Positions 1 through 64,000 of a DNA stretch of 64,000 nt are shown one piece after another. Numbering within the stretch: position 1 is the first letter of the stretch; each line of letters starts with the position of its first letter. The position numbers were made by a program, and so were the translations under genes. The notes under the pieces are model-generated. The model was not told the DNA's origin. It ran no database searches and saw only the letters and a program-made list of their open reading frames with translations. The DNA is from Infirmifilum sp. (GTDB taxonomy: Archaea; Thermoproteota; Thermoprotei; Thermofilales; Thermofilaceae). The stretch is from contig JBEULP010000003.1 of the NCBI GenBank assembly GCA_041287245.1, positions 132,530-196,529 of the forward strand, written 5' to 3'.

Positions 1-449
1 TAGAGACGTATCCTTTTGTTTTTTCTAAGCCGAGGTTCCTTGAAAAACACGATACGCAGATCGAAGAGGTTCTTGAGTTTCTTGCTTCACACGAGAAATG
101 CCTAGTTATGATGACGGCATGGGGGAAGTTTTCAGAGGGAGTTGAATTCAGGGTACTGCGGAGAAACCTTATAGATACTATAATCATAGCCGGGCTACCT
201 GTTCCACCGCCTTCGCCTGTCAACCAGAAACTCGTGGAGCGTCTTAAGAGTACTGCGGGAAATAAAGAGTGGGCGTGGAAACAGATATACCTTTATCCAG
301 CATTAATGAGGGTTCTCCAGATTATAGGGCGTGGTGTAAGGACAGAGTCAGATAGAGTAAGAGTGTATCTGCTGGATGAGAGAGCCGCGGAGGACGAGTC
401 TTTAAGATTTTTAGAAGACTATGGCCTGAGCTTCTCGATTATAGGCTAG
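1..449 (+). CDS. XPD/Rad3/DinG-family helicase, C-terminal part (5' truncated by window edge)
   Basis: GKFSEGVEF, IIIAGLPVPPP and QIIGRGVRTESD match helicase C2 domain motifs V/VI. Confidence 0.8.
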   Translation, partial: ETYPFVFSKPRFLEKHDTQIEEVLEFLASHEKCLVMMTAWGKFSEGVEFRVLRRNLIDTIIIAGLPVPPPSPVNQKLVERLKSTAGNKEWAWKQIYLYPALMRVLQIIGRGVRTESDRVRVYLLDERAAEDESLRFLEDYGLSFSIIG

Positions 450-453
450 CGCG

Positions 454-1083
454 CTAGCCGAGACCTTCAACGTTTGCGTGTCTCCTCTTAAGATCTTCCT
501 CTGCTATGCCTAAAAGATTCATAAGGGCATAGACGACCCCGTCAAAAAATATCATTGTTGTATCCTCGAAAAGCGTTCCCAAAGGAGCCAGCGGCTCGTA
601 CAGACCCATGACTTGCCGTGCGAAGTAGTCTGTTTCCGTAGCAACCTTAGTTCGTCCAGGTATTTTTACAATGAAATCGCTTATCTTGCCTAGGGGGGAG
701 TCTTCAAAAGAGGTAACTGCCACAACTGTAGCTCTAGCTCTCTTGGCCGCAGACGCCACTGAAAGGACAATCTGCGTGCTACCAGAGCCAGAAACCGCGA
801 TTAACACGTCGTTTTCCTTGACAGAGGGAGTGATAGTTTCTCCTACAACGTAGACGTCGAATCCAAGATGCATGAGTCTCATAGCGAAAGCCTTAGCTAC
901 AAGGCCGCTGCGGCCAGCCCCAACTACTAGAATCTTGTTCTTATTGGCGAGAGCAGAAGTGAGTATTTTGAGAAAACGGGTGGTCATGTCGGAATCAATC
1001 TGTTTAGACGCCTGGGTGACGAATTCGGCGATACTTTCCATGGCTTTTCTAACGTCTTCACTCACACTTTTGAAATACGCCAT
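454..1083 (-). CDS. hxlB: 6-phospho-3-hexuloisomerase (SIS domain)
   Basis: VVGAGRSG, RLMHLG, SGSGST, PLGTLFE and C-terminal RHANVE. Confidence 0.9.
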   Translation of the reverse strand: MAYFKSVSEDVRKAMESIAEFVTQASKQIDSDMTTRFLKILTSALANKNKILVVGAGRSGLVAKAFAMRLMHLGFDVYVVGETITPSVKENDVLIAVSGSGSTQIVLSVASAAKRARATVVAVTSFEDSPLGKISDFIVKIPGRTKVATETDYFARQVMGLYEPLAPLGTLFEDTTMIFFDGVVYALMNLLGIAEEDLKRRHANVEGLG

Positions 1084-1107
1084 GTAGAAAAAGTTTTTGT
1101 TTATCCT

Positions 1108-1578
1108 CTAATCTATCTTGATTTTAGTATCCTCCTTTATAACTCTGAGAACATACATTGTCTTCGTGTTTTCAACTCCGTCGATACTTCCTATCTCGTC
1201 GATCAGTTTTGCAAGCTCTTCCTTATTCCTCACCCTAACCTTTAGTATCGTAGAATACTCGCCAGTAACGTCAAATATCTCGTACACCTCAGGCATCTTC
1301 TCGAGCTGCTTAAGAACCTGGCCGTACTTCTGAGGCACTGCTACAACAGCTATTATGGCTGTAACTTTTTTCCCAACCTTCTCAGGATCCACGACAGCCT
1401 GAAACCTTTTAATGATGCCGGCATTTACAAGCTTCCTAATTCTAAGGTGTACCGTTGCCTCGGAAATCCCAAGCTGGTTGGCGATTTGTGAATAGGGAGT
1501 CTTAGCATTGTCTTGCATTATATCTAAGATTTTTTTGTCGATATGGTCAAGTTTTCCCTCAGGAATCTGTTCGCTCAT
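1108..1578 (-). CDS. Lrp/AsnC-family transcriptional regulator (ORF track start 1602 is an alternative)
   Basis: LDHIDKKIL...IANQLGISEATVHLRIRKL HTH; VTGEY in RAM domain. Confidence 0.92.
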   Translation of the reverse strand: MSEQIPEGKLDHIDKKILDIMQDNAKTPYSQIANQLGISEATVHLRIRKLVNAGIIKRFQAVVDPEKVGKKVTAIIAVVAVPQKYGQVLKQLEKMPEVYEIFDVTGEYSTILKVRVRNKEELAKLIDEIGSIDGVENTKTMYVLRVIKEDTKIKID

Positions 1579-1835
1579 AATTTCACCAAAATAATCTCGC
1601 ATAACTGGTTAAAAAATTTTTACTTGGAATAGCCAACCCCGTTTTTTAGAGAACACTCTCCTTACAAGCGAATAAGGTTAAATATATTCACAATAACCTG
1701 GGTTCTGGGCTATGCGTGCCCGCTACACATAGCCCTTGGGGTTCGTTAGCCTTCTCCTCTTTCAGGGTGAGCCCCTTCAAGCCTTCATCAGCTTGTCAAA
1801 GAGCTCCGGGATTGGTGAAAGCCCCTCAATCGCGC

Positions 1836-1900
1836 GCCCACACCACAAAAGAGGAACATAGGGACAGGCTCTACAAGCTTATAACGGAGCTACATCTCCT
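1836..1900 (+). repeat. 65-bp dispersed repeat, copy 1 (inverted copy at 44221-44285)
   Basis: Manual alignment gives 60/65 identity to the reverse complement of 44221-44285. Confidence 0.9.
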
Positions 1901-1966
1901 GTGGCAGAGCTACAAGAATAAAAACATTTATTTCTCTCACTCGAATTTTTTACGCTAGAAGAAAAG

Positions 1967-2078
<112 letters not shown>

Positions 2079-2085
2079 TTGCATT

Positions 2086-2331
2086 TTATGTTGGTGTGAG
2101 AGAGTCGACGTGTTCTAGCAACCGGACGAGTCTCAAGACCTCATTGACTATGCCTTTGACTTCTCCTATCTTCTTGGGATGAAATACCAGCACGTAGTTT
2201 ACTGTTTCACCAATTTTTTCTGAGAATATCTTTATGGTTTCTGTGCTGTAGTCGTCGACCTTCAAAGCCTCGTAGATTGCATCTGAAACTGGTAGTTCAA
2301 GTGTTATTTTTATCTGATTTATCATTTGCAT
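2086..2331 (-). CDS. Probable KEOPS subunit Pcc1-like protein
   Basis: 81 aa with IYEALKVD and ...VNEVLRLV pattern; sits in the conserved archaeal rps15-DHH-pcc1 order. Confidence 0.6.
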   Translation of the reverse strand: MQMINQIKITLELPVSDAIYEALKVDDYSTETIKIFSEKIGETVNYVLVFHPKKIGEVKGIVNEVLRLVRLLEHVDSLTPT

Positions 2332-2336
2332 CTCAC

Positions 2337-3731
2337 CTAGATTCTCTCTAAGAGCTTGTCTATAGTCTTTTCATCTATTAGGGCTCCTCCGGCAGAAGGG
2401 TGGCCACCCCCAATGAACCCTAGTTCGCGAGAGAGTTTCTGCAAAAGGGTTCCAATGTCAACGTTGTCGTCGATTTTTCTAAAGGATATCTTATATTTAC
2501 CTTTATCTGTCGGCGATGCTACTCCTATGATCTTCTTTTCAGAGTTCTTTAAGCTAGAGGCGAACTCATTCGCTATGATTGAGCTTATCGGTCCAGTTAG
2601 CTTGGGTAGAGGGTCTTCTAGAAAATAGATAATAGTAAACTTACCATGTCTTGTAATACTCTCTTGGTTTTCAAAAATACGGGATAACTGTCGAGCTAAG
2701 AGCCGTCGATACTCTTTTATGCTGTCCTCGGCTCTCGCGATGTACCTTCCTCTGTGCCCCAGGTTCAAGGAAATTGCTGTACCATAGTGGTCTAGCCTAC
2801 CCAATGCGTTGAGGGTAAATGCGTATTCGCGGAGGTTCTTTAGAGGGCTTGACTCAGGTTCGCGAACAATATAATAATTGTATCCGAAGATCTTTTCAGC
2901 CTCCTTGACATTTACTCCCTGGCTAATCATATACTTTATAAGCTCCGAGGCCAGGTGTTTGATTTCATCGGAGGTAAGGGTAGCAACTATCCGTGCAGCA
3001 CTACCTGTCTTCGGTGGGATCCCTATTTTTTCCAGAAATTTTATGCATGCTGAGGGGTTCCCGCTGAGACCTGGAATAAAAGGTTCCATTGTTGACGCTA
3101 AGGCTTCGACTATCGGCCTATTCTTGGTGCCGAAGAGTCTTAAGGAAACTGATTCCTCAATAATTCCAAGCCTCTTACCTATTTCAAGGACTTCCTTGTT
3201 TAAGCCTATGAGTGAGAACCTTTCACCAACGTCAAGCCTGTCTCCGAGGGCACCAGCAATTGCTGCTGGAAGTAACGCTTTATTTTCACCCATCAGCATC
3301 CTGAGAATACTATATGAAAGAGTAGACGAGCTTGTGTGCGTTGAAGCATCTAAACCAATATTATATGGGTTGATTTCGATCAGATTTTCCCAGACGTTTT
3401 GCGTAGGCACATGGTGGTCGACTATAAGCACATTTTTTCCGGAAACGAATTGTCTGAGTATGTCCTTATAACCGCTTCCGAGGTCGAGAAACGCTATCGA
3501 GTTGTAATCCTCGAAGGGTAGGTCTTCTAGGGTGTCAGGATAAGTTTGCTCAACAAAGACTAGATGAAAAGGTATTTCAAGCTTAGAGAACAACGATGAA
3601 AATATTGATGCTGAGGAGAGACCATCAGCATCGTAGTGAGATATAACAAGCACCGGTTCTTCCTTTTGTCTTAGGTACTCGAAAAATACCTTAGCCTGAG
3701 AGACTAGCTCTTGCAGCGTAACAGTAGTCAT
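2337..3731 (-). CDS. DHH-family phosphoesterase (RecJ/Cdc45-like)
   Basis: HYDADG, DLG, DHH and C-terminal GGGHPSAGG motifs. Confidence 0.92.
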   Translation of the reverse strand: MTTVTLQELVSQAKVFFEYLRQKEEPVLVISHYDADGLSSASIFSSLFSKLEIPFHLVFVEQTYPDTLEDLPFEDYNSIAFLDLGSGYKDILRQFVSGKNVLIVDHHVPTQNVWENLIEINPYNIGLDASTHTSSSTLSYSILRMLMGENKALLPAAIAGALGDRLDVGERFSLIGLNKEVLEIGKRLGIIEESVSLRLFGTKNRPIVEALASTMEPFIPGLSGNPSACIKFLEKIGIPPKTGSAARIVATLTSDEIKHLASELIKYMISQGVNVKEAEKIFGYNYYIVREPESSPLKNLREYAFTLNALGRLDHYGTAISLNLGHRGRYIARAEDSIKEYRRLLARQLSRIFENQESITRHGKFTIIYFLEDPLPKLTGPISSIIANEFASSLKNSEKKIIGVASPTDKGKYKISFRKIDDNVDIGTLLQKLSRELGFIGGGHPSAGGALIDEKTIDKLLERI

Positions 3732-3742
3732 GAAGCCTTAGC

Positions 3743-4189
3743 CTATGTGTAGAGAGCCATTTTCTCAGGTTCGTATTTCCACTCGGAGGGCAGCACTCCT
3801 TCACGCTTATAGTATTTTACAAGTCTGTGAATCTTGCTCTCGGTTAGCTGAAGGCCTCTCTTTGAGTGATAATCCTTCGGGTGTTCTTCAAGGTGTCTTC
3901 TAATTCGTATTGCCCTTTTAATTAGGTTACTAAGATCCTCGGGTATTTCCGGTGTAAACCCTCTCTCCCGTAATATCTGAAGTACACTCTTTCCTGTAAC
4001 GGCTTTGACTAGAGGAATACCGTACTGGTCACGCAAAATGAGCCCAATCATTGAAGGCGGATACCCCTTCCTGTACAGCGAGACAACTAGCTCCTCAACT
4101 TCTTCAACGCGCATGGTAACCCATTCCGGCTTCTTTAACTCCGGAGGTCGTTTGGAGCCTGAACGGCCTTTTTCCTTGTTCTTTCGCAT
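3743..4189 (-). CDS. rps15: 30S ribosomal protein uS15
   Basis: [42 protein letters not shown]. Confidence 0.97.
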
Positions 4190-4287
4190 AAATACCTCGG
4201 ATTAGATTTGATAACGCTGTTTAAAAAATTTCGCTTTGCCTAGTATAGTCTTCTATCCTAGGAAAACATAAGAGAAAAATACCCTTT

Positions 4288-4728
4288 TTATGGAGTGGCT
4301 ATAGCTTCTGCAACTGCTTTCTCGGGCGGTATCCAATAGCCCTCGTAGTTTTCGACACCCACTCCCCGCACAATCTCTAGAACTGTCATCTTCTTCGCCT
4401 TCAAACGGTCCTTCAGCATGTCTAAGCCTTTCCAGGGATCCGTGTGTTCGCCGCAGGTGAAAACGTCGATAGCGGCGTAACCATACTCTGGCCAAGTGTG
4501 TATTGAGATGTGGGACTCTGCTATCAAGACGTAGCCGCTAACTCCATGAGGCTTAAAGCGGTAAAAGTCGTAGCTTACAACAGTACTGTTTGAAGCTACT
4601 GCAGCGTCGATTAACGCTGTGCGCACTATGTCTACATTGTCAAGTGCTATGGGGTCGCACTCGTACATCTCTACTATTAGATGACGTCCTACTCCTCCTC
4701 CTCTCACCCCACGACTCTTGCTCACCAT
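4288..4728 (-). CDS. speD: Pyruvoyl-dependent S-adenosylmethionine decarboxylase proenzyme family (could be the arginine decarboxylase paralogue)
   Basis: GRHLIVEMYEC, IAESHISIHTWPE and DVFTCG. Confidence 0.85.
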   Translation of the reverse strand: MVSKSRGVRGGGVGRHLIVEMYECDPIALDNVDIVRTALIDAAVASNSTVVSYDFYRFKPHGVSGYVLIAESHISIHTWPEYGYAAIDVFTCGEHTDPWKGLDMLKDRLKAKKMTVLEIVRGVGVENYEGYWIPPEKAVAEAIATP

Positions 4729-4760
4729 TTCCTTATCAAAGACTAGACGAGTTTTTCAAT

Positions 4761-5369
4761 TTAAATAATTCCCCCTATCTTCCCTAGGAGAAAATAGTAT
4801 TTTTCGAGCCATTTTACGCGACCAGGATTGCAATCTATCTCATTATGAGAAATAATTCTTGAAATATTTTCAACAATTTCATCAACGGTTTTTCCCGTAG
4901 TGTCAAGTTCACACACCTTATCTTCACCAAACCTCCTAACAGCCATTATCAAAACATAGTCGAGGATTTCTGCCTCAACATTTTCCTGAATTTTCGTCTC
5001 AGAATAGCCTCGGGCCCTAAGTCTTTCACGTAACAACAAGGGATCAACTCTCAGGACAATGACCTTGGATATCTTCTCAACTGGAATTGATTCAACGAGA
5101 TGAGTATCTATAATTTCGTCACACTTAAGCAGCTTTCTCAGGTATTTCAGGGTTCTAGGGATATCAACCACGTAGGAGGCAGTTTGTTCGTCATAGCCCT
5201 GGTACAGGCTAGCCTGTTCAATTATTTTTCCGAGATTAAGGTATTCCTTGCCGAGTTTTTTGGCAAGTAGCTGTGCTACGGTTGTCTTACCAGTGCCAGG
5301 TGTCCCGGTAATTAAGATGCACACGGAACTCCCCTCGAGACTCAGCGAATGGGTCAGGCGCGAGCACAT
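4761..5369 (-). CDS. Atypical adenylate kinase, AK6/Fap7 family (true start probably further downstream)
   Basis: ITGTPGTGKT, IIDTH, RLRARGYSETKIQENVEAEI. Confidence 0.88.
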   Translation of the reverse strand: MCSRLTHSLSLEGSSVCILITGTPGTGKTTVAQLLAKKLGKEYLNLGKIIEQASLYQGYDEQTASYVVDIPRTLKYLRKLLKCDEIIDTHLVESIPVEKISKVIVLRVDPLLLRERLRARGYSETKIQENVEAEILDYVLIMAVRRFGEDKVCELDTTGKTVDEIVENISRIISHNEIDCNPGRVKWLEKYYFLLGKIGGII

Positions 5370-5378
5370 GCGAGTAGC

Positions 5379-7196
5379 TCATAGCCGTGGCATCATTCCA
5401 GCTGTGATTTGCGGTGCAATCATCATGGATACGAGGTTTGCCAGTAGGAGGAGAAAGGCGTGCAGGAAACCCGCGGAAACTCTCTCGGAGCCAATTTTGC
5501 CTGCGGCTAGACCCATCATATAACTGTTGATTATTACAGGCGGTAGAAACATGCCTACAAGCTGTTCTACTGATATGCTTTGACCGGCGAATTTCATCAT
5601 GGAGCCCATAAAGCTAACCATTATGAGTACTACAATTGTGATTATCAAGGCTCCTACATACGGCATAAGCATTAGAGGCCTTAAAGCGGCCCTCTTTTCT
5701 TTTTCAACTTGCTCGAGGGTCTCGGCATAGCTTGCTAAGGCCTCAAGCGTTTGTGGGGTTCCTCCTCCTACCTCGATGCTCTCAACCAGAAGGAACATTG
5801 AGATTAACGCAAACCAATTTTTCATACCCTTTGAGAATCTCTGGAAGATTTTGCTCAGCGATACACCCCATCCCACTTGAGACGCGATGTCCTGCAGGTA
5901 TGGTGTAAATCTGCCGTAGTCGCGGTCCTTAAGGTTAATTATACAACGCTCAGGCGCCATACCCGTTTTTCTAACTTCGACGAGGTCGCGGAGAAACCGC
6001 GTAAGCCCGTATTGTATACCACCGTACTTTAAAGTTGAGATATTATCCGCGATCATGGAAGGAATGAGTCCTATGCTTAGAGAGAGTATCATGCCAACTC
6101 CGCTCTCATATCCCTTCCCCATTCCAAACCCATTAGTGATTAGTTCGACTAGTGTGACGAAGGGACGGAAGGTGGATCGGAGAGCCGTTGAAAGGGGCGG
6201 CGGAACAATAAAAGGTAGTGTTGTGGCTATGAAGAGAAAGATTGTTAGCGGGATTCCGACTGCAAAGAAGATTATGTATGGCATGTTATCATAGACCGGA
6301 TATTTCGGCTGCATTAGGTCTGCCAAGTATATGAAAAGCCCGGAGAGCATGGGCATTACTATATAGGATACTAATATGAATTGGAAGGAGCCTCCCTGCA
6401 TTCCGAGTCCAGCCTGCGCTAAAGCCATGTTAACCACGTAGAGAACATATATAGTCATGGAAGTTAACAATACGATAGCCATGTAAGACTCCATAAGAGC
6501 ACCTATCCTTTCCCCAACCATTTTTACTTGAGACACCCTTTCACGGAGCATGACTTCGGTTTGCCTTTGAAGATAGTGTATAACGTCGCCTCCCGCTCTC
6601 AATGTAGCTGCATAGCCGAGCATGAGTTGCTTGTAGCCGTTATGTGGAACCCTCTTAGCGCTTTCCTCTATAGCTGTAAGCGGGTCGATACCGAGTGATT
6701 TGACGCTTATGAAGAAGCGTGTAGCCTCTTTCTTGATTTCCTGGAAAAGAATCTTAGGAGCTTTCGCCAGTCTTTCGAAGCTCACATATGGTGATATTCC
6801 TCCAGTAGCCATGACAGTTATATACACTGAGAGATAGGGAATTTCAAGATCAAAACGTGAAGCCCTCGATGACACCTTCATCCTGGGATAGAAAAGGCTT
6901 AGAGCGAAAGTCGTGGATGCCAAGAGTACAGGAGCGAGTATTGAGAGAGAAACTATTTGTAGGAGTCCAGCTCCAAGGCGGCTCATGAGTAATACTAAGG
7001 GGGCATCAAATACGAAGCCTAGGACAAGCATAAGCAGTGAAATGAAGATACATCTGGCGGCGTAGGCGGGAGGATAAACCTTCATGTCTGCAGATGCTAT
7101 ATCGTTTTTGAGGGGCGGGTAAAGTCTGATTAGTGCCTCACCAGCCCAGCCGAACAGCGCATACGCTATGCCGTCAAAAGAGGACATGGCTTTCAA
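5379..7196 (-). CDS. Type IV pilus/archaellum-type membrane platform protein (T2SS-F/TadC/FlaJ family, duplicated domain)
   Basis: Multi-TM protein with two GspF-like repeats (MATGGISP...RAGGD; VRKTGMAP...EVGGG); divergent from a secretion ATPase. Confidence 0.85.
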   Translation of the reverse strand: MKAMSSFDGIAYALFGWAGEALIRLYPPLKNDIASADMKVYPPAYAARCIFISLLMLVLGFVFDAPLVLLMSRLGAGLLQIVSLSILAPVLLASTTFALSLFYPRMKVSSRASRFDLEIPYLSVYITVMATGGISPYVSFERLAKAPKILFQEIKKEATRFFISVKSLGIDPLTAIEESAKRVPHNGYKQLMLGYAATLRAGGDVIHYLQRQTEVMLRERVSQVKMVGERIGALMESYMAIVLLTSMTIYVLYVVNMALAQAGLGMQGGSFQFILVSYIVMPMLSGLFIYLADLMQPKYPVYDNMPYIIFFAVGIPLTIFLFIATTLPFIVPPPLSTALRSTFRPFVTLVELITNGFGMGKGYESGVGMILSLSIGLIPSMIADNISTLKYGGIQYGLTRFLRDLVEVRKTGMAPERCIINLKDRDYGRFTPYLQDIASQVGWGVSLSKIFQRFSKGMKNWFALISMFLLVESIEVGGGTPQTLEALASYAETLEQVEKEKRAALRPLMLMPYVGALIITIVVLIMVSFMGSMMKFAGQSISVEQLVGMFLPPVIINSYMMGLAAGKIGSERVSAGFLHAFLLLLANLVSMMIAPQITAGMMPRL

Positions 7197-7344
7197 TTTA
7201 AAATAAACTACTTAAAATTAAGTTTTTTCGCGCACCACCGCTTTCCCAGATTGTTCAGGGTTCGCGCGCTTATTGAAAGAGGACTCTTCTTTGAACGCGC
7301 GAAATATTAAATAACGGTTTTTCCATTTTTATAACAGTTGTTCG

Positions 7345-9339
7345 ATGTCGAAGGTTAAGCCTAAGAAGTTGAAGAGTAGGGAGAAAAAGAAGGGGAAGGA
7401 AGAGGAAAAGGTTGAGGAGACCGTTGTATATTTTCCTGTTAGAGAGGACTACAAGGTTGTCGAGGAATACTGGGTTGTCGAGCCGTATGCGAAGGTTAAG
7501 ATCGTGGAAATCCCTGAGGCTGGCAACCAGCGGGCGTACTTTGTCGAGGAGGTTCAGCTGACAGAGGAGGAGAGGAAGGCTGCGGAGAAACTCATCGATA
7601 TTCTCAGCGTGGAACTCGAACCCCCCGTATCATTCGATGTGGATTTGAGGCAGCATGTGATAGAGGAGGCTAGGCGCTTAGCCGAGAAATACAAGAGGTC
7701 TCTGCACGGCATAAGTGAGGAAAGCTGGGGGAAGATAATCTACTATATTGAACGGGATCTAGTGGGTTACGGGCCCATTGAAGTGTTGATGAGAGACTTC
7801 AAGCTCGAGGACATCAGCTGTGACGGTGTAGATAGAGCTATTCACGTGTGGCACCGAGAACATGAAAGCATTCCTACAAACATAGTTTTTAGGAGCAGGG
7901 ACTATTTGAGAGAATTTATAGTAAAGCTTGCACACATGTCCGGTAAGCACATCTCCGCTGCTTTCCCGATAGTTGACGCGATGCTCCCGGGTAGGCACAG
8001 GCTTGCTGCAACGTATGGTGAAGAAGTATCGCCTAGAGGAAGCACTTTTACAATTAGGAAGTTCCGTGAGAAACCGCTTTCAATAGTGGAAATGATAGAG
8101 GGAGGAAACCTCGATGATTGGACGGCGGCATACCTCTGGCTATTAATTGAGAACAGAATGACAGCAATGGTCATAGGAGCAACAGCCGCCGGAAAGACTA
8201 CTCTTCTAAACGCAATTGCTAACTTCTTCAAGCCCGGCTTTAAGATAGTAACCATCGAGGAGACACCTGAGTTGAATCTTCCACACGAGAACTGGGTACA
8301 GCTGGTAAGCAGGGAAAGCTATGGTCTTGGCGAGAGTAAAGTAGGAGAGATAACGCTCTACGATCTTGTGAAGGTGTCGCTAAGGTACCGCCCTGACTAT
8401 ATCATTGTCGGAGAGGTTAGAGGCGAAGAAGCATTCGTATTATTCCAGGCTATGAGCACAGGTCACGGAGGGATGTCGACGATGCACGCTGATTCGCTTG
8501 ACCGCGCGGTAAAGAGGCTTACGAGCCCGCCTATGAATGTGTCACCCGCATATATACCCTCGCTGAATATCGCGCTTCTAAGTGAGAGGACAGTGCTTCC
8601 CACAGGCGGCTTCGCCAGACGGGTTAAGCACGTATGGGAGGTTGAGGACTATGAGCGATACAGGGAAATCGTAAGGTGGGATCCTACCAAAGACGTCCAC
8701 AAAGTATTAGCTGAGAGTTACCATATTAGACAGATAGCTGAGCGAACAGGTAAAACCGTTCAAGATTTGTATAAGGAGATCGAGCGGAGAAGAATAATAT
8801 TAAAGTGGATGCAGGCTAAGGGAATCAAGGAGACCAAGGAGGTGTTTACAATTATCAATAAGTATTACATGTATCCTGATGATGTTTACGGAACAGCTTA
8901 CGCGGACTTGAAAGAGATGAATGCGCTTCCACAGCCTGTAAAGATTACGCCGAAGGTTGAGGTTGAAGCAGCACCTACACCACGACCCATTGTGGCTAAG
9001 CCAGCCCTATCTCAGCCTGCCACAGTACCTCCACAGATAGTTTCTACCATAAAACCCCCAGAGGAAAATAATAGTCAAGCCACCGTCGAGCCGGTTCCAG
9101 CGATTTCTCCTGAGGGAATCAACATTCTTAAAGCTCTTTCAGTACTCGGGGGAGAGGGTGATCACACTTCTGTATTTTCGCTGACAGCTCTATCCAGGGA
9201 GCAATTCAGTAAGGCCATTGGCGAGCTTACTGGAAAGCGTCTAGTTATACCAACTCTAATCTATGTGGAGGGCAGACCTGCGGTTGGCTACCGGTTGACT
9301 AGTGAAGGAGAGTCAGTTGCTAAGAAACTAGGGAAATAA
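7345..9339 (+). CDS. Type II/IV secretion ATPase (TadA/FlaI/VirB11 family) with Pro-rich linker and C-terminal wHTH-like domain
   Basis: GATAAGKTT, TIEETPEL, LRYRPDYIIVGEVRG and TGHGGMSTMHA. Confidence 0.92.
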   Translation: MSKVKPKKLKSREKKKGKEEEKVEETVVYFPVREDYKVVEEYWVVEPYAKVKIVEIPEAGNQRAYFVEEVQLTEEERKAAEKLIDILSVELEPPVSFDVDLRQHVIEEARRLAEKYKRSLHGISEESWGKIIYYIERDLVGYGPIEVLMRDFKLEDISCDGVDRAIHVWHREHESIPTNIVFRSRDYLREFIVKLAHMSGKHISAAFPIVDAMLPGRHRLAATYGEEVSPRGSTFTIRKFREKPLSIVEMIEGGNLDDWTAAYLWLLIENRMTAMVIGATAAGKTTLLNAIANFFKPGFKIVTIEETPELNLPHENWVQLVSRESYGLGESKVGEITLYDLVKVSLRYRPDYIIVGEVRGEEAFVLFQAMSTGHGGMSTMHADSLDRAVKRLTSPPMNVSPAYIPSLNIALLSERTVLPTGGFARRVKHVWEVEDYERYREIVRWDPTKDVHKVLAESYHIRQIAERTGKTVQDLYKEIERRRIILKWMQAKGIKETKEVFTIINKYYMYPDDVYGTAYADLKEMNALPQPVKITPKVEVEAAPTPRPIVAKPALSQPATVPPQIVSTIKPPEENNSQATVEPVPAISPEGINILKALSVLGGEGDHTSVFSLTALSREQFSKAIGELTGKRLVIPTLIYVEGRPAVGYRLTSEGESVAKKLGK

Positions 9340-9408
9340 TCACGTATGCTTCTCGCGCGCGATTAGGAAAAATTTTTTATTACGCTGCAATCATAAGTCG
9401 AGTATAAA

Positions 9409-10512
9409 ATGGAAGATATAGTTTCATTTGTAACGGGAATTAGCGGCAGCGGGCGGCTTGTAAAGCTCCAGGAGGTTCAATCCCTAAACTCTTCTTTAGC
9501 TATCATCGACGTCGGATCGAAGATGTACAGGAAATCCGCTGACCTCGGCATTCAAATTCCAGATGGAAAAATCCTCGACATGGATCCATTAGCCCTAGAT
9601 TATCTTAGAGCTGCCACCTTCGAGGATGTTCTGAGGGAGATTGAAGAGATAAGGAGAAGGGGAGGCGTTGCTGCCGTAAGCACTCATGTCTCTTTTCGCT
9701 GGAAAAAACACCTACTCAGCGCATTCAACTTCCACTATGTAAACAGCCTTAACCCCGACGTTTACATTAACATACTGGACAACGCGCACAACATTTATGT
9801 GAATCTCCAACACGAGAGAGCCTGGGCAGGCAGGCTTTCCTTGAAGGAGATTCTAATCTGGAGAGACGAGGAAGCCTTTATCACACGGATGCTTGCGGAG
9901 TACCAGAAGAAGCCTTTTTATCTTTTTCCAAGACGCGAAGATCCCGCCATGCTTGAGAGACTCCTATTTAAAGTTGAGAGAGCAAGAAAACGGGGTGAAA
10001 AACCCCTACCCAAAGCATACCTGAGTTATCCAATAACTCACGTAAAAGGGAACCCAGAGGTCATGAATGCTAAAGACGAGACAAAGCAAAAATTAAAAGA
10101 TGCAGGCATCGTAGTCTTTGACCCCATCTCAATTGAGGACTCTATTCTAATCGACATGGTTCATGAAGCTCGCTCAGCCGGCAAAGATAAGGTAGAAGTA
10201 GACGTCGACGGTAAACACGGTGAAATCCAGGTTAATGAGATAATGGACGCTGTAGGAGACATCAAAGACCAGATTGTTGTCCGTGACTACCAACTGATAA
10301 ACCAGAGTGATATGATCATCGTCTTCTATCCTACGAAAATGTTATCCCCAGGCGTTTTAAGCGAAATAAAGTACGGCTACACACACAACAAGGAAGTGTA
10401 CGCTATATTTCCCTTTGAAGAGTCAAGCCCATTTTTCGAGTACTATACAACTAGACTATTCAAGGATATAGACAGCCTCCTGGAATATCTAAGAGAGGCC
10501 GAGAAAATATGA
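9409..10512 (+). CDS. Fusion protein: archaeal adenylate kinase-like N-domain plus nucleoside 2-deoxyribosyltransferase-like C-domain
   Basis: VTGISGSGR P-loop variant and VSTH; C-terminal AYLSYPI...VFDP...RDYQLINQSD...SPGVLSEIKY. Confidence 0.6.
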   Translation: MEDIVSFVTGISGSGRLVKLQEVQSLNSSLAIIDVGSKMYRKSADLGIQIPDGKILDMDPLALDYLRAATFEDVLREIEEIRRRGGVAAVSTHVSFRWKKHLLSAFNFHYVNSLNPDVYINILDNAHNIYVNLQHERAWAGRLSLKEILIWRDEEAFITRMLAEYQKKPFYLFPRREDPAMLERLLFKVERARKRGEKPLPKAYLSYPITHVKGNPEVMNAKDETKQKLKDAGIVVFDPISIEDSILIDMVHEARSAGKDKVEVDVDGKHGEIQVNEIMDAVGDIKDQIVVRDYQLINQSDMIIVFYPTKMLSPGVLSEIKYGYTHNKEVYAIFPFEESSPFFEYYTTRLFKDIDSLLEYLREAEKI

Positions 10513-11555
10513 ATGTCAGCCTTGATATTCGAGCCGCGGTTCTCCATGTAGAGGAAACGGCGCAGACCCCCGAAACAATAGAGAAGAAAATAGCCTCGTT
10601 CCTCGAGGGACTCGACCGTTTCACCCAGTCCATAGGGCTTAAAGTAATAAGCAAGAGAATAGTGGCTCCGCCTGTATTTCTCCATAAGCTTCCTGATGTG
10701 TTAGATCTTTTGCTTAACATGGCCGAAGCCCATCATATTAATTACCTGGGCATTCCACTACTAAACGTGGAGGCAAAAAGTATAGCTGAGTCCTTGGAAA
10801 CATACCCAAAACTCTACTTATCGGTGGAGTACAACCCAAAGGAAATGCCAGAATACATAAAAACTCTTAGGCTAATTACTGAGAGCTCTCCACTGCAAGC
10901 TACGAAGTTTGCCGTGAGCTTCGGCCCCCAGCCGCAAACTCCATATTTTCCGGTGACACAGTCGGTTAAGGAGGGAGTAACGCTAAGTCTCTTATACACT
11001 CAAATGTTTGAGAACTATACTTCTCAGCAAATTCATAAAACAATAGGAGAAATTCAAGGAGTCGCCAGCCTTAGCTGGAGCAACTTTCTCGGCATTGACT
11101 TCTCGCTCTCCCCCTGGATGGACAATAGCGTCGCGAGGATAATCGAAAAACGATCAGGAGTAATGCTCACTCTACCAGGCACTGTCGCCGCAATCAGAGA
11201 GCTAAACCGTGAGATAGAAGAGCTTGCTAAAGTCTTCAAGAGCACAGGCTTCAACGAGGTTATGCTACCCATAGCAGAGGATAACAGACTGAAGGAGCTT
11301 GTCAAAAACGGGACATTAAAGTTAAGTCATCTCATAAATTACTCAACATATTGTGTAGCCGGGCTCGACATGGCTGTTATTCCCGATACCACAGAAGATA
11401 ATATTTTAGCGGGAATTCTCAACGATCTGTGGCACATCTACCTTTTAAAGAGAAAAACGATAGGCATGCGGCTAATCCTAGCTCCAGAGGAAGAAGGCGG
11501 AGAAATCGACCTCGGAATATTTGGGAAGACGCCGGTTATTTCACCCCTATCATGA
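10509..11555 (+). CDS. DUF711-family protein
   Basis: TPYFP, GIDFSLSP, TGFNEVMLPIAED and YCVAGLDM. Confidence 0.8.
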   Translation: MNVSLDIRAAVLHVEETAQTPETIEKKIASFLEGLDRFTQSIGLKVISKRIVAPPVFLHKLPDVLDLLLNMAEAHHINYLGIPLLNVEAKSIAESLETYPKLYLSVEYNPKEMPEYIKTLRLITESSPLQATKFAVSFGPQPQTPYFPVTQSVKEGVTLSLLYTQMFENYTSQQIHKTIGEIQGVASLSWSNFLGIDFSLSPWMDNSVARIIEKRSGVMLTLPGTVAAIRELNREIEELAKVFKSTGFNEVMLPIAEDNRLKELVKNGTLKLSHLINYSTYCVAGLDMAVIPDTTEDNILAGILNDLWHIYLLKRKTIGMRLILAPEEEGGEIDLGIFGKTPVISPLS

Positions 11556-11765
11556 GCGTACACCTGTACTTGTTAAACACATAATAAGAGTAACCCTTAT
11601 TGGCCTTCTAGTTCTGCTCTCAAGCGCTTTATCTTCTCTATTAGCTCTTAAAACTTTTCTCTGGATACTCCATGCCTGTGGAATGAGCCTTAACCTTAAG
11701 GTAAGCGCATGAAGCCTTTTACATCGAAACTAATTTATCTCCCCTAACAAACACACTATATGCAC

Positions 11766-11852
11766 GCCGGGGTGGCCGAGCGGCCCAAGGCGACGGATTG
11801 CTAATCCGTTACCCGAAAGGGTACCCGGGTTCAAATCCCGGCCCCGGCGCCA
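11766..11852 (+). tRNA. tRNA-Ser(GCT), intronless, CCA encoded
   Basis: GCCGGGG/CCCCGGC acceptor; ACGGA-TTGCTAA-TCCGT anticodon arm; long variable arm TACCC-GAAA-GGGTA. Confidence 0.97.
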
Positions 11853-11947
11853 TTCTATCTTTTTATATCTCCATAAAGCATGGATGTTATGCGAGCGTCT
11901 TTCTCATGAGTTAAGCGAAGAGGTTTAGAAGTACTGCACCCGAGCCT

Positions 11948-12054
11948 TTTGAACCACCGTTGGAGACTGCAGCATATTGCTGCAGTTACCTCCGGGTTAT
12001 GAGCCCGGCGGGATGCCTGGCTTCCCCACCCCGCTCCTGGTAGCGGGGGGTGGA
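11948..12054 (-). tRNA. Circularly permuted initiator tRNA-Met(CAT): 3' part (nt 60-76) at 12054-12038, GG spacer, 5' part (nt 1-59) at 12035-11948 containing a 47/48 intron (11987-11960)
   Basis: A1-U72 pair; CCGGG-CTCATAA-CCCGG arm with three G-C pairs; flanks 12073-12061 and 11946-11934 pair over 13 bp and complete a BHB at 59/60; the intron forms its own BHB. Confidence 0.93.
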
Positions 12055-12095
12055 CTTTCAGGCCCGGGTGCAGCAAGTAGATATATAGCAAGCCT

Positions 12096-12110
12096 GATTT
12101 AAGCGTTACG
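12096..12110 (-). promoter_or_regulatory. Probable BRE/TATA for the permuted tRNA-iMet precursor
   Basis: Minus strand CGTAACG-CTTAAAT about 25 nt upstream of the leader stem. Confidence 0.5.
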
Positions 12111-12286
12111 CATCGGAATGTTGTTTGGTGCCCCCTCCCATCTGCCTCCTTTCGGAGGTGTTCCGGTCATAGAGGGCGCTTTTTAGTTTTGTTTTTCACT
12201 ATTTGAATCTTTTGGAATCATAGATTAATATGGTTTCGTAGGAATGAAAAGTTTTAAACGGGGTAGACCTTTTTGTTCTGACAAGT

Positions 12287-14761
12287 ATGAGTGACAAGAA
12301 GACGAAGTTGATTCTCTGGTTTGAAGAGCTTACTAAAGAGGATGTACCAATCGTCGGTGGTAAGAACGCAAACCTGGGCGAGATGCTTAGGGCTGGTATA
12401 CCAGTTCCGCCTGGCTTTGCTGTCACCGCGTATGCATATAAGCGATTCATAGAGGAAACCGGGATTAGAGATAAAATCTATGAGATTCTCCGCAAGCATG
12501 TTCCTACAGGCGCCGGTAAGCCTGAGGACTACATGGAGGCTTCTCAGGAGATTAGGAAACTCATAGAAAGTGTTTCAATGCCTAGGGATATTGAGGAGGA
12601 GATTAAGAAGGCTTACCGCGAGCTTAGTAGGCGCGTGGGTAAGAATGAGGAATTTGTAGCTGTCCGCAGTAGTGCCACCGCCGAAGATCTTCCTGATGCT
12701 AGCTTTGCGGGGCAGCAGGAAACCTACCTGAACGTGAAAGGTGAGGCTGATGTTATCGAGAAGGTGAGGAAGTGTTGGTCCAGTCTCTTTACTCCGCGTG
12801 CTATCTTCTATAGGGAGAGCAAAGGGTTTGAGCATGAAAAGGTCTTGATTAGCGTAGCCGTCCAGAAAATGGTTAATTCTAGGAGCGCTGGCGTCATGTT
12901 TACTCTTCACCCCGTGACGGGGGATAGGGACAAGATTGTCATAGAGGGGCATTGGGGTCTCGGCGAGGCTGTGGTCAGTGGAAAGGTTACACCCGACGAA
13001 TGGGTTGTGGACAAGAAGACTATGCAAATAATAGAGAGGAATATTGTTGAGAAGACTGTTGAGCTCATAAGAGACCCGAAGACGGGTAGGACAATAGAGC
13101 ATGAGATAGAGCCTGAAAGGCGTACCAAACCCTCGCTTACCGACGAGGAGGTTCTCAGGCTTGCCGAATTAGCCATTAAGATCGAACAGCATTACGGTAG
13201 GCCTATGGATATTGAGTGGGCTGTTGATCGCGACCTCAAGTTCCCTGAAAGTGTTTTTATAGTCCAGGCTAGGCCTGAGACCGTTTGGAGTACTAGGAAA
13301 GAGGGAGGTGGTGAATCTGTGTCTGTAAAAAGCGTATCAGAGGCTAAAGCTGTTGTAAAGGGATTAGCAGCTAGTCCGGGCGTTGCATATGGAAGAGCTA
13401 AGATTTGCCTGTCGCTCGAGGACGCGAAGACCAAAATGCAGCAGGGGGACATTTTAGTGACGAAAATGACCGATCCGGACTGGGTTCCTTACATGAAGAT
13501 GGCAGCAGCCATAGTGACTGACGAGGGTGGCATGACTGCCCATGCCGCCATTGTAAGCCGTGAGCTGGGCATACCGGCAATCGTTGGAACCAGGGAGGCG
13601 ACGAAGGTCATGGTTGATGGCAAGGACTATACTGTAGATGCCAGGACAGGCGTGGTCTACGAGGGCAAGGTTGAGGAATTACTGGGTGGGAAGAAGGAGG
13701 AGAAGGCTGCCGCGGCCGCTCCGATAGAGATAATTTGGAAGCCTATTACCGGCACTAAAATCTATATGAACCTGGGAGTGCCCGAGAAAATAAAGGAGTA
13801 TAAGGATCTTCCATTTGACGGCATCGGGCTTATGCGTGTTGAGTTTATCATGGCCAGCTATGTAGGGGAACACCCGCTTTACCTGCTTGAGAGCGGTAGG
13901 GGAGATGTACTTGTCAACAAGATGGCTGAGGGTATAGCACTCGTTGCGCGTGAAATCTACCCGCGCCCCGTCGTCGTACGTTTTTCTGATTTCAAGACAA
14001 ATGAGTACAGGCAGCTTAAAGGCGGCGAGAAATACGAGCCACAAGAGGACAACCCAATGCTAGGTTGGAGGGGCGTTAGCAGGTACATTAGTCCTCAATA
14101 CGAGAAGGCCTTCAGACTGGAGGTCAAGGCAATAAAGAAGGTAAGAGAGGAGATGGGTCTCGGCAACGTCTGGGTAATGGCGCCGTTTGTTAGGACGCTT
14201 TGGGAAGCTGAAAAGTTTATCAAACTACTGGCTGAAGAGGGGTTAGAGAGTAGCAAGGACTTTAAGATATGGGCAATGGCTGAGGTACCGAGCATTATAT
14301 TTCTCGCTGAAGAGTTTGCACGCTACTTTGACGGGTACTCTATTGGAAGCAACGACCTGACACAGCTAACCCTTGGAACAGACAGGGACTCGGCTATACT
14401 GCCTAAGATTGACCCGAGATATTTCGATGAGAGAGACCCCGCGGTGCGCACCGCAATAGCCATGCTCATTGAAAAAGCCCACAACTCCCCATACGGCTAC
14501 AGAACGGTATCAATCTGCGGACAGGCTCCGAGCGTTTATCCAGAGTTTTCGGAGTTCCTCGTAAGGCAAGGTATAGATAGTATCAGCGTTAACCCCGACG
14601 TAGTTGTTCGAACCAGGGAACTTGTCGCACAGATTGAACACAAAATACTCCTGGAAAAGGCGCTCGGAATCGAGAAGATTGAAGAGGACCTAGGCTGGCC
14701 TATGCGGCGTGAAAGAAGAGGACTCCCGAGAATTGCTAGGCGTGTAGACGAGATAGAATAA
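12287..14761 (+). CDS. ppsA: Phosphoenolpyruvate synthase (pyruvate, water dikinase)
   Basis: VGGKNANLGEM, AVRSSATAEDLPDASFAGQQET, GGMTAHAAIVSRELG and SIGSNDLTQ. Confidence 0.97.
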   Translation: MSDKKTKLILWFEELTKEDVPIVGGKNANLGEMLRAGIPVPPGFAVTAYAYKRFIEETGIRDKIYEILRKHVPTGAGKPEDYMEASQEIRKLIESVSMPRDIEEEIKKAYRELSRRVGKNEEFVAVRSSATAEDLPDASFAGQQETYLNVKGEADVIEKVRKCWSSLFTPRAIFYRESKGFEHEKVLISVAVQKMVNSRSAGVMFTLHPVTGDRDKIVIEGHWGLGEAVVSGKVTPDEWVVDKKTMQIIERNIVEKTVELIRDPKTGRTIEHEIEPERRTKPSLTDEEVLRLAELAIKIEQHYGRPMDIEWAVDRDLKFPESVFIVQARPETVWSTRKEGGGESVSVKSVSEAKAVVKGLAASPGVAYGRAKICLSLEDAKTKMQQGDILVTKMTDPDWVPYMKMAAAIVTDEGGMTAHAAIVSRELGIPAIVGTREATKVMVDGKDYTVDARTGVVYEGKVEELLGGKKEEKAAAAAPIEIIWKPITGTKIYMNLGVPEKIKEYKDLPFDGIGLMRVEFIMASYVGEHPLYLLESGRGDVLVNKMAEGIALVAREIYPRPVVVRFSDFKTNEYRQLKGGEKYEPQEDNPMLGWRGVSRYISPQYEKAFRLEVKAIKKVREEMGLGNVWVMAPFVRTLWEAEKFIKLLAEEGLESSKDFKIWAMAEVPSIIFLAEEFARYFDGYSIGSNDLTQLTLGTDRDSAILPKIDPRYFDERDPAVRTAIAMLIEKAHNSPYGYRTVSICGQAPSVYPEFSEFLVRQGIDSISVNPDVVVRTRELVAQIEHKILLEKALGIEKIEEDLGWPMRRERRGLPRIARRVDEIE

Positions 14762-14793
14762 ATCTAACAGCCAACTTTTTCTATAATACCACT

Positions 14794-15777
14794 CTAAAGG
14801 TAGCGTGGAGTTCCTATTATTTTTCCGTCTACTGTAGCGCATTTTCCTTCTACTAGCTTGAAGAAAGGTTCTCGTCTAGAATTAACTTCTCTGATAGCTT
14901 GCGAAAGCAGCTCGAGTTTCGTCTCTCTACTTGCAGCAGCGTTCCTTAAAATACCCTTTATATCTACTAGATTATCGTTCCTGTTTAAACATGGTTTTAG
15001 CTTCCCGTCGTGTGTCAGGCGGATTCTCGTACACTTGAGGCAGAATGAGGGGTTGCAGTAATTTGCAATAACCTCCACCCTTGTCCCATTGGATAGGAAA
15101 AATACTGGGCGATTGTGCAGGTCTCTATGCTCCACCTTCTCAGCTCTTTCAGCTAATATAGGCAGGACTTTCTCAACCGGGAAATACAGCTTGTCAAAAT
15201 ATTCTCTCCCAAGTCCCATCGGAATAAGTTCTATTAAGTTCAGGTTAAACTCCATTCTTGAAGCATAATCAAGCACCTTCGGTAGTTCGCCATAGTTCAC
15301 TGAAGTCAATACGAAGTTTAGTTTGACGGGAAGACCATAGTCCTTAGCGGCTGCAAGCCCCTTAAGGACCTTTCCAAGTCCTTTCGCCGCAGTAACGGAC
15401 AAGTATTTTTGCTGGTCAATGGCGTGTAAACTAACGTTTATCCTGTCCAGCCCCGCCTCAGTGAGCCTACCAGCATACTCGCTGAGAAAATACCCGTTGC
15501 TAGTCATGGATACTTCAACATCTCTACCGAGGTTTTTAATACGGGACACTATCTCGGCAATGTCTTGTCTGAGAAGGGGTTCTCCTCCTGTGAGTTTAAA
15601 AGAGTTTATACCTTGCGAGTAGGCTGCTTGTGAGACAATCTCTATATCATCAACGCTTAGAAAATCAGGTGTTAAATCTTCTCCTTCTCTATGGCAAAAT
15701 ACACAGTTATAGTTGCATTTCGCCGTTACAGATACTCTAAGGTTAGTCAGGGGACGGCCAAACCTGTCTACAAGCAA
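14794..15777 (-). CDS. moaA: GTP 3',8-cyclase (radical SAM); TTG start at 15777 preferred over track start 15828
   Basis: DRFGRPL, CNYNCVFC, LTGGEP and C-terminal FCLKCTRIRLTHDGKLKPCL. Confidence 0.92.
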   Translation of the reverse strand: MLVDRFGRPLTNLRVSVTAKCNYNCVFCHREGEDLTPDFLSVDDIEIVSQAAYSQGINSFKLTGGEPLLRQDIAEIVSRIKNLGRDVEVSMTSNGYFLSEYAGRLTEAGLDRINVSLHAIDQQKYLSVTAAKGLGKVLKGLAAAKDYGLPVKLNFVLTSVNYGELPKVLDYASRMEFNLNLIELIPMGLGREYFDKLYFPVEKVLPILAERAEKVEHRDLHNRPVFFLSNGTRVEVIANYCNPSFCLKCTRIRLTHDGKLKPCLNRNDNLVDIKGILRNAAASRETKLELLSQAIREVNSRREPFFKLVEGKCATVDGKIIGTPRYL

Positions 15778-15964
15778 GCGAACACCATTTAAGCATGTTC
15801 TAGCAAAGGATATAAGCGTTATCTCCACGTAAAAATATCGCTCGTTGAATCACTTGTTTTAAATTCTACGGAAAAGCATTTTAATTATTGCTTAGGAGAG
15901 AATTTTTCTAATACGACAATTATATCACCATCCTTAAAAATACGGTTCTTCAAAGAACCTCCCG

Positions 15965-16792
15965 ATGTATAATAGCGTTTTAAATGCACAGAATGAACAT
16001 GCGGAAGACAATATCTTTAAGGTACATGTGAAGCCAGAGGCTCTACTTTCCACTATAAATCTTTCGAAAAGGTTCGGGGGAGTAGTGGCTCTAAACAAGG
16101 TAAATATTTACGTTTATCCTGAAACGTTGACTCTCCTTATCGGACCTAACGGCAGCGGAAAAACCACTTTGATTAATGTTATAGACGGCTTGTTACGGGC
16201 AGATGAGGGTCAAATATATTTTGCTGGAAGAGAGATCAGCAAGCTTCCGCCGCACGAAAGATTCCGTTTAGGCCTTGCAAGAACATTCCAGGTTCCGCAG
16301 TTGTTTAGCAGTCTCAGCGTGCTTGAGAACATACTAGTTCCTGAGAGGAGTTTTTATGAGGAGAGGGTATTAGAACTACTGTTAGGTAGCGCTTGGAAGG
16401 TAAAGGAAAAGGAGTACATTGAAAGGGCTTTTAACATTCTTCGTCTTCTAAATCTTGAACACATGTGGGATTCTCCTGCGTCACAGCTGAGCGGAGGGCA
16501 GATGAAACTGTTAGAATTAGCCCGAGTGCTTATGAGTGAACCGAAGCTAGTGATTCTCGACGAGCCCTTGGCCGGCGTGAACCCTACCTTAGCAAATGAA
16601 ATAATGGGGTATTTGACAAGGCTTAGGGCGGAGCTGGGAGTATCGTTTCTTATAATAGAGCACAGACTTGACATTGCTCTCAAATTTGTAGACTATGTCT
16701 TTGCCATGCATCAAGGAGAGGTTATCGCGCAGGGGCTGCCGGACGAGGTTATAAAACACCCTGCTGTCGTGGAAGCCTATCTGGGTGGCTGA
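15965..16792 (+). CDS. livG: Branched-chain amino acid ABC transporter ATPase (LivG-like)
   Basis: KRFGGVVAL, GPNGSGKTT, LSGGQ, LDEPLAGVN and VVEAYLG. Confidence 0.88.
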   Translation: MYNSVLNAQNEHAEDNIFKVHVKPEALLSTINLSKRFGGVVALNKVNIYVYPETLTLLIGPNGSGKTTLINVIDGLLRADEGQIYFAGREISKLPPHERFRLGLARTFQVPQLFSSLSVLENILVPERSFYEERVLELLLGSAWKVKEKEYIERAFNILRLLNLEHMWDSPASQLSGGQMKLLELARVLMSEPKLVILDEPLAGVNPTLANEIMGYLTRLRAELGVSFLIIEHRLDIALKFVDYVFAMHQGEVIAQGLPDEVIKHPAVVEAYLGG

Positions 16793-17504
16793 GTTGGTAG
16801 TGTTGAAGGCTGAGAGTCTCTCCGTTGGTTACGGTAACATGGAGATAGTGTCTAATGTGAGCTTAGATGTTGAAAAGGAGGAGCTTTTCGTCATAGTAGG
16901 TCCTAACGGTAGCGGAAAAAGCACGCTTCTAAAGGGGCTTTTTGGCCTCGCGAGAGTGTTCAGCGGCAGAGTGTTCCTAGGTGACCGGGAGATCACGCGT
17001 TTACCGCCCTATAAGCGTTCACTGCTAGGGTTAAGCTACCTACCACAGCTGGGCAACACATTCGAAAGTTTAACTGTTTTTGAAAACCTTGTTCTCGCGG
17101 GACACGATCTGCCTTCAGATGAGTTTCAGAGAAGACTGGAGAAGGTACTTGACATTTTTCCCGTTGTTAAAGGATTTATGAGTAGAAAGGTTAAAACTCT
17201 CAGCGGCGGTGAGAGACAGGCTCTAGCGTTAGCAATGAGTCTTCTCAGGAGCCCCTCCTTACTCATGATGGACGAGCCTACAGCAGCCTTATCACCTAAG
17301 CTTTCGGCTCAAGTGTTCCAACAGGTTCAAATGCTTCGGGACGAGTACGGTCTTTCAATACTACTAGTAGAGCAGAACGCTATGAAAGCACTGGAAATCG
17401 GGGATAAGGCTCTCCTACTCGTCTCAGGGACCCCCAGATTTTTGGGGTCTCCAGCTGAGCTACTAGGCAATAAGGAGCTTGCCAGGCTTTATCTCGGGGT
17501 GTAG
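16785..17504 (+). CDS. livF: Branched-chain amino acid ABC transporter ATPase (LivF-like)
   Basis: GPNGSGKST, LSGGERQ, MDEPTAALSP and LVEQN. Confidence 0.88.
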   Translation: MAELVVLKAESLSVGYGNMEIVSNVSLDVEKEELFVIVGPNGSGKSTLLKGLFGLARVFSGRVFLGDREITRLPPYKRSLLGLSYLPQLGNTFESLTVFENLVLAGHDLPSDEFQRRLEKVLDIFPVVKGFMSRKVKTLSGGERQALALAMSLLRSPSLLMMDEPTAALSPKLSAQVFQQVQMLRDEYGLSILLVEQNAMKALEIGDKALLLVSGTPRFLGSPAELLGNKELARLYLGV

Positions 17505-17508
17505 GTTT

Positions 17509-18408
17509 ATGCTTGAGGAGATATTTTTAAACGGATTAATTTACAGCAACCTGTTAGCCCTGCTATCCATAGGTCTAACTCTGACGATACTCACATCGAA
17601 GGTCTCCAGTTTTGCTCATGGTGATTTCGCCGTCATCGGAATCTATACAGCATATACTCTTAGTGTGATTACGCGACTTACACCTTATTTTGAAATCCCT
17701 GCGGCCTTCCTTGCCGGAGCCGGTATTGCGGCTCTGGTGTACCTAACGGTCTTTGACAAGCTAAGAAGCAAAACCAACTTGGTGACGCTGATGATTGTCT
17801 CCATGGCTGTGGATATAATTATTAGGGGGTCACTGCAGCTTTACGCGGATTTTATTCAAGCCTATCTGCAAGTTTTCGGAAGAGGTTTTATCTTCACCGA
17901 CGTTTCACTCGATATAGCCGGGACAAGAATAAACGGGGTTTTCGTTTTTTCCATGTTAACAACAGTGATCCTCCTTGTTTCACTATACATACTACTCTTC
18001 AAGACTAAAATGGGCATTGCAATGAGAGCAGCAATCGAGAATCCCTCACTAGCTGAAACCCTAGGCATAAACGTGAAAAAAACCTTCACTGTAAGCTGGG
18101 CCCTAGCAGGCGGACTAGCAGCGGTCGCAGGGGTCTTCTTGCCATTTAGAATGCCAGTAACCCCTGACACGGGGTTCGCACTTTTACTATCCATATTCGC
18201 CGCCGCTACCGTGGGGGGTCTTACAAGCCTGTCAGGGAGTGTTCTCGGTGCATACATTATCGGTTTTTCGGAAACCCTTTTCACCTTCTGGCTTTCCAGC
18301 GTGGGGCTTAGCACCGCCTACCGGCCGGCGCTGTCTTTCGCAGCTATTATACTCACGCTTCTCACTACGCCAGAGGGAATTTCCTCGATATGGAACCCTA
18401 AGAGGTGA
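17509..18408 (+). CDS. livH: Branched-chain amino acid ABC permease (LivH-like)
   Basis: FAHGDF and TKMGIAMRAAIENPSLAETLGIN; hydrophobic. Confidence 0.88.
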   Translation: MLEEIFLNGLIYSNLLALLSIGLTLTILTSKVSSFAHGDFAVIGIYTAYTLSVITRLTPYFEIPAAFLAGAGIAALVYLTVFDKLRSKTNLVTLMIVSMAVDIIIRGSLQLYADFIQAYLQVFGRGFIFTDVSLDIAGTRINGVFVFSMLTTVILLVSLYILLFKTKMGIAMRAAIENPSLAETLGINVKKTFTVSWALAGGLAAVAGVFLPFRMPVTPDTGFALLLSIFAAATVGGLTSLSGSVLGAYIIGFSETLFTFWLSSVGLSTAYRPALSFAAIILTLLTTPEGISSIWNPKR

Positions 18409-19418
18409 TATCCATGGATATACTCTTATTCGCCATAAATCTCGGCGTTCTTTATAGCATATACTCTATTCTCGCCATCTCTGTTGAGCTCGAGTACGGA
18501 GAGCTTGGAATACCAAACTTCGCCAAGTCAGCGATATTCGCTAGTGGGGCGTTCTCCGTAGGCGCGCTAGCCACAAGACTGGGTGTTTGGCTAATAGGTA
18601 TACCGTGGCAGGGTGAGTTCAGGAACACTAGCTGGATATACGCAACGACGGTTTCTGCGAAGATCGCGGAGAATCCACTTCTAGGCGTGATAATTTTTCT
18701 CATACCCCTTCTCGTTGCTCTACCCGTTGCAGCCCTACTTGGACTAGCTGCCTCTTACCCGGCTCTTAGGCTACGCGAGGACTACCTAGGCATAACCCTC
18801 ATAGCCTTCAGCGAGCTTGTACGGGTATTTGCAAGAAACTATGAGCCTCTCCTAGGTGGTACCTTCGGCGCCGGCGTTCCGAATTTTCTCGCCTTTATGC
18901 CCGTAGAGCTTCGGAACATGGTTTTCTTACTAATATCCTTGGGTTTTCTATTTATGATCTGGGCGGCGTATTATAGGCTGACGACGTCGCCCTTTGGAAG
19001 AGTTATAAGGGCGATTCGTGATAATGAGGTAGCAGCCCAGAGCCTTGGTAGAGACATAGTCAAGATAAGGGCCATCGTCCTAGTCTTAGGTTCCATATTG
19101 GCGGCGATTGCAGGAGTCCTTTATGCCTTCTACGTCGGCTCCGTAAATCCAGATGACTTTACGGTTATGAAGACCTTTATCGTTGTCCTCATGGTCGTCG
19201 TGGGCGGTAAGGGTAATCCTTTTGGACCCCTAGTAGGCGCGGGGGTTTATATCATGATAGACAGGATGATTACGTTTGCGAAACAGATGGTGAGCCTACC
19301 TTTTGACATTAACTATTTTTCGTACATCGTTCTCGGGCTGCTACTAATAATAGTTATTATGCAACGTCCTAGCGGCATTGTCCCAGAAAAACCTCCAGTG
19401 ACGGTTAAAAAAGCATAG
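18405..19418 (+). CDS. livM: Branched-chain amino acid ABC permease (LivM-like)
   Basis: LRLREDYLGITLIAFSE and SPFGRVIRAIRDNEVAA. Confidence 0.88.
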   Translation: MISMDILLFAINLGVLYSIYSILAISVELEYGELGIPNFAKSAIFASGAFSVGALATRLGVWLIGIPWQGEFRNTSWIYATTVSAKIAENPLLGVIIFLIPLLVALPVAALLGLAASYPALRLREDYLGITLIAFSELVRVFARNYEPLLGGTFGAGVPNFLAFMPVELRNMVFLLISLGFLFMIWAAYYRLTTSPFGRVIRAIRDNEVAAQSLGRDIVKIRAIVLVLGSILAAIAGVLYAFYVGSVNPDDFTVMKTFIVVLMVVVGGKGNPFGPLVGAGVYIMIDRMITFAKQMVSLPFDINYFSYIVLGLLLIIVIMQRPSGIVPEKPPVTVKKA

Positions 19419-19530
19419 CTTCTTTGTTTCGACAATCGTTGAATTCTTATTAGAAGGATGTTAATATAATACAAACTATGATTAGAATAAGGGTTTAAAT
19501 AGAGAGGCATGTATAAAACGGTGGTAATAT

Positions 19531-21654
19531 TTGCCCCGAAATCCGCTGGATACGTTGCTGAGACCCACCTCTGTCGCCGTGATTGGAGCCTCCCGTAGCC
19601 CCGAAAAAATAGGGTACCAGGTTGTAAGGAACCTTCTGGAGGCCGGTTTTCCACGGGAAAAAATTTACCCCGTTAACCCCAACGCAGATGAGATTCTAGG
19701 ATTGAAGTGCTACCGATCGATCTCTGAGATTCCTTTTGTCGTCGACTTAGCCGTCATTGTTGTTCCCGCTCCCGTCGTTCCAGCTGTGCTAGAAGAGGCA
19801 GGACAAAAAGGAGTAAAAGCCGTAGCTGTTATCACAAGCGGCTTCAAGGAGATTGGAAATGTCGAGTTAGAGCGTAAGCTTGTTGAGATAGCACGTAAGT
19901 ACGGGATAAGACTACTGGGTCCAAACATTGTAGGCATTTGTGATACAGTTAAAAACGTGAATGCAAGCTTCTGCCAGGGACTCCCCAAGCCCGGAGAAAT
20001 TGCATTTATAACCCAGAGTGGGGCTCTCGGCATAGCCCTTGTCGGGTGGACAAAGCTTAAAGGGATAGGTTTATCCGACCTTGTAAGCCTAGGCAACAAG
20101 GCCGATATAAATGAGGTTGACCTGTTAGAGTTTTTTGGAGAAGACAGTCATACAAACGTGATAACTGCCTATCTCGAGGGCATTGAGGATGGGCGTCGTT
20201 TCATGGAGTCGGCGCGACGCGTGGCAAGGAAAAAACCGATAATTATACTTAAGGCGGGACGTGCCGCAAGAACCGCTGGCGCGATAAAGTCGCATACGGG
20301 TTCATTGGCGGGGAGTTTTGCGGCATACGAGGCTGCTTTCAAACAAAGCGGAGTTTTGCTGGCGGACAGTTTTATAGACCTCTTCGACTGGGCCATAGCA
20401 CTGGCTAAGAGCCACCTACCGACAGGTCCTAATGTGGTTGTTCTCACAAACGGTGGGGGTGCAGGCATTATGGCTACAGACGCGGCTGAGAGGTGGGGCA
20501 TCAAGCTAATGGATATCCCTGAGGATCTCGCGGGCAAGCTGAGGAGACATATGCCTCCGTTTGGAAGCGTTTATAACCCAATAGACTTGACAGGCATGGC
20601 TGATGCGGAGCAATATTTAGGCGCTATGAAGGACTTGCTGTTAGACTCTCGCGTAGACTCCATAGCCGTTCTATACTGTCACACTGCGATAACCAACCCG
20701 CAAGAGATAGCTGAGGCCATAATTCGATCAGTAAAAGAGACCGGCGTTAAAAAGACAATAATAGCCTCTTTCATAGGCGGGGAAGAAGTGAGTAGAGCCT
20801 GCACCATGCTAACAGAGAATAACATCCCATGTTATGAGTCACCAGAGAAGGCTGTTGCGGGGCTCGGCATTCTCTACAAATACGCGAGGATCCGCGAACA
20901 GCTGGAGAGGAAGACCTACATCAAGGTGGAAGCAAACCTTGAAAAAGCCAGGGAGATTGTTAATGGCGTCTTAAAGGAGGGGAGATATGTTCTTACGCCC
21001 GCTGAAGCCGCGAGACTTGTATCACTCTATAACATACCTGTTCTACAAAAGATTCTTGTGAAATCCCCAGAGGAGGCAGTAGCTACAGCTAAAACACTTG
21101 GCTACCCCCTCGTAATGGAGGTGGAATCTCCAGATATTCTACACAAAAGCGACATTGGTGGTATAGTACTAAACATAGATAGCGATGAGGCTGTAATAGA
21201 GGCTTACACCAGAATCATGGATAATGTTGCTAAGAAAGCTCCTGGAGCCAGAGTATACGGCGTTATCGTTAGAAAAATGGCTGAGAAGGGAAAAGAGGTT
21301 GTAATAGGAATGCACCGGGACCCTGTGTTCGGGCCGCTCATAATGGTCGGCAGTGGAGGCGTCCTCGTTGAACTCATGAAAGACGTCAGTTTTCGCGTTG
21401 CACCACTAGCCGTTGAGGATGCAAGCGAGATGCTCGAGGAAACAAAAATCTATACGGTGTTAAAGGGCTATCGCGGCGAAGCCCCATCCGACGTTGAAGC
21501 TGTAATCGATGCCCTGGTAAAGATTTCCCAACTAGCATTAGACATACCAGAGATAGAAGACATAGACATAAACCCATTTTTCGTCTACGAAAAGGGGCGA
21601 GGAGCGCTGGCAGTAGACGTAAAAGTCACACTTCTCAAAAAACAAAAAAATTAA
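19531..21654 (+). CDS. ADP-forming acetyl/acyl-CoA synthetase, fused alpha-beta
   Basis: VAVIGAS CoA-binding fold, [20 protein letters not shown] and ATP-grasp HKSDIGG...DINP. Confidence 0.92.
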
Positions 21655-21662
21655 GGACGAAA

Positions 21663-22076
21663 TTATTCGCCTAAAACTTCCACGATTACCTTCCGGTTTT
21701 CCCGAGGGCCATCCATTTCTACAAAGAAGATGTCCTGCCAGGTTCCCCTTACCAGCTGTCCATTCATTATAGGAAGTACAAAGCTAGCACCTATGATTGT
21801 GCTCGCAACATGCGCGTGTGCGTTATCGTCTATTCTGTTGTGAAGCCAGGGTTTCTCAGGTGGAAAGAGGGTCTGAATATGCTCTAATATATCCTGTATC
21901 AAACCGCTCTCGTTTTCATTAGCTATAATGGCAGCTGTGGCGTGCGGCGCGGCGATCAGGCAGAGTCCGTTTGCGACGTTGCTTTCCCTAACGATTTTTT
22001 CTACCTGGCTCGTGATATTGATTAGCTGGAATTTTTCTTTTGTAGAGAAATTTAGCACTTTAGTTACGATTTTCAC
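21663..22076 (-). CDS. yjbQ: YjbQ/UPF0047 family protein
   Basis: PHATA, NENE, DDNAHAH and GTWQDIFFVEMDGPR. Confidence 0.9.
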   Translation of the reverse strand: MKIVTKVLNFSTKEKFQLINITSQVEKIVRESNVANGLCLIAAPHATAAIIANENESGLIQDILEHIQTLFPPEKPWLHNRIDDNAHAHVASTIIGASFVLPIMNGQLVRGTWQDIFFVEMDGPRENRKVIVEVLGE

Positions 22077-22114
22077 ATGAGTTTAGAGCACACCCGCCTT
22101 TAATATTTGGCGCG

Positions 22115-22882
22115 TTAGCCCGAATAGACTCTTGTGTACGGCGCCTCTAAACCGAGCATCATTTCTTCTAGGTATTGTAAGCCTCCTATAGATACTTTTA
22201 TTCCTTTTTCAGCGGCTGAGAACGCGCATTCAAGCTTGTGTCGTAGACCCCCAGTCACGTCCCATCCGCTTTCATCTACCTGAAACATGTTGCCTGGTCT
22301 TATCTCGGTTAACAGTTTAGCCTGAGGATTACCCGGTGGCTTGTCATATACTCCTCCAGAGCCCATTACGAATATGAGGGAGTCTGCTTGAAGGGTAATA
22401 GCTAGGTGGGCGGCCACGTCATCCCCAGATAGTATAGCTACTCCGCGCGCTGTGTCAATAACCGCGTCGCCGTATAGAACTGGCACCGTTAGCCTCTCTA
22501 TAAGCATTTCCACAAGGCTTGTGTCTAGCGTCTTTATAACACCGTTTTCGGTCAAGGCAACAGCAGAGGTTTGGAGACCTACGGCGGGAACCCCAGCGCT
22601 TAAAAGCTTTTCAATCACCCTCAGATTGAGATAACTCATCCAAAACCGGGTTTCGGCGAACCCGAAAGCCTTCTCGAGTGATATGCCTCCAGAGGAGAGG
22701 TCATACTTAGCTGCTGTAGGGTGCCCAAAGGATCCTCCCCCATGAACAAGCACTAGTTTTACTCCTTTTTTTAAAGCACTTGATACTTTTTGAGATAAGA
22801 GATCGAGATTGTTTTCACGGAGTGTATAGGGCTTGCTTTTATCGGTTATTACAGACCCCCCGATTTTGACTACAGAGAACAT
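22115..22882 (-). CDS. Isopentenyl phosphate kinase (amino acid kinase family)
   Basis: KIGGSVITDK, VHGGGSFGH, SGD and DVTGG; adjacent to a prenyl synthase. Confidence 0.88.
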   Translation of the reverse strand: MFSVVKIGGSVITDKSKPYTLRENNLDLLSQKVSSALKKGVKLVLVHGGGSFGHPTAAKYDLSSGGISLEKAFGFAETRFWMSYLNLRVIEKLLSAGVPAVGLQTSAVALTENGVIKTLDTSLVEMLIERLTVPVLYGDAVIDTARGVAILSGDDVAAHLAITLQADSLIFVMGSGGVYDKPPGNPQAKLLTEIRPGNMFQVDESGWDVTGGLRHKLECAFSAAEKGIKVSIGGLQYLEEMMLGLEAPYTRVYSG

Positions 22883-22904
22883 GTAAGACGCCCGGGTTAG
22901 GGTG

Positions 22905-23918
22905 TTAGAACTCTCTTTTTTCGATGAAAATCGCTAGTTCTTTCAGCATCTCCCGGTACTTACTCTCCGGCAGTTTTTCAAGGGCTATAAGTGCACGACT
23001 AATATATTCTGAGCGTAACTCCTCAGCTTTTCTTAAGGCTTGTGTATTCTTGATCTCTCTTACCGTCTCTTCAACCTCGCTCCAGCTTACCTCGCTTTTA
23101 GAGAGAATTTTATAAAGCGTGCTGTTCTCGCCAAGTTCTTCAAGTGCGAGCAAGACAACTAGGTTTCCCAATTTATGTTCCTTAATATCTCCGCCGACCT
23201 TCTTACCAGTCTTTGTCTCTTCGCCGAAGATGTCTATAATATCGTCGCTAACTTGGAAAGCTAAGCCAATATTTTTCCCGTATGTCTTTAGAGCCTCAAG
23301 GTAGTTTTCGTCAACGTTTTCAACAGAGAGTCCGCCGAACAAACATGAGGTTTCTATGAGAACCCCAGTCTTCTTTTCAATCATTTCTAGATACTGGCCG
23401 ACTGAAACCCTGCGGTACCTGTTTGCCACTATATAGGGCTCGTCGTCCCGTCCGCTTTGTTCAAACAAGATATCAAGGCGTTCACCGTCTGTTAGGAGTT
23501 TTATGGTGCGCGTCATTATCTCGTGGAACAACTTAGGGTCACGAGTATCTAGCAAAGCGTCCGAAATGCTCTCCCTGTAATGTACAGCCACTAAAATAGC
23601 AGTGCTTAAGCCGTACTTTTTCCAAACTGTTGGGAACCCTCTTCTAACCTCGCTGTGATCTATTATATCGTCTAGAATAAGAGAGTAGTTATGGGCCAGC
23701 TCGACAGCAGCGGCTGCCGGGTAGGCATCCTCCTCTTTACCTCCAAGAGCAAGGGCAGAAATAATCGTCAAGGCAGGCCTAACCCTTTTACCCCCGATTT
23801 TAATAGGGTATAATACAGCCTCTGAAAATGAAGGATTAGCGTTTTTCAATAGGTACTTCTCCATGACATGATCGATCTTTTTTCCATACTCAACAAGTAT
23901 ACTCACGGGATCGCTCAT
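22905..23918 (-). CDS. Polyprenyl (geranylgeranyl) diphosphate synthase
   Basis: GGKRVRP, DDIID...RRG, KTG and FQVSDDIID. Confidence 0.92.
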   Translation of the reverse strand: MSDPVSILVEYGKKIDHVMEKYLLKNANPSFSEAVLYPIKIGGKRVRPALTIISALALGGKEEDAYPAAAAVELAHNYSLILDDIIDHSEVRRGFPTVWKKYGLSTAILVAVHYRESISDALLDTRDPKLFHEIMTRTIKLLTDGERLDILFEQSGRDDEPYIVANRYRRVSVGQYLEMIEKKTGVLIETSCLFGGLSVENVDENYLEALKTYGKNIGLAFQVSDDIIDIFGEETKTGKKVGGDIKEHKLGNLVVLLALEELGENSTLYKILSKSEVSWSEVEETVREIKNTQALRKAEELRSEYISRALIALEKLPESKYREMLKELAIFIEKREF

Positions 23919-24076
23919 ATGCGCCCGCTTCTCCCTTCCTCGTCAAACCCTTAAAGATTTTGGTTTCCGCGCACCTCCCTGGCACATTTGAGGCTTCATC
24001 CCCCGGAGCTCTGCAGTCATGCGTGTGACCGAAATTATTTTTTAGCCTTATGTTTACTCATATGCGTGGATTACAC

Positions 24077-24982
24077 ATGGATGTCTTTCTACTGGGACAT
24101 TTAGTGGTGGACATAATAGTCCGAAAAGGGAACGTCAGGCGAAGTCTAGGAGGCACTGTAACGTACGGTGCCATGGCGGCGTTGAGGCACAGGGCTAGGA
24201 CGCACATAGTCTCTAAGATAGGCCTGGATTTTCCAGACGAGTATTTCCTATTCTTAACTAGGAGCGGGGTGGACGTGTCCCACGTGAGTGTCTCGAAGGA
24301 CCTGCCCACGACTAAATTCAAGCTTGTTTATGAAGATTCAGATAGAACGCTCTACCTTCTCTCGCGCTGTGAGGATATATTGTCCGGCGATATTCCAGGT
24401 GAGAAAATTAAGGGAGGCATTGTGATCATCGGCTCCCTGATAGGAGAGGTTTCTCCAGCCGTGATCCAAGAGGTCTCCGAGAAGGCCGCGCTGGTAGCAA
24501 GTGATCTACAGGGATATTTGAGGCGTGTGGGACCAGATAGAAAGGTATCGTTGGCTGTGACTCGTGAAGCCGCGCTTATCACTTCTATATCTGATATTGT
24601 TCACGCCGAGCTAGTAGAGGCACGAGTCCTCCTAGGAGATGCTCCTCCAGAGGTTCTTGCGAAGAAGCTTGTCCAGATGGGAGCGGGTATTGCTTTGGTA
24701 ACGATGGGTGAGAAGGGTGCATATGTTGCCACGGCTGGGAAGACATACTACGTTCCAGCAGCGGAAGCCGCTCGAGTGGTGGATAGGACCGGGGCTGGCG
24801 ATGTTTTCACAACGGTTTTTACTATAGAGTATCAGCGTTCAGGAGACATTAAGGAGGCTAGCAGTTACGCTGCAGCCGCGACGTCTTTTCTTGTGGAAAA
24901 ACCTGGGATCGAAGGGTTGAGAAACAGGTGGGAGCTTCAAAACAGAGCAGAAAAGGTTCTGAACAACATCAAAGAAGTATAA
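24077..24982 (+). CDS. PfkB-family carbohydrate kinase
   Basis: GG motif near the N-terminus, VTMGEKG and DRTGAGD. Confidence 0.88.
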   Translation: MDVFLLGHLVVDIIVRKGNVRRSLGGTVTYGAMAALRHRARTHIVSKIGLDFPDEYFLFLTRSGVDVSHVSVSKDLPTTKFKLVYEDSDRTLYLLSRCEDILSGDIPGEKIKGGIVIIGSLIGEVSPAVIQEVSEKAALVASDLQGYLRRVGPDRKVSLAVTREAALITSISDIVHAELVEARVLLGDAPPEVLAKKLVQMGAGIALVTMGEKGAYVATAGKTYYVPAAEAARVVDRTGAGDVFTTVFTIEYQRSGDIKEASSYAAAATSFLVEKPGIEGLRNRWELQNRAEKVLNNIKEV

Positions 24983-25026
24983 ATATATCCGAAAATATTT
25001 TTATTATCGCAGCTTAATTTTTTATC

Positions 25027-26247
25027 GTGACTCAAATAATAGAAGACGTGAACCTAAGGATAAGAGAAGCGTACGAGATTCTCATCCCCGTCGTTCACCA
25101 TACTCCCTTAACCCCCTTCAAGACGCTTAGCGATATGACGGGCGGTGAGGTTCTCCTGAAGCTTGAGAACTTCCAGAAAACAGGCGCGTTTAAGGTTCGA
25201 GGAGCCTACTATAAGCTTAGCAAGCTTAAGACGCGAGAGAACATTTCACGTGTAGTAGCCGCAAGTTCAGGAAACCACGCCCAGGGTGTAGCCTACTCCG
25301 CGGCGCAGCTTGGAATAGAGGCGACCATATTTATGCCGCGCTATACGCCCTTCTACAAGGTCAATGCTACGAGAAGTTACAGTGCAAAAGTTGTACTCTA
25401 CGGCGACACCTACGATGATGCGTATAGGAAGGCTATTGAGGTTTCAGAGAGTGAAAAAATTCCTTTTATCCACCCTTTCGAAGACCTTGACATAATCGCT
25501 GGACAGGGAACCATCGGACTCGAGATCTTTAAAGATGCACCTAACATCGACATCGTACTTGTTCCGGTGGGCGGAGGAGGTCTAATTTCAGGTATAGCTG
25601 TGGCTCTGAAAAAGCTAAACGAGAAAATTAAGGTGATAGGGGTGCAACCCTCTGGAGCCCCAGCCATGTACCTTTCATACAAACAGGGACGAGTGACTGA
25701 GACACACGACGTTTACAGCATCGCGGATGGAGTCATAGTGAAGAAGCCTGGCGAGCTCACGCTCAAAATAATGAGCGAGGTGGTTGATGACATGGTTCTA
25801 GTGGATGATAGGGATATTGCTAGGGCTGTCTTCCTACTCTTGGAAAGAGCAAAAACCGTGGCGGAGCCTGCCGGGGCTCTCTCAGTGGCGGCTCTCTTAT
25901 CAGGCAATGTTAACGTGAAGGGCAAGAGGACTGTTGCCGTCGTGTCAGGCGGCAATGTTGAGCCCTCGTTGCTTGCTAGGATAATAAACCAAACGTTATT
26001 CATCGAAGGAAGACAGGTGAAGATCAAGGGGCAGCTCCCAGACAGGCCAGGCCAGCTAAAGAAAGTTATCGATGTGGTTGCCGAGCTAGGCTTAAACATA
26101 ATATCCATTGAGCATGAGAGAATAAACCCGCTTGTAGCGCCTGGGCTTGCGGAGGTGATAATCGGCTTGGAAGTTCCAAACCGTGATACTATAAACTTGC
26201 TCACACAAAGGTTAAAAGAGCTGGGGCTTGATTTTAAAGTGATATAG
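25027..26247 (+). CDS. ilvA: Threonine ammonia-lyase with C-terminal ACT domain
   Basis: [32 protein letters not shown] and DRPGQL. Confidence 0.93.
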
Positions 26248-26248
26248 C

Positions 26249-26629
26249 ATGAAAAGGATAGTTTTTACGGAAAAAGCCCCGAGACCAATAGGTCCCTATA
26301 GCCAAGCCGTAGAGGCTGGCGGTTTATTGTTCGTAGCAGGTCAGATTCCAATAAATCCTGAGACTGGAGAGCTCGTCCAGGGCAGTATAAGGGAACAAAC
26401 AAAACAGGTGTTAGAAAATATTAAAGCCATTATTGAAGCGGCTGGCCTCAGTTTAAGGCATGTAGTCTACACGACCGTTTACCTAAAAGATCTAAAGATG
26501 TTCAACGAGTTCAACGAGGTTTATTCAACCTATTTTCCCGAAGATCCTCCAGCAAGAGTCACCGTGCAAGTAGCCGACCTCCCACGAGGGGCTTTAATAG
26601 AAATTTCCGTTATCGCAGCCCATGGCTGA
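26249..26629 (+). CDS. ridA: RidA enamine/imine deaminase
   Basis: [13 protein letters not shown] and PPARVTVQV...LP...IEI. Confidence 0.93.
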
Positions 26630-26664
26630 CCCCCTCTCTGCGCGCGAAAAATGAGAGTATATAA

Positions 26665-26768
26665 TGCGGGGGCCGGGATTCGAACCCGGGCAGGCCGACG
26701 CCAGCGGAGCCTGAGTCTGGGCTTCCTCTAAGGAACCGCCCCCTTTGACCTAGCTCGGGCACCCCCGC
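26665..26768 (-). tRNA. tRNA-Leu(CAG) with a 19-nt non-canonical intron at about 30/31 (26735-26717)
   Basis: GCGGGGG/CCCCCGC acceptor; spliced GCGGA-CTCAGGC-TCCGC arm; long variable arm; mature length 85 nt. Confidence 0.9.
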
Positions 26769-26869
26769 GCTGATGTAAAAGTGTGGGAACCCTTATAAAA
26801 TATTTTTCTGGTCGCACACGCGAAGAAAAACATATAAATTGTTTTTTCTTTTACCCTGAGAGGGTTGGA

Positions 26870-27451
26870 ATGGTAAAGGTATTCCAAGTTGAAGAGATAG
26901 TGGAGGTTCCTAAGGACGTAAAAATACGCGTTGACGGGAAAAAGGTTGTCGTAGAGGGTCCCCTAGGCAAAGTGGAGAGAGACTTCAGTTTTGCGAAAAA
27001 GATCGATATTATGCATGAAGACAGCCAGGTGAGAGTTGTAGCTTATCTAGCTAACAAGCGAGAATATTCGCTTGTGAAGACCATTGCGTCACACATTACC
27101 AACATGATAACGGGGGTAACGAAGGGGTTCCGGTATAAGATGAAGATTGTATACGCACACTTTCCTATGAATATCAAGATCGACAAAAACAAGGTTGTTA
27201 TCGAAAACTTCCTTGGAGAAAGGGGCAAGAGATATGCAGATATTCTCCCAGGTGTTAAAGTCAGAGTTGAGAAGGAGGACGTGATCATCGAGGGTGTAGA
27301 CAAGGAGGCTGTAGGTCAGACAGCGGCAAATATCCACCTAGCCACACAGCTAAGAGGCGACAACAGGCCGAGCCCTCATGGACGAGAAGGCACTGGTCCT
27401 GGGGTTCTCGACGGAATATACCTATATGCTATCGAGCATTTGAAGGCTTAA
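26870..27451 (+). CDS. rpl6: 50S ribosomal protein uL6 (ATG 26870 preferred)
   Basis: NMITGVTKGFRYKMKIVYAHFP, IENFLGE, VGQTAANI and DGIY. Confidence 0.95.
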   Translation: MVKVFQVEEIVEVPKDVKIRVDGKKVVVEGPLGKVERDFSFAKKIDIMHEDSQVRVVAYLANKREYSLVKTIASHITNMITGVTKGFRYKMKIVYAHFPMNIKIDKNKVVIENFLGERGKRYADILPGVKVRVEKEDVIIEGVDKEAVGQTAANIHLATQLRGDNRPSPHGREGTGPGVLDGIYLYAIEHLKA

Positions 27452-27454
27452 GGC

Positions 27455-28825
27455 ATGGATGTTCATATAGGGATTGACGATACAGATTCTCCTAGAGGGT
27501 TCTGCACAACATATCTTGGTTTTCTGCTCTCTTTGGAGTTCAAGGCGCGCGGGTTTAGTTTTCTCGATTTGCCGTATCTCGTCAGGCTAAACCCGAATGT
27601 GCCATTTAAGACAAGGGGTAATGCAGCGGTTTCTATTCATCTTAGTGTTCCAGAGGACAAGCTGGAAGAGATTAAGAGTGTAGTTGTGGAAACCCTGTTG
27701 AAGAATGTGGAGGATCATGGGAAGGTGTCGCCGGGGTTCGCCATAGCGACTGGTAAAATACATGAGAATCTACATGAATTATATCTGAGAGCGCTGCGCG
27801 AGTATGTGCCGCAGAGCTACGTTATGGAAAAAGTTAAGGAAGGGTTTTTCGGAAAGGTGGAGGTCGGCGGCTTGAGAAGTCAGAGAGGGGTTGTGGGCGC
27901 GCTTGCCGCCCTGGGTGCATATCCTCTAGAACAGTATACATATGAATTACTTGTATACCGGAACCCTGCCGTCCGAGGTGAGAAGAGGGGGATCGAGGAG
28001 TCCCTGTTGCTTGGAATAGACAGAAAGTATAGACCAGTGGTTTTCGGCACGTATGATTACGCTGAGAGGCGGGCACCGGCAGTTCCACGGGGTCCGGATC
28101 CCGTATTACTCGGCCTCCGAGCGTTAAACGCTGACATGCTTGTTGAATTGTTTAGCCTGCACCTGGAGGGCCTGGTAAGAAGTGTAGAATCTGTGGGATA
28201 CATCATCTATAAGACTAACCAGGCTACTGATGCGCATCTAGGTTTAAAGAAGCCCATACATCGTATAAGACCCTATGACTCGGTGGTTATCGAAGGCCAT
28301 GTGAGTGGCAAGCCCGAAGTTTTGACGGGAGGACATGTAAAGATAAAAGTTTGCGAAGAAGAAGAGTGTGTGGACGTCATGTTCTATCGTGAAACTGGAC
28401 GGTTGAATAGAGTTGCAAGGCTTTTAAAACCAGGTGACAAGGTTCAAATTGGAGGGGGGGTTCTGCCGAGAAAAACAAAGACCCTGAACGCAGAGGTTAT
28501 AAGAGTGGTACACCTCGAGGACGTAGTTATCTGTACAAACCCTGTATGCCCAAAATGCGGGGCCAGGATGAAATCAGCGGGGTCGGGTAAAGGGTATAAA
28601 TGTCCAAAGTGCGGTTATCACAGCAAGATGCTTTCAAAGGTCTGCGTGAAGATGCCTCGGATACTCGAACCCGGATTGTATGTTTCTAGTGTGCGAGCAT
28701 ACCGTCACCTTACCAAACCCAAGGAAATATACGGTTTATCATCTACCCCCTCTCAGACCCTGGCGAGGGAGGGTAATTTTGTGGGGCTAGTTTTGTCGAA
28801 GGGCGCGCAGGTGGAGCGAAGCTGA
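27455..28825 (+). CDS. tiaS: tRNA(Ile2) agmatinylcytidine synthetase
   Basis: IGIDDTDS...CTT, LVRLNPNVPFKTRGN, TNQATD and C-terminal zinc ribbon CPKC...CPKC. Confidence 0.92.
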   Translation: MDVHIGIDDTDSPRGFCTTYLGFLLSLEFKARGFSFLDLPYLVRLNPNVPFKTRGNAAVSIHLSVPEDKLEEIKSVVVETLLKNVEDHGKVSPGFAIATGKIHENLHELYLRALREYVPQSYVMEKVKEGFFGKVEVGGLRSQRGVVGALAALGAYPLEQYTYELLVYRNPAVRGEKRGIEESLLLGIDRKYRPVVFGTYDYAERRAPAVPRGPDPVLLGLRALNADMLVELFSLHLEGLVRSVESVGYIIYKTNQATDAHLGLKKPIHRIRPYDSVVIEGHVSGKPEVLTGGHVKIKVCEEEECVDVMFYRETGRLNRVARLLKPGDKVQIGGGVLPRKTKTLNAEVIRVVHLEDVVICTNPVCPKCGARMKSAGSGKGYKCPKCGYHSKMLSKVCVKMPRILEPGLYVSSVRAYRHLTKPKEIYGLSSTPSQTLAREGNFVGLVLSKGAQVERS

Positions 28826-28919
28826 GACCGCACGCGCGTCAGCATACTTGTCTTTTTCAGAGCCTCGGGTGAGAAATCAATACAATTAAGAATAAAGAAA
28901 ACTCAGGCTTTAAAATTCT

Positions 28920-31124
28920 CTAAGGCCCGAGAAAGTCCTCTAGGCGTGGCAGCTTCTTGGGTAGTCCTTTGCGCTCCCGTATCGCAAGTGCTATTTCTTC
29001 AAGCTGTGAGGAGGGAACAGGAGCCCACCTGTAGAACTCATAGGCGAAGAATGCACGACCCTGCGTTGCTTCTCGCAGCTCATCCGCGATGTTAAAGCTT
29101 TCTGCCACTGGTAGTTCCGCCAGTACGCGCATAACCATTCCTTTTTCCTCCATTCCTAGTATCTTACCTCTATGCCTGTTAAGCACGTTTAACACGCCGC
29201 TTACCTGCGCTGTCGGGACCTTTACATCCACCTTGAGTATCGGCTCTAGAAGAGTAGGCTTAGCTGACAATAGAGTTGCCATGATGCTGTTCTTCGTGGC
29301 AGGCATTATCTGAGCTGGGCCTCGGTGGGCGGGGTCTTCATGGAGGACTGCGTCCACTAAAACCACTTTCACACCTCTAACCGGCTCTTGTGCAAGGGGT
29401 CCCGCCTCCATCGTCCAGCGGAATCCCTGTATTATCGTGTCTTTAACCTCCCTAAGGTACTGTAGACCTGTTGTTCTGTTTACTATAATGTTGAGGTTCT
29501 CGTCTATATCCCAGATGTTACGTGCCTCATCAGTGTCCCAGCCTGCATACTCTCTTAGAATCTGAGCCCGCTCGCGCCAGTCTTGATCGGCAAATACCTT
29601 ACCTTCCTGGAGTAACTTTATAGTCTCTTCATTGAGTGGCTCAGCAAAGAAGTAGAGCTTGTTGTGTTTGTTCGGGGACTTGCCCTCGAATACTTGGCCT
29701 TTTTCACGAATTGTCTCTCGGTATCTGACAATGGGTGGGGAGGTTACTATTTCTATGCCCGTTCTCTGTTTCAATTCCCACAGCGTGATTTCAAGGTGGA
29801 GTGTTCCAACACCACTCAAAAGGTATTCCCCTGTTTCCTGGTTAATATAGACCTTGAGCGTCGGGTCTTCTATGGCGAGCTTTCGCAGTATGTCGACAAG
29901 CTTAGGCAGGTCACTGCTCTTCTTAGGCTCAAGAGCAATTGTCACAACGGGCTCCGCTACATATGTTAGATGCTCAAAGGGAGTCATTGTCTCTTTAAAC
30001 TTTACATCTATGACGGTTTCACCAGCACGGGCTTTTTCCAGACCTAGCATAGCTACAATGTTCCCAGCCGATATCTGCTCCGTCTTTTCCCTATAGGGTC
30101 CCATGTAAAGCCCTACCTGGAGCACTCGAGACGTATCCTTAGCGTTCAGCAAGTAGACTTCCTGGCCTTCCGTGACAGTTCCACTGAAGACCCTTCCCGT
30201 GGCGACATGCCCGGCATGGGGGTCGATCGTTATCTTACTAACAGCTACAACGGTAGGTCCATCTGGGTCGCATTCAAGCATGGCTTTTCCAATCTCACTG
30301 TTGAGATCTCCATGCCAGAGCTTAGGCACCCTGTAACGCTGTGCTTCTCGCGGGTTCGGGATGTGTTCTACAACCATATCCAGTAAGGCCACGTAGAGTG
30401 GAAAATCCTGAGCGAGCTGTTCCTTGTTGTCGTGCAGGTAGGCGTCTACAATATAGTCGAACTTAACGCCCTTCTGCGCCGCTAGGGGAACCGTTAACCC
30501 CCACTTGTGAAGCGCGCTGCCGAAGGCGACTTGGCCTTTCGCAAAGTCGACCTTCCACTTATCCTTAAACTCCTTGTCCGCGTAGAGGTCTATAAGCGCG
30601 TTAAACTCTTTCACTATCTCGATAAACCGCTGCTGAATCTCTTTCTGCTCTAGACGTAGCTCTTTGATTAGCCTGTCAACCTTGTTGATGTATAGGAGTG
30701 GCCTGACGTACTCCTGGAGAGCCTGCCTTACAACAGTCTCTGTCTGCGTCATAACTCCTTCTACAGCGTCTACGACTACTATACCGCCGTCCATCATCCT
30801 TAGACTTCTCGTAACATGCCCTGTGAAGTCAACGTGTCCTGGCGTGTCGACTAGGTTGATTACGTATGGTTTACCCTGCCACTCGTGGTAGAGTGAAACG
30901 TTAGCAGCCTTGACTGTCATCTGTCTCAGCTGTTCGATTTCCACGTAGTCTAGCGCAAGTGCCTGTCCAGCAACCTTAGGGCTTAAAATTCCAGCCCCCA
31001 TTAACAACGAGTCAGATGTCGTGGTCTTCCCGTGGTCGACATGTGCTAAAGTACCTATGTTTCTAACCTGCTCTACGTTGCGCATTATCTTTACTATATC
31101 AGAGACCTGTTTGTAGCGAACCAT
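28920..31124 (-). CDS. fusA: Translation elongation factor 2
   Basis: AHVDHGKTT, DTPGHVDF, NKVD, SPNKHN and diphthamide loop LHEDPAHRG. Confidence 0.98.
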   Translation of the reverse strand: MVRYKQVSDIVKIMRNVEQVRNIGTLAHVDHGKTTTSDSLLMGAGILSPKVAGQALALDYVEIEQLRQMTVKAANVSLYHEWQGKPYVINLVDTPGHVDFTGHVTRSLRMMDGGIVVVDAVEGVMTQTETVVRQALQEYVRPLLYINKVDRLIKELRLEQKEIQQRFIEIVKEFNALIDLYADKEFKDKWKVDFAKGQVAFGSALHKWGLTVPLAAQKGVKFDYIVDAYLHDNKEQLAQDFPLYVALLDMVVEHIPNPREAQRYRVPKLWHGDLNSEIGKAMLECDPDGPTVVAVSKITIDPHAGHVATGRVFSGTVTEGQEVYLLNAKDTSRVLQVGLYMGPYREKTEQISAGNIVAMLGLEKARAGETVIDVKFKETMTPFEHLTYVAEPVVTIALEPKKSSDLPKLVDILRKLAIEDPTLKVYINQETGEYLLSGVGTLHLEITLWELKQRTGIEIVTSPPIVRYRETIREKGQVFEGKSPNKHNKLYFFAEPLNEETIKLLQEGKVFADQDWRERAQILREYAGWDTDEARNIWDIDENLNIIVNRTTGLQYLREVKDTIIQGFRWTMEAGPLAQEPVRGVKVVLVDAVLHEDPAHRGPAQIMPATKNSIMATLLSAKPTLLEPILKVDVKVPTAQVSGVLNVLNRHRGKILGMEEKGMVMRVLAELPVAESFNIADELREATQGRAFFAYEFYRWAPVPSSQLEEIALAIRERKGLPKKLPRLEDFLGP

Positions 31125-31235
31125 TCCTTTACACCTATAGTCGCATACGAAAAACGTTAAACCTTTTATAAAATCTTCGGAGTTATAGCCGTTCCACGGG
31201 CGAATAAAAACCAGTAATATGATTCGCGCGCGGAA

Positions 31236-32843
31236 TTAGAGGTGCTTGTCGGCTATTTCCCTAAACCGCTGCGAATATTTACGAAGGTCGTTTTCAAGAG
31301 ACTCAGCCTTTTCCTTGTAGCTTTTCTTGTCCAGCTTGCCCACCCTGTAGTCGCGCTCTAGCTTTTCGATTTCTCTTAGGGTTTGCTGAATGTTGTTCTT
31401 GAGGCTTGAAAGCTCGTTTGCTATAGCGCGACCAGCGTCTCCTAGCTGTCCTAGTATCTTTGCAGTCTCTGTCTCGATAATATTATCCCTCTTCTCGTAT
31501 TCTCTGATCACGGCAGTTATCTTGGCGGTGCCCGCCTTTCTCTCTCGAAGGCTTTTCAGGTTTTCAAGCATTGAGAGTAGGAGCTCTTCCCTGCGCACCA
31601 AGTTCCTATAGATGGTTTCCGACGTCTCTGCAGCCAGACGTGTTTTCTCCAATGCTTTTTCCTTGGCGCGCATAGTCTCTGAGCGTCGTAGCCTTATCAC
31701 TGAGAATATCCCGGCAGCTAGTAGACCGAGAATAATCACCCCTAATGCTAGTATTGAAGTCAAGCTCAAGGTAGAGGTTGGAACTATACTTACATTCGAG
31801 ACGGAGACCATCGGATATATCTCCGCTTGGAGCAGGGGGCCGACAGGTTTAAGCACATAGCAGTGGAGGCTTCCTTGAAGAGTCTCTTCTAGCAGGAGAT
31901 TTTGAGGAACTGTTAGGGAGCCGTGGACGCAAAGCCTAATACTGTATTTTTCGATTGTGGGGCCTAGTCCTAGATACGCGTCTATCAGGTTCGTATAATT
32001 CCTGTGATATTGTAGGGTAAGGATGGTCTTCTGACCTGTCAGCTGCACGGAGGACATAAGATTGATTAAGACTAAGGTGGAGTTGGACGAGTTATAGATG
32101 TGCCAGTAGTTTTTAGGATAGGGCCCCAGCAAGCCCTCAGCGCCATCGAAAACATAGCTTTTCGGCAAGTTTATTGATAGAGTTGTTATTGGGAAGTTCG
32201 AAAGCGCAAGTATCTCAACGGCGTCCTCATATACAATCTTGTCTTTTTCAATGAATATTGTCCTGTTCAGGCTTGATACTTTTCCAACCGGGATCTGAGC
32301 GACGGATGCATTGCCGTTAATAATGTCAAACACACCGGGCGCTACGGTGATATTATAGTTAACTTGGGAGCCCTGAACCTTCCCTAGGGTGGAGTTTAAG
32401 GTAAAACCAGTCGTAAATGTAGCTGATCCTGTGACATTTGTAGTGAATCCAAGCGGGCTAAGCGGTACAGGGAGTTTCAGAAAGACACTACTTGCGGTAG
32501 TGTTGATCGCGTCGAACACAAAGGTGAAGTTGATTTTTCTTGACGGAGCATTGAAACTAAAGCTTATAATGTTGTTTATCTTGTTCGCCATAACAACCTT
32601 CTGGTCCTCGCCTCTCGCAAACGCCAAGACAAGCTTATCGGTAAATCCTGTGAGATTAAAGGAGATTGACGAGACCCCACTCGGCAGCTCTAAGTGGTAG
32701 AAAACTAGTCCGTAGCCGTACTCAATTCTACTCGTTACACTAGCCTTTGCTGGAACGGAAGGCTGCGAAGCTGCCAAGGAAAGTTCAATGAATAATAGGG
32801 CTAGAATTGCTCCCATGAGACAACTTAAGGCTTTTCGCTTCAT
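31236..32843 (-). CDS. Hypothetical single-pass membrane glycoprotein (signal peptide, beta-rich ectodomain, TM helix, cytoplasmic coiled coil); possibly ribophorin I-like
   Basis: Hydrophobic N-terminus, many N-x-S/T sequons, TM segment LALGVIILGLLAAGIFSVI, charged helical tail. Confidence 0.75.
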   Translation of the reverse strand: MKRKALSCLMGAILALLFIELSLAASQPSVPAKASVTSRIEYGYGLVFYHLELPSGVSSISFNLTGFTDKLVLAFARGEDQKVVMANKINNIISFSFNAPSRKINFTFVFDAINTTASSVFLKLPVPLSPLGFTTNVTGSATFTTGFTLNSTLGKVQGSQVNYNITVAPGVFDIINGNASVAQIPVGKVSSLNRTIFIEKDKIVYEDAVEILALSNFPITTLSINLPKSYVFDGAEGLLGPYPKNYWHIYNSSNSTLVLINLMSSVQLTGQKTILTLQYHRNYTNLIDAYLGLGPTIEKYSIRLCVHGSLTVPQNLLLEETLQGSLHCYVLKPVGPLLQAEIYPMVSVSNVSIVPTSTLSLTSILALGVIILGLLAAGIFSVIRLRRSETMRAKEKALEKTRLAAETSETIYRNLVRREELLLSMLENLKSLRERKAGTAKITAVIREYEKRDNIIETETAKILGQLGDAGRAIANELSSLKNNIQQTLREIEKLERDYRVGKLDKKSYKEKAESLENDLRKYSQRFREIADKHL

Positions 32844-32938
32844 CTTAATCCCCTAGCTTAAACCGGCTCGATTATAATTATTTTCCGTAAAACACCAGGG
32901 TTAAAAAAGCTTGGTTTGGTTGTTTTTTAGGGGTAGCT

Positions 32939-34222
32939 GTGAGGATATTCATTGAAACTTTCGGCTGCTGGCTGAACAAGGGAGAGAGTAATATAATGAG
33001 AACTCTCTTACGCGAAGCTGGGCACGAGATAGTGGATTCTCCTGAAAAAGCGGACGTTGCCGTCATAAACACGTGCGCCGTCAGAGGCGACACTGAGACG
33101 AAGATCTTCCGAGAGCTCAAAAATCTAAACAACCTAAGAACCAACGCTGGGTTTAGAGTTGTAGTCACAGGGTGCCTGGTAAACGTGAGGCCTAAGTCCA
33201 TTCTAGAGATTATTCCTGATGCTAGTCTCGTCGAGCCTGACTCTCTTGAGAAAATTGTAGAGGTGGTGGAGAGTCCTGTTCAAAAATTCCTGCTGCGACG
33301 GTACTCCGGCGATAGGACTGTTTTGCCAGAGTTTGAAGGAGGGGTCACATACATTCTACCAATACAATCGGGATGTCTAGGTGCCTGCTCGTTCTGCATA
33401 GAGTGGGTTACGCGTGGACTCGGCGTGAAGAGCTATCCCGTCGAGCAGATTGTTAAGGCGGTTGAGAAAGCTGTGAAGAAGGGGGCTAAGGAGATATATC
33501 TTGTCGGACAAGATCTTGCGACATACGGCTATGACCTAGGAATTAATCTTGCGGCGCTTATTGAGAGAATTCTCGTAGAGGTAGACGGAGAGTATCGCTT
33601 GAGGCTAGGTATGATGGAGCCCATGCTGCTCTCGACGCAGATAGAAAGACTGATTAGCTTCATGAAAGACGAAAGGATTTACAGGTACTTCCACGTACCC
33701 GTCCAATCAGGCGATGACCGCGTTTTGAAGGCTATGAACCGTAAGTATACTGTTGCTGAATACCGAGAGCTCGTAGGGAAAATACGTTCTACAGGGATCC
33801 CTTCAAGCGTTGTGACCGACCTTATTGTAGGCTTTCCAGGGGAGGACGAGGAGGCCTTTAAGAGCTCTCTCAAGCTGATAGAGGACCTTATGTTCGACAA
33901 GGTTCATGTTGCTAGATACACTCTCCGACCTTTCACGAAAGGCTATACCATGAAAGGTCTACCGGAACCCGTGAAAAAACTAAGGAGCAAGATAGCCACG
34001 GAGATCTCCTTGAAGGTTGCTTACGAAGTCAACAAGAAATACATCGGTAAAACAACAAAGGTTTTAGTAAACACGACTTCTCCCAGAGGCGACTTCATGG
34101 GCCGTACGCCAGAATACAAGCCAGTAGTATTCAAAGGCTATGAGCTCACCCCCGGTACGTTTGTAAAAGCGAGGATAACGGAGGCGTCTTCACTAAACCT
34201 GATAGGGGAGGTTCTCGACTAG
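32939..34222 (+). CDS. tRNA methylthiotransferase, MiaB/MtaB family (radical SAM)
   Basis: TFGCWLN, NTCAV, TGC, GCLGACSFC, HVPVQSG, IVGFPGE and C-terminal TRAM domain. Confidence 0.9.
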   Translation: MRIFIETFGCWLNKGESNIMRTLLREAGHEIVDSPEKADVAVINTCAVRGDTETKIFRELKNLNNLRTNAGFRVVVTGCLVNVRPKSILEIIPDASLVEPDSLEKIVEVVESPVQKFLLRRYSGDRTVLPEFEGGVTYILPIQSGCLGACSFCIEWVTRGLGVKSYPVEQIVKAVEKAVKKGAKEIYLVGQDLATYGYDLGINLAALIERILVEVDGEYRLRLGMMEPMLLSTQIERLISFMKDERIYRYFHVPVQSGDDRVLKAMNRKYTVAEYRELVGKIRSTGIPSSVVTDLIVGFPGEDEEAFKSSLKLIEDLMFDKVHVARYTLRPFTKGYTMKGLPEPVKKLRSKIATEISLKVAYEVNKKYIGKTTKVLVNTTSPRGDFMGRTPEYKPVVFKGYELTPGTFVKARITEASSLNLIGEVLD

Positions 34223-35532
34223 AGGTTCCAGCTTTCAAGGTATCTTCTCTGCTCCTCTGTAAGCGTTTCGATGCTAACCCCTAACGCTCTAAGCTTGAGC
34301 AGTGCTATTTGGTTGTCAATGCTGCGCGGGAGCCTGTAGATTTTCCTCCTAAGCTTGCCGCCCTTCCTCCAAAGGGCTTCAACCGCTAAAGCCTGGTTTC
34401 CAAAGGAGAGATCCATGACCTCGCTTGGGTGCCCCTCAGCTGCAGCCAGGTTTACAAGCCTTCCCTCTGCGATGAGATAAACTCTTCTACCGTTGGGAAG
34501 AATATACTCCTTTACGTTCTCGTTAATGCTTCGCGACCCCGTTGCTATTTTTTCAAGGTCGCGCACCGAAATCTCAACGTTAAAGTGCCCCGCGTTCGCA
34601 AGTATAGCGCCATCCTTCATCTTGAGGAAGTGTTCGGCGCGTATCACGTCGGTATTTCCCGTAGCAGTTATAAAGACATCACCAGTCTCGGCAGCCGAAG
34701 CCATGTCTGTGACGTAAAAGCCCTCATAATACGCCTCGAGGGCGCGGACAGGGTCTACCTCAACCACTGCAACACGGGCACCCATCCCGCGTGCTCGCCA
34801 CGCCACACCCCGTCCAACCCAACCGTAACCTGCTACAACGACATTTTTCCCAGCTAGTAAGATGTTTGTTGCCCGGAGAATGCCATCTATCGATGACTGC
34901 CCCGTGCCGAACCTATTATCAAACATGAACTTCGTGAGTGAATCGTTTACCGCGATCACGGGATAAAGGAGCCTATCCTGCTTTTGGAGAGCCCTTAACC
35001 TTATAACACCCGTCGTCGTCTCCTCAGTCCCACCCCTAATCCTTTTAACGGCCTCTGGGTCGATAACTCTAGACCCAAGCTCGTAGTCTAAGCCAGACTT
35101 CTCGCCTAGGGCTATCTTATGAAGCATCACAGTTAAATCAGCGCCATCGTCCATGGTTATATCGGGTTGAATCGAGGCAGCCGAGGCTATAGCGGAGAAG
35201 TACTCTTCCTCGCTCATACCTCTCCAAGCATAAACGTGAATGCCCTCCCGTGCAAGATACGCTGCAACATGATCCTGCGTAGACAACGGGTTCGAGGCAG
35301 CGAGGGCGACCGTTGCTCCGCCGTCACGCAACGTAAGCATCAACACAGCAGTCTCCTTCGTAACATGCATACAGGCAGCTATCCTTACGCCCGTTAACGG
35401 CTGCTCCTTTAAAAAGCGCTCACGTATGAGTCCCAATACAGGCATGTGGCGTTGAGCCCACTCTACTGAGTTTTTCCCCTTCTCATACAAAGAGATATCC
35501 TTTACCTTATAATCGTCTGGCAAGCGCGACAC
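34219..35532 (-). CDS. ahcY: Adenosylhomocysteinase
   Basis: SNPLSTQD, DDGADL, EETTTG, GYGWVGRG and GRLVNL...GHP. Confidence 0.97.
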   Translation of the reverse strand: MSRLPDDYKVKDISLYEKGKNSVEWAQRHMPVLGLIRERFLKEQPLTGVRIAACMHVTKETAVLMLTLRDGGATVALAASNPLSTQDHVAAYLAREGIHVYAWRGMSEEEYFSAIASAASIQPDITMDDGADLTVMLHKIALGEKSGLDYELGSRVIDPEAVKRIRGGTEETTTGVIRLRALQKQDRLLYPVIAVNDSLTKFMFDNRFGTGQSSIDGILRATNILLAGKNVVVAGYGWVGRGVAWRARGMGARVAVVEVDPVRALEAYYEGFYVTDMASAAETGDVFITATGNTDVIRAEHFLKMKDGAILANAGHFNVEISVRDLEKIATGSRSINENVKEYILPNGRRVYLIAEGRLVNLAAAEGHPSEVMDLSFGNQALAVEALWRKGGKLRRKIYRLPRSIDNQIALLKLRALGVSIETLTEEQRRYLESWNL

Positions 35533-35590
35533 CAGTCTACGTTTAGCATACCTGCTTAACTACTTTTCCCATAAAAAACTGTGAGAAAAA

Positions 35591-36391
35591 TCACAAGAGA
35601 GCCTCATCAAGATAATTTGCGCACTGACACGAGCGTTTTTCTGGAATTCTGGGGATAAGAGCGGTTAAAAGCCTTCTAACCTTATCCGTATTTTCAGCCA
35701 TTACCCGCGTAACCTCTTGGGCGGTGACAGGCTTCTCAGCCCACACATCGTAATCTGTTACCATAGCTATGTTTAGGAAGCACATCCTAGCCTCGCGCGC
35801 CAGGTTGACCTCTGGCACTAACGTCATGCCCACGACATCGGCGCCGAACTGCCTCCAAAGCCGAGACTCCGCCCTTGTGGAGAATCGCGGCCCCTCGATG
35901 CATATATAGGTTCCCCTCTCATGCATCTGGATGCCGAGTTCCCGCGCTGCTGCGATGCAGTGGTGGCTAAGCTCGGGACAAAACGGGTCAGCCATCGAGA
36001 CATGCGCCACTGTAGGTCCATCGTAGAACGTGTATTCGCGGTTCTTAGTCATATCGATAAACTGGTCCGTGCATACGAAGTCCCCCGGTTTATAGTCTTC
36101 TCGAAGGCTTCCAACAGCTGAAACAGAGATCAGCCGCTCCACGCCCAGTTCCTTAAAAGCCCAGATATTAGCACGATAGTTTATCTTGTGAGGTGGAATT
36201 GAATGCTTTCTCCCATGACGAGGGAGAAAAGCCACGGTAACCCCTTTTATCTCGCCTATCATGATGTCGCTGCTAGGGGCTCCGAACGGCGTATAAACCT
36301 TGATTTCACGGACGTTTTCGAGAAAATCTGGAGAGTATAACCCGGAGCCGCCTATTATTCCAATCCTAACTTTTGGAGGTGTTTTCTGCAT
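35591..36391 (-). CDS. mtnP: S-methyl-5'-thioadenosine phosphorylase
   Basis: GIIGGSG, RHGRKH, EGPRFST, GMT and VTDYD. Confidence 0.93.
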
Positions 36392-36440
36392 TGATAAATA
36401 AATGGATCCTTGGATGTATAAATTTTCTGTGCGTGTGAAT

Positions 36441-37397
36441 TTACATGTTCAGTATAAATTCATCGCTGTATACGGCTTGAAAACCAAGCTCTCCCGAAAC
36501 ATAAGCAGCAAAATCTTTACGGAAGCCACAAACTGGTACTACTACCTGGGGGTTGCTCTCCCTAACGTAGTCGACTAGTTGCTTGAAATCGCCGTGGCTG
36601 CTTAAAGGCAAACCGCCCCTTGTTGCCCAGCCTGTAAGTGATATGGTTCGGATTTTTCTCGGGAACTTGCGTGAGAGCCTGGCAACGAGTGGCGCGCCGG
36701 GGGTAGGCGTATCGCTAATCGCGTACCTCCCTAGAAATTCGCCGAATTCTTCGAAAACTTGATTATAAATGGCTATCTCGGGCTCGACGAGAACGGGAAG
36801 CCTGGTCGCCATGCTTATCAGTGCTGTGACTTCTTGTGCAACTCCCAGTTTCCTAGCTTTAAGAACAACTTCTCCGTCGTCCTCCTTGATTAGGGAGAGC
36901 AGTTTAGAGTAGAGTTCCTTCCTGGAAGGAAAAACATATATGGGGAGACCGTAGGTTGCGTCGATAAAAAGGATATCTCCCTTCACCGGCTTGCCTGGCT
37001 CGAGAATAACCCTTTTCTCCATGTTAAAGTCGCCAGTGTAGACAACCCGTATCCCGGCTATCTCGAGTCTGAACTGTAGGCTTCCAAGGATGTGTCCCGC
37101 ATGAAAAGCTTCAACCCTTATACCGTTAAACTCCGCGGTTTCACCCGGGTTTATTTCACGGACGTTCCTCAATGTGCCGTGGGGGTCAATGATCCTTTTA
37201 GAGGCCGTGCTCATCAATATAGGGGTCGTCTGGGAGACTTTTCTAAGGAGACTTGGCGAGTAGTGGTCTCGATGCGCATGCGAGACTAGGATCAAGTCTG
37301 GCTTTTTCCCCTTCAGCGTGAGCGGGTCGAATGCTACTCGTGTGGAACTCGTTTCGAGAAAAACGCCCTTGTTCACTTGAACGGAGACTTTTCGCAT
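36441..37397 (-). CDS. Metallo-beta-lactamase/beta-CASP family nuclease
   Basis: [23 protein letters not shown] and LSSHGD. Confidence 0.8.
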
Positions 37398-37414
37398 AGA
37401 TTATTCAGACCTAG

Positions 37415-38086
37415 CTAGAGTACGAGGATTTTTTCTCCTATGATTCTCACTTTGCCGAGGCTTGCAAGCCGGTTGATTGCTATCTTGTAGTAACGTTCTC
37501 CAACGTCTATGCCGTACCACTCCTTAAACTCGGCGACGAGGTCGCTGTAGGTCCACTCTTTCTTTCCGCTCTTGCTATGCTCGTTGAGTATCTTCTCGAA
37601 GAAGTTGGTGGTATCTTCAGCCCGTGTCCATGGGTACTGGTACCACACCCACTCTTTGACCTCGTCTACATAGTATTCCGGTTTAATCTTAGCCACGCTG
37701 CTGATCCATTGCATAACCGCAACCCGTATCTCAGCAGGCGAATAGTGCTTCTCGATGTACTCCTTCGCAGTGATAATCGAGTCGCCAGTATCGCATATAT
37801 CATCGACTAGGAGAACTTTCTTATTCTTCAGCTCCGCCTGGAACCCATACTTTACGTGAGCGACAGCCGTTATTTCGGCTGCGCGTCCCCAGTGGAGCAC
37901 CTGGATGCTTACTAGATCGTTAATGTCGAGGAAGTCGCAGAGAAGCCTAGCGGGGACGTATCCTCCGCGCGCGATGGAGACGACGATGTCGGGCTTCCAA
38001 CCGCTTTTCTCAATTATGTTCGAGAGGTTATAGGTCCAGTCTACGATTTCATCCCATGATACAAGCTTCGTGTTAATCTTGGGCAC
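37415..38086 (-). CDS. Purine phosphoribosyltransferase family protein
   Basis: IARGG, VLLVDDICDTGDS PRPP motif and YPW. Confidence 0.88.
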   Translation of the reverse strand: MPKINTKLVSWDEIVDWTYNLSNIIEKSGWKPDIVVSIARGGYVPARLLCDFLDINDLVSIQVLHWGRAAEITAVAHVKYGFQAELKNKKVLLVDDICDTGDSIITAKEYIEKHYSPAEIRVAVMQWISSVAKIKPEYYVDEVKEWVWYQYPWTRAEDTTNFFEKILNEHSKSGKKEWTYSDLVAEFKEWYGIDVGERYYKIAINRLASLGKVRIIGEKILVL

Positions 38087-38138
38087 AATTAGTTTTTATT
38101 AGCATGCGCGATAAAAATTCTTTGTGTCTAGTGGAATT

Positions 38139-38702
38139 ATGGAAGCAGGGGGCAATAAGGTAAAGGCAGTCTTACTAGGTAAAAACATAGTTGTGCTCGA
38201 CCGTGAAAAAGCCAATTCCCTCTATTTTCGAAGCGGTTTTTACGGACGTTTCTTCACAGTACCTAAGCCGAAGACCCCTGATGTTAGGAAAGAGCTAGAG
38301 CTCTCCTTTTTTGACGCCCTTTACCTACTGGAGAAGGGGTATCTTGAGTTATACGATGAAAACCTTGAAACCGTAACTCCCCAGGAGTTCAGGGAGGTCG
38401 CCAGGAGATTTTATGAGAATTTTGATGATGCCTATGCGGTTTACAAGGATCTGCGCGATAGAGGCTACATTGTTAAATCAGGGATGAAGTTTGGCTCCAC
38501 ATTCGCCGTCTACAAGGTGGGGCCCGGCTTCGACCACGCACCGTTCCTTGTCCACGTCTTAAACTATGACAGCAAACTAGACCCTCTTGAAATAATCAGG
38601 GCTGGGAGGCTGTCGCACTCGGTTAGGAAGAAGTTCCTCCTAGCCTACAGAGACCCCGTCGACGGAAGAATACGATACTTCGTCTTCAGATGGCTTATGT
38701 GA
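38139..38702 (+). CDS. endA: tRNA-intron endonuclease, catalytic subunit
   Basis: VYKDLRDRGY, SGMKFG, catalytic Y/H/K in FAVY..GPG..HAP and HSVRKK. Confidence 0.93.
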   Translation: MEAGGNKVKAVLLGKNIVVLDREKANSLYFRSGFYGRFFTVPKPKTPDVRKELELSFFDALYLLEKGYLELYDENLETVTPQEFREVARRFYENFDDAYAVYKDLRDRGYIVKSGMKFGSTFAVYKVGPGFDHAPFLVHVLNYDSKLDPLEIIRAGRLSHSVRKKFLLAYRDPVDGRIRYFVFRWLM

Positions 38703-38767
38703 TGCTGAGAATAACAGGGAAAAGGAGTTTCCCAAGTTTGCACATAAACTTATATTTTTAACTTAAA

Positions 38768-39979
38768 GTGACTCATACTGTGCCTGTTCAAGTTGGTGTT
38801 GTAGGCAAGCCTAATACCGGTAAGTCTACGTTCTTTGCCGCAGCCACCTTGATAGATGTTAAGCGAGCCCCCTATCCATTCACAACGATCAACCCAAACG
38901 TGGGTATCGGATATGTGAAGCTTAAATGCGTGTGCAAGGAGCTGGGCGTCCAGGATAATCCAAGAAACTCCATTTGTATCAACGGGTGGAGGTTTGTACC
39001 AGTAGAGTTGATCGATGTTGCAGGTCTTGTTCCTGGAGCTTGGGAGGGACGCGGTATGGGAAACATGTTTCTAGACCACCTTAGAAGAGCGCCCGTGCTG
39101 CTTCACGTTATAGATGCTGCTGGAGCTACAGATGAGGAGGGGCGTCCAGTGAAGCCGGGGACTCATGATCCTATGGAGGACATAGAGTTCCTGGAGCGTG
39201 AGATTGTGATGTGGATGTTCCAAATAATTTCCAAGGACTGGGACAAGATTTCCAAGCTGATAGACCTGCAGAAGAAGTTCGACGAGCTCTACAATCGTTT
39301 CAGCGGCCTCGGCATTAAGCCGGAGGTGGTGCAGAGGGTGATAGATGAGCTGGGGCTTTACACGAAAAAGGCGACGCTGTGGAGCAAGGAGGATCTCGTG
39401 AATCTGGTGGCTCAGATACGGGAAAAGGCGAAGCCGATAGTACTTGTCGCCAACAAGGCTGATCTCGACCCAGCCGAGGATAATATAAAGAGGATGATTA
39501 AGGAGCTAGGGTCCAGGTATAAGATAATACCATCAAGTGCGGAGGCGGAACTTGCGCTTAAGAAAGCCGCAAAGGCCGGTTTAATTGAATATATCCCCGG
39601 CGAGGGAAACTTTGAGATCAAGGGGGCTTTGAAGCCTGAGCAGGAGAAAGCTTTGGAATATATTCGCGAGAAGGTGTTGAAACGCTGGGGTAGCACCGGT
39701 GTGCAGGGCGCCTTAGACACAGCTGTCTTCGACGTTCTCGGCATGATAGCGGTGTACCCCGTGGAAAACGAGAAGAAGTATACTGACCACCAGGGCAATG
39801 TGCTTCCGGACGTCTTCCTTATACCCTCAGGCAGTACCGCTAGGGATCTTGCCTATGCAATCCATACGGATCTAGGGGAGCGCTTTGTGTCTGCAATCGA
39901 TGCAAGGACGGGCAGGCGGATAGGGGCTGATGAGAAGCTTGCCCATCGAATGGTAGTGAAAATCGTGGCGCGAGGCTAA
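38768..39979 (+). CDS. ychF: YchF/Ola1-family GTPase/ATPase with TGS domain
   Basis: GKPNTGKST, YPFTT, DVAGLVPGA, NKAD and IHTD. Confidence 0.92.
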   Translation: MTHTVPVQVGVVGKPNTGKSTFFAAATLIDVKRAPYPFTTINPNVGIGYVKLKCVCKELGVQDNPRNSICINGWRFVPVELIDVAGLVPGAWEGRGMGNMFLDHLRRAPVLLHVIDAAGATDEEGRPVKPGTHDPMEDIEFLEREIVMWMFQIISKDWDKISKLIDLQKKFDELYNRFSGLGIKPEVVQRVIDELGLYTKKATLWSKEDLVNLVAQIREKAKPIVLVANKADLDPAEDNIKRMIKELGSRYKIIPSSAEAELALKKAAKAGLIEYIPGEGNFEIKGALKPEQEKALEYIREKVLKRWGSTGVQGALDTAVFDVLGMIAVYPVENEKKYTDHQGNVLPDVFLIPSGSTARDLAYAIHTDLGERFVSAIDARTGRRIGADEKLAHRMVVKIVARG

Positions 39980-39995
39980 AAACAGGTGTCTCTTC

Positions 39996-40853
39996 GTGCT
40001 GGTGAGCCTGGAAAAGGTATTCTATAAATACCCTGACGGCATGGATTGGGTTTTAAGGAATGTTAACTTTGCCGCAGACAAAGGCGAATTTATACTTGTT
40101 TTGGGACCTAGTGGATGTGGTAAGAGCACACTTGCTAGGATTTTGAATGGCCTGATACCTAACTTCTACGGTGGAACCCTGGAGGGCAGCATCAGTGTAA
40201 GCGGTCTAGATCCTAGAAAGACGCCTACTTACGAGTTAGCTAGGCACGTCGGGTTTGTATTTCAAAACCCTGAGAACCAATTATTCTTCACGAACGTGGA
40301 AAGAGAGGTTGCATTCGGCTTGGAAAACCTCGGTGTGCCCCCCGATGAGATAAGGAGAAGAGTTGAGAAGGCGTTGGCGGAGTATGACCTCCTGGACTTG
40401 AGAGAAAAATCCCCCTTTGAGCTAAGCGGGGGGCAGCAGCAGAAGGTAGCTCTGGCCTCTGTTATGGTTCTTGAGCCGGAGGTGCTCGTGCTGGACGAGC
40501 CTACAGCTAACCTTGACCCTCTCACGGCGTTAAAAGTTCTAGGCATGGTTAAGAAGAAGACCCTCGAGTCGAATCTTTTGACCATTGTTATAGAACACCG
40601 CTTGGAGATCGTTTTACCCTTTGCCGATAGGGTTGTCGTTATGTCCAATGGGGAGATATTGTTTGATGGCGCCCCCCTTGAGACTATAAAAAAATACGGC
40701 TATGTGACTGGCAAGCCATTCATCGTAAAGCTTATCGAGAAGCTGGAAGAGAAGGGGTTTCGTCTTAAACCGGATGTCATATCTCCCGAGAAGGTGGCTC
40801 TGGAAATCATAAGGCTCCTAGGAAGAGGGGATTTAAGTGGATCCGATAATTAA
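39996..40853 (+). CDS. ECF transporter ATPase component
   Basis: GPSGCGKST, VFQNPENQ, LSGGQ and LDEPT. Confidence 0.9.
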   Translation: MLVSLEKVFYKYPDGMDWVLRNVNFAADKGEFILVLGPSGCGKSTLARILNGLIPNFYGGTLEGSISVSGLDPRKTPTYELARHVGFVFQNPENQLFFTNVEREVAFGLENLGVPPDEIRRRVEKALAEYDLLDLREKSPFELSGGQQQKVALASVMVLEPEVLVLDEPTANLDPLTALKVLGMVKKKTLESNLLTIVIEHRLEIVLPFADRVVVMSNGEILFDGAPLETIKKYGYVTGKPFIVKLIEKLEEKGFRLKPDVISPEKVALEIIRLLGRGDLSGSDN

Positions 40854-41670
40854 AGTAGATGACGTTTACTTCGAATACCCTGATGGTACGCAGGCATTGA
40901 GAGGGGTCAGTCTTTCGATACAGAGCGGCGAGTTTATAGCCATAATGGGTGGGAACGGGGCCGGCAAGACAACCCTTATCAAGCATTTCAACGGAGTATT
41001 GAAGCCTACCAAGGGGAGGGTAATTGTAAAAGGAGTGAATACACAGTCATCTTCTGTCGCCGAGCTTTCAAGGATCGTTGGTGTTGTATTCCAGAACCCT
41101 GATCACCAGCTTTTTAACGAGACTGTCTATGAAGAGGTAGCCTTTGCGTTGAGAAATTTCGGGTTCCCCGAGGAGGTTGTGAAGCGTCGTGTTGAATGGG
41201 CGTTAAACCTTATGGAACTCTATCAATATAAGGATAGGTCGCCATACACTCTGAGCGTTGGAGAGCGTAAACGGCTGGCAATCGCCGCTGTTCTCGCATA
41301 TGACCCAGAGGTGCTCGTGCTGGACGAGCCTACGGCTGGACAGGACTTTATACAGAAAGAGAAGATATCGGAGATCTTGAACCTACTTAGAACACTTGGA
41401 AAAACAATCGTAGTAGTGACGCATGACGTCGAATTTGTCGTAGAGCACATAAACCGCGTCATCCTCTTATCCAATGGGAAAGTAGTAGCATCGGCACCCC
41501 CCGTTGAGATTTTTAAGAGTGTGTCTTTACTTCGACAGGCACACATACTTCCGCCACAATCTATCAGGTTCTCAAGGGTTCTGAGGAGTAGGGGTATTCT
41601 TCGAGAGGACTGCCTAGACCCCGAAGGTTGCGTGAAAGCTCTTCTGGGTGATGGGGATGGAGGCTCTTAG
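40837..41670 (+). CDS. ECF transporter ATPase component
   Basis: GGNGAGKTT, VFQNPDHQLF, LSVGE and LDEPT. Confidence 0.9.
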   Translation: MDPIIKVDDVYFEYPDGTQALRGVSLSIQSGEFIAIMGGNGAGKTTLIKHFNGVLKPTKGRVIVKGVNTQSSSVAELSRIVGVVFQNPDHQLFNETVYEEVAFALRNFGFPEEVVKRRVEWALNLMELYQYKDRSPYTLSVGERKRLAIAAVLAYDPEVLVLDEPTAGQDFIQKEKISEILNLLRTLGKTIVVVTHDVEFVVEHINRVILLSNGKVVASAPPVEIFKSVSLLRQAHILPPQSIRFSRVLRSRGILREDCLDPEGCVKALLGDGDGGS

Positions 41671-42382
41671 GGCTTTCAAATTCATCAAGAAAAACTCGGT
41701 GATCGACGGGCTCGATCCGAGGACACGTTTCGCTGTTACGCTTACTATAGCAGCTCTCTCACTCCTATCAATTGATGTGAAAAGCCAACTGGTACTACTT
41801 CTAACCGGCTTTTTCCTAGCATGGGTTGGGAAGAGAGTAGGTCTCCTTTTGAATGGACTTAAAAACATTATTCCCCTCGGTGTAATGATATTCATCTTAA
41901 ACTGGATAACAGCGCCGTCCGAAGGGTTACTACCACCTCTAGCTATGACGCTGCGTTTTCTAGTATTAACCTCGATTTTTTCTTTCTTCTTCCTCACCAC
42001 CCCTCCAGATGACTTAGCCCTTGCCTTGGAAGAAATGCATCTCCCTCGCGACTACTCGCTGCTTATAACTATGAGTTTCAGGTTTGTCCCCACATTAGCC
42101 CAGGACGTCCAGATAGTCCTTGACGCGCTAAGAAGCAGGGGGCTAGAACTCGAGAAAGGAAGCATGGCGAAAAGGATAAAAAACTATGTTTTTCTCATGG
42201 TACCCCTCATAGTCTTCGAGGTTCGCCGTAGCCTAATGATAGCCGAAGCCCTCGAATCTAGGGGCTTTGGAGCAAGCATAACCCCCTCGCGGATGTATAA
42301 GTTAAGTTTCACGAGAAAAGACTTCGTCGCAGGTATCCTGCTCTCTCTATACGTCCTGCTTTTTCTACTACTCTTTAGGTGA
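41648..42382 (+). CDS. ECF transporter T component
   Basis: LDPRTR, TTPPDDL, FRFVP and two SRG motifs. Confidence 0.9.
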   Translation: MMGMEALRAFKFIKKNSVIDGLDPRTRFAVTLTIAALSLLSIDVKSQLVLLLTGFFLAWVGKRVGLLLNGLKNIIPLGVMIFILNWITAPSEGLLPPLAMTLRFLVLTSIFSFFFLTTPPDDLALALEEMHLPRDYSLLITMSFRFVPTLAQDVQIVLDALRSRGLELEKGSMAKRIKNYVFLMVPLIVFEVRRSLMIAEALESRGFGASITPSRMYKLSFTRKDFVAGILLSLYVLLFLLLFR

Positions 42383-42388
42383 ACCCCC

Positions 42389-43102
42389 GTGAAAATACTC
42401 GCCTTCGGTGATGTCCATGCCCCAAAATTCCTATCTATTCTTATAGATTCTCTAAAGAAGACCAACACGGATTCCATCTCTCTAGTACTGATCGCGGGGG
42501 ACATTGTGGAGAAAGGAAACTATCCTATGTGTAAACCCGTCGTGAACGCTCTATCCCGCGTCAAGCCTGGGGCAACCATTGTCGCTGTCTTTGGAAACGA
42601 AGACTATCCAGACGTTCGCGACAAGCTCAGGGAAGAGTGCCCCGAAATCACCTGGCTAGATGACAACTACATAAACCTAGATTTTGATGAAAAAATAACG
42701 ATTGTGGGAACCACAGGTGTACTAGATAGACCAACCAGGTGGCAGTTGAGGAATATTCCCGACGTACGGGGGCAATATAATAGAAGAATAACCAGGATCG
42801 AAGCCATGTTGAACGAGATTCCACACGGAAGACTAACCGTGCTCTTGACACATTATCCTCCCCGCTGCAGGACATTAGTGGGAGAAAGAGAGGAGTTCTG
42901 GGAGGAGATGTCCAGTGCTAAGCTAGCCGAGATAATACGCCGAAGACCTGTTAATGCTGTAGTACACGGGCACCTGCATAAAAGCCAGGTTTACAGGGAC
43001 TTCATTGGCCTTACTCCAGTATATAATGTTGCTCTTCCAGCCGTTGGTGGGGTGACAACAATCGAGGTTAAACCGGTGGGGCTAGAAGGGTGGTTTGCAT
43101 AG
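42389..43102 (+). CDS. Metallophosphoesterase
   Basis: GDVH, AGD, GNED, THYPP and HGHLH. Confidence 0.9.
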   Translation: MKILAFGDVHAPKFLSILIDSLKKTNTDSISLVLIAGDIVEKGNYPMCKPVVNALSRVKPGATIVAVFGNEDYPDVRDKLREECPEITWLDDNYINLDFDEKITIVGTTGVLDRPTRWQLRNIPDVRGQYNRRITRIEAMLNEIPHGRLTVLLTHYPPRCRTLVGEREEFWEEMSSAKLAEIIRRRPVNAVVHGHLHKSQVYRDFIGLTPVYNVALPAVGGVTTIEVKPVGLEGWFA

Positions 43103-43159
43103 GCTTCAGAAATCGATGGCTCTTTCATTGATCATACTCGAGCTGCTTCATCATCAGCC
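43102..43159 (-). ncRNA. Box C/D guide sRNA
   Basis: Minus strand GGCTG-ATGATGA(C)-AGCAGCTCGAGT-ATGA(D')-TCA-ATGAAAG(C')-AGCCATCGATTT-CTGA(D)-AGCC; two 12-nt guides, terminal stem, upstream TATA-like TATTATA. Confidence 0.82.
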
Positions 43160-43203
43160 ATAATATTTAGCTGCCGTCTATAATACATTTTTAGCGATGC
43201 GTT

Positions 43204-44091
43204 ATGAGTGTGAAGTTCTCAGCGTGGGGGCTACGGGAACTCTCTCCTAGAGATTTAAGGGTTCTTGCTGTTATCGAGAGGGGGATGATTAACCACGAGT
43301 ATGTTGATGTTGAGCTCATCTCATCCATCTCTAGGATTGATAAGGAGCTTCTGGAAAGTATCCTGAAAAAGTTAAACAAGATTGGACTGGTTCAAAGGTA
43401 CAGGGGTAGTTTCACAGGATATGTTTTGACTAGCAGGGGGTATGACACGCTGGCGCTACACGCGCTGGTTAAGCGTGGCATTATCGTTGCTGTTTCAGAA
43501 ACACCAATAGGGGAGGGGAAGGAGAGTGAGGTGTATCTTGGGAAGATGCCTGGCGATCGTATAGTTGCTGTGAAGGTTCACAGGGCTGGTAGAACGAGTT
43601 TTAAGGGGGCAAAGAGGGTCAGGGGTTATGTAATGGACAGGAGGCATCTCTCGTGGCTCTATCTTTCACGGTTATCTGCGCGTAGCGAGTTCGAGGCTCT
43701 CAGGATACTATGGAGGAGTAAGGTCTCAGTCCCAGAGCCTATAGACTGGAATAGACACATTGTGGTTACAGGGTTTGTCGAGGGGATTGAGTTGTCTATG
43801 GTTCCACCGCTCGATAACCCGGCTCAGGTTCTTCAGGGGATTGTCGCGGAGGTTGAAAAGGCGTATAGGGCAGGGGTGGTTCATGGAGACTTGAATGAGT
43901 TTAACGTTCTACTAGTCGATGAGGATAGAGTAGTACTGATAGACTGGCCTCAGTGGGTGTCGAGCTCCCATCCCAACGCTTTGTTTTACCTTAAGAGGGA
44001 CTTGGAGAATATAATGAAGTTTTTCTGGAGAAAATACAGGCTCTCTATCGATAAGAAATCCTTGATCGAGGATTTTTTAAGAAAACTATAA
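43204..44091 (+). CDS. rio2: Rio2-type atypical Ser/Thr kinase
   Basis: N-terminal wHTH with GYDTLAL, GEGKESEVY, HGDLNEFN and IDWPQ. Confidence 0.9.
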   Translation: MSVKFSAWGLRELSPRDLRVLAVIERGMINHEYVDVELISSISRIDKELLESILKKLNKIGLVQRYRGSFTGYVLTSRGYDTLALHALVKRGIIVAVSETPIGEGKESEVYLGKMPGDRIVAVKVHRAGRTSFKGAKRVRGYVMDRRHLSWLYLSRLSARSEFEALRILWRSKVSVPEPIDWNRHIVVTGFVEGIELSMVPPLDNPAQVLQGIVAEVEKAYRAGVVHGDLNEFNVLLVDEDRVVLIDWPQWVSSSHPNALFYLKRDLENIMKFFWRKYRLSIDKKSLIEDFLRKL

Positions 44092-44204
44092 TCACCCACA
44101 GATTACGCGTGAACGTTCCCGTTAACGGTATCGCGCGGCTGGTTGAAATATCAATACAACGCGCGTAGAGGAGATGGTGAGAAAAAATAGAAAATTTTTT
44201 ATTG

Positions 44205-44366
44205 TTATGGTTTGGCTGTTAGGAGATGTAGCTCTGTTATAAGCTTGTAGAGCCTGTCCCTATGCTCTTCTCTTGTGGCGTGGGCTGCTGTCCTTAGGTG
44301 TGCTTCAGCCCCTACTGCTAAGATGGTGGAGGCTGGGTACAGGGTGTTATGTTGTTTAAAACGCGG
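44205..44366 (-). pseudogene. Start-less C-terminal gene fragment of unknown family; contains copy 2 of the 65-bp repeat
   Basis: Open frame ...STILAVGAEAHLRTAAHATREEHRDRLYKLITELHLLTAKP*; differences from the 1836 copy are synonymous or conservative in this frame. Confidence 0.5.
44221..44285 (-). repeat. 65-bp dispersed repeat, copy 2
   Basis: 60/65 identical to 1836-1900 in inverted orientation. Confidence 0.9.
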
Positions 44367-44527
44367 CTACCATGATTACCGGGGGACGTAATAGCAGTGA
44401 AGAATTTATATGAGAGGAGGTCTCTAACCCCCTCGACTACCCCCAAATCCGAGATGAAGGCCCGAATCAACAAGAGACCCCCCGCCCAAAGAAAACCCCC
44501 TAGGGCACGCGCAGGGGAGGAAATCAG
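44362..44527 (+). mobile_element. tnpB: Decayed IS200/IS605 tnpB 3' end with right end (omegaRNA region)
   Basis: Frameshifted translation GYHDYR/DVIAVKNLYERRSLTPSTTP/QIRDEGPN resembles crenarchaeal TnpB C-termini (CGY..DRDVIA..NL..RGSLT.STAPQM.DV.PN); ends CCCCT..AGGGGAGGAAATCAG, like the archaeal right end GGGGAGGAGGTCAG. Confidence 0.72.
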
Positions 44528-44668
44528 ATAAACGCTGATAGGTAACGCGCGCGACAGGAAATAAAGACATTAACAGTCTAAGAAGGCCCTTTGCAGGTCG
44601 CAACGGGCGTGAGCCATAAACATAAACTTTAAGTATTCTTATGTTAAAGCAAATTCGCGGTGGAAAGA

Positions 44669-44992
44669 ATGGAGTATGTATATGCAAGTCTAATCCTATA
44701 CCATGCTGGAAAAGAGATTACCGAGGAAAGCGTTAAGAAGATCCTGGAGTCTGCAGGTATTCAGGTTGACGAAGTTAGACTTAAAGCCCTTGTCGCATCT
44801 CTTAAAGAAGTTAACATAGAGGAGGCTATTAAGACTGCAGCTGTCCCCGTAGCAGCAGCCCCTGCCGCAGCCCCAACAGCGGCTACACAAGCTCCTGCCA
44901 AGACCGAGGAAGCAAAGAAGGAGGAGGAAAAGAAAGAAGAGGCGCCCGAGGAAAGCGTTGAAGAAGGACTCTCAGGACTCTTCGGCTTTTAG
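44669..44992 (+). CDS. rpl12: 50S ribosomal stalk protein P1/L12
   Basis: [10 protein letters not shown], Ala-rich hinge and acidic tail ending GLSGLFG. Confidence 0.96.
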
Positions 44993-45011
44993 CCCTTGAG
45001 GTAGCGCTCAG

Positions 45012-45656
45012 GTGTTTTTGCAAACTCCCCTTCAGCCCCTAAACATGTTTTCTGAAGCTGTTACATTGGCTACCCTTGCAGCGGCTGGTTTTTCGGATTA
45101 TAAGACGAGGGAGGTCGACGATAAAGTCTGGATTGCGGGAGGCTTAGCGGTTACGCCTTTCATCTTGTTCGAGATTGGCTCGGGTTTGATTCAGCTGCCC
45201 TTGTATCTATTATCTCTAGCAACGGCTTTTCTCGTCATAGTGATCTCCTGGAGGCTTAGGCTTGTAGGTGAGGCTGACCTGATCGCCCTAGGTTTCATAG
45301 CCTATGCTGAGCCGCCGTCCCTGCGTAGCCCGCTGACTGTAACGCCGCTTGCCTCGATAGTGGTTCTTGCAGGGTTAGCTTCAGCAGCGTATATTCTCTA
45401 CAATGTATTCTACAATATTAAAGCTGGGCTTTCCTTTCCAGAGTCTACTCCACTCTATATGAAAATAACATTACTGGTTACTGCTAGACTAGTCACTCCC
45501 GAGGAATACAAGAGCAAGAGCTACATGTTTGCCCCGACTAATGATTCCCCGCAAACGCAACAGGATAAAGTCTGGGCAACGGTCTACCTCCCGTACACCA
45601 CGCTTCTAGCATTTGGTTATTTCACTTACCTTCTAATTAAAAATATCCTCCTTTAA
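45012..45656 (+). CDS. Prepilin/prearchaellin peptidase, A24 family
   Basis: SDYKTREVDD, GEAD catalytic Asp motif and C-terminal VWAT..LPY. Confidence 0.75.
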   Translation: MFLQTPLQPLNMFSEAVTLATLAAAGFSDYKTREVDDKVWIAGGLAVTPFILFEIGSGLIQLPLYLLSLATAFLVIVISWRLRLVGEADLIALGFIAYAEPPSLRSPLTVTPLASIVVLAGLASAAYILYNVFYNIKAGLSFPESTPLYMKITLLVTARLVTPEEYKSKSYMFAPTNDSPQTQQDKVWATVYLPYTTLLAFGYFTYLLIKNILL

Positions 45657-45718
45657 TCGCGCGCCTCCTTTAATCCAAAAACGCGCTTATATATACCAAC
45701 ACGGTTAACTGTTTTTCC

Positions 45719-46540
45719 GTGAATACAACCAACGATCCTTTCCTTAGCTTCATAATCGGGGTCAGCATAGGCCTGCCACTCGGATTGTCCGCATATAAGC
45801 TCAAATACCTCAATGCGAGAGCCACGGTTGCCAGCATTGTCTTCTCAGGGCTATACTTCATGGGAGGTGTTGGTCTCTATATAGCATCGTTATTCTTCTT
45901 CTTTTCATCTTCCCTGGTAACCAGGCTATACTATACTCATAAGAAAAACAGGGGAACAGCTGAACCTGAAGAGGGGCGAAGCCTTAGCCAGGTGCTAGGG
46001 GCGGGACTCATATCTGCCTTATTCTCAGCCTTATATGGGATGTTTCCTGCTTACCGTGAAAAAACGTTACCCGCGGCCCTAGCGGTCTTAACGGCGTCCA
46101 ATGCGGACACCTGGGCTGCCGAGCTAGGATCATTCTATCACAACCCTCCGCGGCTAATAACAAGGCCATGGGTAAAGGTTGAGCCTGGAACATCTGGCGG
46201 CGTAACTCCTCTAGGCTCCTTGGGAGGGTTACTCGGAAGCATCCTCCTCGGGCTTCTCGTGTTCGGGGAGACACAGGTAGGCTTGCTAACACTAAGGATG
46301 TCTTGCATACCACTTATTGTTATGCTTGGCTGGCTTGGAGAAATTATTGACAGCATAGTAGGTGCAACACTGCAAATAAAATACTACTGTCCGAGGTGTA
46401 AAGTTCTAACAGACAAACCTGTTCACAGATGCGGTGAGGCTACAATTCACGAGGGGGGTTTGAGAATTATCTCGAATGAGGCTACGAATTTGATAGCCAC
46501 GGGCTTTGTGGGCTTGCTCGCTCTTCTTCTAGCCTGCTAA
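45719..46540 (+). CDS. DUF92 (TMEM19/VTE6-like) membrane protein
   Basis: GRSLSQV, ADTWAAELG, PGTSGGVT, DSIVGATLQ, CPRC..HRCG and NEATN. Confidence 0.88.
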   Translation: MNTTNDPFLSFIIGVSIGLPLGLSAYKLKYLNARATVASIVFSGLYFMGGVGLYIASLFFFFSSSLVTRLYYTHKKNRGTAEPEEGRSLSQVLGAGLISALFSALYGMFPAYREKTLPAALAVLTASNADTWAAELGSFYHNPPRLITRPWVKVEPGTSGGVTPLGSLGGLLGSILLGLLVFGETQVGLLTLRMSCIPLIVMLGWLGEIIDSIVGATLQIKYYCPRCKVLTDKPVHRCGEATIHEGGLRIISNEATNLIATGFVGLLALLLAC

Positions 46541-46581
46541 ATATTTTAAAGCTGGACCTATTTAAGTTAAATAGGGTTGAG

Positions 46582-47811
46582 ATGAGACTCTGCCACTTCT
46601 CCTTAATTATACTGCTCTTGTTAACGATCATCTCAGCAGTGCTTGTAAGAGCCCAACCGAGACCGGTTGTTATTCTCGAAATTAATGGAAACATAGATGA
46701 AGGCAAGGTTTACCTTGTTCGAAGAGCGGCCTCTATAGCCGACTCAGGTGTATTGGTTATTGTCATAAACAGCTATGGAGGCTATATTAGCTCAATGGAC
46801 GAGATAATCTCAATCTTAAAGGCTTGTCCATGCATAACTGTGGCATTTATACCTACAGGCGCTAAAGCCGTCTCCGCCGCCGCAGGTGTAGCCCTCGCCG
46901 TAGACAAACTCTACTTGGGAAAAGGCTCCGTCATAGGGGGGTGCAAACCCATCCCCGCAGACGAAAAGATTCAGGAATACATGGTGGCGCGAATCAAGAG
47001 CTTGATGGAGGAGAAGAACGTTTCAAATCCAGACATCATTGCCCAAGAACTAGTGATCGAGAGTAGAACATTCACAGTCAAAGAGGCTGTTGAAGCCGGG
47101 CTTGCCCTAGGAGAAGCTGCGAGCCTCCAGGATGTTCTACGGCGAGAAGGCTTGGAAAACACGACCGCACATTACATAACGAGTGATTTAATAAGCGACT
47201 TACTTTCTCTGATCGTTGACCCAGGGGTGGCTCTATTATTTATTGTTCTGGGAGTCCTACTTATAGCGCTTGAGTTTCACGTCACAGGATTTCAAGGATG
47301 GGGCATACTTGGGGTTATCCTTATACTTACAGCCTTGTATACCTTCAATATAATCGGAGTAAACCTCTTCGCCTTTCTCCTTCTCTCAACGGGAATCATA
47401 CTTATTCTCTTAGAGCTTTTCAAGCCGGGAATCCAGTTATTTGGCCTTGCGGGAGGCATATTCGTCTCCCTTGCAGTAGCCATCGAATACTACACCCAGC
47501 CTTACATTACAATATCAAATCTTACTCTCACCGCCCTGGTTATCCTAGGCCTTATCGGCGTTTTTATCGGGTTCATAATTCTCAAGGCATCCGAAACCTT
47601 AAGGCTTAAAGCAACTAGCCTTGAAGAAAGACTAGTTGGTAAGAGGGGCCAGGCGAAGACGGAAATAAAGCCCGGGAAGAGAGGTGTTGTTATCGTTGAA
47701 AGCGAAGAATGGACCGCTGAAAGCGACGAAGAGATACACGCCGGTGAAAACATTGTAGTGGTAGAGGTTAAGGGTCTAATACTACGGGTAGGAAAAGCGC
47801 AAGATAAATAA
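46582..47811 (+). CDS. NfeD-family membrane protein (ClpP-like N-domain, TM region, C-terminal OB fold)
   Basis: INSYGG, AVSAA and G.V.VESEEWTAES OB motif; directly upstream of SPFH gene. Confidence 0.88.
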   Translation: MRLCHFSLIILLLLTIISAVLVRAQPRPVVILEINGNIDEGKVYLVRRAASIADSGVLVIVINSYGGYISSMDEIISILKACPCITVAFIPTGAKAVSAAAGVALAVDKLYLGKGSVIGGCKPIPADEKIQEYMVARIKSLMEEKNVSNPDIIAQELVIESRTFTVKEAVEAGLALGEAASLQDVLRREGLENTTAHYITSDLISDLLSLIVDPGVALLFIVLGVLLIALEFHVTGFQGWGILGVILILTALYTFNIIGVNLFAFLLLSTGIILILLELFKPGIQLFGLAGGIFVSLAVAIEYYTQPYITISNLTLTALVILGLIGVFIGFIILKASETLRLKATSLEERLVGKRGQAKTEIKPGKRGVVIVESEEWTAESDEEIHAGENIVVVEVKGLILRVGKAQDK

Positions 47812-47834
47812 GCGTCTCCTTTACCACTTATCTT

Positions 47835-48710
47835 GTGATAGATCCCCTCTCCATTTTTCTGGTTTTTATTGTACTAATCATATTAGCCAGTATAATAGCT
47901 TCCAGCATCCGCATCCTGCCTGAGTACCAGAGAATAGTTGTCCTTCGACTTGGAAGGGTTGTCAGAGTCGCGGGTCCAGGCCTAGTATTCCTCATACCCT
48001 TTATTGACCGCGGCATAGTAGTTGACCTTCGAGAACAATACATTGAGGTTACCAAGCAGACATGCATAACAAAGGATAATGCCCCTGTAGATATCGACTT
48101 CTTGATCTATTTCCGCGTTGTCGATCCGAAGAAGAGCGTAATAGAAGTTTCTGACTTCAGGGGCGCCGCTATAGGAATTGCCACTACAACCCTACGTGCA
48201 GTTGTCGGCGATATCGATCTCGACCAAGTTCTCGCAAAGAGAGAGTATATCAACGAGGTTCTTCGCGAGAAGCTTGACGAGGTCACCGCTAGGTGGGGGG
48301 TTAAGGTTACCGCTGTTGAAATACGTGAGATCATACCGCCTAGAGAAGTCCAGGAGGCTATGATTAAACAAATGTCGGCAGAGCGTAATAGAAGAGCAAT
48401 GGTTACGGAGGCTGAAGGCAAGCGCGAAGCCGCGGTTCGCGTAGCACAAGGTGAGAAAGAAGCTCTAATCTTAAAGGCTGAGGGCGAGAAGCAAGCAGCT
48501 ATCCTTAAAGCCGAGGGACAAGCCCTCGCGCTCCGCTATGTCGACGAAGAGGCTAGAAAACTCGACTCAAAGACTGTTCTATTACAGTACTTCACGGCTC
48601 TGGAGTCTATAGCGTCATCCCCCTCGACGAAGATAGTTCTTCCAATGGAGCTCTTCAAGCTTCTAAAACCTCTTCAGGAGGCTTTTGAGGTAGAAGAAAA
48701 GGAAAAATAA
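47835..48710 (+). CDS. SPFH/stomatin family protein
   Basis: VVLRLGR, GPGLVFLIPFID, ITKDN, WGVKV..VEI and AER..RA..AEG repeats. Confidence 0.93.
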   Translation: MIDPLSIFLVFIVLIILASIIASSIRILPEYQRIVVLRLGRVVRVAGPGLVFLIPFIDRGIVVDLREQYIEVTKQTCITKDNAPVDIDFLIYFRVVDPKKSVIEVSDFRGAAIGIATTTLRAVVGDIDLDQVLAKREYINEVLREKLDEVTARWGVKVTAVEIREIIPPREVQEAMIKQMSAERNRRAMVTEAEGKREAAVRVAQGEKEALILKAEGEKQAAILKAEGQALALRYVDEEARKLDSKTVLLQYFTALESIASSPSTKIVLPMELFKLLKPLQEAFEVEEKEK

Positions 48711-48717
48711 ATACTTC

Positions 48718-49401
48718 TTATTTTTCCTTTAGTACTTCTCCGTGAGCCTCTCCGACGACCTCAGCTTTTCCTCTAAGAATGATACGTCTAGCACGCACGG
48801 GTGATTTTACAATAACATCCTTGAAGATAGCCTCTCCAGCCTCAATCTTCGAAGCTTCCAAAACTGGGAGCCCCTTGTTAAAGAGAGCCTTTACTCTTCT
48901 AACAACGTCATAGTCTTTCCCCCTTCTGACCTCGAGGATATCCACAAGTATATCGCCAACCCTTGAATCATCAGAAAGTTTTAGAGTTAAATTACTCCCA
49001 GTGATCCCGCCTACAATTTTTAATGCACCCTGGATATTAGCTTTCTTGAACTTTAGACAGCCCGCTGACAAAGCCCCTGCTAATTCAATTTCGTCAGCTT
49101 CAATGCACCCCTCGACTTTCAGAGTTCCGGCGCTTTGCACTCTACCAGATTTCAGAAAACCATAGACCTTTGTAGCCCCGGCAAACTTAGCCTCTCGTGC
49201 AGCAAGGCTCCCGTGAAAAGACGCGGACCCGGCAACATTCACCTTCAAAGCGTCAACATCCCCCTCGATTCTACCTGCACCACTAATCTTGACTGCCTCG
49301 TAATAACCACCTCCCGCTTTACCTGCACCTGAAATCGCGATAAAGCCCCTCCTCTTTTTATCTCTCAAGGCGGACTCGTAAGCGTCGAACAACTCCCCCA
49401 T
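48718..49401 (-). CDS. Bactofilin-like (polymer-forming, YhbE/YhbF-type) beta-helix protein
   Basis: Repeats of about 17 aa: ISGAG.I.G.V, VAGSA.F.G.L, FAGA..V.G.L, SAG.L.V.G.I; tail IILRGKAEVVG. Confidence 0.7.
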   Translation of the reverse strand: MGELFDAYESALRDKKRRGFIAISGAGKAGGGYYEAVKISGAGRIEGDVDALKVNVAGSASFHGSLAAREAKFAGATKVYGFLKSGRVQSAGTLKVEGCIEADEIELAGALSAGCLKFKKANIQGALKIVGGITGSNLTLKLSDDSRVGDILVDILEVRRGKDYDVVRRVKALFNKGLPVLEASKIEAGEAIFKDVIVKSPVRARRIILRGKAEVVGEAHGEVLKEK

Positions 49402-49404
49402 TTT

Positions 49405-49536
49405 TCACACACCCGCCTTCTGGAAAATAGTCTTGATCTCCTCCAACAAACCTCTTATCTCTTTAAGCCTCTTCAATATCAGCTCCTCAACCTCCTCGTC
49501 GCTCAGGTCCTTATACTTAAGCCTCTCTTCGCTCAT
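49405..49536 (-). CDS. Unannotated 43-aa coiled-coil microprotein (MSEERLKYKDLSDEEVEELILKRLKEIRGLLEEIKTIFQKAGV)
   Basis: Fills the gap exactly: ATGA overlap with the upstream stop, ends 3 nt before the next ATG; purine-rich RBS-like upstream sequence. Confidence 0.75.
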   Translation of the reverse strand: MSEERLKYKDLSDEEVEELILKRLKEIRGLLEEIKTIFQKAGV

Positions 49537-49916
49537 ACCCCCATACCCTCTCTCAAAATATTCCTTATTTCCTCTAGCTGCCTCTTTATCTCGTCAAGCT
49601 CCTCCAGCATGGCTCTCTGGCGCGCACGGTAAATGAGCATCCTCTCTTCCATCTCCTTCAGCTTCACGTTCAAGCTTCGATCAACAACCTCTTCGCTCGC
49701 AAATGACGGTATAACAACATTGAAGATGAAACCAAAGAACCCTAGGGTGGCGCCGGCCAAAATGCTCAACACGGCTATAACACCACCGAAGAGGGGATCT
49801 AGCGCCTTAGAAGACACATACTTAATTATCTCCATTGGGACATAAAAGACAAGCGATACTACAAGGCCAAGTGTTAAAATGAAAACAAGAAGGTTACTTG
49901 CCTTCAAGCGCCTCAC
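49533..49916 (-). CDS. Hypothetical 2-TM membrane protein with C-terminal coiled coil
   Basis: Two hydrophobic segments followed by a heptad-rich tail; coupled to neighbouring genes. Confidence 0.7.
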   Translation of the reverse strand: MRRLKASNLLVFILTLGLVVSLVFYVPMEIIKYVSSKALDPLFGGVIAVLSILAGATLGFFGFIFNVVIPSFASEEVVDRSLNVKLKEMEERMLIYRARQRAMLEELDEIKRQLEEIRNILREGMGV

Positions 49917-50217
49917 CCAACTTCCTGAGCAGCTCAGGAGAAATAGTTATGCTGAACCCTGAAAGACTATAGACCTTTTTAGGCCTAGGCCCCTGAACAG
50001 TTTCGCCCTTAATGAACCCCATTCTTTCCAACAGCGACACATGAAGATGTGTTAAGGGGTATGAAAGCCCCAAGAGCTTCGAAAGTTCATAGGCATGTCT
50101 GGGCCTAACGGCTATAAGGGCAAGCATCTTTAGACGAACAGGGTTGGCCAACACTTGTAACACCTCTGCAAGCTCTTCAACTGTTGCATTTTCCCGCATC
50201 TCATCACTAACTATCAT
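49894..50217 (-). CDS. ArsR-family transcriptional regulator
   Basis: VLANPVRLKML...ELSKLLGLSYP..HLHV..LE..G. Confidence 0.85.
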   Translation of the reverse strand: MIVSDEMRENATVEELAEVLQVLANPVRLKMLALIAVRPRHAYELSKLLGLSYPLTHLHVSLLERMGFIKGETVQGPRPKKVYSLSGFSITISPELLRKLGEALEGK

Positions 50218-50346
50218 TCAGAACTTATATATAAACTTAGTCTTATAGATGTAGAGAAGCTAATACACAAACAAACAGGCGCTGGTAAAGAGTAGAATAT
50301 ACAGATAACTTTAAAGAGAAAGCCTGCTTCTCCTGGATTACGCTCG

Positions 50347-51144
50347 CTACTCGTTCTCGGAGAGGCCGAACCTCCTCAACGCGTCACTCGAAGACATGCC
50401 TCGATGTATTATCTCCATCAATGCTTTCACAACATCTGTGGGAGACGGGTGCTGGAAGATGTTTCTGCCGATAGCCGCCCCGGCAGCCCCCGATTTGACG
50501 GCATCCTCAACCATGGACAAAACATTACCGAGACGAGCCTTTGAGGAGCCAAGAACAACAACGGGTATTGGAACCTTACCGGTGACTTCTGAGAAACCAG
50601 CAGTATAAACAGTCTTTACTATGTCCGCTCCCAACTCGGCAGCTATCCTCGCGCCATACGCCACCACGTCAGAGTTTATGTTAGTAAAACCGGGGGGCTT
50701 TGGGACAACCTCTGCCATGACAGGTATCCCGAGGGGCTCAGCCTCCTCGACAACGCTAGCCAGCTTCTCCCAGAGAGTAGACTCGTGGCTACTCCCGGGG
50801 TAAACCATTATACTCACAGCGTCTGCTCCCGCGTTGACAGCACGGGCCACCGTTGAAATTAGCCTATCATCGGTCTCATCAGCGCTACGGACAGTCCCTG
50901 TTCCGTCTATACGTGCTACTATGAACACCCCTGATAAAAACTCGTAGTAGCGTTCGATCATCGCCGGTGTCAGCATCACCGCATCAGGAGAGCCTTCCAA
51001 AACTTTTTCAAGAGTCTTGGATAGGTCCTCTATCCCATTAAGAGGGCCATGCCGCCTCCCATGATCTAAAGCTACGATTAACGCTTTTCCGTCACGAAAC
51101 AATCTCTTTACTCTTATTTGCTTTCCCGAGCTCAAGGCTCCCAC
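50347..51144 (-). CDS. DhnA-type class I aldolase
   Basis: IVALDHG, GADAV, AAELGADIVKT and GRNIFQH. Confidence 0.88.
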   Translation of the reverse strand: MGALSSGKQIRVKRLFRDGKALIVALDHGRRHGPLNGIEDLSKTLEKVLEGSPDAVMLTPAMIERYYEFLSGVFIVARIDGTGTVRSADETDDRLISTVARAVNAGADAVSIMVYPGSSHESTLWEKLASVVEEAEPLGIPVMAEVVPKPPGFTNINSDVVAYGARIAAELGADIVKTVYTAGFSEVTGKVPIPVVVLGSSKARLGNVLSMVEDAVKSGAAGAAIGRNIFQHPSPTDVVKALMEIIHRGMSSSDALRRFGLSENE

Positions 51145-51515
51145 TCCACCCGTACTTTTTCTCCACTCTTCACCTTTCTGAGACGCTCCAAGTCACCTAC
51201 AATCCTGCCGAAAACATTTACAGGGCTTGCAGGTCGTATCTCTCCCTTCTTGCTGACAGGAGTGGGTCCAAAGAATAAACATAAAGCGTCTCCCGGCGGC
51301 CAGTAAGCAACGTCACCCTTCTCTACAACTTCAGACCCAACCTCCTGGCCTATCCGCGCGGGAGTAGAGAAATAGATCTCGTCACCCCATAAACTGACCC
51401 TGCTCTCAAAGGGCGTTGCCTTTCTAATAGCCTCAGCAGTTTTAGGGTTTTTTCCTGTAAGCTCTACCTCCACAACACCTATGCTCTCAGGGAAGATTAT
51501 TTTAAGCTTCCCCAT
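51132..51515 (-). CDS. Cyclophilin-like fold protein (DUF369/DUF3830 type)
   Basis: NPKT, WGDEIYF, GDVAYWPPG..LCLFFG.TP and PVNVFG. Confidence 0.8.
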   Translation of the reverse strand: MGKLKIIFPESIGVVEVELTGKNPKTAEAIRKATPFESRVSLWGDEIYFSTPARIGQEVGSEVVEKGDVAYWPPGDALCLFFGPTPVSKKGEIRPASPVNVFGRIVGDLERLRKVKSGEKVRVEWEP

Positions 51516-51525
51516 GCAGAACACC

Positions 51526-52449
51526 CTAGCGTATGGTTCTGGCAAATGCTGTGTATAAAACTCCTTTCGCAGCCTCTACAACCTCCCGCCACTCCTGGTT
51601 CTCTTCAGGTTTAACTTCGAAACCTATTGCCCCCGTGTAGCCTATCTCCTCTAAAACACTTAATAGCTGTGCAACATCCTCTACGCCGTTTATCGCGCCG
51701 GGCCTATAGAAGCCTGGATGCCAGTCCATGAGCCTACCATCCGGGAGCTTCTTCGTACAGCCTATGTGGATGTGGAAGAGGTATTCTCGAGCAACCCTTA
51801 TGTCCGAGGGCTTTTCACCCAGCATTGGAGCATGGCTTAAATCCCAGAGCAATCCTATATTGGAGTACTCTTGCCTAACCTCTTCAACTATCTCAACCGC
51901 CTCCCGTATCGGGCCTATGAGCTGCTTCTTATCCCAATCCCTATCAAACGTTTCAAGAATCAACTTGACCCCATACTTGCCGCCGAGGGCGGCAAGCTCT
52001 TTAAGGCTCTTAACGAGAGCATCCTTCGCGGCTTCACGATTCTCTGGACCAGGATCCGCTCCACTTGAAAAACCAACCTTTGTTATGCCTCTCTCAGCCG
52101 ATCTCTTTATAGCCTCGCTTAATGCTTCTACGGCTTTCCTCCTAGTCTGTTCGTCTACCGCAGCAGGGTTGTATCCTTGCGCTGTGGTCATAGGTTGGAG
52201 ACCTACAGCTACGTCCAAATTGGCGTTCCTGATAACCGGCTGGATAAGGCTCCATACCTCGTCACTTAAGAGGTTGAACTCAAGCATGTCGAAAAAGGGG
52301 TCGCGCGCAAGGGCCTCAACGGTCTCAACTGCAGCCTGAGTACTGTTTTTCATAAGAAGCGGGTTAGCCATAAAGGCAACTATGCTCACTTTCCAAGGAA
52401 AGCTCACGTTATAAGTGTAAATACCCTTTTTAACAAGGACAGCAAACAT
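51526..52449 (-). CDS. Sugar phosphate isomerase/epimerase (xylose isomerase-like TIM barrel)
   Basis: LILETFD, WDLSH, HIH and GYTGAIGFE metal-ligand pattern. Confidence 0.8.
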   Translation of the reverse strand: MFAVLVKKGIYTYNVSFPWKVSIVAFMANPLLMKNSTQAAVETVEALARDPFFDMLEFNLLSDEVWSLIQPVIRNANLDVAVGLQPMTTAQGYNPAAVDEQTRRKAVEALSEAIKRSAERGITKVGFSSGADPGPENREAAKDALVKSLKELAALGGKYGVKLILETFDRDWDKKQLIGPIREAVEIVEEVRQEYSNIGLLWDLSHAPMLGEKPSDIRVAREYLFHIHIGCTKKLPDGRLMDWHPGFYRPGAINGVEDVAQLLSVLEEIGYTGAIGFEVKPEENQEWREVVEAAKGVLYTAFARTIR

Positions 52450-52497
52450 GTTTATCGTTTTTATTGTTTAAAGAAGAGATATAAGCCTTGCTTACTA

Positions 52498-53388
52498 TTG
52501 CGTCTTGTGTTTCAAGAGTTATTGAACATATATATCCCTCTTTTAATAGGGATCACTCTCGGATTTATAGTAAAACCAAGTGATGAACAACTCGTCTTAC
52601 TGGCAAAAATAGTTCTCTATATCTTTCTACCAGCCTTGCTTTTCTCGGCCACTTATGCTAGACTCTTGCAGAGCTCAGACCCAACTGTTTTAACAATCTC
52701 GCTACTGAGCGGCCTCAGCGTGGTTTTAACTTTCATGCTAACCAAAGCCTTACGAGAAAAGGAAGAAATCATATTAACATCCATGTACGCGAACGCAGGC
52801 TATCTGCCACTCGGCATTGCACAGTCTCTCTACGGGGAAAGTGGCGCTGCGAGCGTTGGTTTCTACATCCTGGGCAACAATTCCACTTCAAACTTTATAG
52901 CTCCATCCCTCTCAAGGAAAAGCCAAGAAAAACCTAGTAGGACTTTAAAAAGAATAATGAGCTTTCCCCCGATAGTGGCTATTGTTCTCGGCTCTATTCT
53001 TGGGTTAGTAGGCATAAAAATCCCAGATTTTATCTTATCCTCGCTGAAGCCTTTCGCTGAATCAGCGTCCTCCCTTGCACTAGTAGAGTTGGGGATAGAG
53101 TTCAGCTTAAACCCCTCCCTAAGTCTCGATGGAATAAAAGCGTATCTGTATCGGATTCTCGTGGTGGTTCCTTTGACCTTTCTCTTTATCTCGAGCGGAC
53201 TCCTAAAAGGGGTGGATAAAGGGGTAGCCCTCATCGAGAGCGTGATGCCTAGCGCCGTGTCCTGCATGCCCATATCCCGGGAGTTAGGACTTGATTCAAA
53301 CAAGGTTTCCCGAATTATCTTCACCTCAACACTCATCGCCACTATGGTGGTTCTCCCCATAGTTCTCTTCTTTTTTAACGTACCCTAG
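52498..53388 (+). CDS. AEC-family (auxin efflux carrier-like) transporter
   Basis: IFLPALLF, ANAGYLPLG, MPSA and IFTST; about 10 TM segments. Confidence 0.85.
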   Translation: MRLVFQELLNIYIPLLIGITLGFIVKPSDEQLVLLAKIVLYIFLPALLFSATYARLLQSSDPTVLTISLLSGLSVVLTFMLTKALREKEEIILTSMYANAGYLPLGIAQSLYGESGAASVGFYILGNNSTSNFIAPSLSRKSQEKPSRTLKRIMSFPPIVAIVLGSILGLVGIKIPDFILSSLKPFAESASSLALVELGIEFSLNPSLSLDGIKAYLYRILVVVPLTFLFISSGLLKGVDKGVALIESVMPSAVSCMPISRELGLDSNKVSRIIFTSTLIATMVVLPIVLFFFNVP

Positions 53389-53433
53389 CTACGTAGAGTT
53401 TATTTAGAAATTCATAGTAGATGACTGGTAAGG

Positions 53434-53952
53434 ATGATGAAGTCTCTGCTACTCCTCACTATATCAATATCCGTGCTTGTCATAACACTAGCCGTTTCGG
53501 TCAACCGGTTCAATTCCCAGCTCACAGCTAAACAGGTGTCCAATGAGACTAGAATAACAGCATTGACATCACAAAATGCTTCGAGAGACAGCGCATCCCA
53601 AGGTAGTAGGTTTTTGCCTCCTGCCCTTCTTTTCCCCTCCCTGATTCTTCTCACAGCCGTATCCCTCCTCGCCGCACTCTTTATTGTAGTTCCTCCAGTC
53701 ATTAGAATGTTTAAGGTTAGAGGCGAGGGGCTGGAAAAACTAGTACTAAAACTTCGGGTATCGAAGAACTCTTCACTTGCAAGTGTAATATTATCGCTGG
53801 GATCTCTTCTTCTCAACCTTACTTCCCAGGCAGTTCTCTGGGCCTCAGCTTCCCTCGTTCTAGCTGTTGTATCCATGGGGTTTTACGCTTATATTAAGAA
53901 GATCGAGAGAACGACGCTGTCCCTAATATCTGAAGCAAACCCGCTGTATTGA
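53434..53952 (+). CDS. Hypothetical membrane protein
   Basis: 172 aa with several hydrophobic segments; fills the gap. Confidence 0.6.
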   Translation: MMKSLLLLTISISVLVITLAVSVNRFNSQLTAKQVSNETRITALTSQNASRDSASQGSRFLPPALLFPSLILLTAVSLLAALFIVVPPVIRMFKVRGEGLEKLVLKLRVSKNSSLASVILSLGSLLLNLTSQAVLWASASLVLAVVSMGFYAYIKKIERTTLSLISEANPLY

Positions 53953-53970
53953 AAAAAGCTTGGAATTTCA

Positions 53971-54930
53971 TTAGGCTAATGTTTCACCAGAGAGTACTGC
54001 AACCCTTGGTTTTCCCTCGAAAGTGATGTAGCCTCTCAGGAAAACTTCACAGTTCGTAGCCAATCCTATCCTTCCATCTGCATCTACAGCTATTAGGCCT
54101 ACAGTGTTACTGCGTCCGAAGAAGCTCGTCATCTCCGAGACAACTTCCTGAACTGCATTCTCAATGTCCTTACCCGTCTTAACTTTAAAGGCTACCCTCA
54201 TGGATGCTAGGTAGCGAGCAATGTATTCGCCAACACCAGTAGCTGAGGCTGCTACAATGTTGTTCTCGGCGTATACGCCTGCTCCCGGTAGAGGCGTGTC
54301 GCCAACCCTGCCCGGTAGCTTTAACCATAATCCACCGGTGCTTGTTGCCGCAGCTAGATTCCCATCCCGATCCAAAGCGACAGCACCGACAGTATCTGAA
54401 AAGAAGTCTTTTACGAAACTAAAATTCTTCCCCCATAACTCATAATCTTGTTGCTTAACCTTCCCGAGGAGCTCAATATATCTCTCCTGGATCGCAGTTG
54501 GAGGAGGCCCGGCTTTTTCAAAACCAAGTATTTCGGCCAGCCTGTCTGCACCGACTCCAACGATGAAAGCGTGATCTGTCCTCTCCATAACCTTGCGTGC
54601 AAGAGAAATAGCATTCCAGGTATATCTGACCGATGCGACCGCGCCATAGCTCAGATCTTTGCCCCACATTATCCCAGCGTCGCGCTCTTGTTCGCCCAGA
54701 AGGTTAAGGGCAGCTCCCTTTCCGGCGTTAAATACGCCTGAGGCTTCCATCGATCTCACCGCAACCTCCACAGCGTCTAGAGCGTTGCCACTCCTTAGAG
54801 TAGCGAACCCTTCATGGAGCGCCTCCCTGAGGGAGGCTTCGATTCTCGGCTTATCCTCGAGAATTGAGGGCCTCATTTTTCCGGCGCCGCCGTGAATAAC
54901 AAGTGTCTCTCGTGACACAATGTTTGTCAA
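53971..54930 (-). CDS. Isoaspartyl peptidase/L-asparaginase (Ntn hydrolase)
   Basis: IHGGAG, FNAGKG, DTVGAVALD, TSTGG and GRVGD. Confidence 0.92.
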   Translation of the reverse strand: MTNIVSRETLVIHGGAGKMRPSILEDKPRIEASLREALHEGFATLRSGNALDAVEVAVRSMEASGVFNAGKGAALNLLGEQERDAGIMWGKDLSYGAVASVRYTWNAISLARKVMERTDHAFIVGVGADRLAEILGFEKAGPPPTAIQERYIELLGKVKQQDYELWGKNFSFVKDFFSDTVGAVALDRDGNLAAATSTGGLWLKLPGRVGDTPLPGAGVYAENNIVAASATGVGEYIARYLASMRVAFKVKTGKDIENAVQEVVSEMTSFFGRSNTVGLIAVDADGRIGLATNCEVFLRGYITFEGKPRVAVLSGETLA

Positions 54931-54986
54931 GTCTCACATAGAAATATTTTTTACCACCAAGTGCGCTAAAGCTCTGAGGTGCTTAG

Positions 54987-55328
54987 ATGTATCCCGTAGT
55001 TGGCTCTCCGGTGATAGCTCTGCAATTCAACATAGGTCCGACGGAGATTCTCCTATTAATCATAATCGCGTTAATACTCTTTGGGCCTAAAAAACTCCCA
55101 GAGCTCGCCAAGGCGGCGGGCGAGGCTGTCAGGATATTCCGCGAGGAAAGCCAGAAATTAACCTCCTCTGTAGAGGAGGCGTCATCTCCCAAGTCTTCAA
55201 CAACCTCACTATCGGATGAGGAGCTTAGAAAGCTGGCTGAAAAGCTGGGCGTTACTGCTGAGGGAAAATCCAAGGAGGAGCTAGTCCAGGAGGTTATTCA
55301 GAAGGCTAAGGAGAAGGGACTTATTTAG
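54987..55328 (+). CDS. tatA: Twin-arginine translocase TatA/E subunit
   Basis: IGPTEILL...LFGPKKLPELAKAAGEAVRIFR. Confidence 0.9.
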   Translation: MYPVVGSPVIALQFNIGPTEILLLIIIALILFGPKKLPELAKAAGEAVRIFREESQKLTSSVEEASSPKSSTTSLSDEELRKLAEKLGVTAEGKSKEELVQEVIQKAKEKGLI

Positions 55329-55399
55329 CCAGTTCAGGGATATTCTATTTTCAACATTAGTTTTTTACTTGCTCGTTTGGTCGAGTTTCATAAGAGAAC

Positions 55400-56368
55400 A
55401 TGGAGCTAGTATTAAAGAAAAAGCAGGGGAAACAATTGCTTGAGTATCTTGCTTTTTCAAGCCAAAAAGTCAGCGAAGAGATTGAACGTGTTGAACAGCT
55501 CTATAATGACCTCTTGAAGAAGGGCCAGTCGAGCCCCATACTCAAGTCCATGGTGGAGCGGATAGTTGCCGAGGTACGTTTACCTGAACCCCCGCTACCC
55601 CCCGATGCCGAAAAGATTCCGCAGAGCCTAGAAGAGTATGAAAAGAGTCTTAAAACCCTTGAGAATGTGCTTCGACAGACGTTGAGCTTTGTAGAGAGAA
55701 CTGAGAGCTTATTGCCGGCTCTGGAGAACGCCGTAGAGAAAACAAGGAGGATGGCTGAGGTTATCAAGTCTATAAACCCAAGCCTCGCTAACGAGGCGTT
55801 TCGCCATCTCTCTAAAGCCAGAAGATTACAGGAGCTGTTAGTTATTGAACCAAAACTTCCTCTCCTAGCAGACCTCGAGTCTTTATTGGAGGCGCTTGAG
55901 AGAACTGAGAGGACCCTCTGGGCGGAGTATGAGAAAACCCTCGGGTTTATACAGAGAGATTTGAAGGCTACCCGTGAAATAACTGAAAAAGCGCTTGCAA
56001 TAGCCGTTCTTCAAGAAAAGTCGATGCTTTTGAAAGAACTCGAGGCGCTCGACAGATTAGGTAAGACTCTAGCCGATCTCAAGAATAACCCTCAACCCCT
56101 CAACACGCAGGAGTTTTACAAAGAGTTGGGCAGGATAAAGGATCTTGCCGAGGAAGTGATGCATAAGACCTTGTCGCCCGAGGAGGTAAGGGTCTTCGAA
56201 GCGCTCTCATGGCTACGTTCAGGCAGTGAGAGCCGAGTTATGGATTTTGCGGATTTAATAGACATCTTAGGTAAGAGAAGCGGCCTAGCTGCAGACGAGG
56301 TTATGAGAATACTCTACAAGTTTACAAAGAGCGGTTCGGTAAAGGTTCTCACACGTGTCTTGCCTTAA
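55400..56368 (+). CDS. Hypothetical coiled-coil protein with possible C-terminal winged helix
   Basis: L/E/K-rich helical sequence; tail LSPEEVRVF...L...ILYKFTKSGSVKV. Confidence 0.7.
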   Translation: MELVLKKKQGKQLLEYLAFSSQKVSEEIERVEQLYNDLLKKGQSSPILKSMVERIVAEVRLPEPPLPPDAEKIPQSLEEYEKSLKTLENVLRQTLSFVERTESLLPALENAVEKTRRMAEVIKSINPSLANEAFRHLSKARRLQELLVIEPKLPLLADLESLLEALERTERTLWAEYEKTLGFIQRDLKATREITEKALAIAVLQEKSMLLKELEALDRLGKTLADLKNNPQPLNTQEFYKELGRIKDLAEEVMHKTLSPEEVRVFEALSWLRSGSESRVMDFADLIDILGKRSGLAADEVMRILYKFTKSGSVKVLTRVLP

Positions 56369-56428
56369 CCTCGGCGCGCTACATTTAGACAAAATCTTTA
56401 AGACTTTTGGGAAAGTGTACCGGCTAGA

Positions 56429-57073
56429 ATGAGTTACATAGCTGGCATTGACGAGGCGGGTCGAGGGCCTCTAATAGGTCCTATGGTAATAGCTATTGTC
56501 GCGGCGAAAGAACAGAAGCTGCATTTAATAGAGAAGCTGGGTGTAAGAGACTCTAAACTTCTCACACCTTCACGCCGTGAGAGATTAAGGCGGGTGCTAG
56601 AGGAAACCTTGGATTATATCTCTATGCGGGTTGTTTCTCCAGAGGAGATTGACCGCGCCGTTGAGGGTGTTACGTATGAAAACCTCAATCACCTAGAGCT
56701 ATCATTGATAGCTGATCTGATAAAGAAGGCTGTAAGGGAGGTTGAGATAGTGAGAGTGTATGTGGACTCGCCCGACCCAATCCCGTCGCGGTTTCGGGAT
56801 AAGCTAGCACTAGAGGTAGACGGTGATGTTGAGGTTATAGTGGAAAATCATGCTGATGAAAAGTACGTGATAGTCTCGGCGGCTTCCATCGTCGCTAAGA
56901 CTGAGAGAGACAGGATCATTGAGAAACTGAAGAGAGAGTATGGGGATTTCGGTTCGGGTTATCCCTCAGACCCTAGAACAATAGCTTTTATCAGGAGCTT
57001 ATTAGAGGGGGGTAGAGACTTGCCTCCTATAGTGCGGAGGTCGTGGAAGACGCTTAACAGAATAAAGATCTAA
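56429..57073 (+). CDS. rnhB: Ribonuclease HII
   Basis: GIDEAGRGP, DSK, SAASIVAK and GSGYPSDP. Confidence 0.96.
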   Translation: MSYIAGIDEAGRGPLIGPMVIAIVAAKEQKLHLIEKLGVRDSKLLTPSRRERLRRVLEETLDYISMRVVSPEEIDRAVEGVTYENLNHLELSLIADLIKKAVREVEIVRVYVDSPDPIPSRFRDKLALEVDGDVEVIVENHADEKYVIVSAASIVAKTERDRIIEKLKREYGDFGSGYPSDPRTIAFIRSLLEGGRDLPPIVRRSWKTLNRIKI

Positions 57074-57130
57074 CCGCCTCGTTATAAGGAGCCAGTAAAG
57101 CTTAAGACCCGTGCGCTTTAAAACAACCAT

Positions 57131-57733
57131 ATGACCCGACGGGAGTTTTATGCTCATCCAACAGCTGTGATAGAGGATGGGGCACAAATCGGAGAAGGTA
57201 CCAGGATATGGCACTTCGCCCACGTGAGGAGTGGGGCTGTCGTCGGACGTGAGTGTAATATTGGGAAGGACGTGTACATTGACGCCGGCGCAGTGGTGGG
57301 TAACAGGGTTAAAATCCAGAATGGTGTATCAGTTTACAAGGGGGTAGTTATAGAGGATGATGTCTTCGTGGGGCCCTACGCCGTCTTTACAAATGATAAG
57401 TATCCAAGGGCTTTTTCGAAGGATTGGGAGGTTGTTCCAACTCGGATAAAACGTGGGGCCTCAATAGGGGCTAATGCTACGGTTGTCTGCGGAGTAACCA
57501 TAGGAGAGTTCGCGATGATAGCGGCTGGTAGTGTTGTAACCAAGGATGTTCCTCCACACGGGCTGGTTATGGGGAACCCCGCCAGACTAGTCGGTTTTGT
57601 ATGTTATTGTGGAAGACCGTTAGAAGAGAAGATCTTCGAGGACGGGGAAAAAGTGGTGTTCAAGTGTAAGCATTGTGGTAAGGAGGTTGAGGTTAAGCGT
57701 GTTTTCCTCAATATGCTTGAGAGAAAAAAGTGA
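57131..57733 (+). CDS. Hexapeptide-repeat N-acetyltransferase (WbpD-like) with C-terminal zinc ribbon
   Basis: TRIWHF, KIQNGV, VFTND and GNPAR; CYCG...CKHC. Confidence 0.88.
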   Translation: MTRREFYAHPTAVIEDGAQIGEGTRIWHFAHVRSGAVVGRECNIGKDVYIDAGAVVGNRVKIQNGVSVYKGVVIEDDVFVGPYAVFTNDKYPRAFSKDWEVVPTRIKRGASIGANATVVCGVTIGEFAMIAAGSVVTKDVPPHGLVMGNPARLVGFVCYCGRPLEEKIFEDGEKVVFKCKHCGKEVEVKRVFLNMLERKK

Positions 57734-57816
57734 TTGGTTTTTAAAAGTCACGGCTCGTGAAAAATAAACTATTTTAGTAATTATTGTTTATCATTAGGGG
57801 TATAGTATTAGATATT

Positions 57817-59427
57817 GTGGAAAAAGAACACATTCTTTCAATCGACATTGGAACTACGACGGTAAAGGCCGCTATCTTCCATGTAAGTGGAAAAATACTG
57901 GGAATTGAGGGGCGGGAATACCCCACCTATTATCCCCGTCCCGGATGGGCTGAGCAGGATCCCGAGGATTGGTGGAACGCTACAGTACAGATTATTAGAA
58001 ACCTCTTATCCAAGACAAAGGTTGAACCCAAGAGTATTACGGGGATATGTGCTAGTAGCCAGCGAGAGACACTAGCATTTATAGACGTTTCAGGACGCAG
58101 TCTTGGAAGAGTCCCCATCTGGATGGACCGACGCAGCACCCCCCAGGCTGAAAGCATTAAAAACAAGGTTGACCCGATGACGATTTACAAGAAGACGGGT
58201 CTAGTTGTAGACGCGACTTTTACGGCTACAAAGCTACTATGGTTTAAGGAGAACGCACCTGAAATTCTCAAGAAGGCTAAGGCGGGGCTGCAACCGAAAG
58301 ATTATATCGTCTTCAAGCTTACAGGTAAAGTTGTAACGGACCATACAGTAGCATCTAGAACAATGCTTTTCAATATTAACACGCAAAGATGGGATGATGA
58401 GCTCATAGCAGTCCTAGGCCTTGAAGAGTACTCACATCTACTACCAGAGTCTTTCCCGAGCTGGGAGCTTGTTGGCGAGGTCAACGGCGAAGCCGCTAGT
58501 GTAACCGGTCTAGCTGAGGGCACCCCTGTACTTGCTGGAACAGGGGATAGAACAGCCGAGATACTTGGAGCAGGAATACTATCTTCGAATAGGGTGGAAG
58601 AGTCGACGGGCACTGGCTCGACGACTGCCACGCTTCTGAGTAGTCCTCTTCTAGACGCGAAAATGAGATATTCCGTAGGCGTGGGACCTATTCCAGGAAC
58701 TTGGGCTCTCGAAGCAGGAATGTCTACGGCTGGAGCTATTTTAAGATGGTTTAGAGACCAGCTTGCGGAGGGCGTTAACCTTCTAGCCTCATCAACAAGG
58801 CGTAGGGCTTACGAGTACCTTGATATGGAAGCCGAGTATATCCCACCTGGATCCAATGGGCTTATTGTCCTACCTTTCTTTTCAGGCGCCAGATCCCCGC
58901 GCTGGAACCCATATGCCAGAGGAGTAGTTTTTGGACTCACGGTGTACCATACGCGGGCTCACATATTCCGTGCAATCATGGAGGGTATCGCCTATGAGGT
59001 TAGAAAGATACTTGAGGTTTTAGAGGAAGCCGGGATTAAGCCCAGCGAGATTGTTCTAATGGGAGGCGGAGCAAAGTCCCCCACATGGGCTAGGATCAAG
59101 GCAAGCGTTACTAGGTTAGAGGCTGTTCTACCCGAGCTTCTAGACGCCGCGCTGGGTGGAGATGCCATGCTAGTATCTGTAGCAAGTGGCGCCTTAGGAA
59201 GTTACGAGGAAGCTTCAAAGATTTTCTTTAGAGAGCGGTTGAGGATAAAACCTGACGAGTCACAAGCCAAAGTTTATGACAAGTATTACCAGTTATACGA
59301 GAAACTAGCAAACATGTTTAATGATTATTTTGTAGAAGTTGCAAAGCTTGGCGAGGCAACCCCCTCAACCCCTCCTTGGGATATTGAAAACCTCACACAC
59401 CTGCTTTTCAAGCTTGAAAAGCCCTAG
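57817..59427 (+). CDS. FGGY-family sugar kinase (xylulokinase-like); GTG 57817 preferred
   Basis: IDIGTTTVK, WAEQDPEDWW, WMDRR, GARSP, MEGIAY and GGGAKS. Confidence 0.9.
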   Translation: MEKEHILSIDIGTTTVKAAIFHVSGKILGIEGREYPTYYPRPGWAEQDPEDWWNATVQIIRNLLSKTKVEPKSITGICASSQRETLAFIDVSGRSLGRVPIWMDRRSTPQAESIKNKVDPMTIYKKTGLVVDATFTATKLLWFKENAPEILKKAKAGLQPKDYIVFKLTGKVVTDHTVASRTMLFNINTQRWDDELIAVLGLEEYSHLLPESFPSWELVGEVNGEAASVTGLAEGTPVLAGTGDRTAEILGAGILSSNRVEESTGTGSTTATLLSSPLLDAKMRYSVGVGPIPGTWALEAGMSTAGAILRWFRDQLAEGVNLLASSTRRRAYEYLDMEAEYIPPGSNGLIVLPFFSGARSPRWNPYARGVVFGLTVYHTRAHIFRAIMEGIAYEVRKILEVLEEAGIKPSEIVLMGGGAKSPTWARIKASVTRLEAVLPELLDAALGGDAMLVSVASGALGSYEEASKIFFRERLRIKPDESQAKVYDKYYQLYEKLANMFNDYFVEVAKLGEATPSTPPWDIENLTHLLFKLEKP

Positions 59428-59446
59428 AGAGCGCGATAAGAAGCCG

Positions 59447-59704
59447 TCATAATTTTCCGAGATAGTCCTTTAACCATGTTACAACCCTCTCGTAGCTCTC
59501 CCTACCCTCACGCGTCAACTCCACGTAGTCCACGCCTTTATCGTGGACGATTCTTACTAGTCTTTTTTCCTCTAACCAGCCGAGATATCTTAAAAAAGCA
59601 GGATAGTTAAGCCTGCTAGCCATCTGAAGATGCGTTTTCCTAAGCCTACCCTCGTTGTATAACACGTCGAGAATCCTTGCCACCACAATTATGTCAATCC
59701 GCAT
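59447..59704 (-). CDS. Archaeal winged-helix DNA-binding protein
   Basis: IVVARIL...KTHLQMASRLNY...YL..L...LT.EG. Confidence 0.8.
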   Translation of the reverse strand: MRIDIIVVARILDVLYNEGRLRKTHLQMASRLNYPAFLRYLGWLEEKRLVRIVHDKGVDYVELTREGRESYERVVTWLKDYLGKL

Positions 59705-59789
59705 TCTACCAGTGAAAAAGCAAGTTGTGAATATATATTCTTCTCAAAAACCATGGCTCGTTTAAGAAATTCAAAAGGGCGTATACGAG

Positions 59790-59886
59790 TGGACCGGCCG
59801 GGATTCGAACCCGGGACCACCGCCGCTCTCGAGACCCCTAACCGAGCCTTTGCAAGGGCGACATCCTCCCACTAGACGACCGGCCC
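59790..59886 (-). tRNA. tRNA-Ala(TGC) with canonical 37/38 intron (59850-59826, 25 nt)
   Basis: GGGCCGG/CCGGTCC acceptor with G3:U70; BHB helix CTTG/CGAG; mature length 72 nt. Confidence 0.93.
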
Positions 59887-59915
59887 TAGAGCCGATAAAT
59901 CAGTAGACATAACGT

Positions 59916-59932
59916 ATCTTAAATTTTTCGCG
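59916..59932 (-). promoter_or_regulatory. BRE/TATA for tRNA-Ala
   Basis: Minus strand CGCG-AAAAA-TTTAAGAT about 30 nt upstream of the tRNA. Confidence 0.6.
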
Positions 59933-60010
59933 GATATGGGAGGTTTGGAGAGCTACACAAAGCGCGCGAGTGTGTTCTGAGGAAGAGGTTTTTAGATTAT
60001 TGTTCGCGCG

Positions 60011-61492
60011 TTATGCCTGGCTTGTCCTTAGATATTCTATTCCTCTCGAAGTCAGGATCGTCGTTGCCCGGATCTTCCTATGTTCTTCTAGTGATTCAGG
60101 TACTCTTCTCGTGTTTAGAATCACGAGAGATCTCCCTTTAACCGTATTCTCTGAATAAAGCTTGACTGCCTCTCTGAAGCTGAGTTTCTCAAACCACGTG
60201 TATCTATAAAAAGGGAGCTGTTCGTTTTCACCTCGCGTGGTAGCCGCATAAATCCCCAGCCAAGGGTTTATTGGTTCTACGGGGGAATCTGAGGATCCCA
60301 TGAGGGCTGCTCCTGAATAAATTAGGGATCTATAAGCGTAGGTCCAGAGAGCCCTGCTTCCAAGCCTATCGATGATCCAAGTGTCACTTAGGATAAAATG
60401 GGGTTGTACAGAAATCCTGGGGCGTGTCAACGCTATCTCCTCTATAAGGTCTGGTGGAGTTAGTGAGGCGTGCTCTATTCGTAGCAAGTTTTTCAAGCGA
60501 TGCGCCGTTTTTAGGACTTCCTGAACGGCTTTGTCTCCGATAGCGTGTACGGCAAGATCCAGTCCTTTAGATACCACCTCGGATGCAATGCCAAGGATCT
60601 TCTCCGAATCCAGTAGAAGCTGTCCTTGCACAGGAGCGTCCGCATAGTTTTCCCGCAGGGCGGCTGTCCTGGCGCCGAAACTACCGTCCGAGAATATCTT
60701 CACCCCTCTAGTAAGCTCTGGGTATTTGTTGTGTGTTCCTTTCAGGAATTCTTCGTAATCAATATATGCGCGGTACTCGTGGATAAATTCGCCCGAGCTA
60801 ATTATCCGAGATATTATCTCTAGTTCGCTCTCAGCAACCGACATGGAGTGGAGAGTGGTTACACCATAGGAGAGATACTCTTTTAACAGCCTCCTAACAG
60901 TCTCCTCCACCTTCTCTACTGGAGGCGGAGGAACTCTAGATAGGACGTATCCCACCATGTCCTCGAATATAATGCCCGTAGGCTTACCATCCTCAATCTG
61001 GATAAATTTCTCCCATCCCTGTTTTTTATTCATTAAGCCAAGTATCCTTATAGCCTCAGTGTTAAGTAGAGCAGCATGTCCACAAACCCTCACGAGAACT
61101 ACAGGATTATCAGGTGCAACCTCATCCAAATCGTGGCGAGTTGGATAACGTTTTTCTGCCATTTTATCCTGATCCCAGCCTCTGCCGACAATCCACTCAC
61201 CTCTCCCGACGCTCTCCACCGTTTTTCTAACCCTCTCTTTTAGCTCATCAATAGAAGCTACTCCCCTCAAATCGAGGTTGCGGAAAGTTAGTGCAGTAGA
61301 ATATAGATGCGTATGGGCGTCGGCTAGTCCAGGAACAACCAGGTGTTGGTCGGCGTCGATGATCTTCAAAGGCTTGAACCTCTCTACCCCCGCCTCTCCG
61401 CCTGCATAAAGGATCCCGTGCTCCCGTGAGAAAACAATACTGTCCGCCTCTTCGTCCAACGGATATCTAGCGTTGATAACTGCGAAACGCAT
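60011..61492 (-). CDS. Amidohydrolase (YtcJ-like)
   Basis: DAHTH, GRGWDQ, DGSFGARTA, HAIGD, RIEH and SSDSP. Confidence 0.88.
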   Translation of the reverse strand: MRFAVINARYPLDEEADSIVFSREHGILYAGGEAGVERFKPLKIIDADQHLVVPGLADAHTHLYSTALTFRNLDLRGVASIDELKERVRKTVESVGRGEWIVGRGWDQDKMAEKRYPTRHDLDEVAPDNPVVLVRVCGHAALLNTEAIRILGLMNKKQGWEKFIQIEDGKPTGIIFEDMVGYVLSRVPPPPVEKVEETVRRLLKEYLSYGVTTLHSMSVAESELEIISRIISSGEFIHEYRAYIDYEEFLKGTHNKYPELTRGVKIFSDGSFGARTAALRENYADAPVQGQLLLDSEKILGIASEVVSKGLDLAVHAIGDKAVQEVLKTAHRLKNLLRIEHASLTPPDLIEEIALTRPRISVQPHFILSDTWIIDRLGSRALWTYAYRSLIYSGAALMGSSDSPVEPINPWLGIYAATTRGENEQLPFYRYTWFEKLSFREAVKLYSENTVKGRSLVILNTRRVPESLEEHRKIRATTILTSRGIEYLRTSQA

Positions 61493-61525
61493 AAGCTTTG
61501 AATGGGCTTCTAGTTTTATTAAAAT

Positions 61526-62386
61526 ATGGTTTCATTAAGAGAGTCGCTTCGAGGCAATATCCCGGATGAACTAATCAAGCTAGTACCAACCAGTTTCGAT
61601 ATAGTTGGTTCAAAGGGGAGGGCAGTAGCAGTTATAGAATTGCCTGACAAGTTAGAGCCTTACAAGAGAGTAATAGGGGAGAAGCTCATGGAAATACATA
61701 AGAGCGTCAAAGCGGTGTACAGAAAAGCAAGCGAGAGATCCGGAGAATATAGACTTCGCGAGCTTGAACTAATCGCAGGCGAGGAGATACGCGAGGTTAT
61801 ACACCGTGAACACGGTTACCTATTAAAACTCGACGTCACCCAGGTTTATTTTTCACCCCGCGAGGCGACGGAGAGGCAACGCGTGGCAGGTAAGGTTCAG
61901 CCGGGAGAGGAAGTCGTCGTCATGTTTGCAGGTGTGGGGCCCTTTGCAATAGCAATAGCTAAAAAACAGCCTTTGGTGAAGAGGGTTATCGCCATCGAAA
62001 TCAATCCCGTAGCCTTCAAGTACATGGTTGAAAACATCCGTATAAACAAGCTGGAGGGGAAGATTATCCCTGTTCTCGGGGACGTTCGAATCGAAGCCCC
62101 TAAGTTTGCCCACACAGCCGACAGGGTGGTGATGCCTCTGCCAAGGGGGGCTTATATGTTTCTAGGTGAGGCGTTTACGTGTCTAAAGGAAGATGGAGGA
62201 ATATTACACTTCTACTTCTGGGATAAGGAGGAAACGCTTTTCACGAGGGGATTTGAAATCGTTCGTGAATGGGCTCAACGATATGGCTATGAGGCTGAGC
62301 TGATTGAGGCTAGAGTTGTAGCACCATATGCTCCTAGAGTATACAAGGTTGTCTTCGATGTGAAGATAAAACGACACAGTATTTAA
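61526..62386 (+). CDS. Trm5/Taw2-family tRNA methyltransferase
   Basis: HREHG, VYFSPR..TER, MFAGVGPF, EINP and RVVMPLP. Confidence 0.88.
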   Translation: MVSLRESLRGNIPDELIKLVPTSFDIVGSKGRAVAVIELPDKLEPYKRVIGEKLMEIHKSVKAVYRKASERSGEYRLRELELIAGEEIREVIHREHGYLLKLDVTQVYFSPREATERQRVAGKVQPGEEVVVMFAGVGPFAIAIAKKQPLVKRVIAIEINPVAFKYMVENIRINKLEGKIIPVLGDVRIEAPKFAHTADRVVMPLPRGAYMFLGEAFTCLKEDGGILHFYFWDKEETLFTRGFEIVREWAQRYGYEAELIEARVVAPYAPRVYKVVFDVKIKRHSI

Positions 62387-62438
62387 CGTGGTTATCATTG
62401 ATTACCCCCTGGGAGGTCTAAGTTAATAGGTTGATTAC

Positions 62439-62729
62439 ATGTTCAAAACGGGAACCAAGTTGAGAATAGGGGCTGTAGTGTTAGAAGATATTGGGAAAGC
62501 TTTAAGTGCAAGCGGTGTTGACAAAGTTTTTATTGTTAAAAACGCTCAGGAGGCTTTGAGTGTTATAAACGAAGTTATTGCTAAGAAAGAGATTGATCTT
62601 CTACTTGTAGACGATGTTATCGTTAGCTTGATCGGCAAGAGCAAGCTTGTTGAGATCAAATACAAGCATCCGTTTCCGGCTATTGTAGAACTTGAAACAA
62701 ACCGCGTATCTAAGCCTGTAAACTCCTAA
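62439..62729 (+). CDS. A/V-type ATPase subunit F-like protein (stand-alone)
   Basis: ALSASGVD, IDLLLV and PAIVEL pattern; 96 aa. Confidence 0.6.
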   Translation: MFKTGTKLRIGAVVLEDIGKALSASGVDKVFIVKNAQEALSVINEVIAKKEIDLLLVDDVIVSLIGKSKLVEIKYKHPFPAIVELETNRVSKPVNS

Positions 62730-63367
62730 CTCACTCTTTCATTCAAAATCTTGTTCAGTAGTTCAGGGAGTACTCTCTCACGGATTTCACTAATCTTTGC
62801 CTCTAGAGTAGCATTATAGTATTCTTTATTATCGTTTGAGACAGCTAGGAAGCCCCCGGCACACTCTACATCCTCGCCTACATTTAATTCAAGGCCCGGT
62901 TTCGCCTTAGCCAGTGCGTCCTTTTTCGCATTGATGACCTCTTGAAGTAGCTTCTTGCTCTCACGACAAGGATGGAGGTTTACCTTGCTGGATTTTATAC
63001 TGGAAATTGCCTCATCTATTCCACGCGCAAGGAAAGCACGGTGATATTCCTTGTTTTCCACAACTTCTCGAGCAACATGTGAAAGAATTTCCTCTAGTCT
63101 AGTGAGAATGTAATTGTACCTTTCAGCTAGAAACTTGCGTCTAATTTCAAGCCTCTGCGGTGCTAGCTCACTCTCGATTTTCCGGCGTGTCTCATCCAGA
63201 AGCTGGGTTATCCTCTGCTTCCTGAGGGATTCAGCCTTTGAATACGCATCCTCGAGTAATTTCTTAGCTTGCTCCTCCGCCTCCTTTATTATTCTCTGAT
63301 ATTCTTCTTCAGCAGCGCTTCGCAGCTCTTTAAGTATAGCCTCCATCAAACTCTCATTACTGCCCAT
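62726..63367 (-). CDS. A/V-type ATP synthase subunit E
   Basis: N-terminal coiled coil and C-terminal CAGGF...YYNATLE. Confidence 0.85.
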   Translation of the reverse strand: MGSNESLMEAILKELRSAAEEEYQRIIKEAEEQAKKLLEDAYSKAESLRKQRITQLLDETRRKIESELAPQRLEIRRKFLAERYNYILTRLEEILSHVAREVVENKEYHRAFLARGIDEAISSIKSSKVNLHPCRESKKLLQEVINAKKDALAKAKPGLELNVGEDVECAGGFLAVSNDNKEYYNATLEAKISEIRERVLPELLNKILNERVS

Positions 63368-63371
63368 GTAA

Positions 63372-63722
63372 TCACCCTAACAGAGCCTGTAACAACATTC
63401 TCTTTAAATCATCCGTATGCGTGTCCAAGAGCTTTTTAACCGTCTCGAGCTTCCTGAGCTCCTGTTCCTCATATGATTTAAGGCTCTCCTGGTATTTTCT
63501 GCGCTCCTCTTCTAAGAGCTTCTTTACATCTTCGTCAAGAGAGACCTCCTGGGCTTTCGCCATGATACTTTTAGCTTGCTCTCTAGCCCTCGCCAAAAGT
63601 TCGTCGGCTATTTTTTTCGCCTCTGCAATTCTGGCCTCGGCTTTTCGCTGCTCCTCGAGGATAACCCGTATATTGATTTCTTCTGTGAAGCTTGGAAGTG
63701 TTTTTACTCTTTCTTCACCCAT
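63372..63722 (-). CDS. A/V-type ATP synthase peripheral stalk subunit H/G
   Basis: EEQRKAEARIAEAKKIA...ARE coiled coil located between subunits F and E. Confidence 0.7.
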   Translation of the reverse strand: MGEERVKTLPSFTEEINIRVILEEQRKAEARIAEAKKIADELLARAREQAKSIMAKAQEVSLDEDVKKLLEEERRKYQESLKSYEEQELRKLETVKKLLDTHTDDLKRMLLQALLG

Positions 63723-64000
63723 TTCAACCTCACCCCAATAGCTAATGAAAGCTTATTATATAATTCTTCTAGCCTGTGTGTTGATGTCTTCGAAGAAGAA
63801 GGAACGACGACTACAAGGGGGGGTTCCCTCATCACAGCTGTCAACTGGCTTAGCCTATCCTTTACATTCAAATATATCTCGCCCTCTATCACTGCCACTT
63901 TGCTTTCTAGGATCTTCGATAGTATCATTTCCTCCTCCGTCTCACTGGGGTTGTCACTAACCTTTATTACCTCAAATCCCAGAAGTCTCAAAGGATCTAT
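63704..64000 (-). CDS. A/V-type ATP synthase subunit F (5' truncated by window edge)
   Basis: LRLLG, PLVVVVP and LAIGV; frame stays open to the window end. Confidence 0.75.
   Translation of the reverse strand: MDPLRLLGFEVIKVSDNPSETEEEMILSKILESKVAVIEGEIYLNVKDRLSQLTAVMREPPLVVVVPSSSKTSTHRLEELYNKLSLAIGVRLKWVKKE

Follow-up and report, generated by a model that had tools for sequence, protein, structure and literature searches.

A permuted initiator tRNA gene with a variable-loop intron in an Infirmifilum genome and its counterparts among the Thermofilales

The window, a 64,000-nt stretch of an Infirmifilum genome, contains a locus in which the 3' part of a tRNA is encoded ahead of its 5' part and the variable loop is interrupted. 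How can a working initiator tRNA be obtained from such a gene? We hold with considerable confidence that this is the single initiator tRNA-Met (iMet) gene of the genome, with its 3' end encoded first and its variable loop interrupted by a 28-nt insert, and that one transcript is cut and rejoined twice, through a circle, before the tRNA ends are freed. The processing route is the part that we infer. Genomes, contigs and loci are designated below by G, C and L numbers where needed, with G000 for the genome of the window.

Gene layout, initiator identity and splice motifs

The gene occupies positions 12074–11933 of the minus strand. Its elements follow in the order leader, nt 60–76 with CCA, 2-nt spacer, nt 1–47, 28-nt intron, nt 48–59 and trailer, all where a sequence-only reading of the window had placed them. 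The features are as follows.

12097..12103, minus: TATA-like box CTTAAAT, putative single promoter, read by eye; it predicts a start near G12074
12055..12074, minus: leader, with a 13–14-nt arm (12073–12061), the central-helix strand 12060–12057 that pairs with nt 54–57, and two bulge nucleotides (12056–12055) before the cut at nt 60
12038..12054, minus: 3' exon, nt 60–76, CCA encoded; read from the sequence and confirmed by ARAGORN on the joined exons
12036..12037, minus: intervening spacer GG, 2 nt, between CCA and nt 1; read from the sequence
11988..12035, minus: 5' exon, nt 1–47, 48 bases with one extra D-loop base
12001–11999, minus: anticodon CAT, in the 5' exon
11960..11987, minus: BHB-type intron at 47/48, 28 nt, with a 9-bp hairpin and a 4-nt strand that pairs with exon nt 42–45
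11948..11959, minus: middle exon, nt 48–59, 12 nt, flanked by two predicted EndA cuts
11933..11947, minus: trailer, with the third bulge base and the arm that pairs with the leader
38124..38702, plus: tRNA splicing endonuclease subunit, not part of the iMet gene (ORF; PF01974, E 3e-31)

The three rejoined exons fold into a 77-nt tRNA-Met(CAT) cloverleaf according to ARAGORN. Archaeal initiator tRNAs are recognized by a CAU anticodon, an A1-U72 pair, a purine11-pyrimidine24 pair and three G-C pairs at 29–31/39–41. The rejoined tRNA has the CAU anticodon, A1-U72 and G11-C24, and G29–G31 are paired with C39–C41. By these features it is an archaeal initiator tRNA-Met, and its role in initiation is predicted. 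On one strand, an intervening sequence links the upstream 3' part to the downstream 5' part, the arrangement that defines a type IV (59/60) permuted gene. A split (trans-spliced) tRNA was considered and rejected, since the pieces are 2 nt apart on one strand and do not form separate loci with their own promoters. Because the spacer is only 2 nt, it cannot hold a promoter. G002, G003, G006 and G007 also have, by eye, a TATA-like box at a distance of 22–23 nt ahead of the leader helix. A sigma-70 promoter scanner, which covers sigma-70 promoters and is not applicable to archaea, gives no match at the locus. A search of sequencing runs with window positions 7400–16800 lists no RNA run that contains the region. 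The locus folds with z = -8.4, and none of 200 shuffles is as stable. A generic scan for 59/60-permuted tRNAs returns one match in the 1.81-Mb genome, the iMet gene itself, and none in each of four Markov-generated genomes of equal size; no other 59/60-permuted tRNA is found in the same genome with or without CCA in the pattern. Judged from its sequence, the gene is real and very likely functional. Neither ARAGORN nor Rfam reports it, in the window or in the whole genome, as had been anticipated for standard annotation.

Several neighboring features were recorded as well. The PEP synthase gene (12287–14761, plus) is the divergent neighbor upstream, while a convergent tRNA-Ser (11766–11852) and a DUF711 gene (10509–11555, plus) lie downstream; the arrangement is partly kept in G005, G006, G007 and G010. 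A 78-aa ORF (12091–11855) overlaps the iMet gene and is treated as chance. Run on the window without intron search, ARAGORN reports only the tRNA-Ser. Three further intron-bearing tRNA genes are present in the window, at 1967–2080 (plus), 26665–26768 (minus) and 59789–59886 (minus), which by eye are Arg (with two introns), Leu and Ala.

The census of the genome gives 46 tRNA genes, the same number as reported for Thermofilum pendens in the accessible part of PMC3218864. They comprise 44 distinct linear genes from the motif census (45 rows, one of them a sub-hit), a separately found Asn gene and the permuted iMet gene. Isotypes in the census were read by eye, and one more Ala-like gene, truncated where contig C74 ends, was not counted because it is probably a contaminant. 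The tRNA-Asn gene (G000 C61:51777, plus) is linear with two introns, one of them at 59/60, and is missed by ARAGORN. Two other genes with a CAU anticodon have G1 and, again by eye, resemble elongator Met and Ile2. A linear iMet gene elsewhere in the genome, for which the sequence-only reading had suggested a search, is not found among the 46, and no second copy of the iMet 5' end, anticodon arm or T-arm strand occurs in the genome; the permuted gene is the sole iMet gene recovered. The assembly is a bin of 1.81 Mb in 119 contigs, 99.99% complete with 5% contamination, so a second iMet gene could be unassembled.

At the 59/60 junction all four pairs of the central helix are Watson-Crick, each bulge has 3 nt and the other side is closed by the T-stem. 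Leader and trailer make an outer helix of 13–15 pairs, with a run of 15 when G-U is counted. The 13-bp helix described earlier is present in its pairing, but it includes one G-U pair and extends by 1–2 pairs. The register is well defined: at the window gene, 58/59 scores 1 for the central helix and 0 for the outer helix, versus 4/4 and 15 for 59/60. Covariation of the outer helix is seen across 14 genomes. Pairing holds in 113 of 126 cells in register and in 44–67 of 126 when the strands are slid; most positions show 2–4 pair types, and the leader of one genome pairs fully with the trailer of another in only 4 of 182 crosses. These pairing counts are descriptive, as kin genomes are not independent. 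The BHB proposed for 59/60 is thus borne out by its central helix, its bulges and this covariation.

At 47/48 the central helix (nt 42–45) pairs perfectly over 4 bp, the two bulges are 3 nt each and the intron helix is 9 bp long; among registers 44/45 to 47/48 only 47/48 gives both the 4/4 central helix and the 9-bp helix. The exon-side helix is limited to two possible pairs (40-50 and 41-49), which compete with the T-stem and have a probability of 0.02–0.12. The motif is better described as relaxed (HBh') than as strict hBHBh'. Of the "perfect BHB" claimed at this position, the central 4 bp, the bulges and the 9-bp hairpin hold, but with an exon-side helix of 2 bp the word "perfect" was an overstatement. 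Removal of the intron restores exactly the 5-nt variable loop of relatives, as for a BHB-type intron. In nearest-neighbour models at 37–85 °C, the central helix is formed with a probability of 0.31–0.58 at 47/48, costing two anticodon-stem pairs, and of only 0.03–0.27 at 59/60. Because these values are low, the two motifs are probably completed on the enzyme and need protein binding. Rejoined cloverleaf, census and register test together support what the sequence-only reading had proposed here, a permuted initiator tRNA with a 59/60 junction, a 47/48 intron and no linear copy.

The intron has one close counterpart. G022, a member of another genus in the same family, has a permuted iMet gene whose 31-nt intron lies precisely at 47/48; relative to the window intron, this intron shows a compensatory change in the central helix, similar ends and a different hairpin. 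The strict 47/48 pattern has 7 matches in 5 of the 120 genomes of the class, and the tRNAs among them are only the two permuted iMet genes of the window's genome and G022. None of 29 readable metagenome loci has a 47/48 intron, while five have a variable-loop intron at 45/46, one of these with four introns in all. An exact search and blastn-short found no intron donor elsewhere in the genome. Many other tRNAs of the genome carry variable-region inserts with BHB-type motifs, as seen by eye.

Two other explanations of the locus bear on these data. The 28-nt insert might be kept as a long variable arm, or be cut at another register, and not be spliced at 47/48. It is indeed a stable hairpin in the variable region, in the minimum-energy fold at 37 °C the anticodon stem is retained while the central helix does not form, and the exon-side helix is weak. 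However, only register 47/48 yields a 4/4 central helix with 3-nt bulges and, on removal, the variable loop of the relatives; G022 preserves the motif through a compensatory change despite its different hairpin; and inserts with such motifs recur in many other tRNAs of the genome. We regard retention or another register as very improbable. Still less probable is that the locus is a pseudogene or an artefact of assembly and that the bin lacks the working initiator gene. In favour of this are the draft state of the bin, its contamination and at least one surplus tRNA lying at the end of a contig, but the iMet gene lies well inside a 196-kb contig, its exons retain every hallmark and its flanks covary. 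The same layout is found beside the same PEP-synthase gene in the single-contig genomes G005, G006 and G007, and these complete relatives largely refute the artefact.

A predicted route from transcript to tRNA

Splicing at both sites through a circle would proceed as follows. The promoter about 22 nt upstream would give a transcript of about 142 nt. EndA would cut and RtcB would join at 47/48 and 59/60, one after the other, because two open cuts would leave the 12-nt exon held by only five T-stem pairs; the intron would likely be removed first. Joining of nt 59 to nt 60 would close a 79-nt circle and rebuild the T-loop elbow needed by the end-processing enzymes. RNase P would then cut in front of A1, within the 6-nt acceptor loop, and leave two G's for tRNase Z or an exonuclease to remove; the CCA end would be repaired where necessary. 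Genes for two PF01974 EndA subunits, RtcB, archaeal RNase P RNA and a CCA-adding enzyme are present in the genome. The product of 38124–38702 in the window is likely the catalytic alpha subunit and a processing enzyme, on the basis of residues that we take, by eye, to be catalytic. An RNase Z-like protein scores below the family cut-off (221 vs 293 bits). Two homologues of the CCA-adding enzyme, L154 (C61) and L155 (C31), share 42% identity; L155 is truncated where its 2.6-kb contig ends and could be a contaminant. Since the linear tRNA-Asn gene has an intron at 59/60, a BHB at this position is in routine use in the genome.

The gene could also be functional without a circle, if RNase P and tRNase Z excised the spacer first and EndA and RtcB then joined the two paired pieces as in a split tRNA. 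In the folding models the acceptor stem and 6-nt loop already form in the linear precursor, and the available part of the PMC3978253 review calls the circle unclear for archaea, where circular intermediates are unproven, and the removal of a 1-nt spacer an open question. The same models place precursor nt 54–57 either in a helix with the leader or in an open loop, so the T-loop elbow cannot form, whereas RNase P and tRNase Z recognise the acceptor/T-arm half (PMC3978253). For the permuted tRNAs of Cyanidioschyzon merolae, the same source describes a demonstrated circle, removal of the intron first and repair of the T-loop before removal of the spacer. Excision of the spacer first is therefore considered unlikely, and splicing through a circle is the preferred route; the two EndA/ligase events and the circle proposed in the sequence-only reading are reasonable predictions.

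Permuted and linear genes among the Thermofilales

Permuted iMet genes are found in 14 of the 41 genomes of the order Thermofilales, 13 by an exact pattern and G001 by eye. Another 14 have a linear iMet gene (one cut by a contig end), and none was recovered in the remaining 13. A short-pattern search of these 13 and five genomes of the class gave 60 matches, of which 30 were examined and none is an iMet gene of the 13. With encoded CCA required, the exact pattern occurs in 13 of 120 genomes of the class, all inside the order. The permuted layout is also present at 30 metagenome loci. Spacers are 2–23 nt in the genomes and reach 28 nt in the metagenome loci, so the comparison of iMet loci suggested by the sequence-only reading gives a spacer range of 2–28 nt and the 47/48 intron in one further genome, G022. 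Of the 14 genomes, 13 fit a junction at 59/60 and one fits 58/59; of the 29 readable metagenome loci, 17 fit 59/60 and 12 fit 58/59. The 58/59 cases are G018 (L016) and 12 loci among L189–L218, and this register is not in the permuted-tRNA table of PMC3978253.

The scan of the genome collection gave 27 matches: 6 true permuted iMet genes, 2 tandem linear genes or repeats and 19 chance matches. The 6 true matches sit in records titled Thermofilum, Thermofilaceae, Thermofilales or "archaeon" and were left out of the genome count, as they may repeat counted genomes. The two tandem cases mimic the permuted pattern and were rejected; L049 (a Methanotrichaceae bin) is a tandem pair of linear iMet genes and L069 (a Zixiibacteriota bin) consists of decayed tandem iMet-like repeats. 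Viral contigs gave no match to the permuted pattern.

Individual genes vary further. The permuted iMet gene of G001 (L031, minus, a single-contig genome) has C1-G72 in a remodelled acceptor stem instead of A1-U72 and an intron near 32/33; that genome gave no further iMet match. The gene at L218 apparently has four introns, in the D-loop and at 32/33, 37/38 and 45/46, by eye. In G004, of the same genus as the window's genome, the 7-nt spacer and 15-nt intron have exactly the lengths published for T. pendens.

The history of the gene was followed on an RpoB tree of 28 taxa that excludes G010 and G016, for which no complete gene was available. In this tree the window's genome forms a group with G005, G006 and G007 (100/100). 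All four are permuted with a 2-nt spacer, and the three relatives have no intron; G022 is far away on the tree. At least three changes between linear and permuted iMet are required, and none of 200 bootstrap trees allows a single change, although with this single marker gain, loss and transfer are not separable. The linear iMet gene of G010 adjoins the same PEP-synthase gene as the permuted iMet genes of G000 and G006, which indicates that a switch occurred in place. Permutation would predate the split of this lineage from its genus relatives, and the intron would have entered later, into a gene already permuted. The simplest reading of the sequences is that such a gain happened twice or that the intron was transferred. 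The promoter and leader of the window gene are nearer to those of G003 than to those of its RpoB sisters (score 62 vs 22–36), a hint that the history may include gene transfer.

The tRNA-Tyr gene behaves similarly in being permuted in 9 of the 25 genomes where it was found, with spacers of 1 nt in five and 2 nt in two. It is linear in the window's genome (L156, G000 C105:12325-12457, minus) and in G005, G006 and G007. In G001 and G004 the body of the permuted Tyr gene is more like that of distant genera than that of the intervening linear relatives, a pattern that suggests transfer or reversion. Linear genes with a 59/60 intron also exist in the order, namely iMet in G035, Tyr in G014 and Asn in the window's genome. 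In the iMet gene of G035 (L157, about 60–235) the 59/60 intron uses the central helix found in the permuted genes, and a long inverted repeat on either side of this gene lengthens the acceptor stem. The duplication model of permutation, as given in the available text of PMC3978253, starts from a linear gene with such an intron, and these linear genes are the starting state that it requires.

Relation to described systems and meaning

The statement in the sequence-only reading that T. pendens has permuted tRNA-iMet and tRNA-Tyr genes with T-loop breaks agrees with Chan, Cozen and Lowe 2011 (PMC3218864). In the part of that paper available, both are permuted at 59/60, with spacers of 7 nt for iMet and 1 nt for Tyr, and both carry a canonical intron; the iMet gene is classified as type IV in Soma 2014 (PMC3978253, likewise in part). 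The window gene is the counterpart of T. pendens iMet(CAU). It shares the isotype, the 59/60 junction with a leader-trailer BHB, the encoded CCA, the single copy, the presence of an additional intron and, putatively, the single upstream promoter. It differs in its spacer (2 nt versus 7), in the 28-nt intron at 47/48 in place of one at 37/38, with a 12-nt exon between the splice sites, and in the 4/4 Watson-Crick central helix of its junction; tRNA-Tyr, moreover, is linear in the window's genome. The permuted Tyr(GUA) gene of T. pendens resembles it in the 59/60 junction, the encoded CCA, the very short spacer and an intron, but is of another isotype with the canonical 37/38 intron. The combination of permutation with an intron and the tiny spacer, whose novelty had been implied, are therefore mostly not new.

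C. merolae also combines permutation with non-canonical introns: Arg(CCT) has its junction at 59/60 and an intron at 14/15, and Gly(CCC) has its junction at 37/38 and an intron at 55/56 (PMC3978253, in its accessible part). As in the window gene there are two independent BHB motifs, which in C. merolae are processed in order. However, those genes are eukaryotic, lack an encoded CCA and have spacers of 7–74 nt, and no variable-loop intron is listed for them. Non-canonical BHB introns of Thermoproteales and Thermofilum are located at positions such as 45/46, 53/54, 56/57 and 59/60 in the portion of PMC4090602 consulted. They too are short hairpins, removed there by (alpha-beta)2 EndA, which acts on a BHB or on a relaxed motif, and variable-loop introns are known among them; 47/48 is absent from the listed positions, in a list that ends in "etc." A 47/48 intron was not found in the available parts of PMC3218864, PMC3978253, PMC4033280, PMC8450103, PMC4090602, PMC12397907 and bioRxiv 10.64898/2026.10.13.758758, an absence weakly tested in that position notation is hard to search. 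The 47/48 position, with the resulting 12-nt exon, appears to be an unreported feature of the window gene. On its own it is a modest addition.

The larger difference is in distribution. The reviews, in the sections available, list T. pendens as the only archaeon with permuted tRNAs, and no archaeal survey of them later than Chan 2011 was found in the literature searched, nor any paper that links permuted tRNAs with Thermofilum uzonense, Thermofilales or Thermofilaceae. With the counts given above for iMet and Tyr, at least three changes, the 58/59 register and linear 59/60-intron genes, permutation is much wider and more changeable than the literature examined describes. A more general proposal is tentative, and we lean slightly against it as a whole. 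It holds that permutation may be a labile, widespread state of Thermofilales iMet and Tyr, gained, reverted or transferred repeatedly in place from linear T-loop-intron genes such as those of G035, G014 and the Asn gene of G000, with 58/59 as a second register. Permuted genes would keep acquiring introns, and the 47/48 intron would be initiator-specific and have moved between genera. In the window gene this intron would impose two splices in a set order on either side of a 12-nt exon, as well as the opening of a circle with a 6-nt acceptor loop, which may need an undescribed end-processing route.

For the organism, the analysis recovers an essential gene overlooked by ARAGORN and Rfam, and many Thermofilales genomes are likely to be affected in the same way. 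The window gene and its intron-less relatives with 2-nt spacers form a natural series, with spacers of 1–28 nt and 0–4 introns, for testing the archaeal circle and the removal of short spacers. For the family and its relatives, one order shows both the linear 59/60-intron state and at least three switches, so the origin of permuted tRNAs becomes testable by phylogeny.
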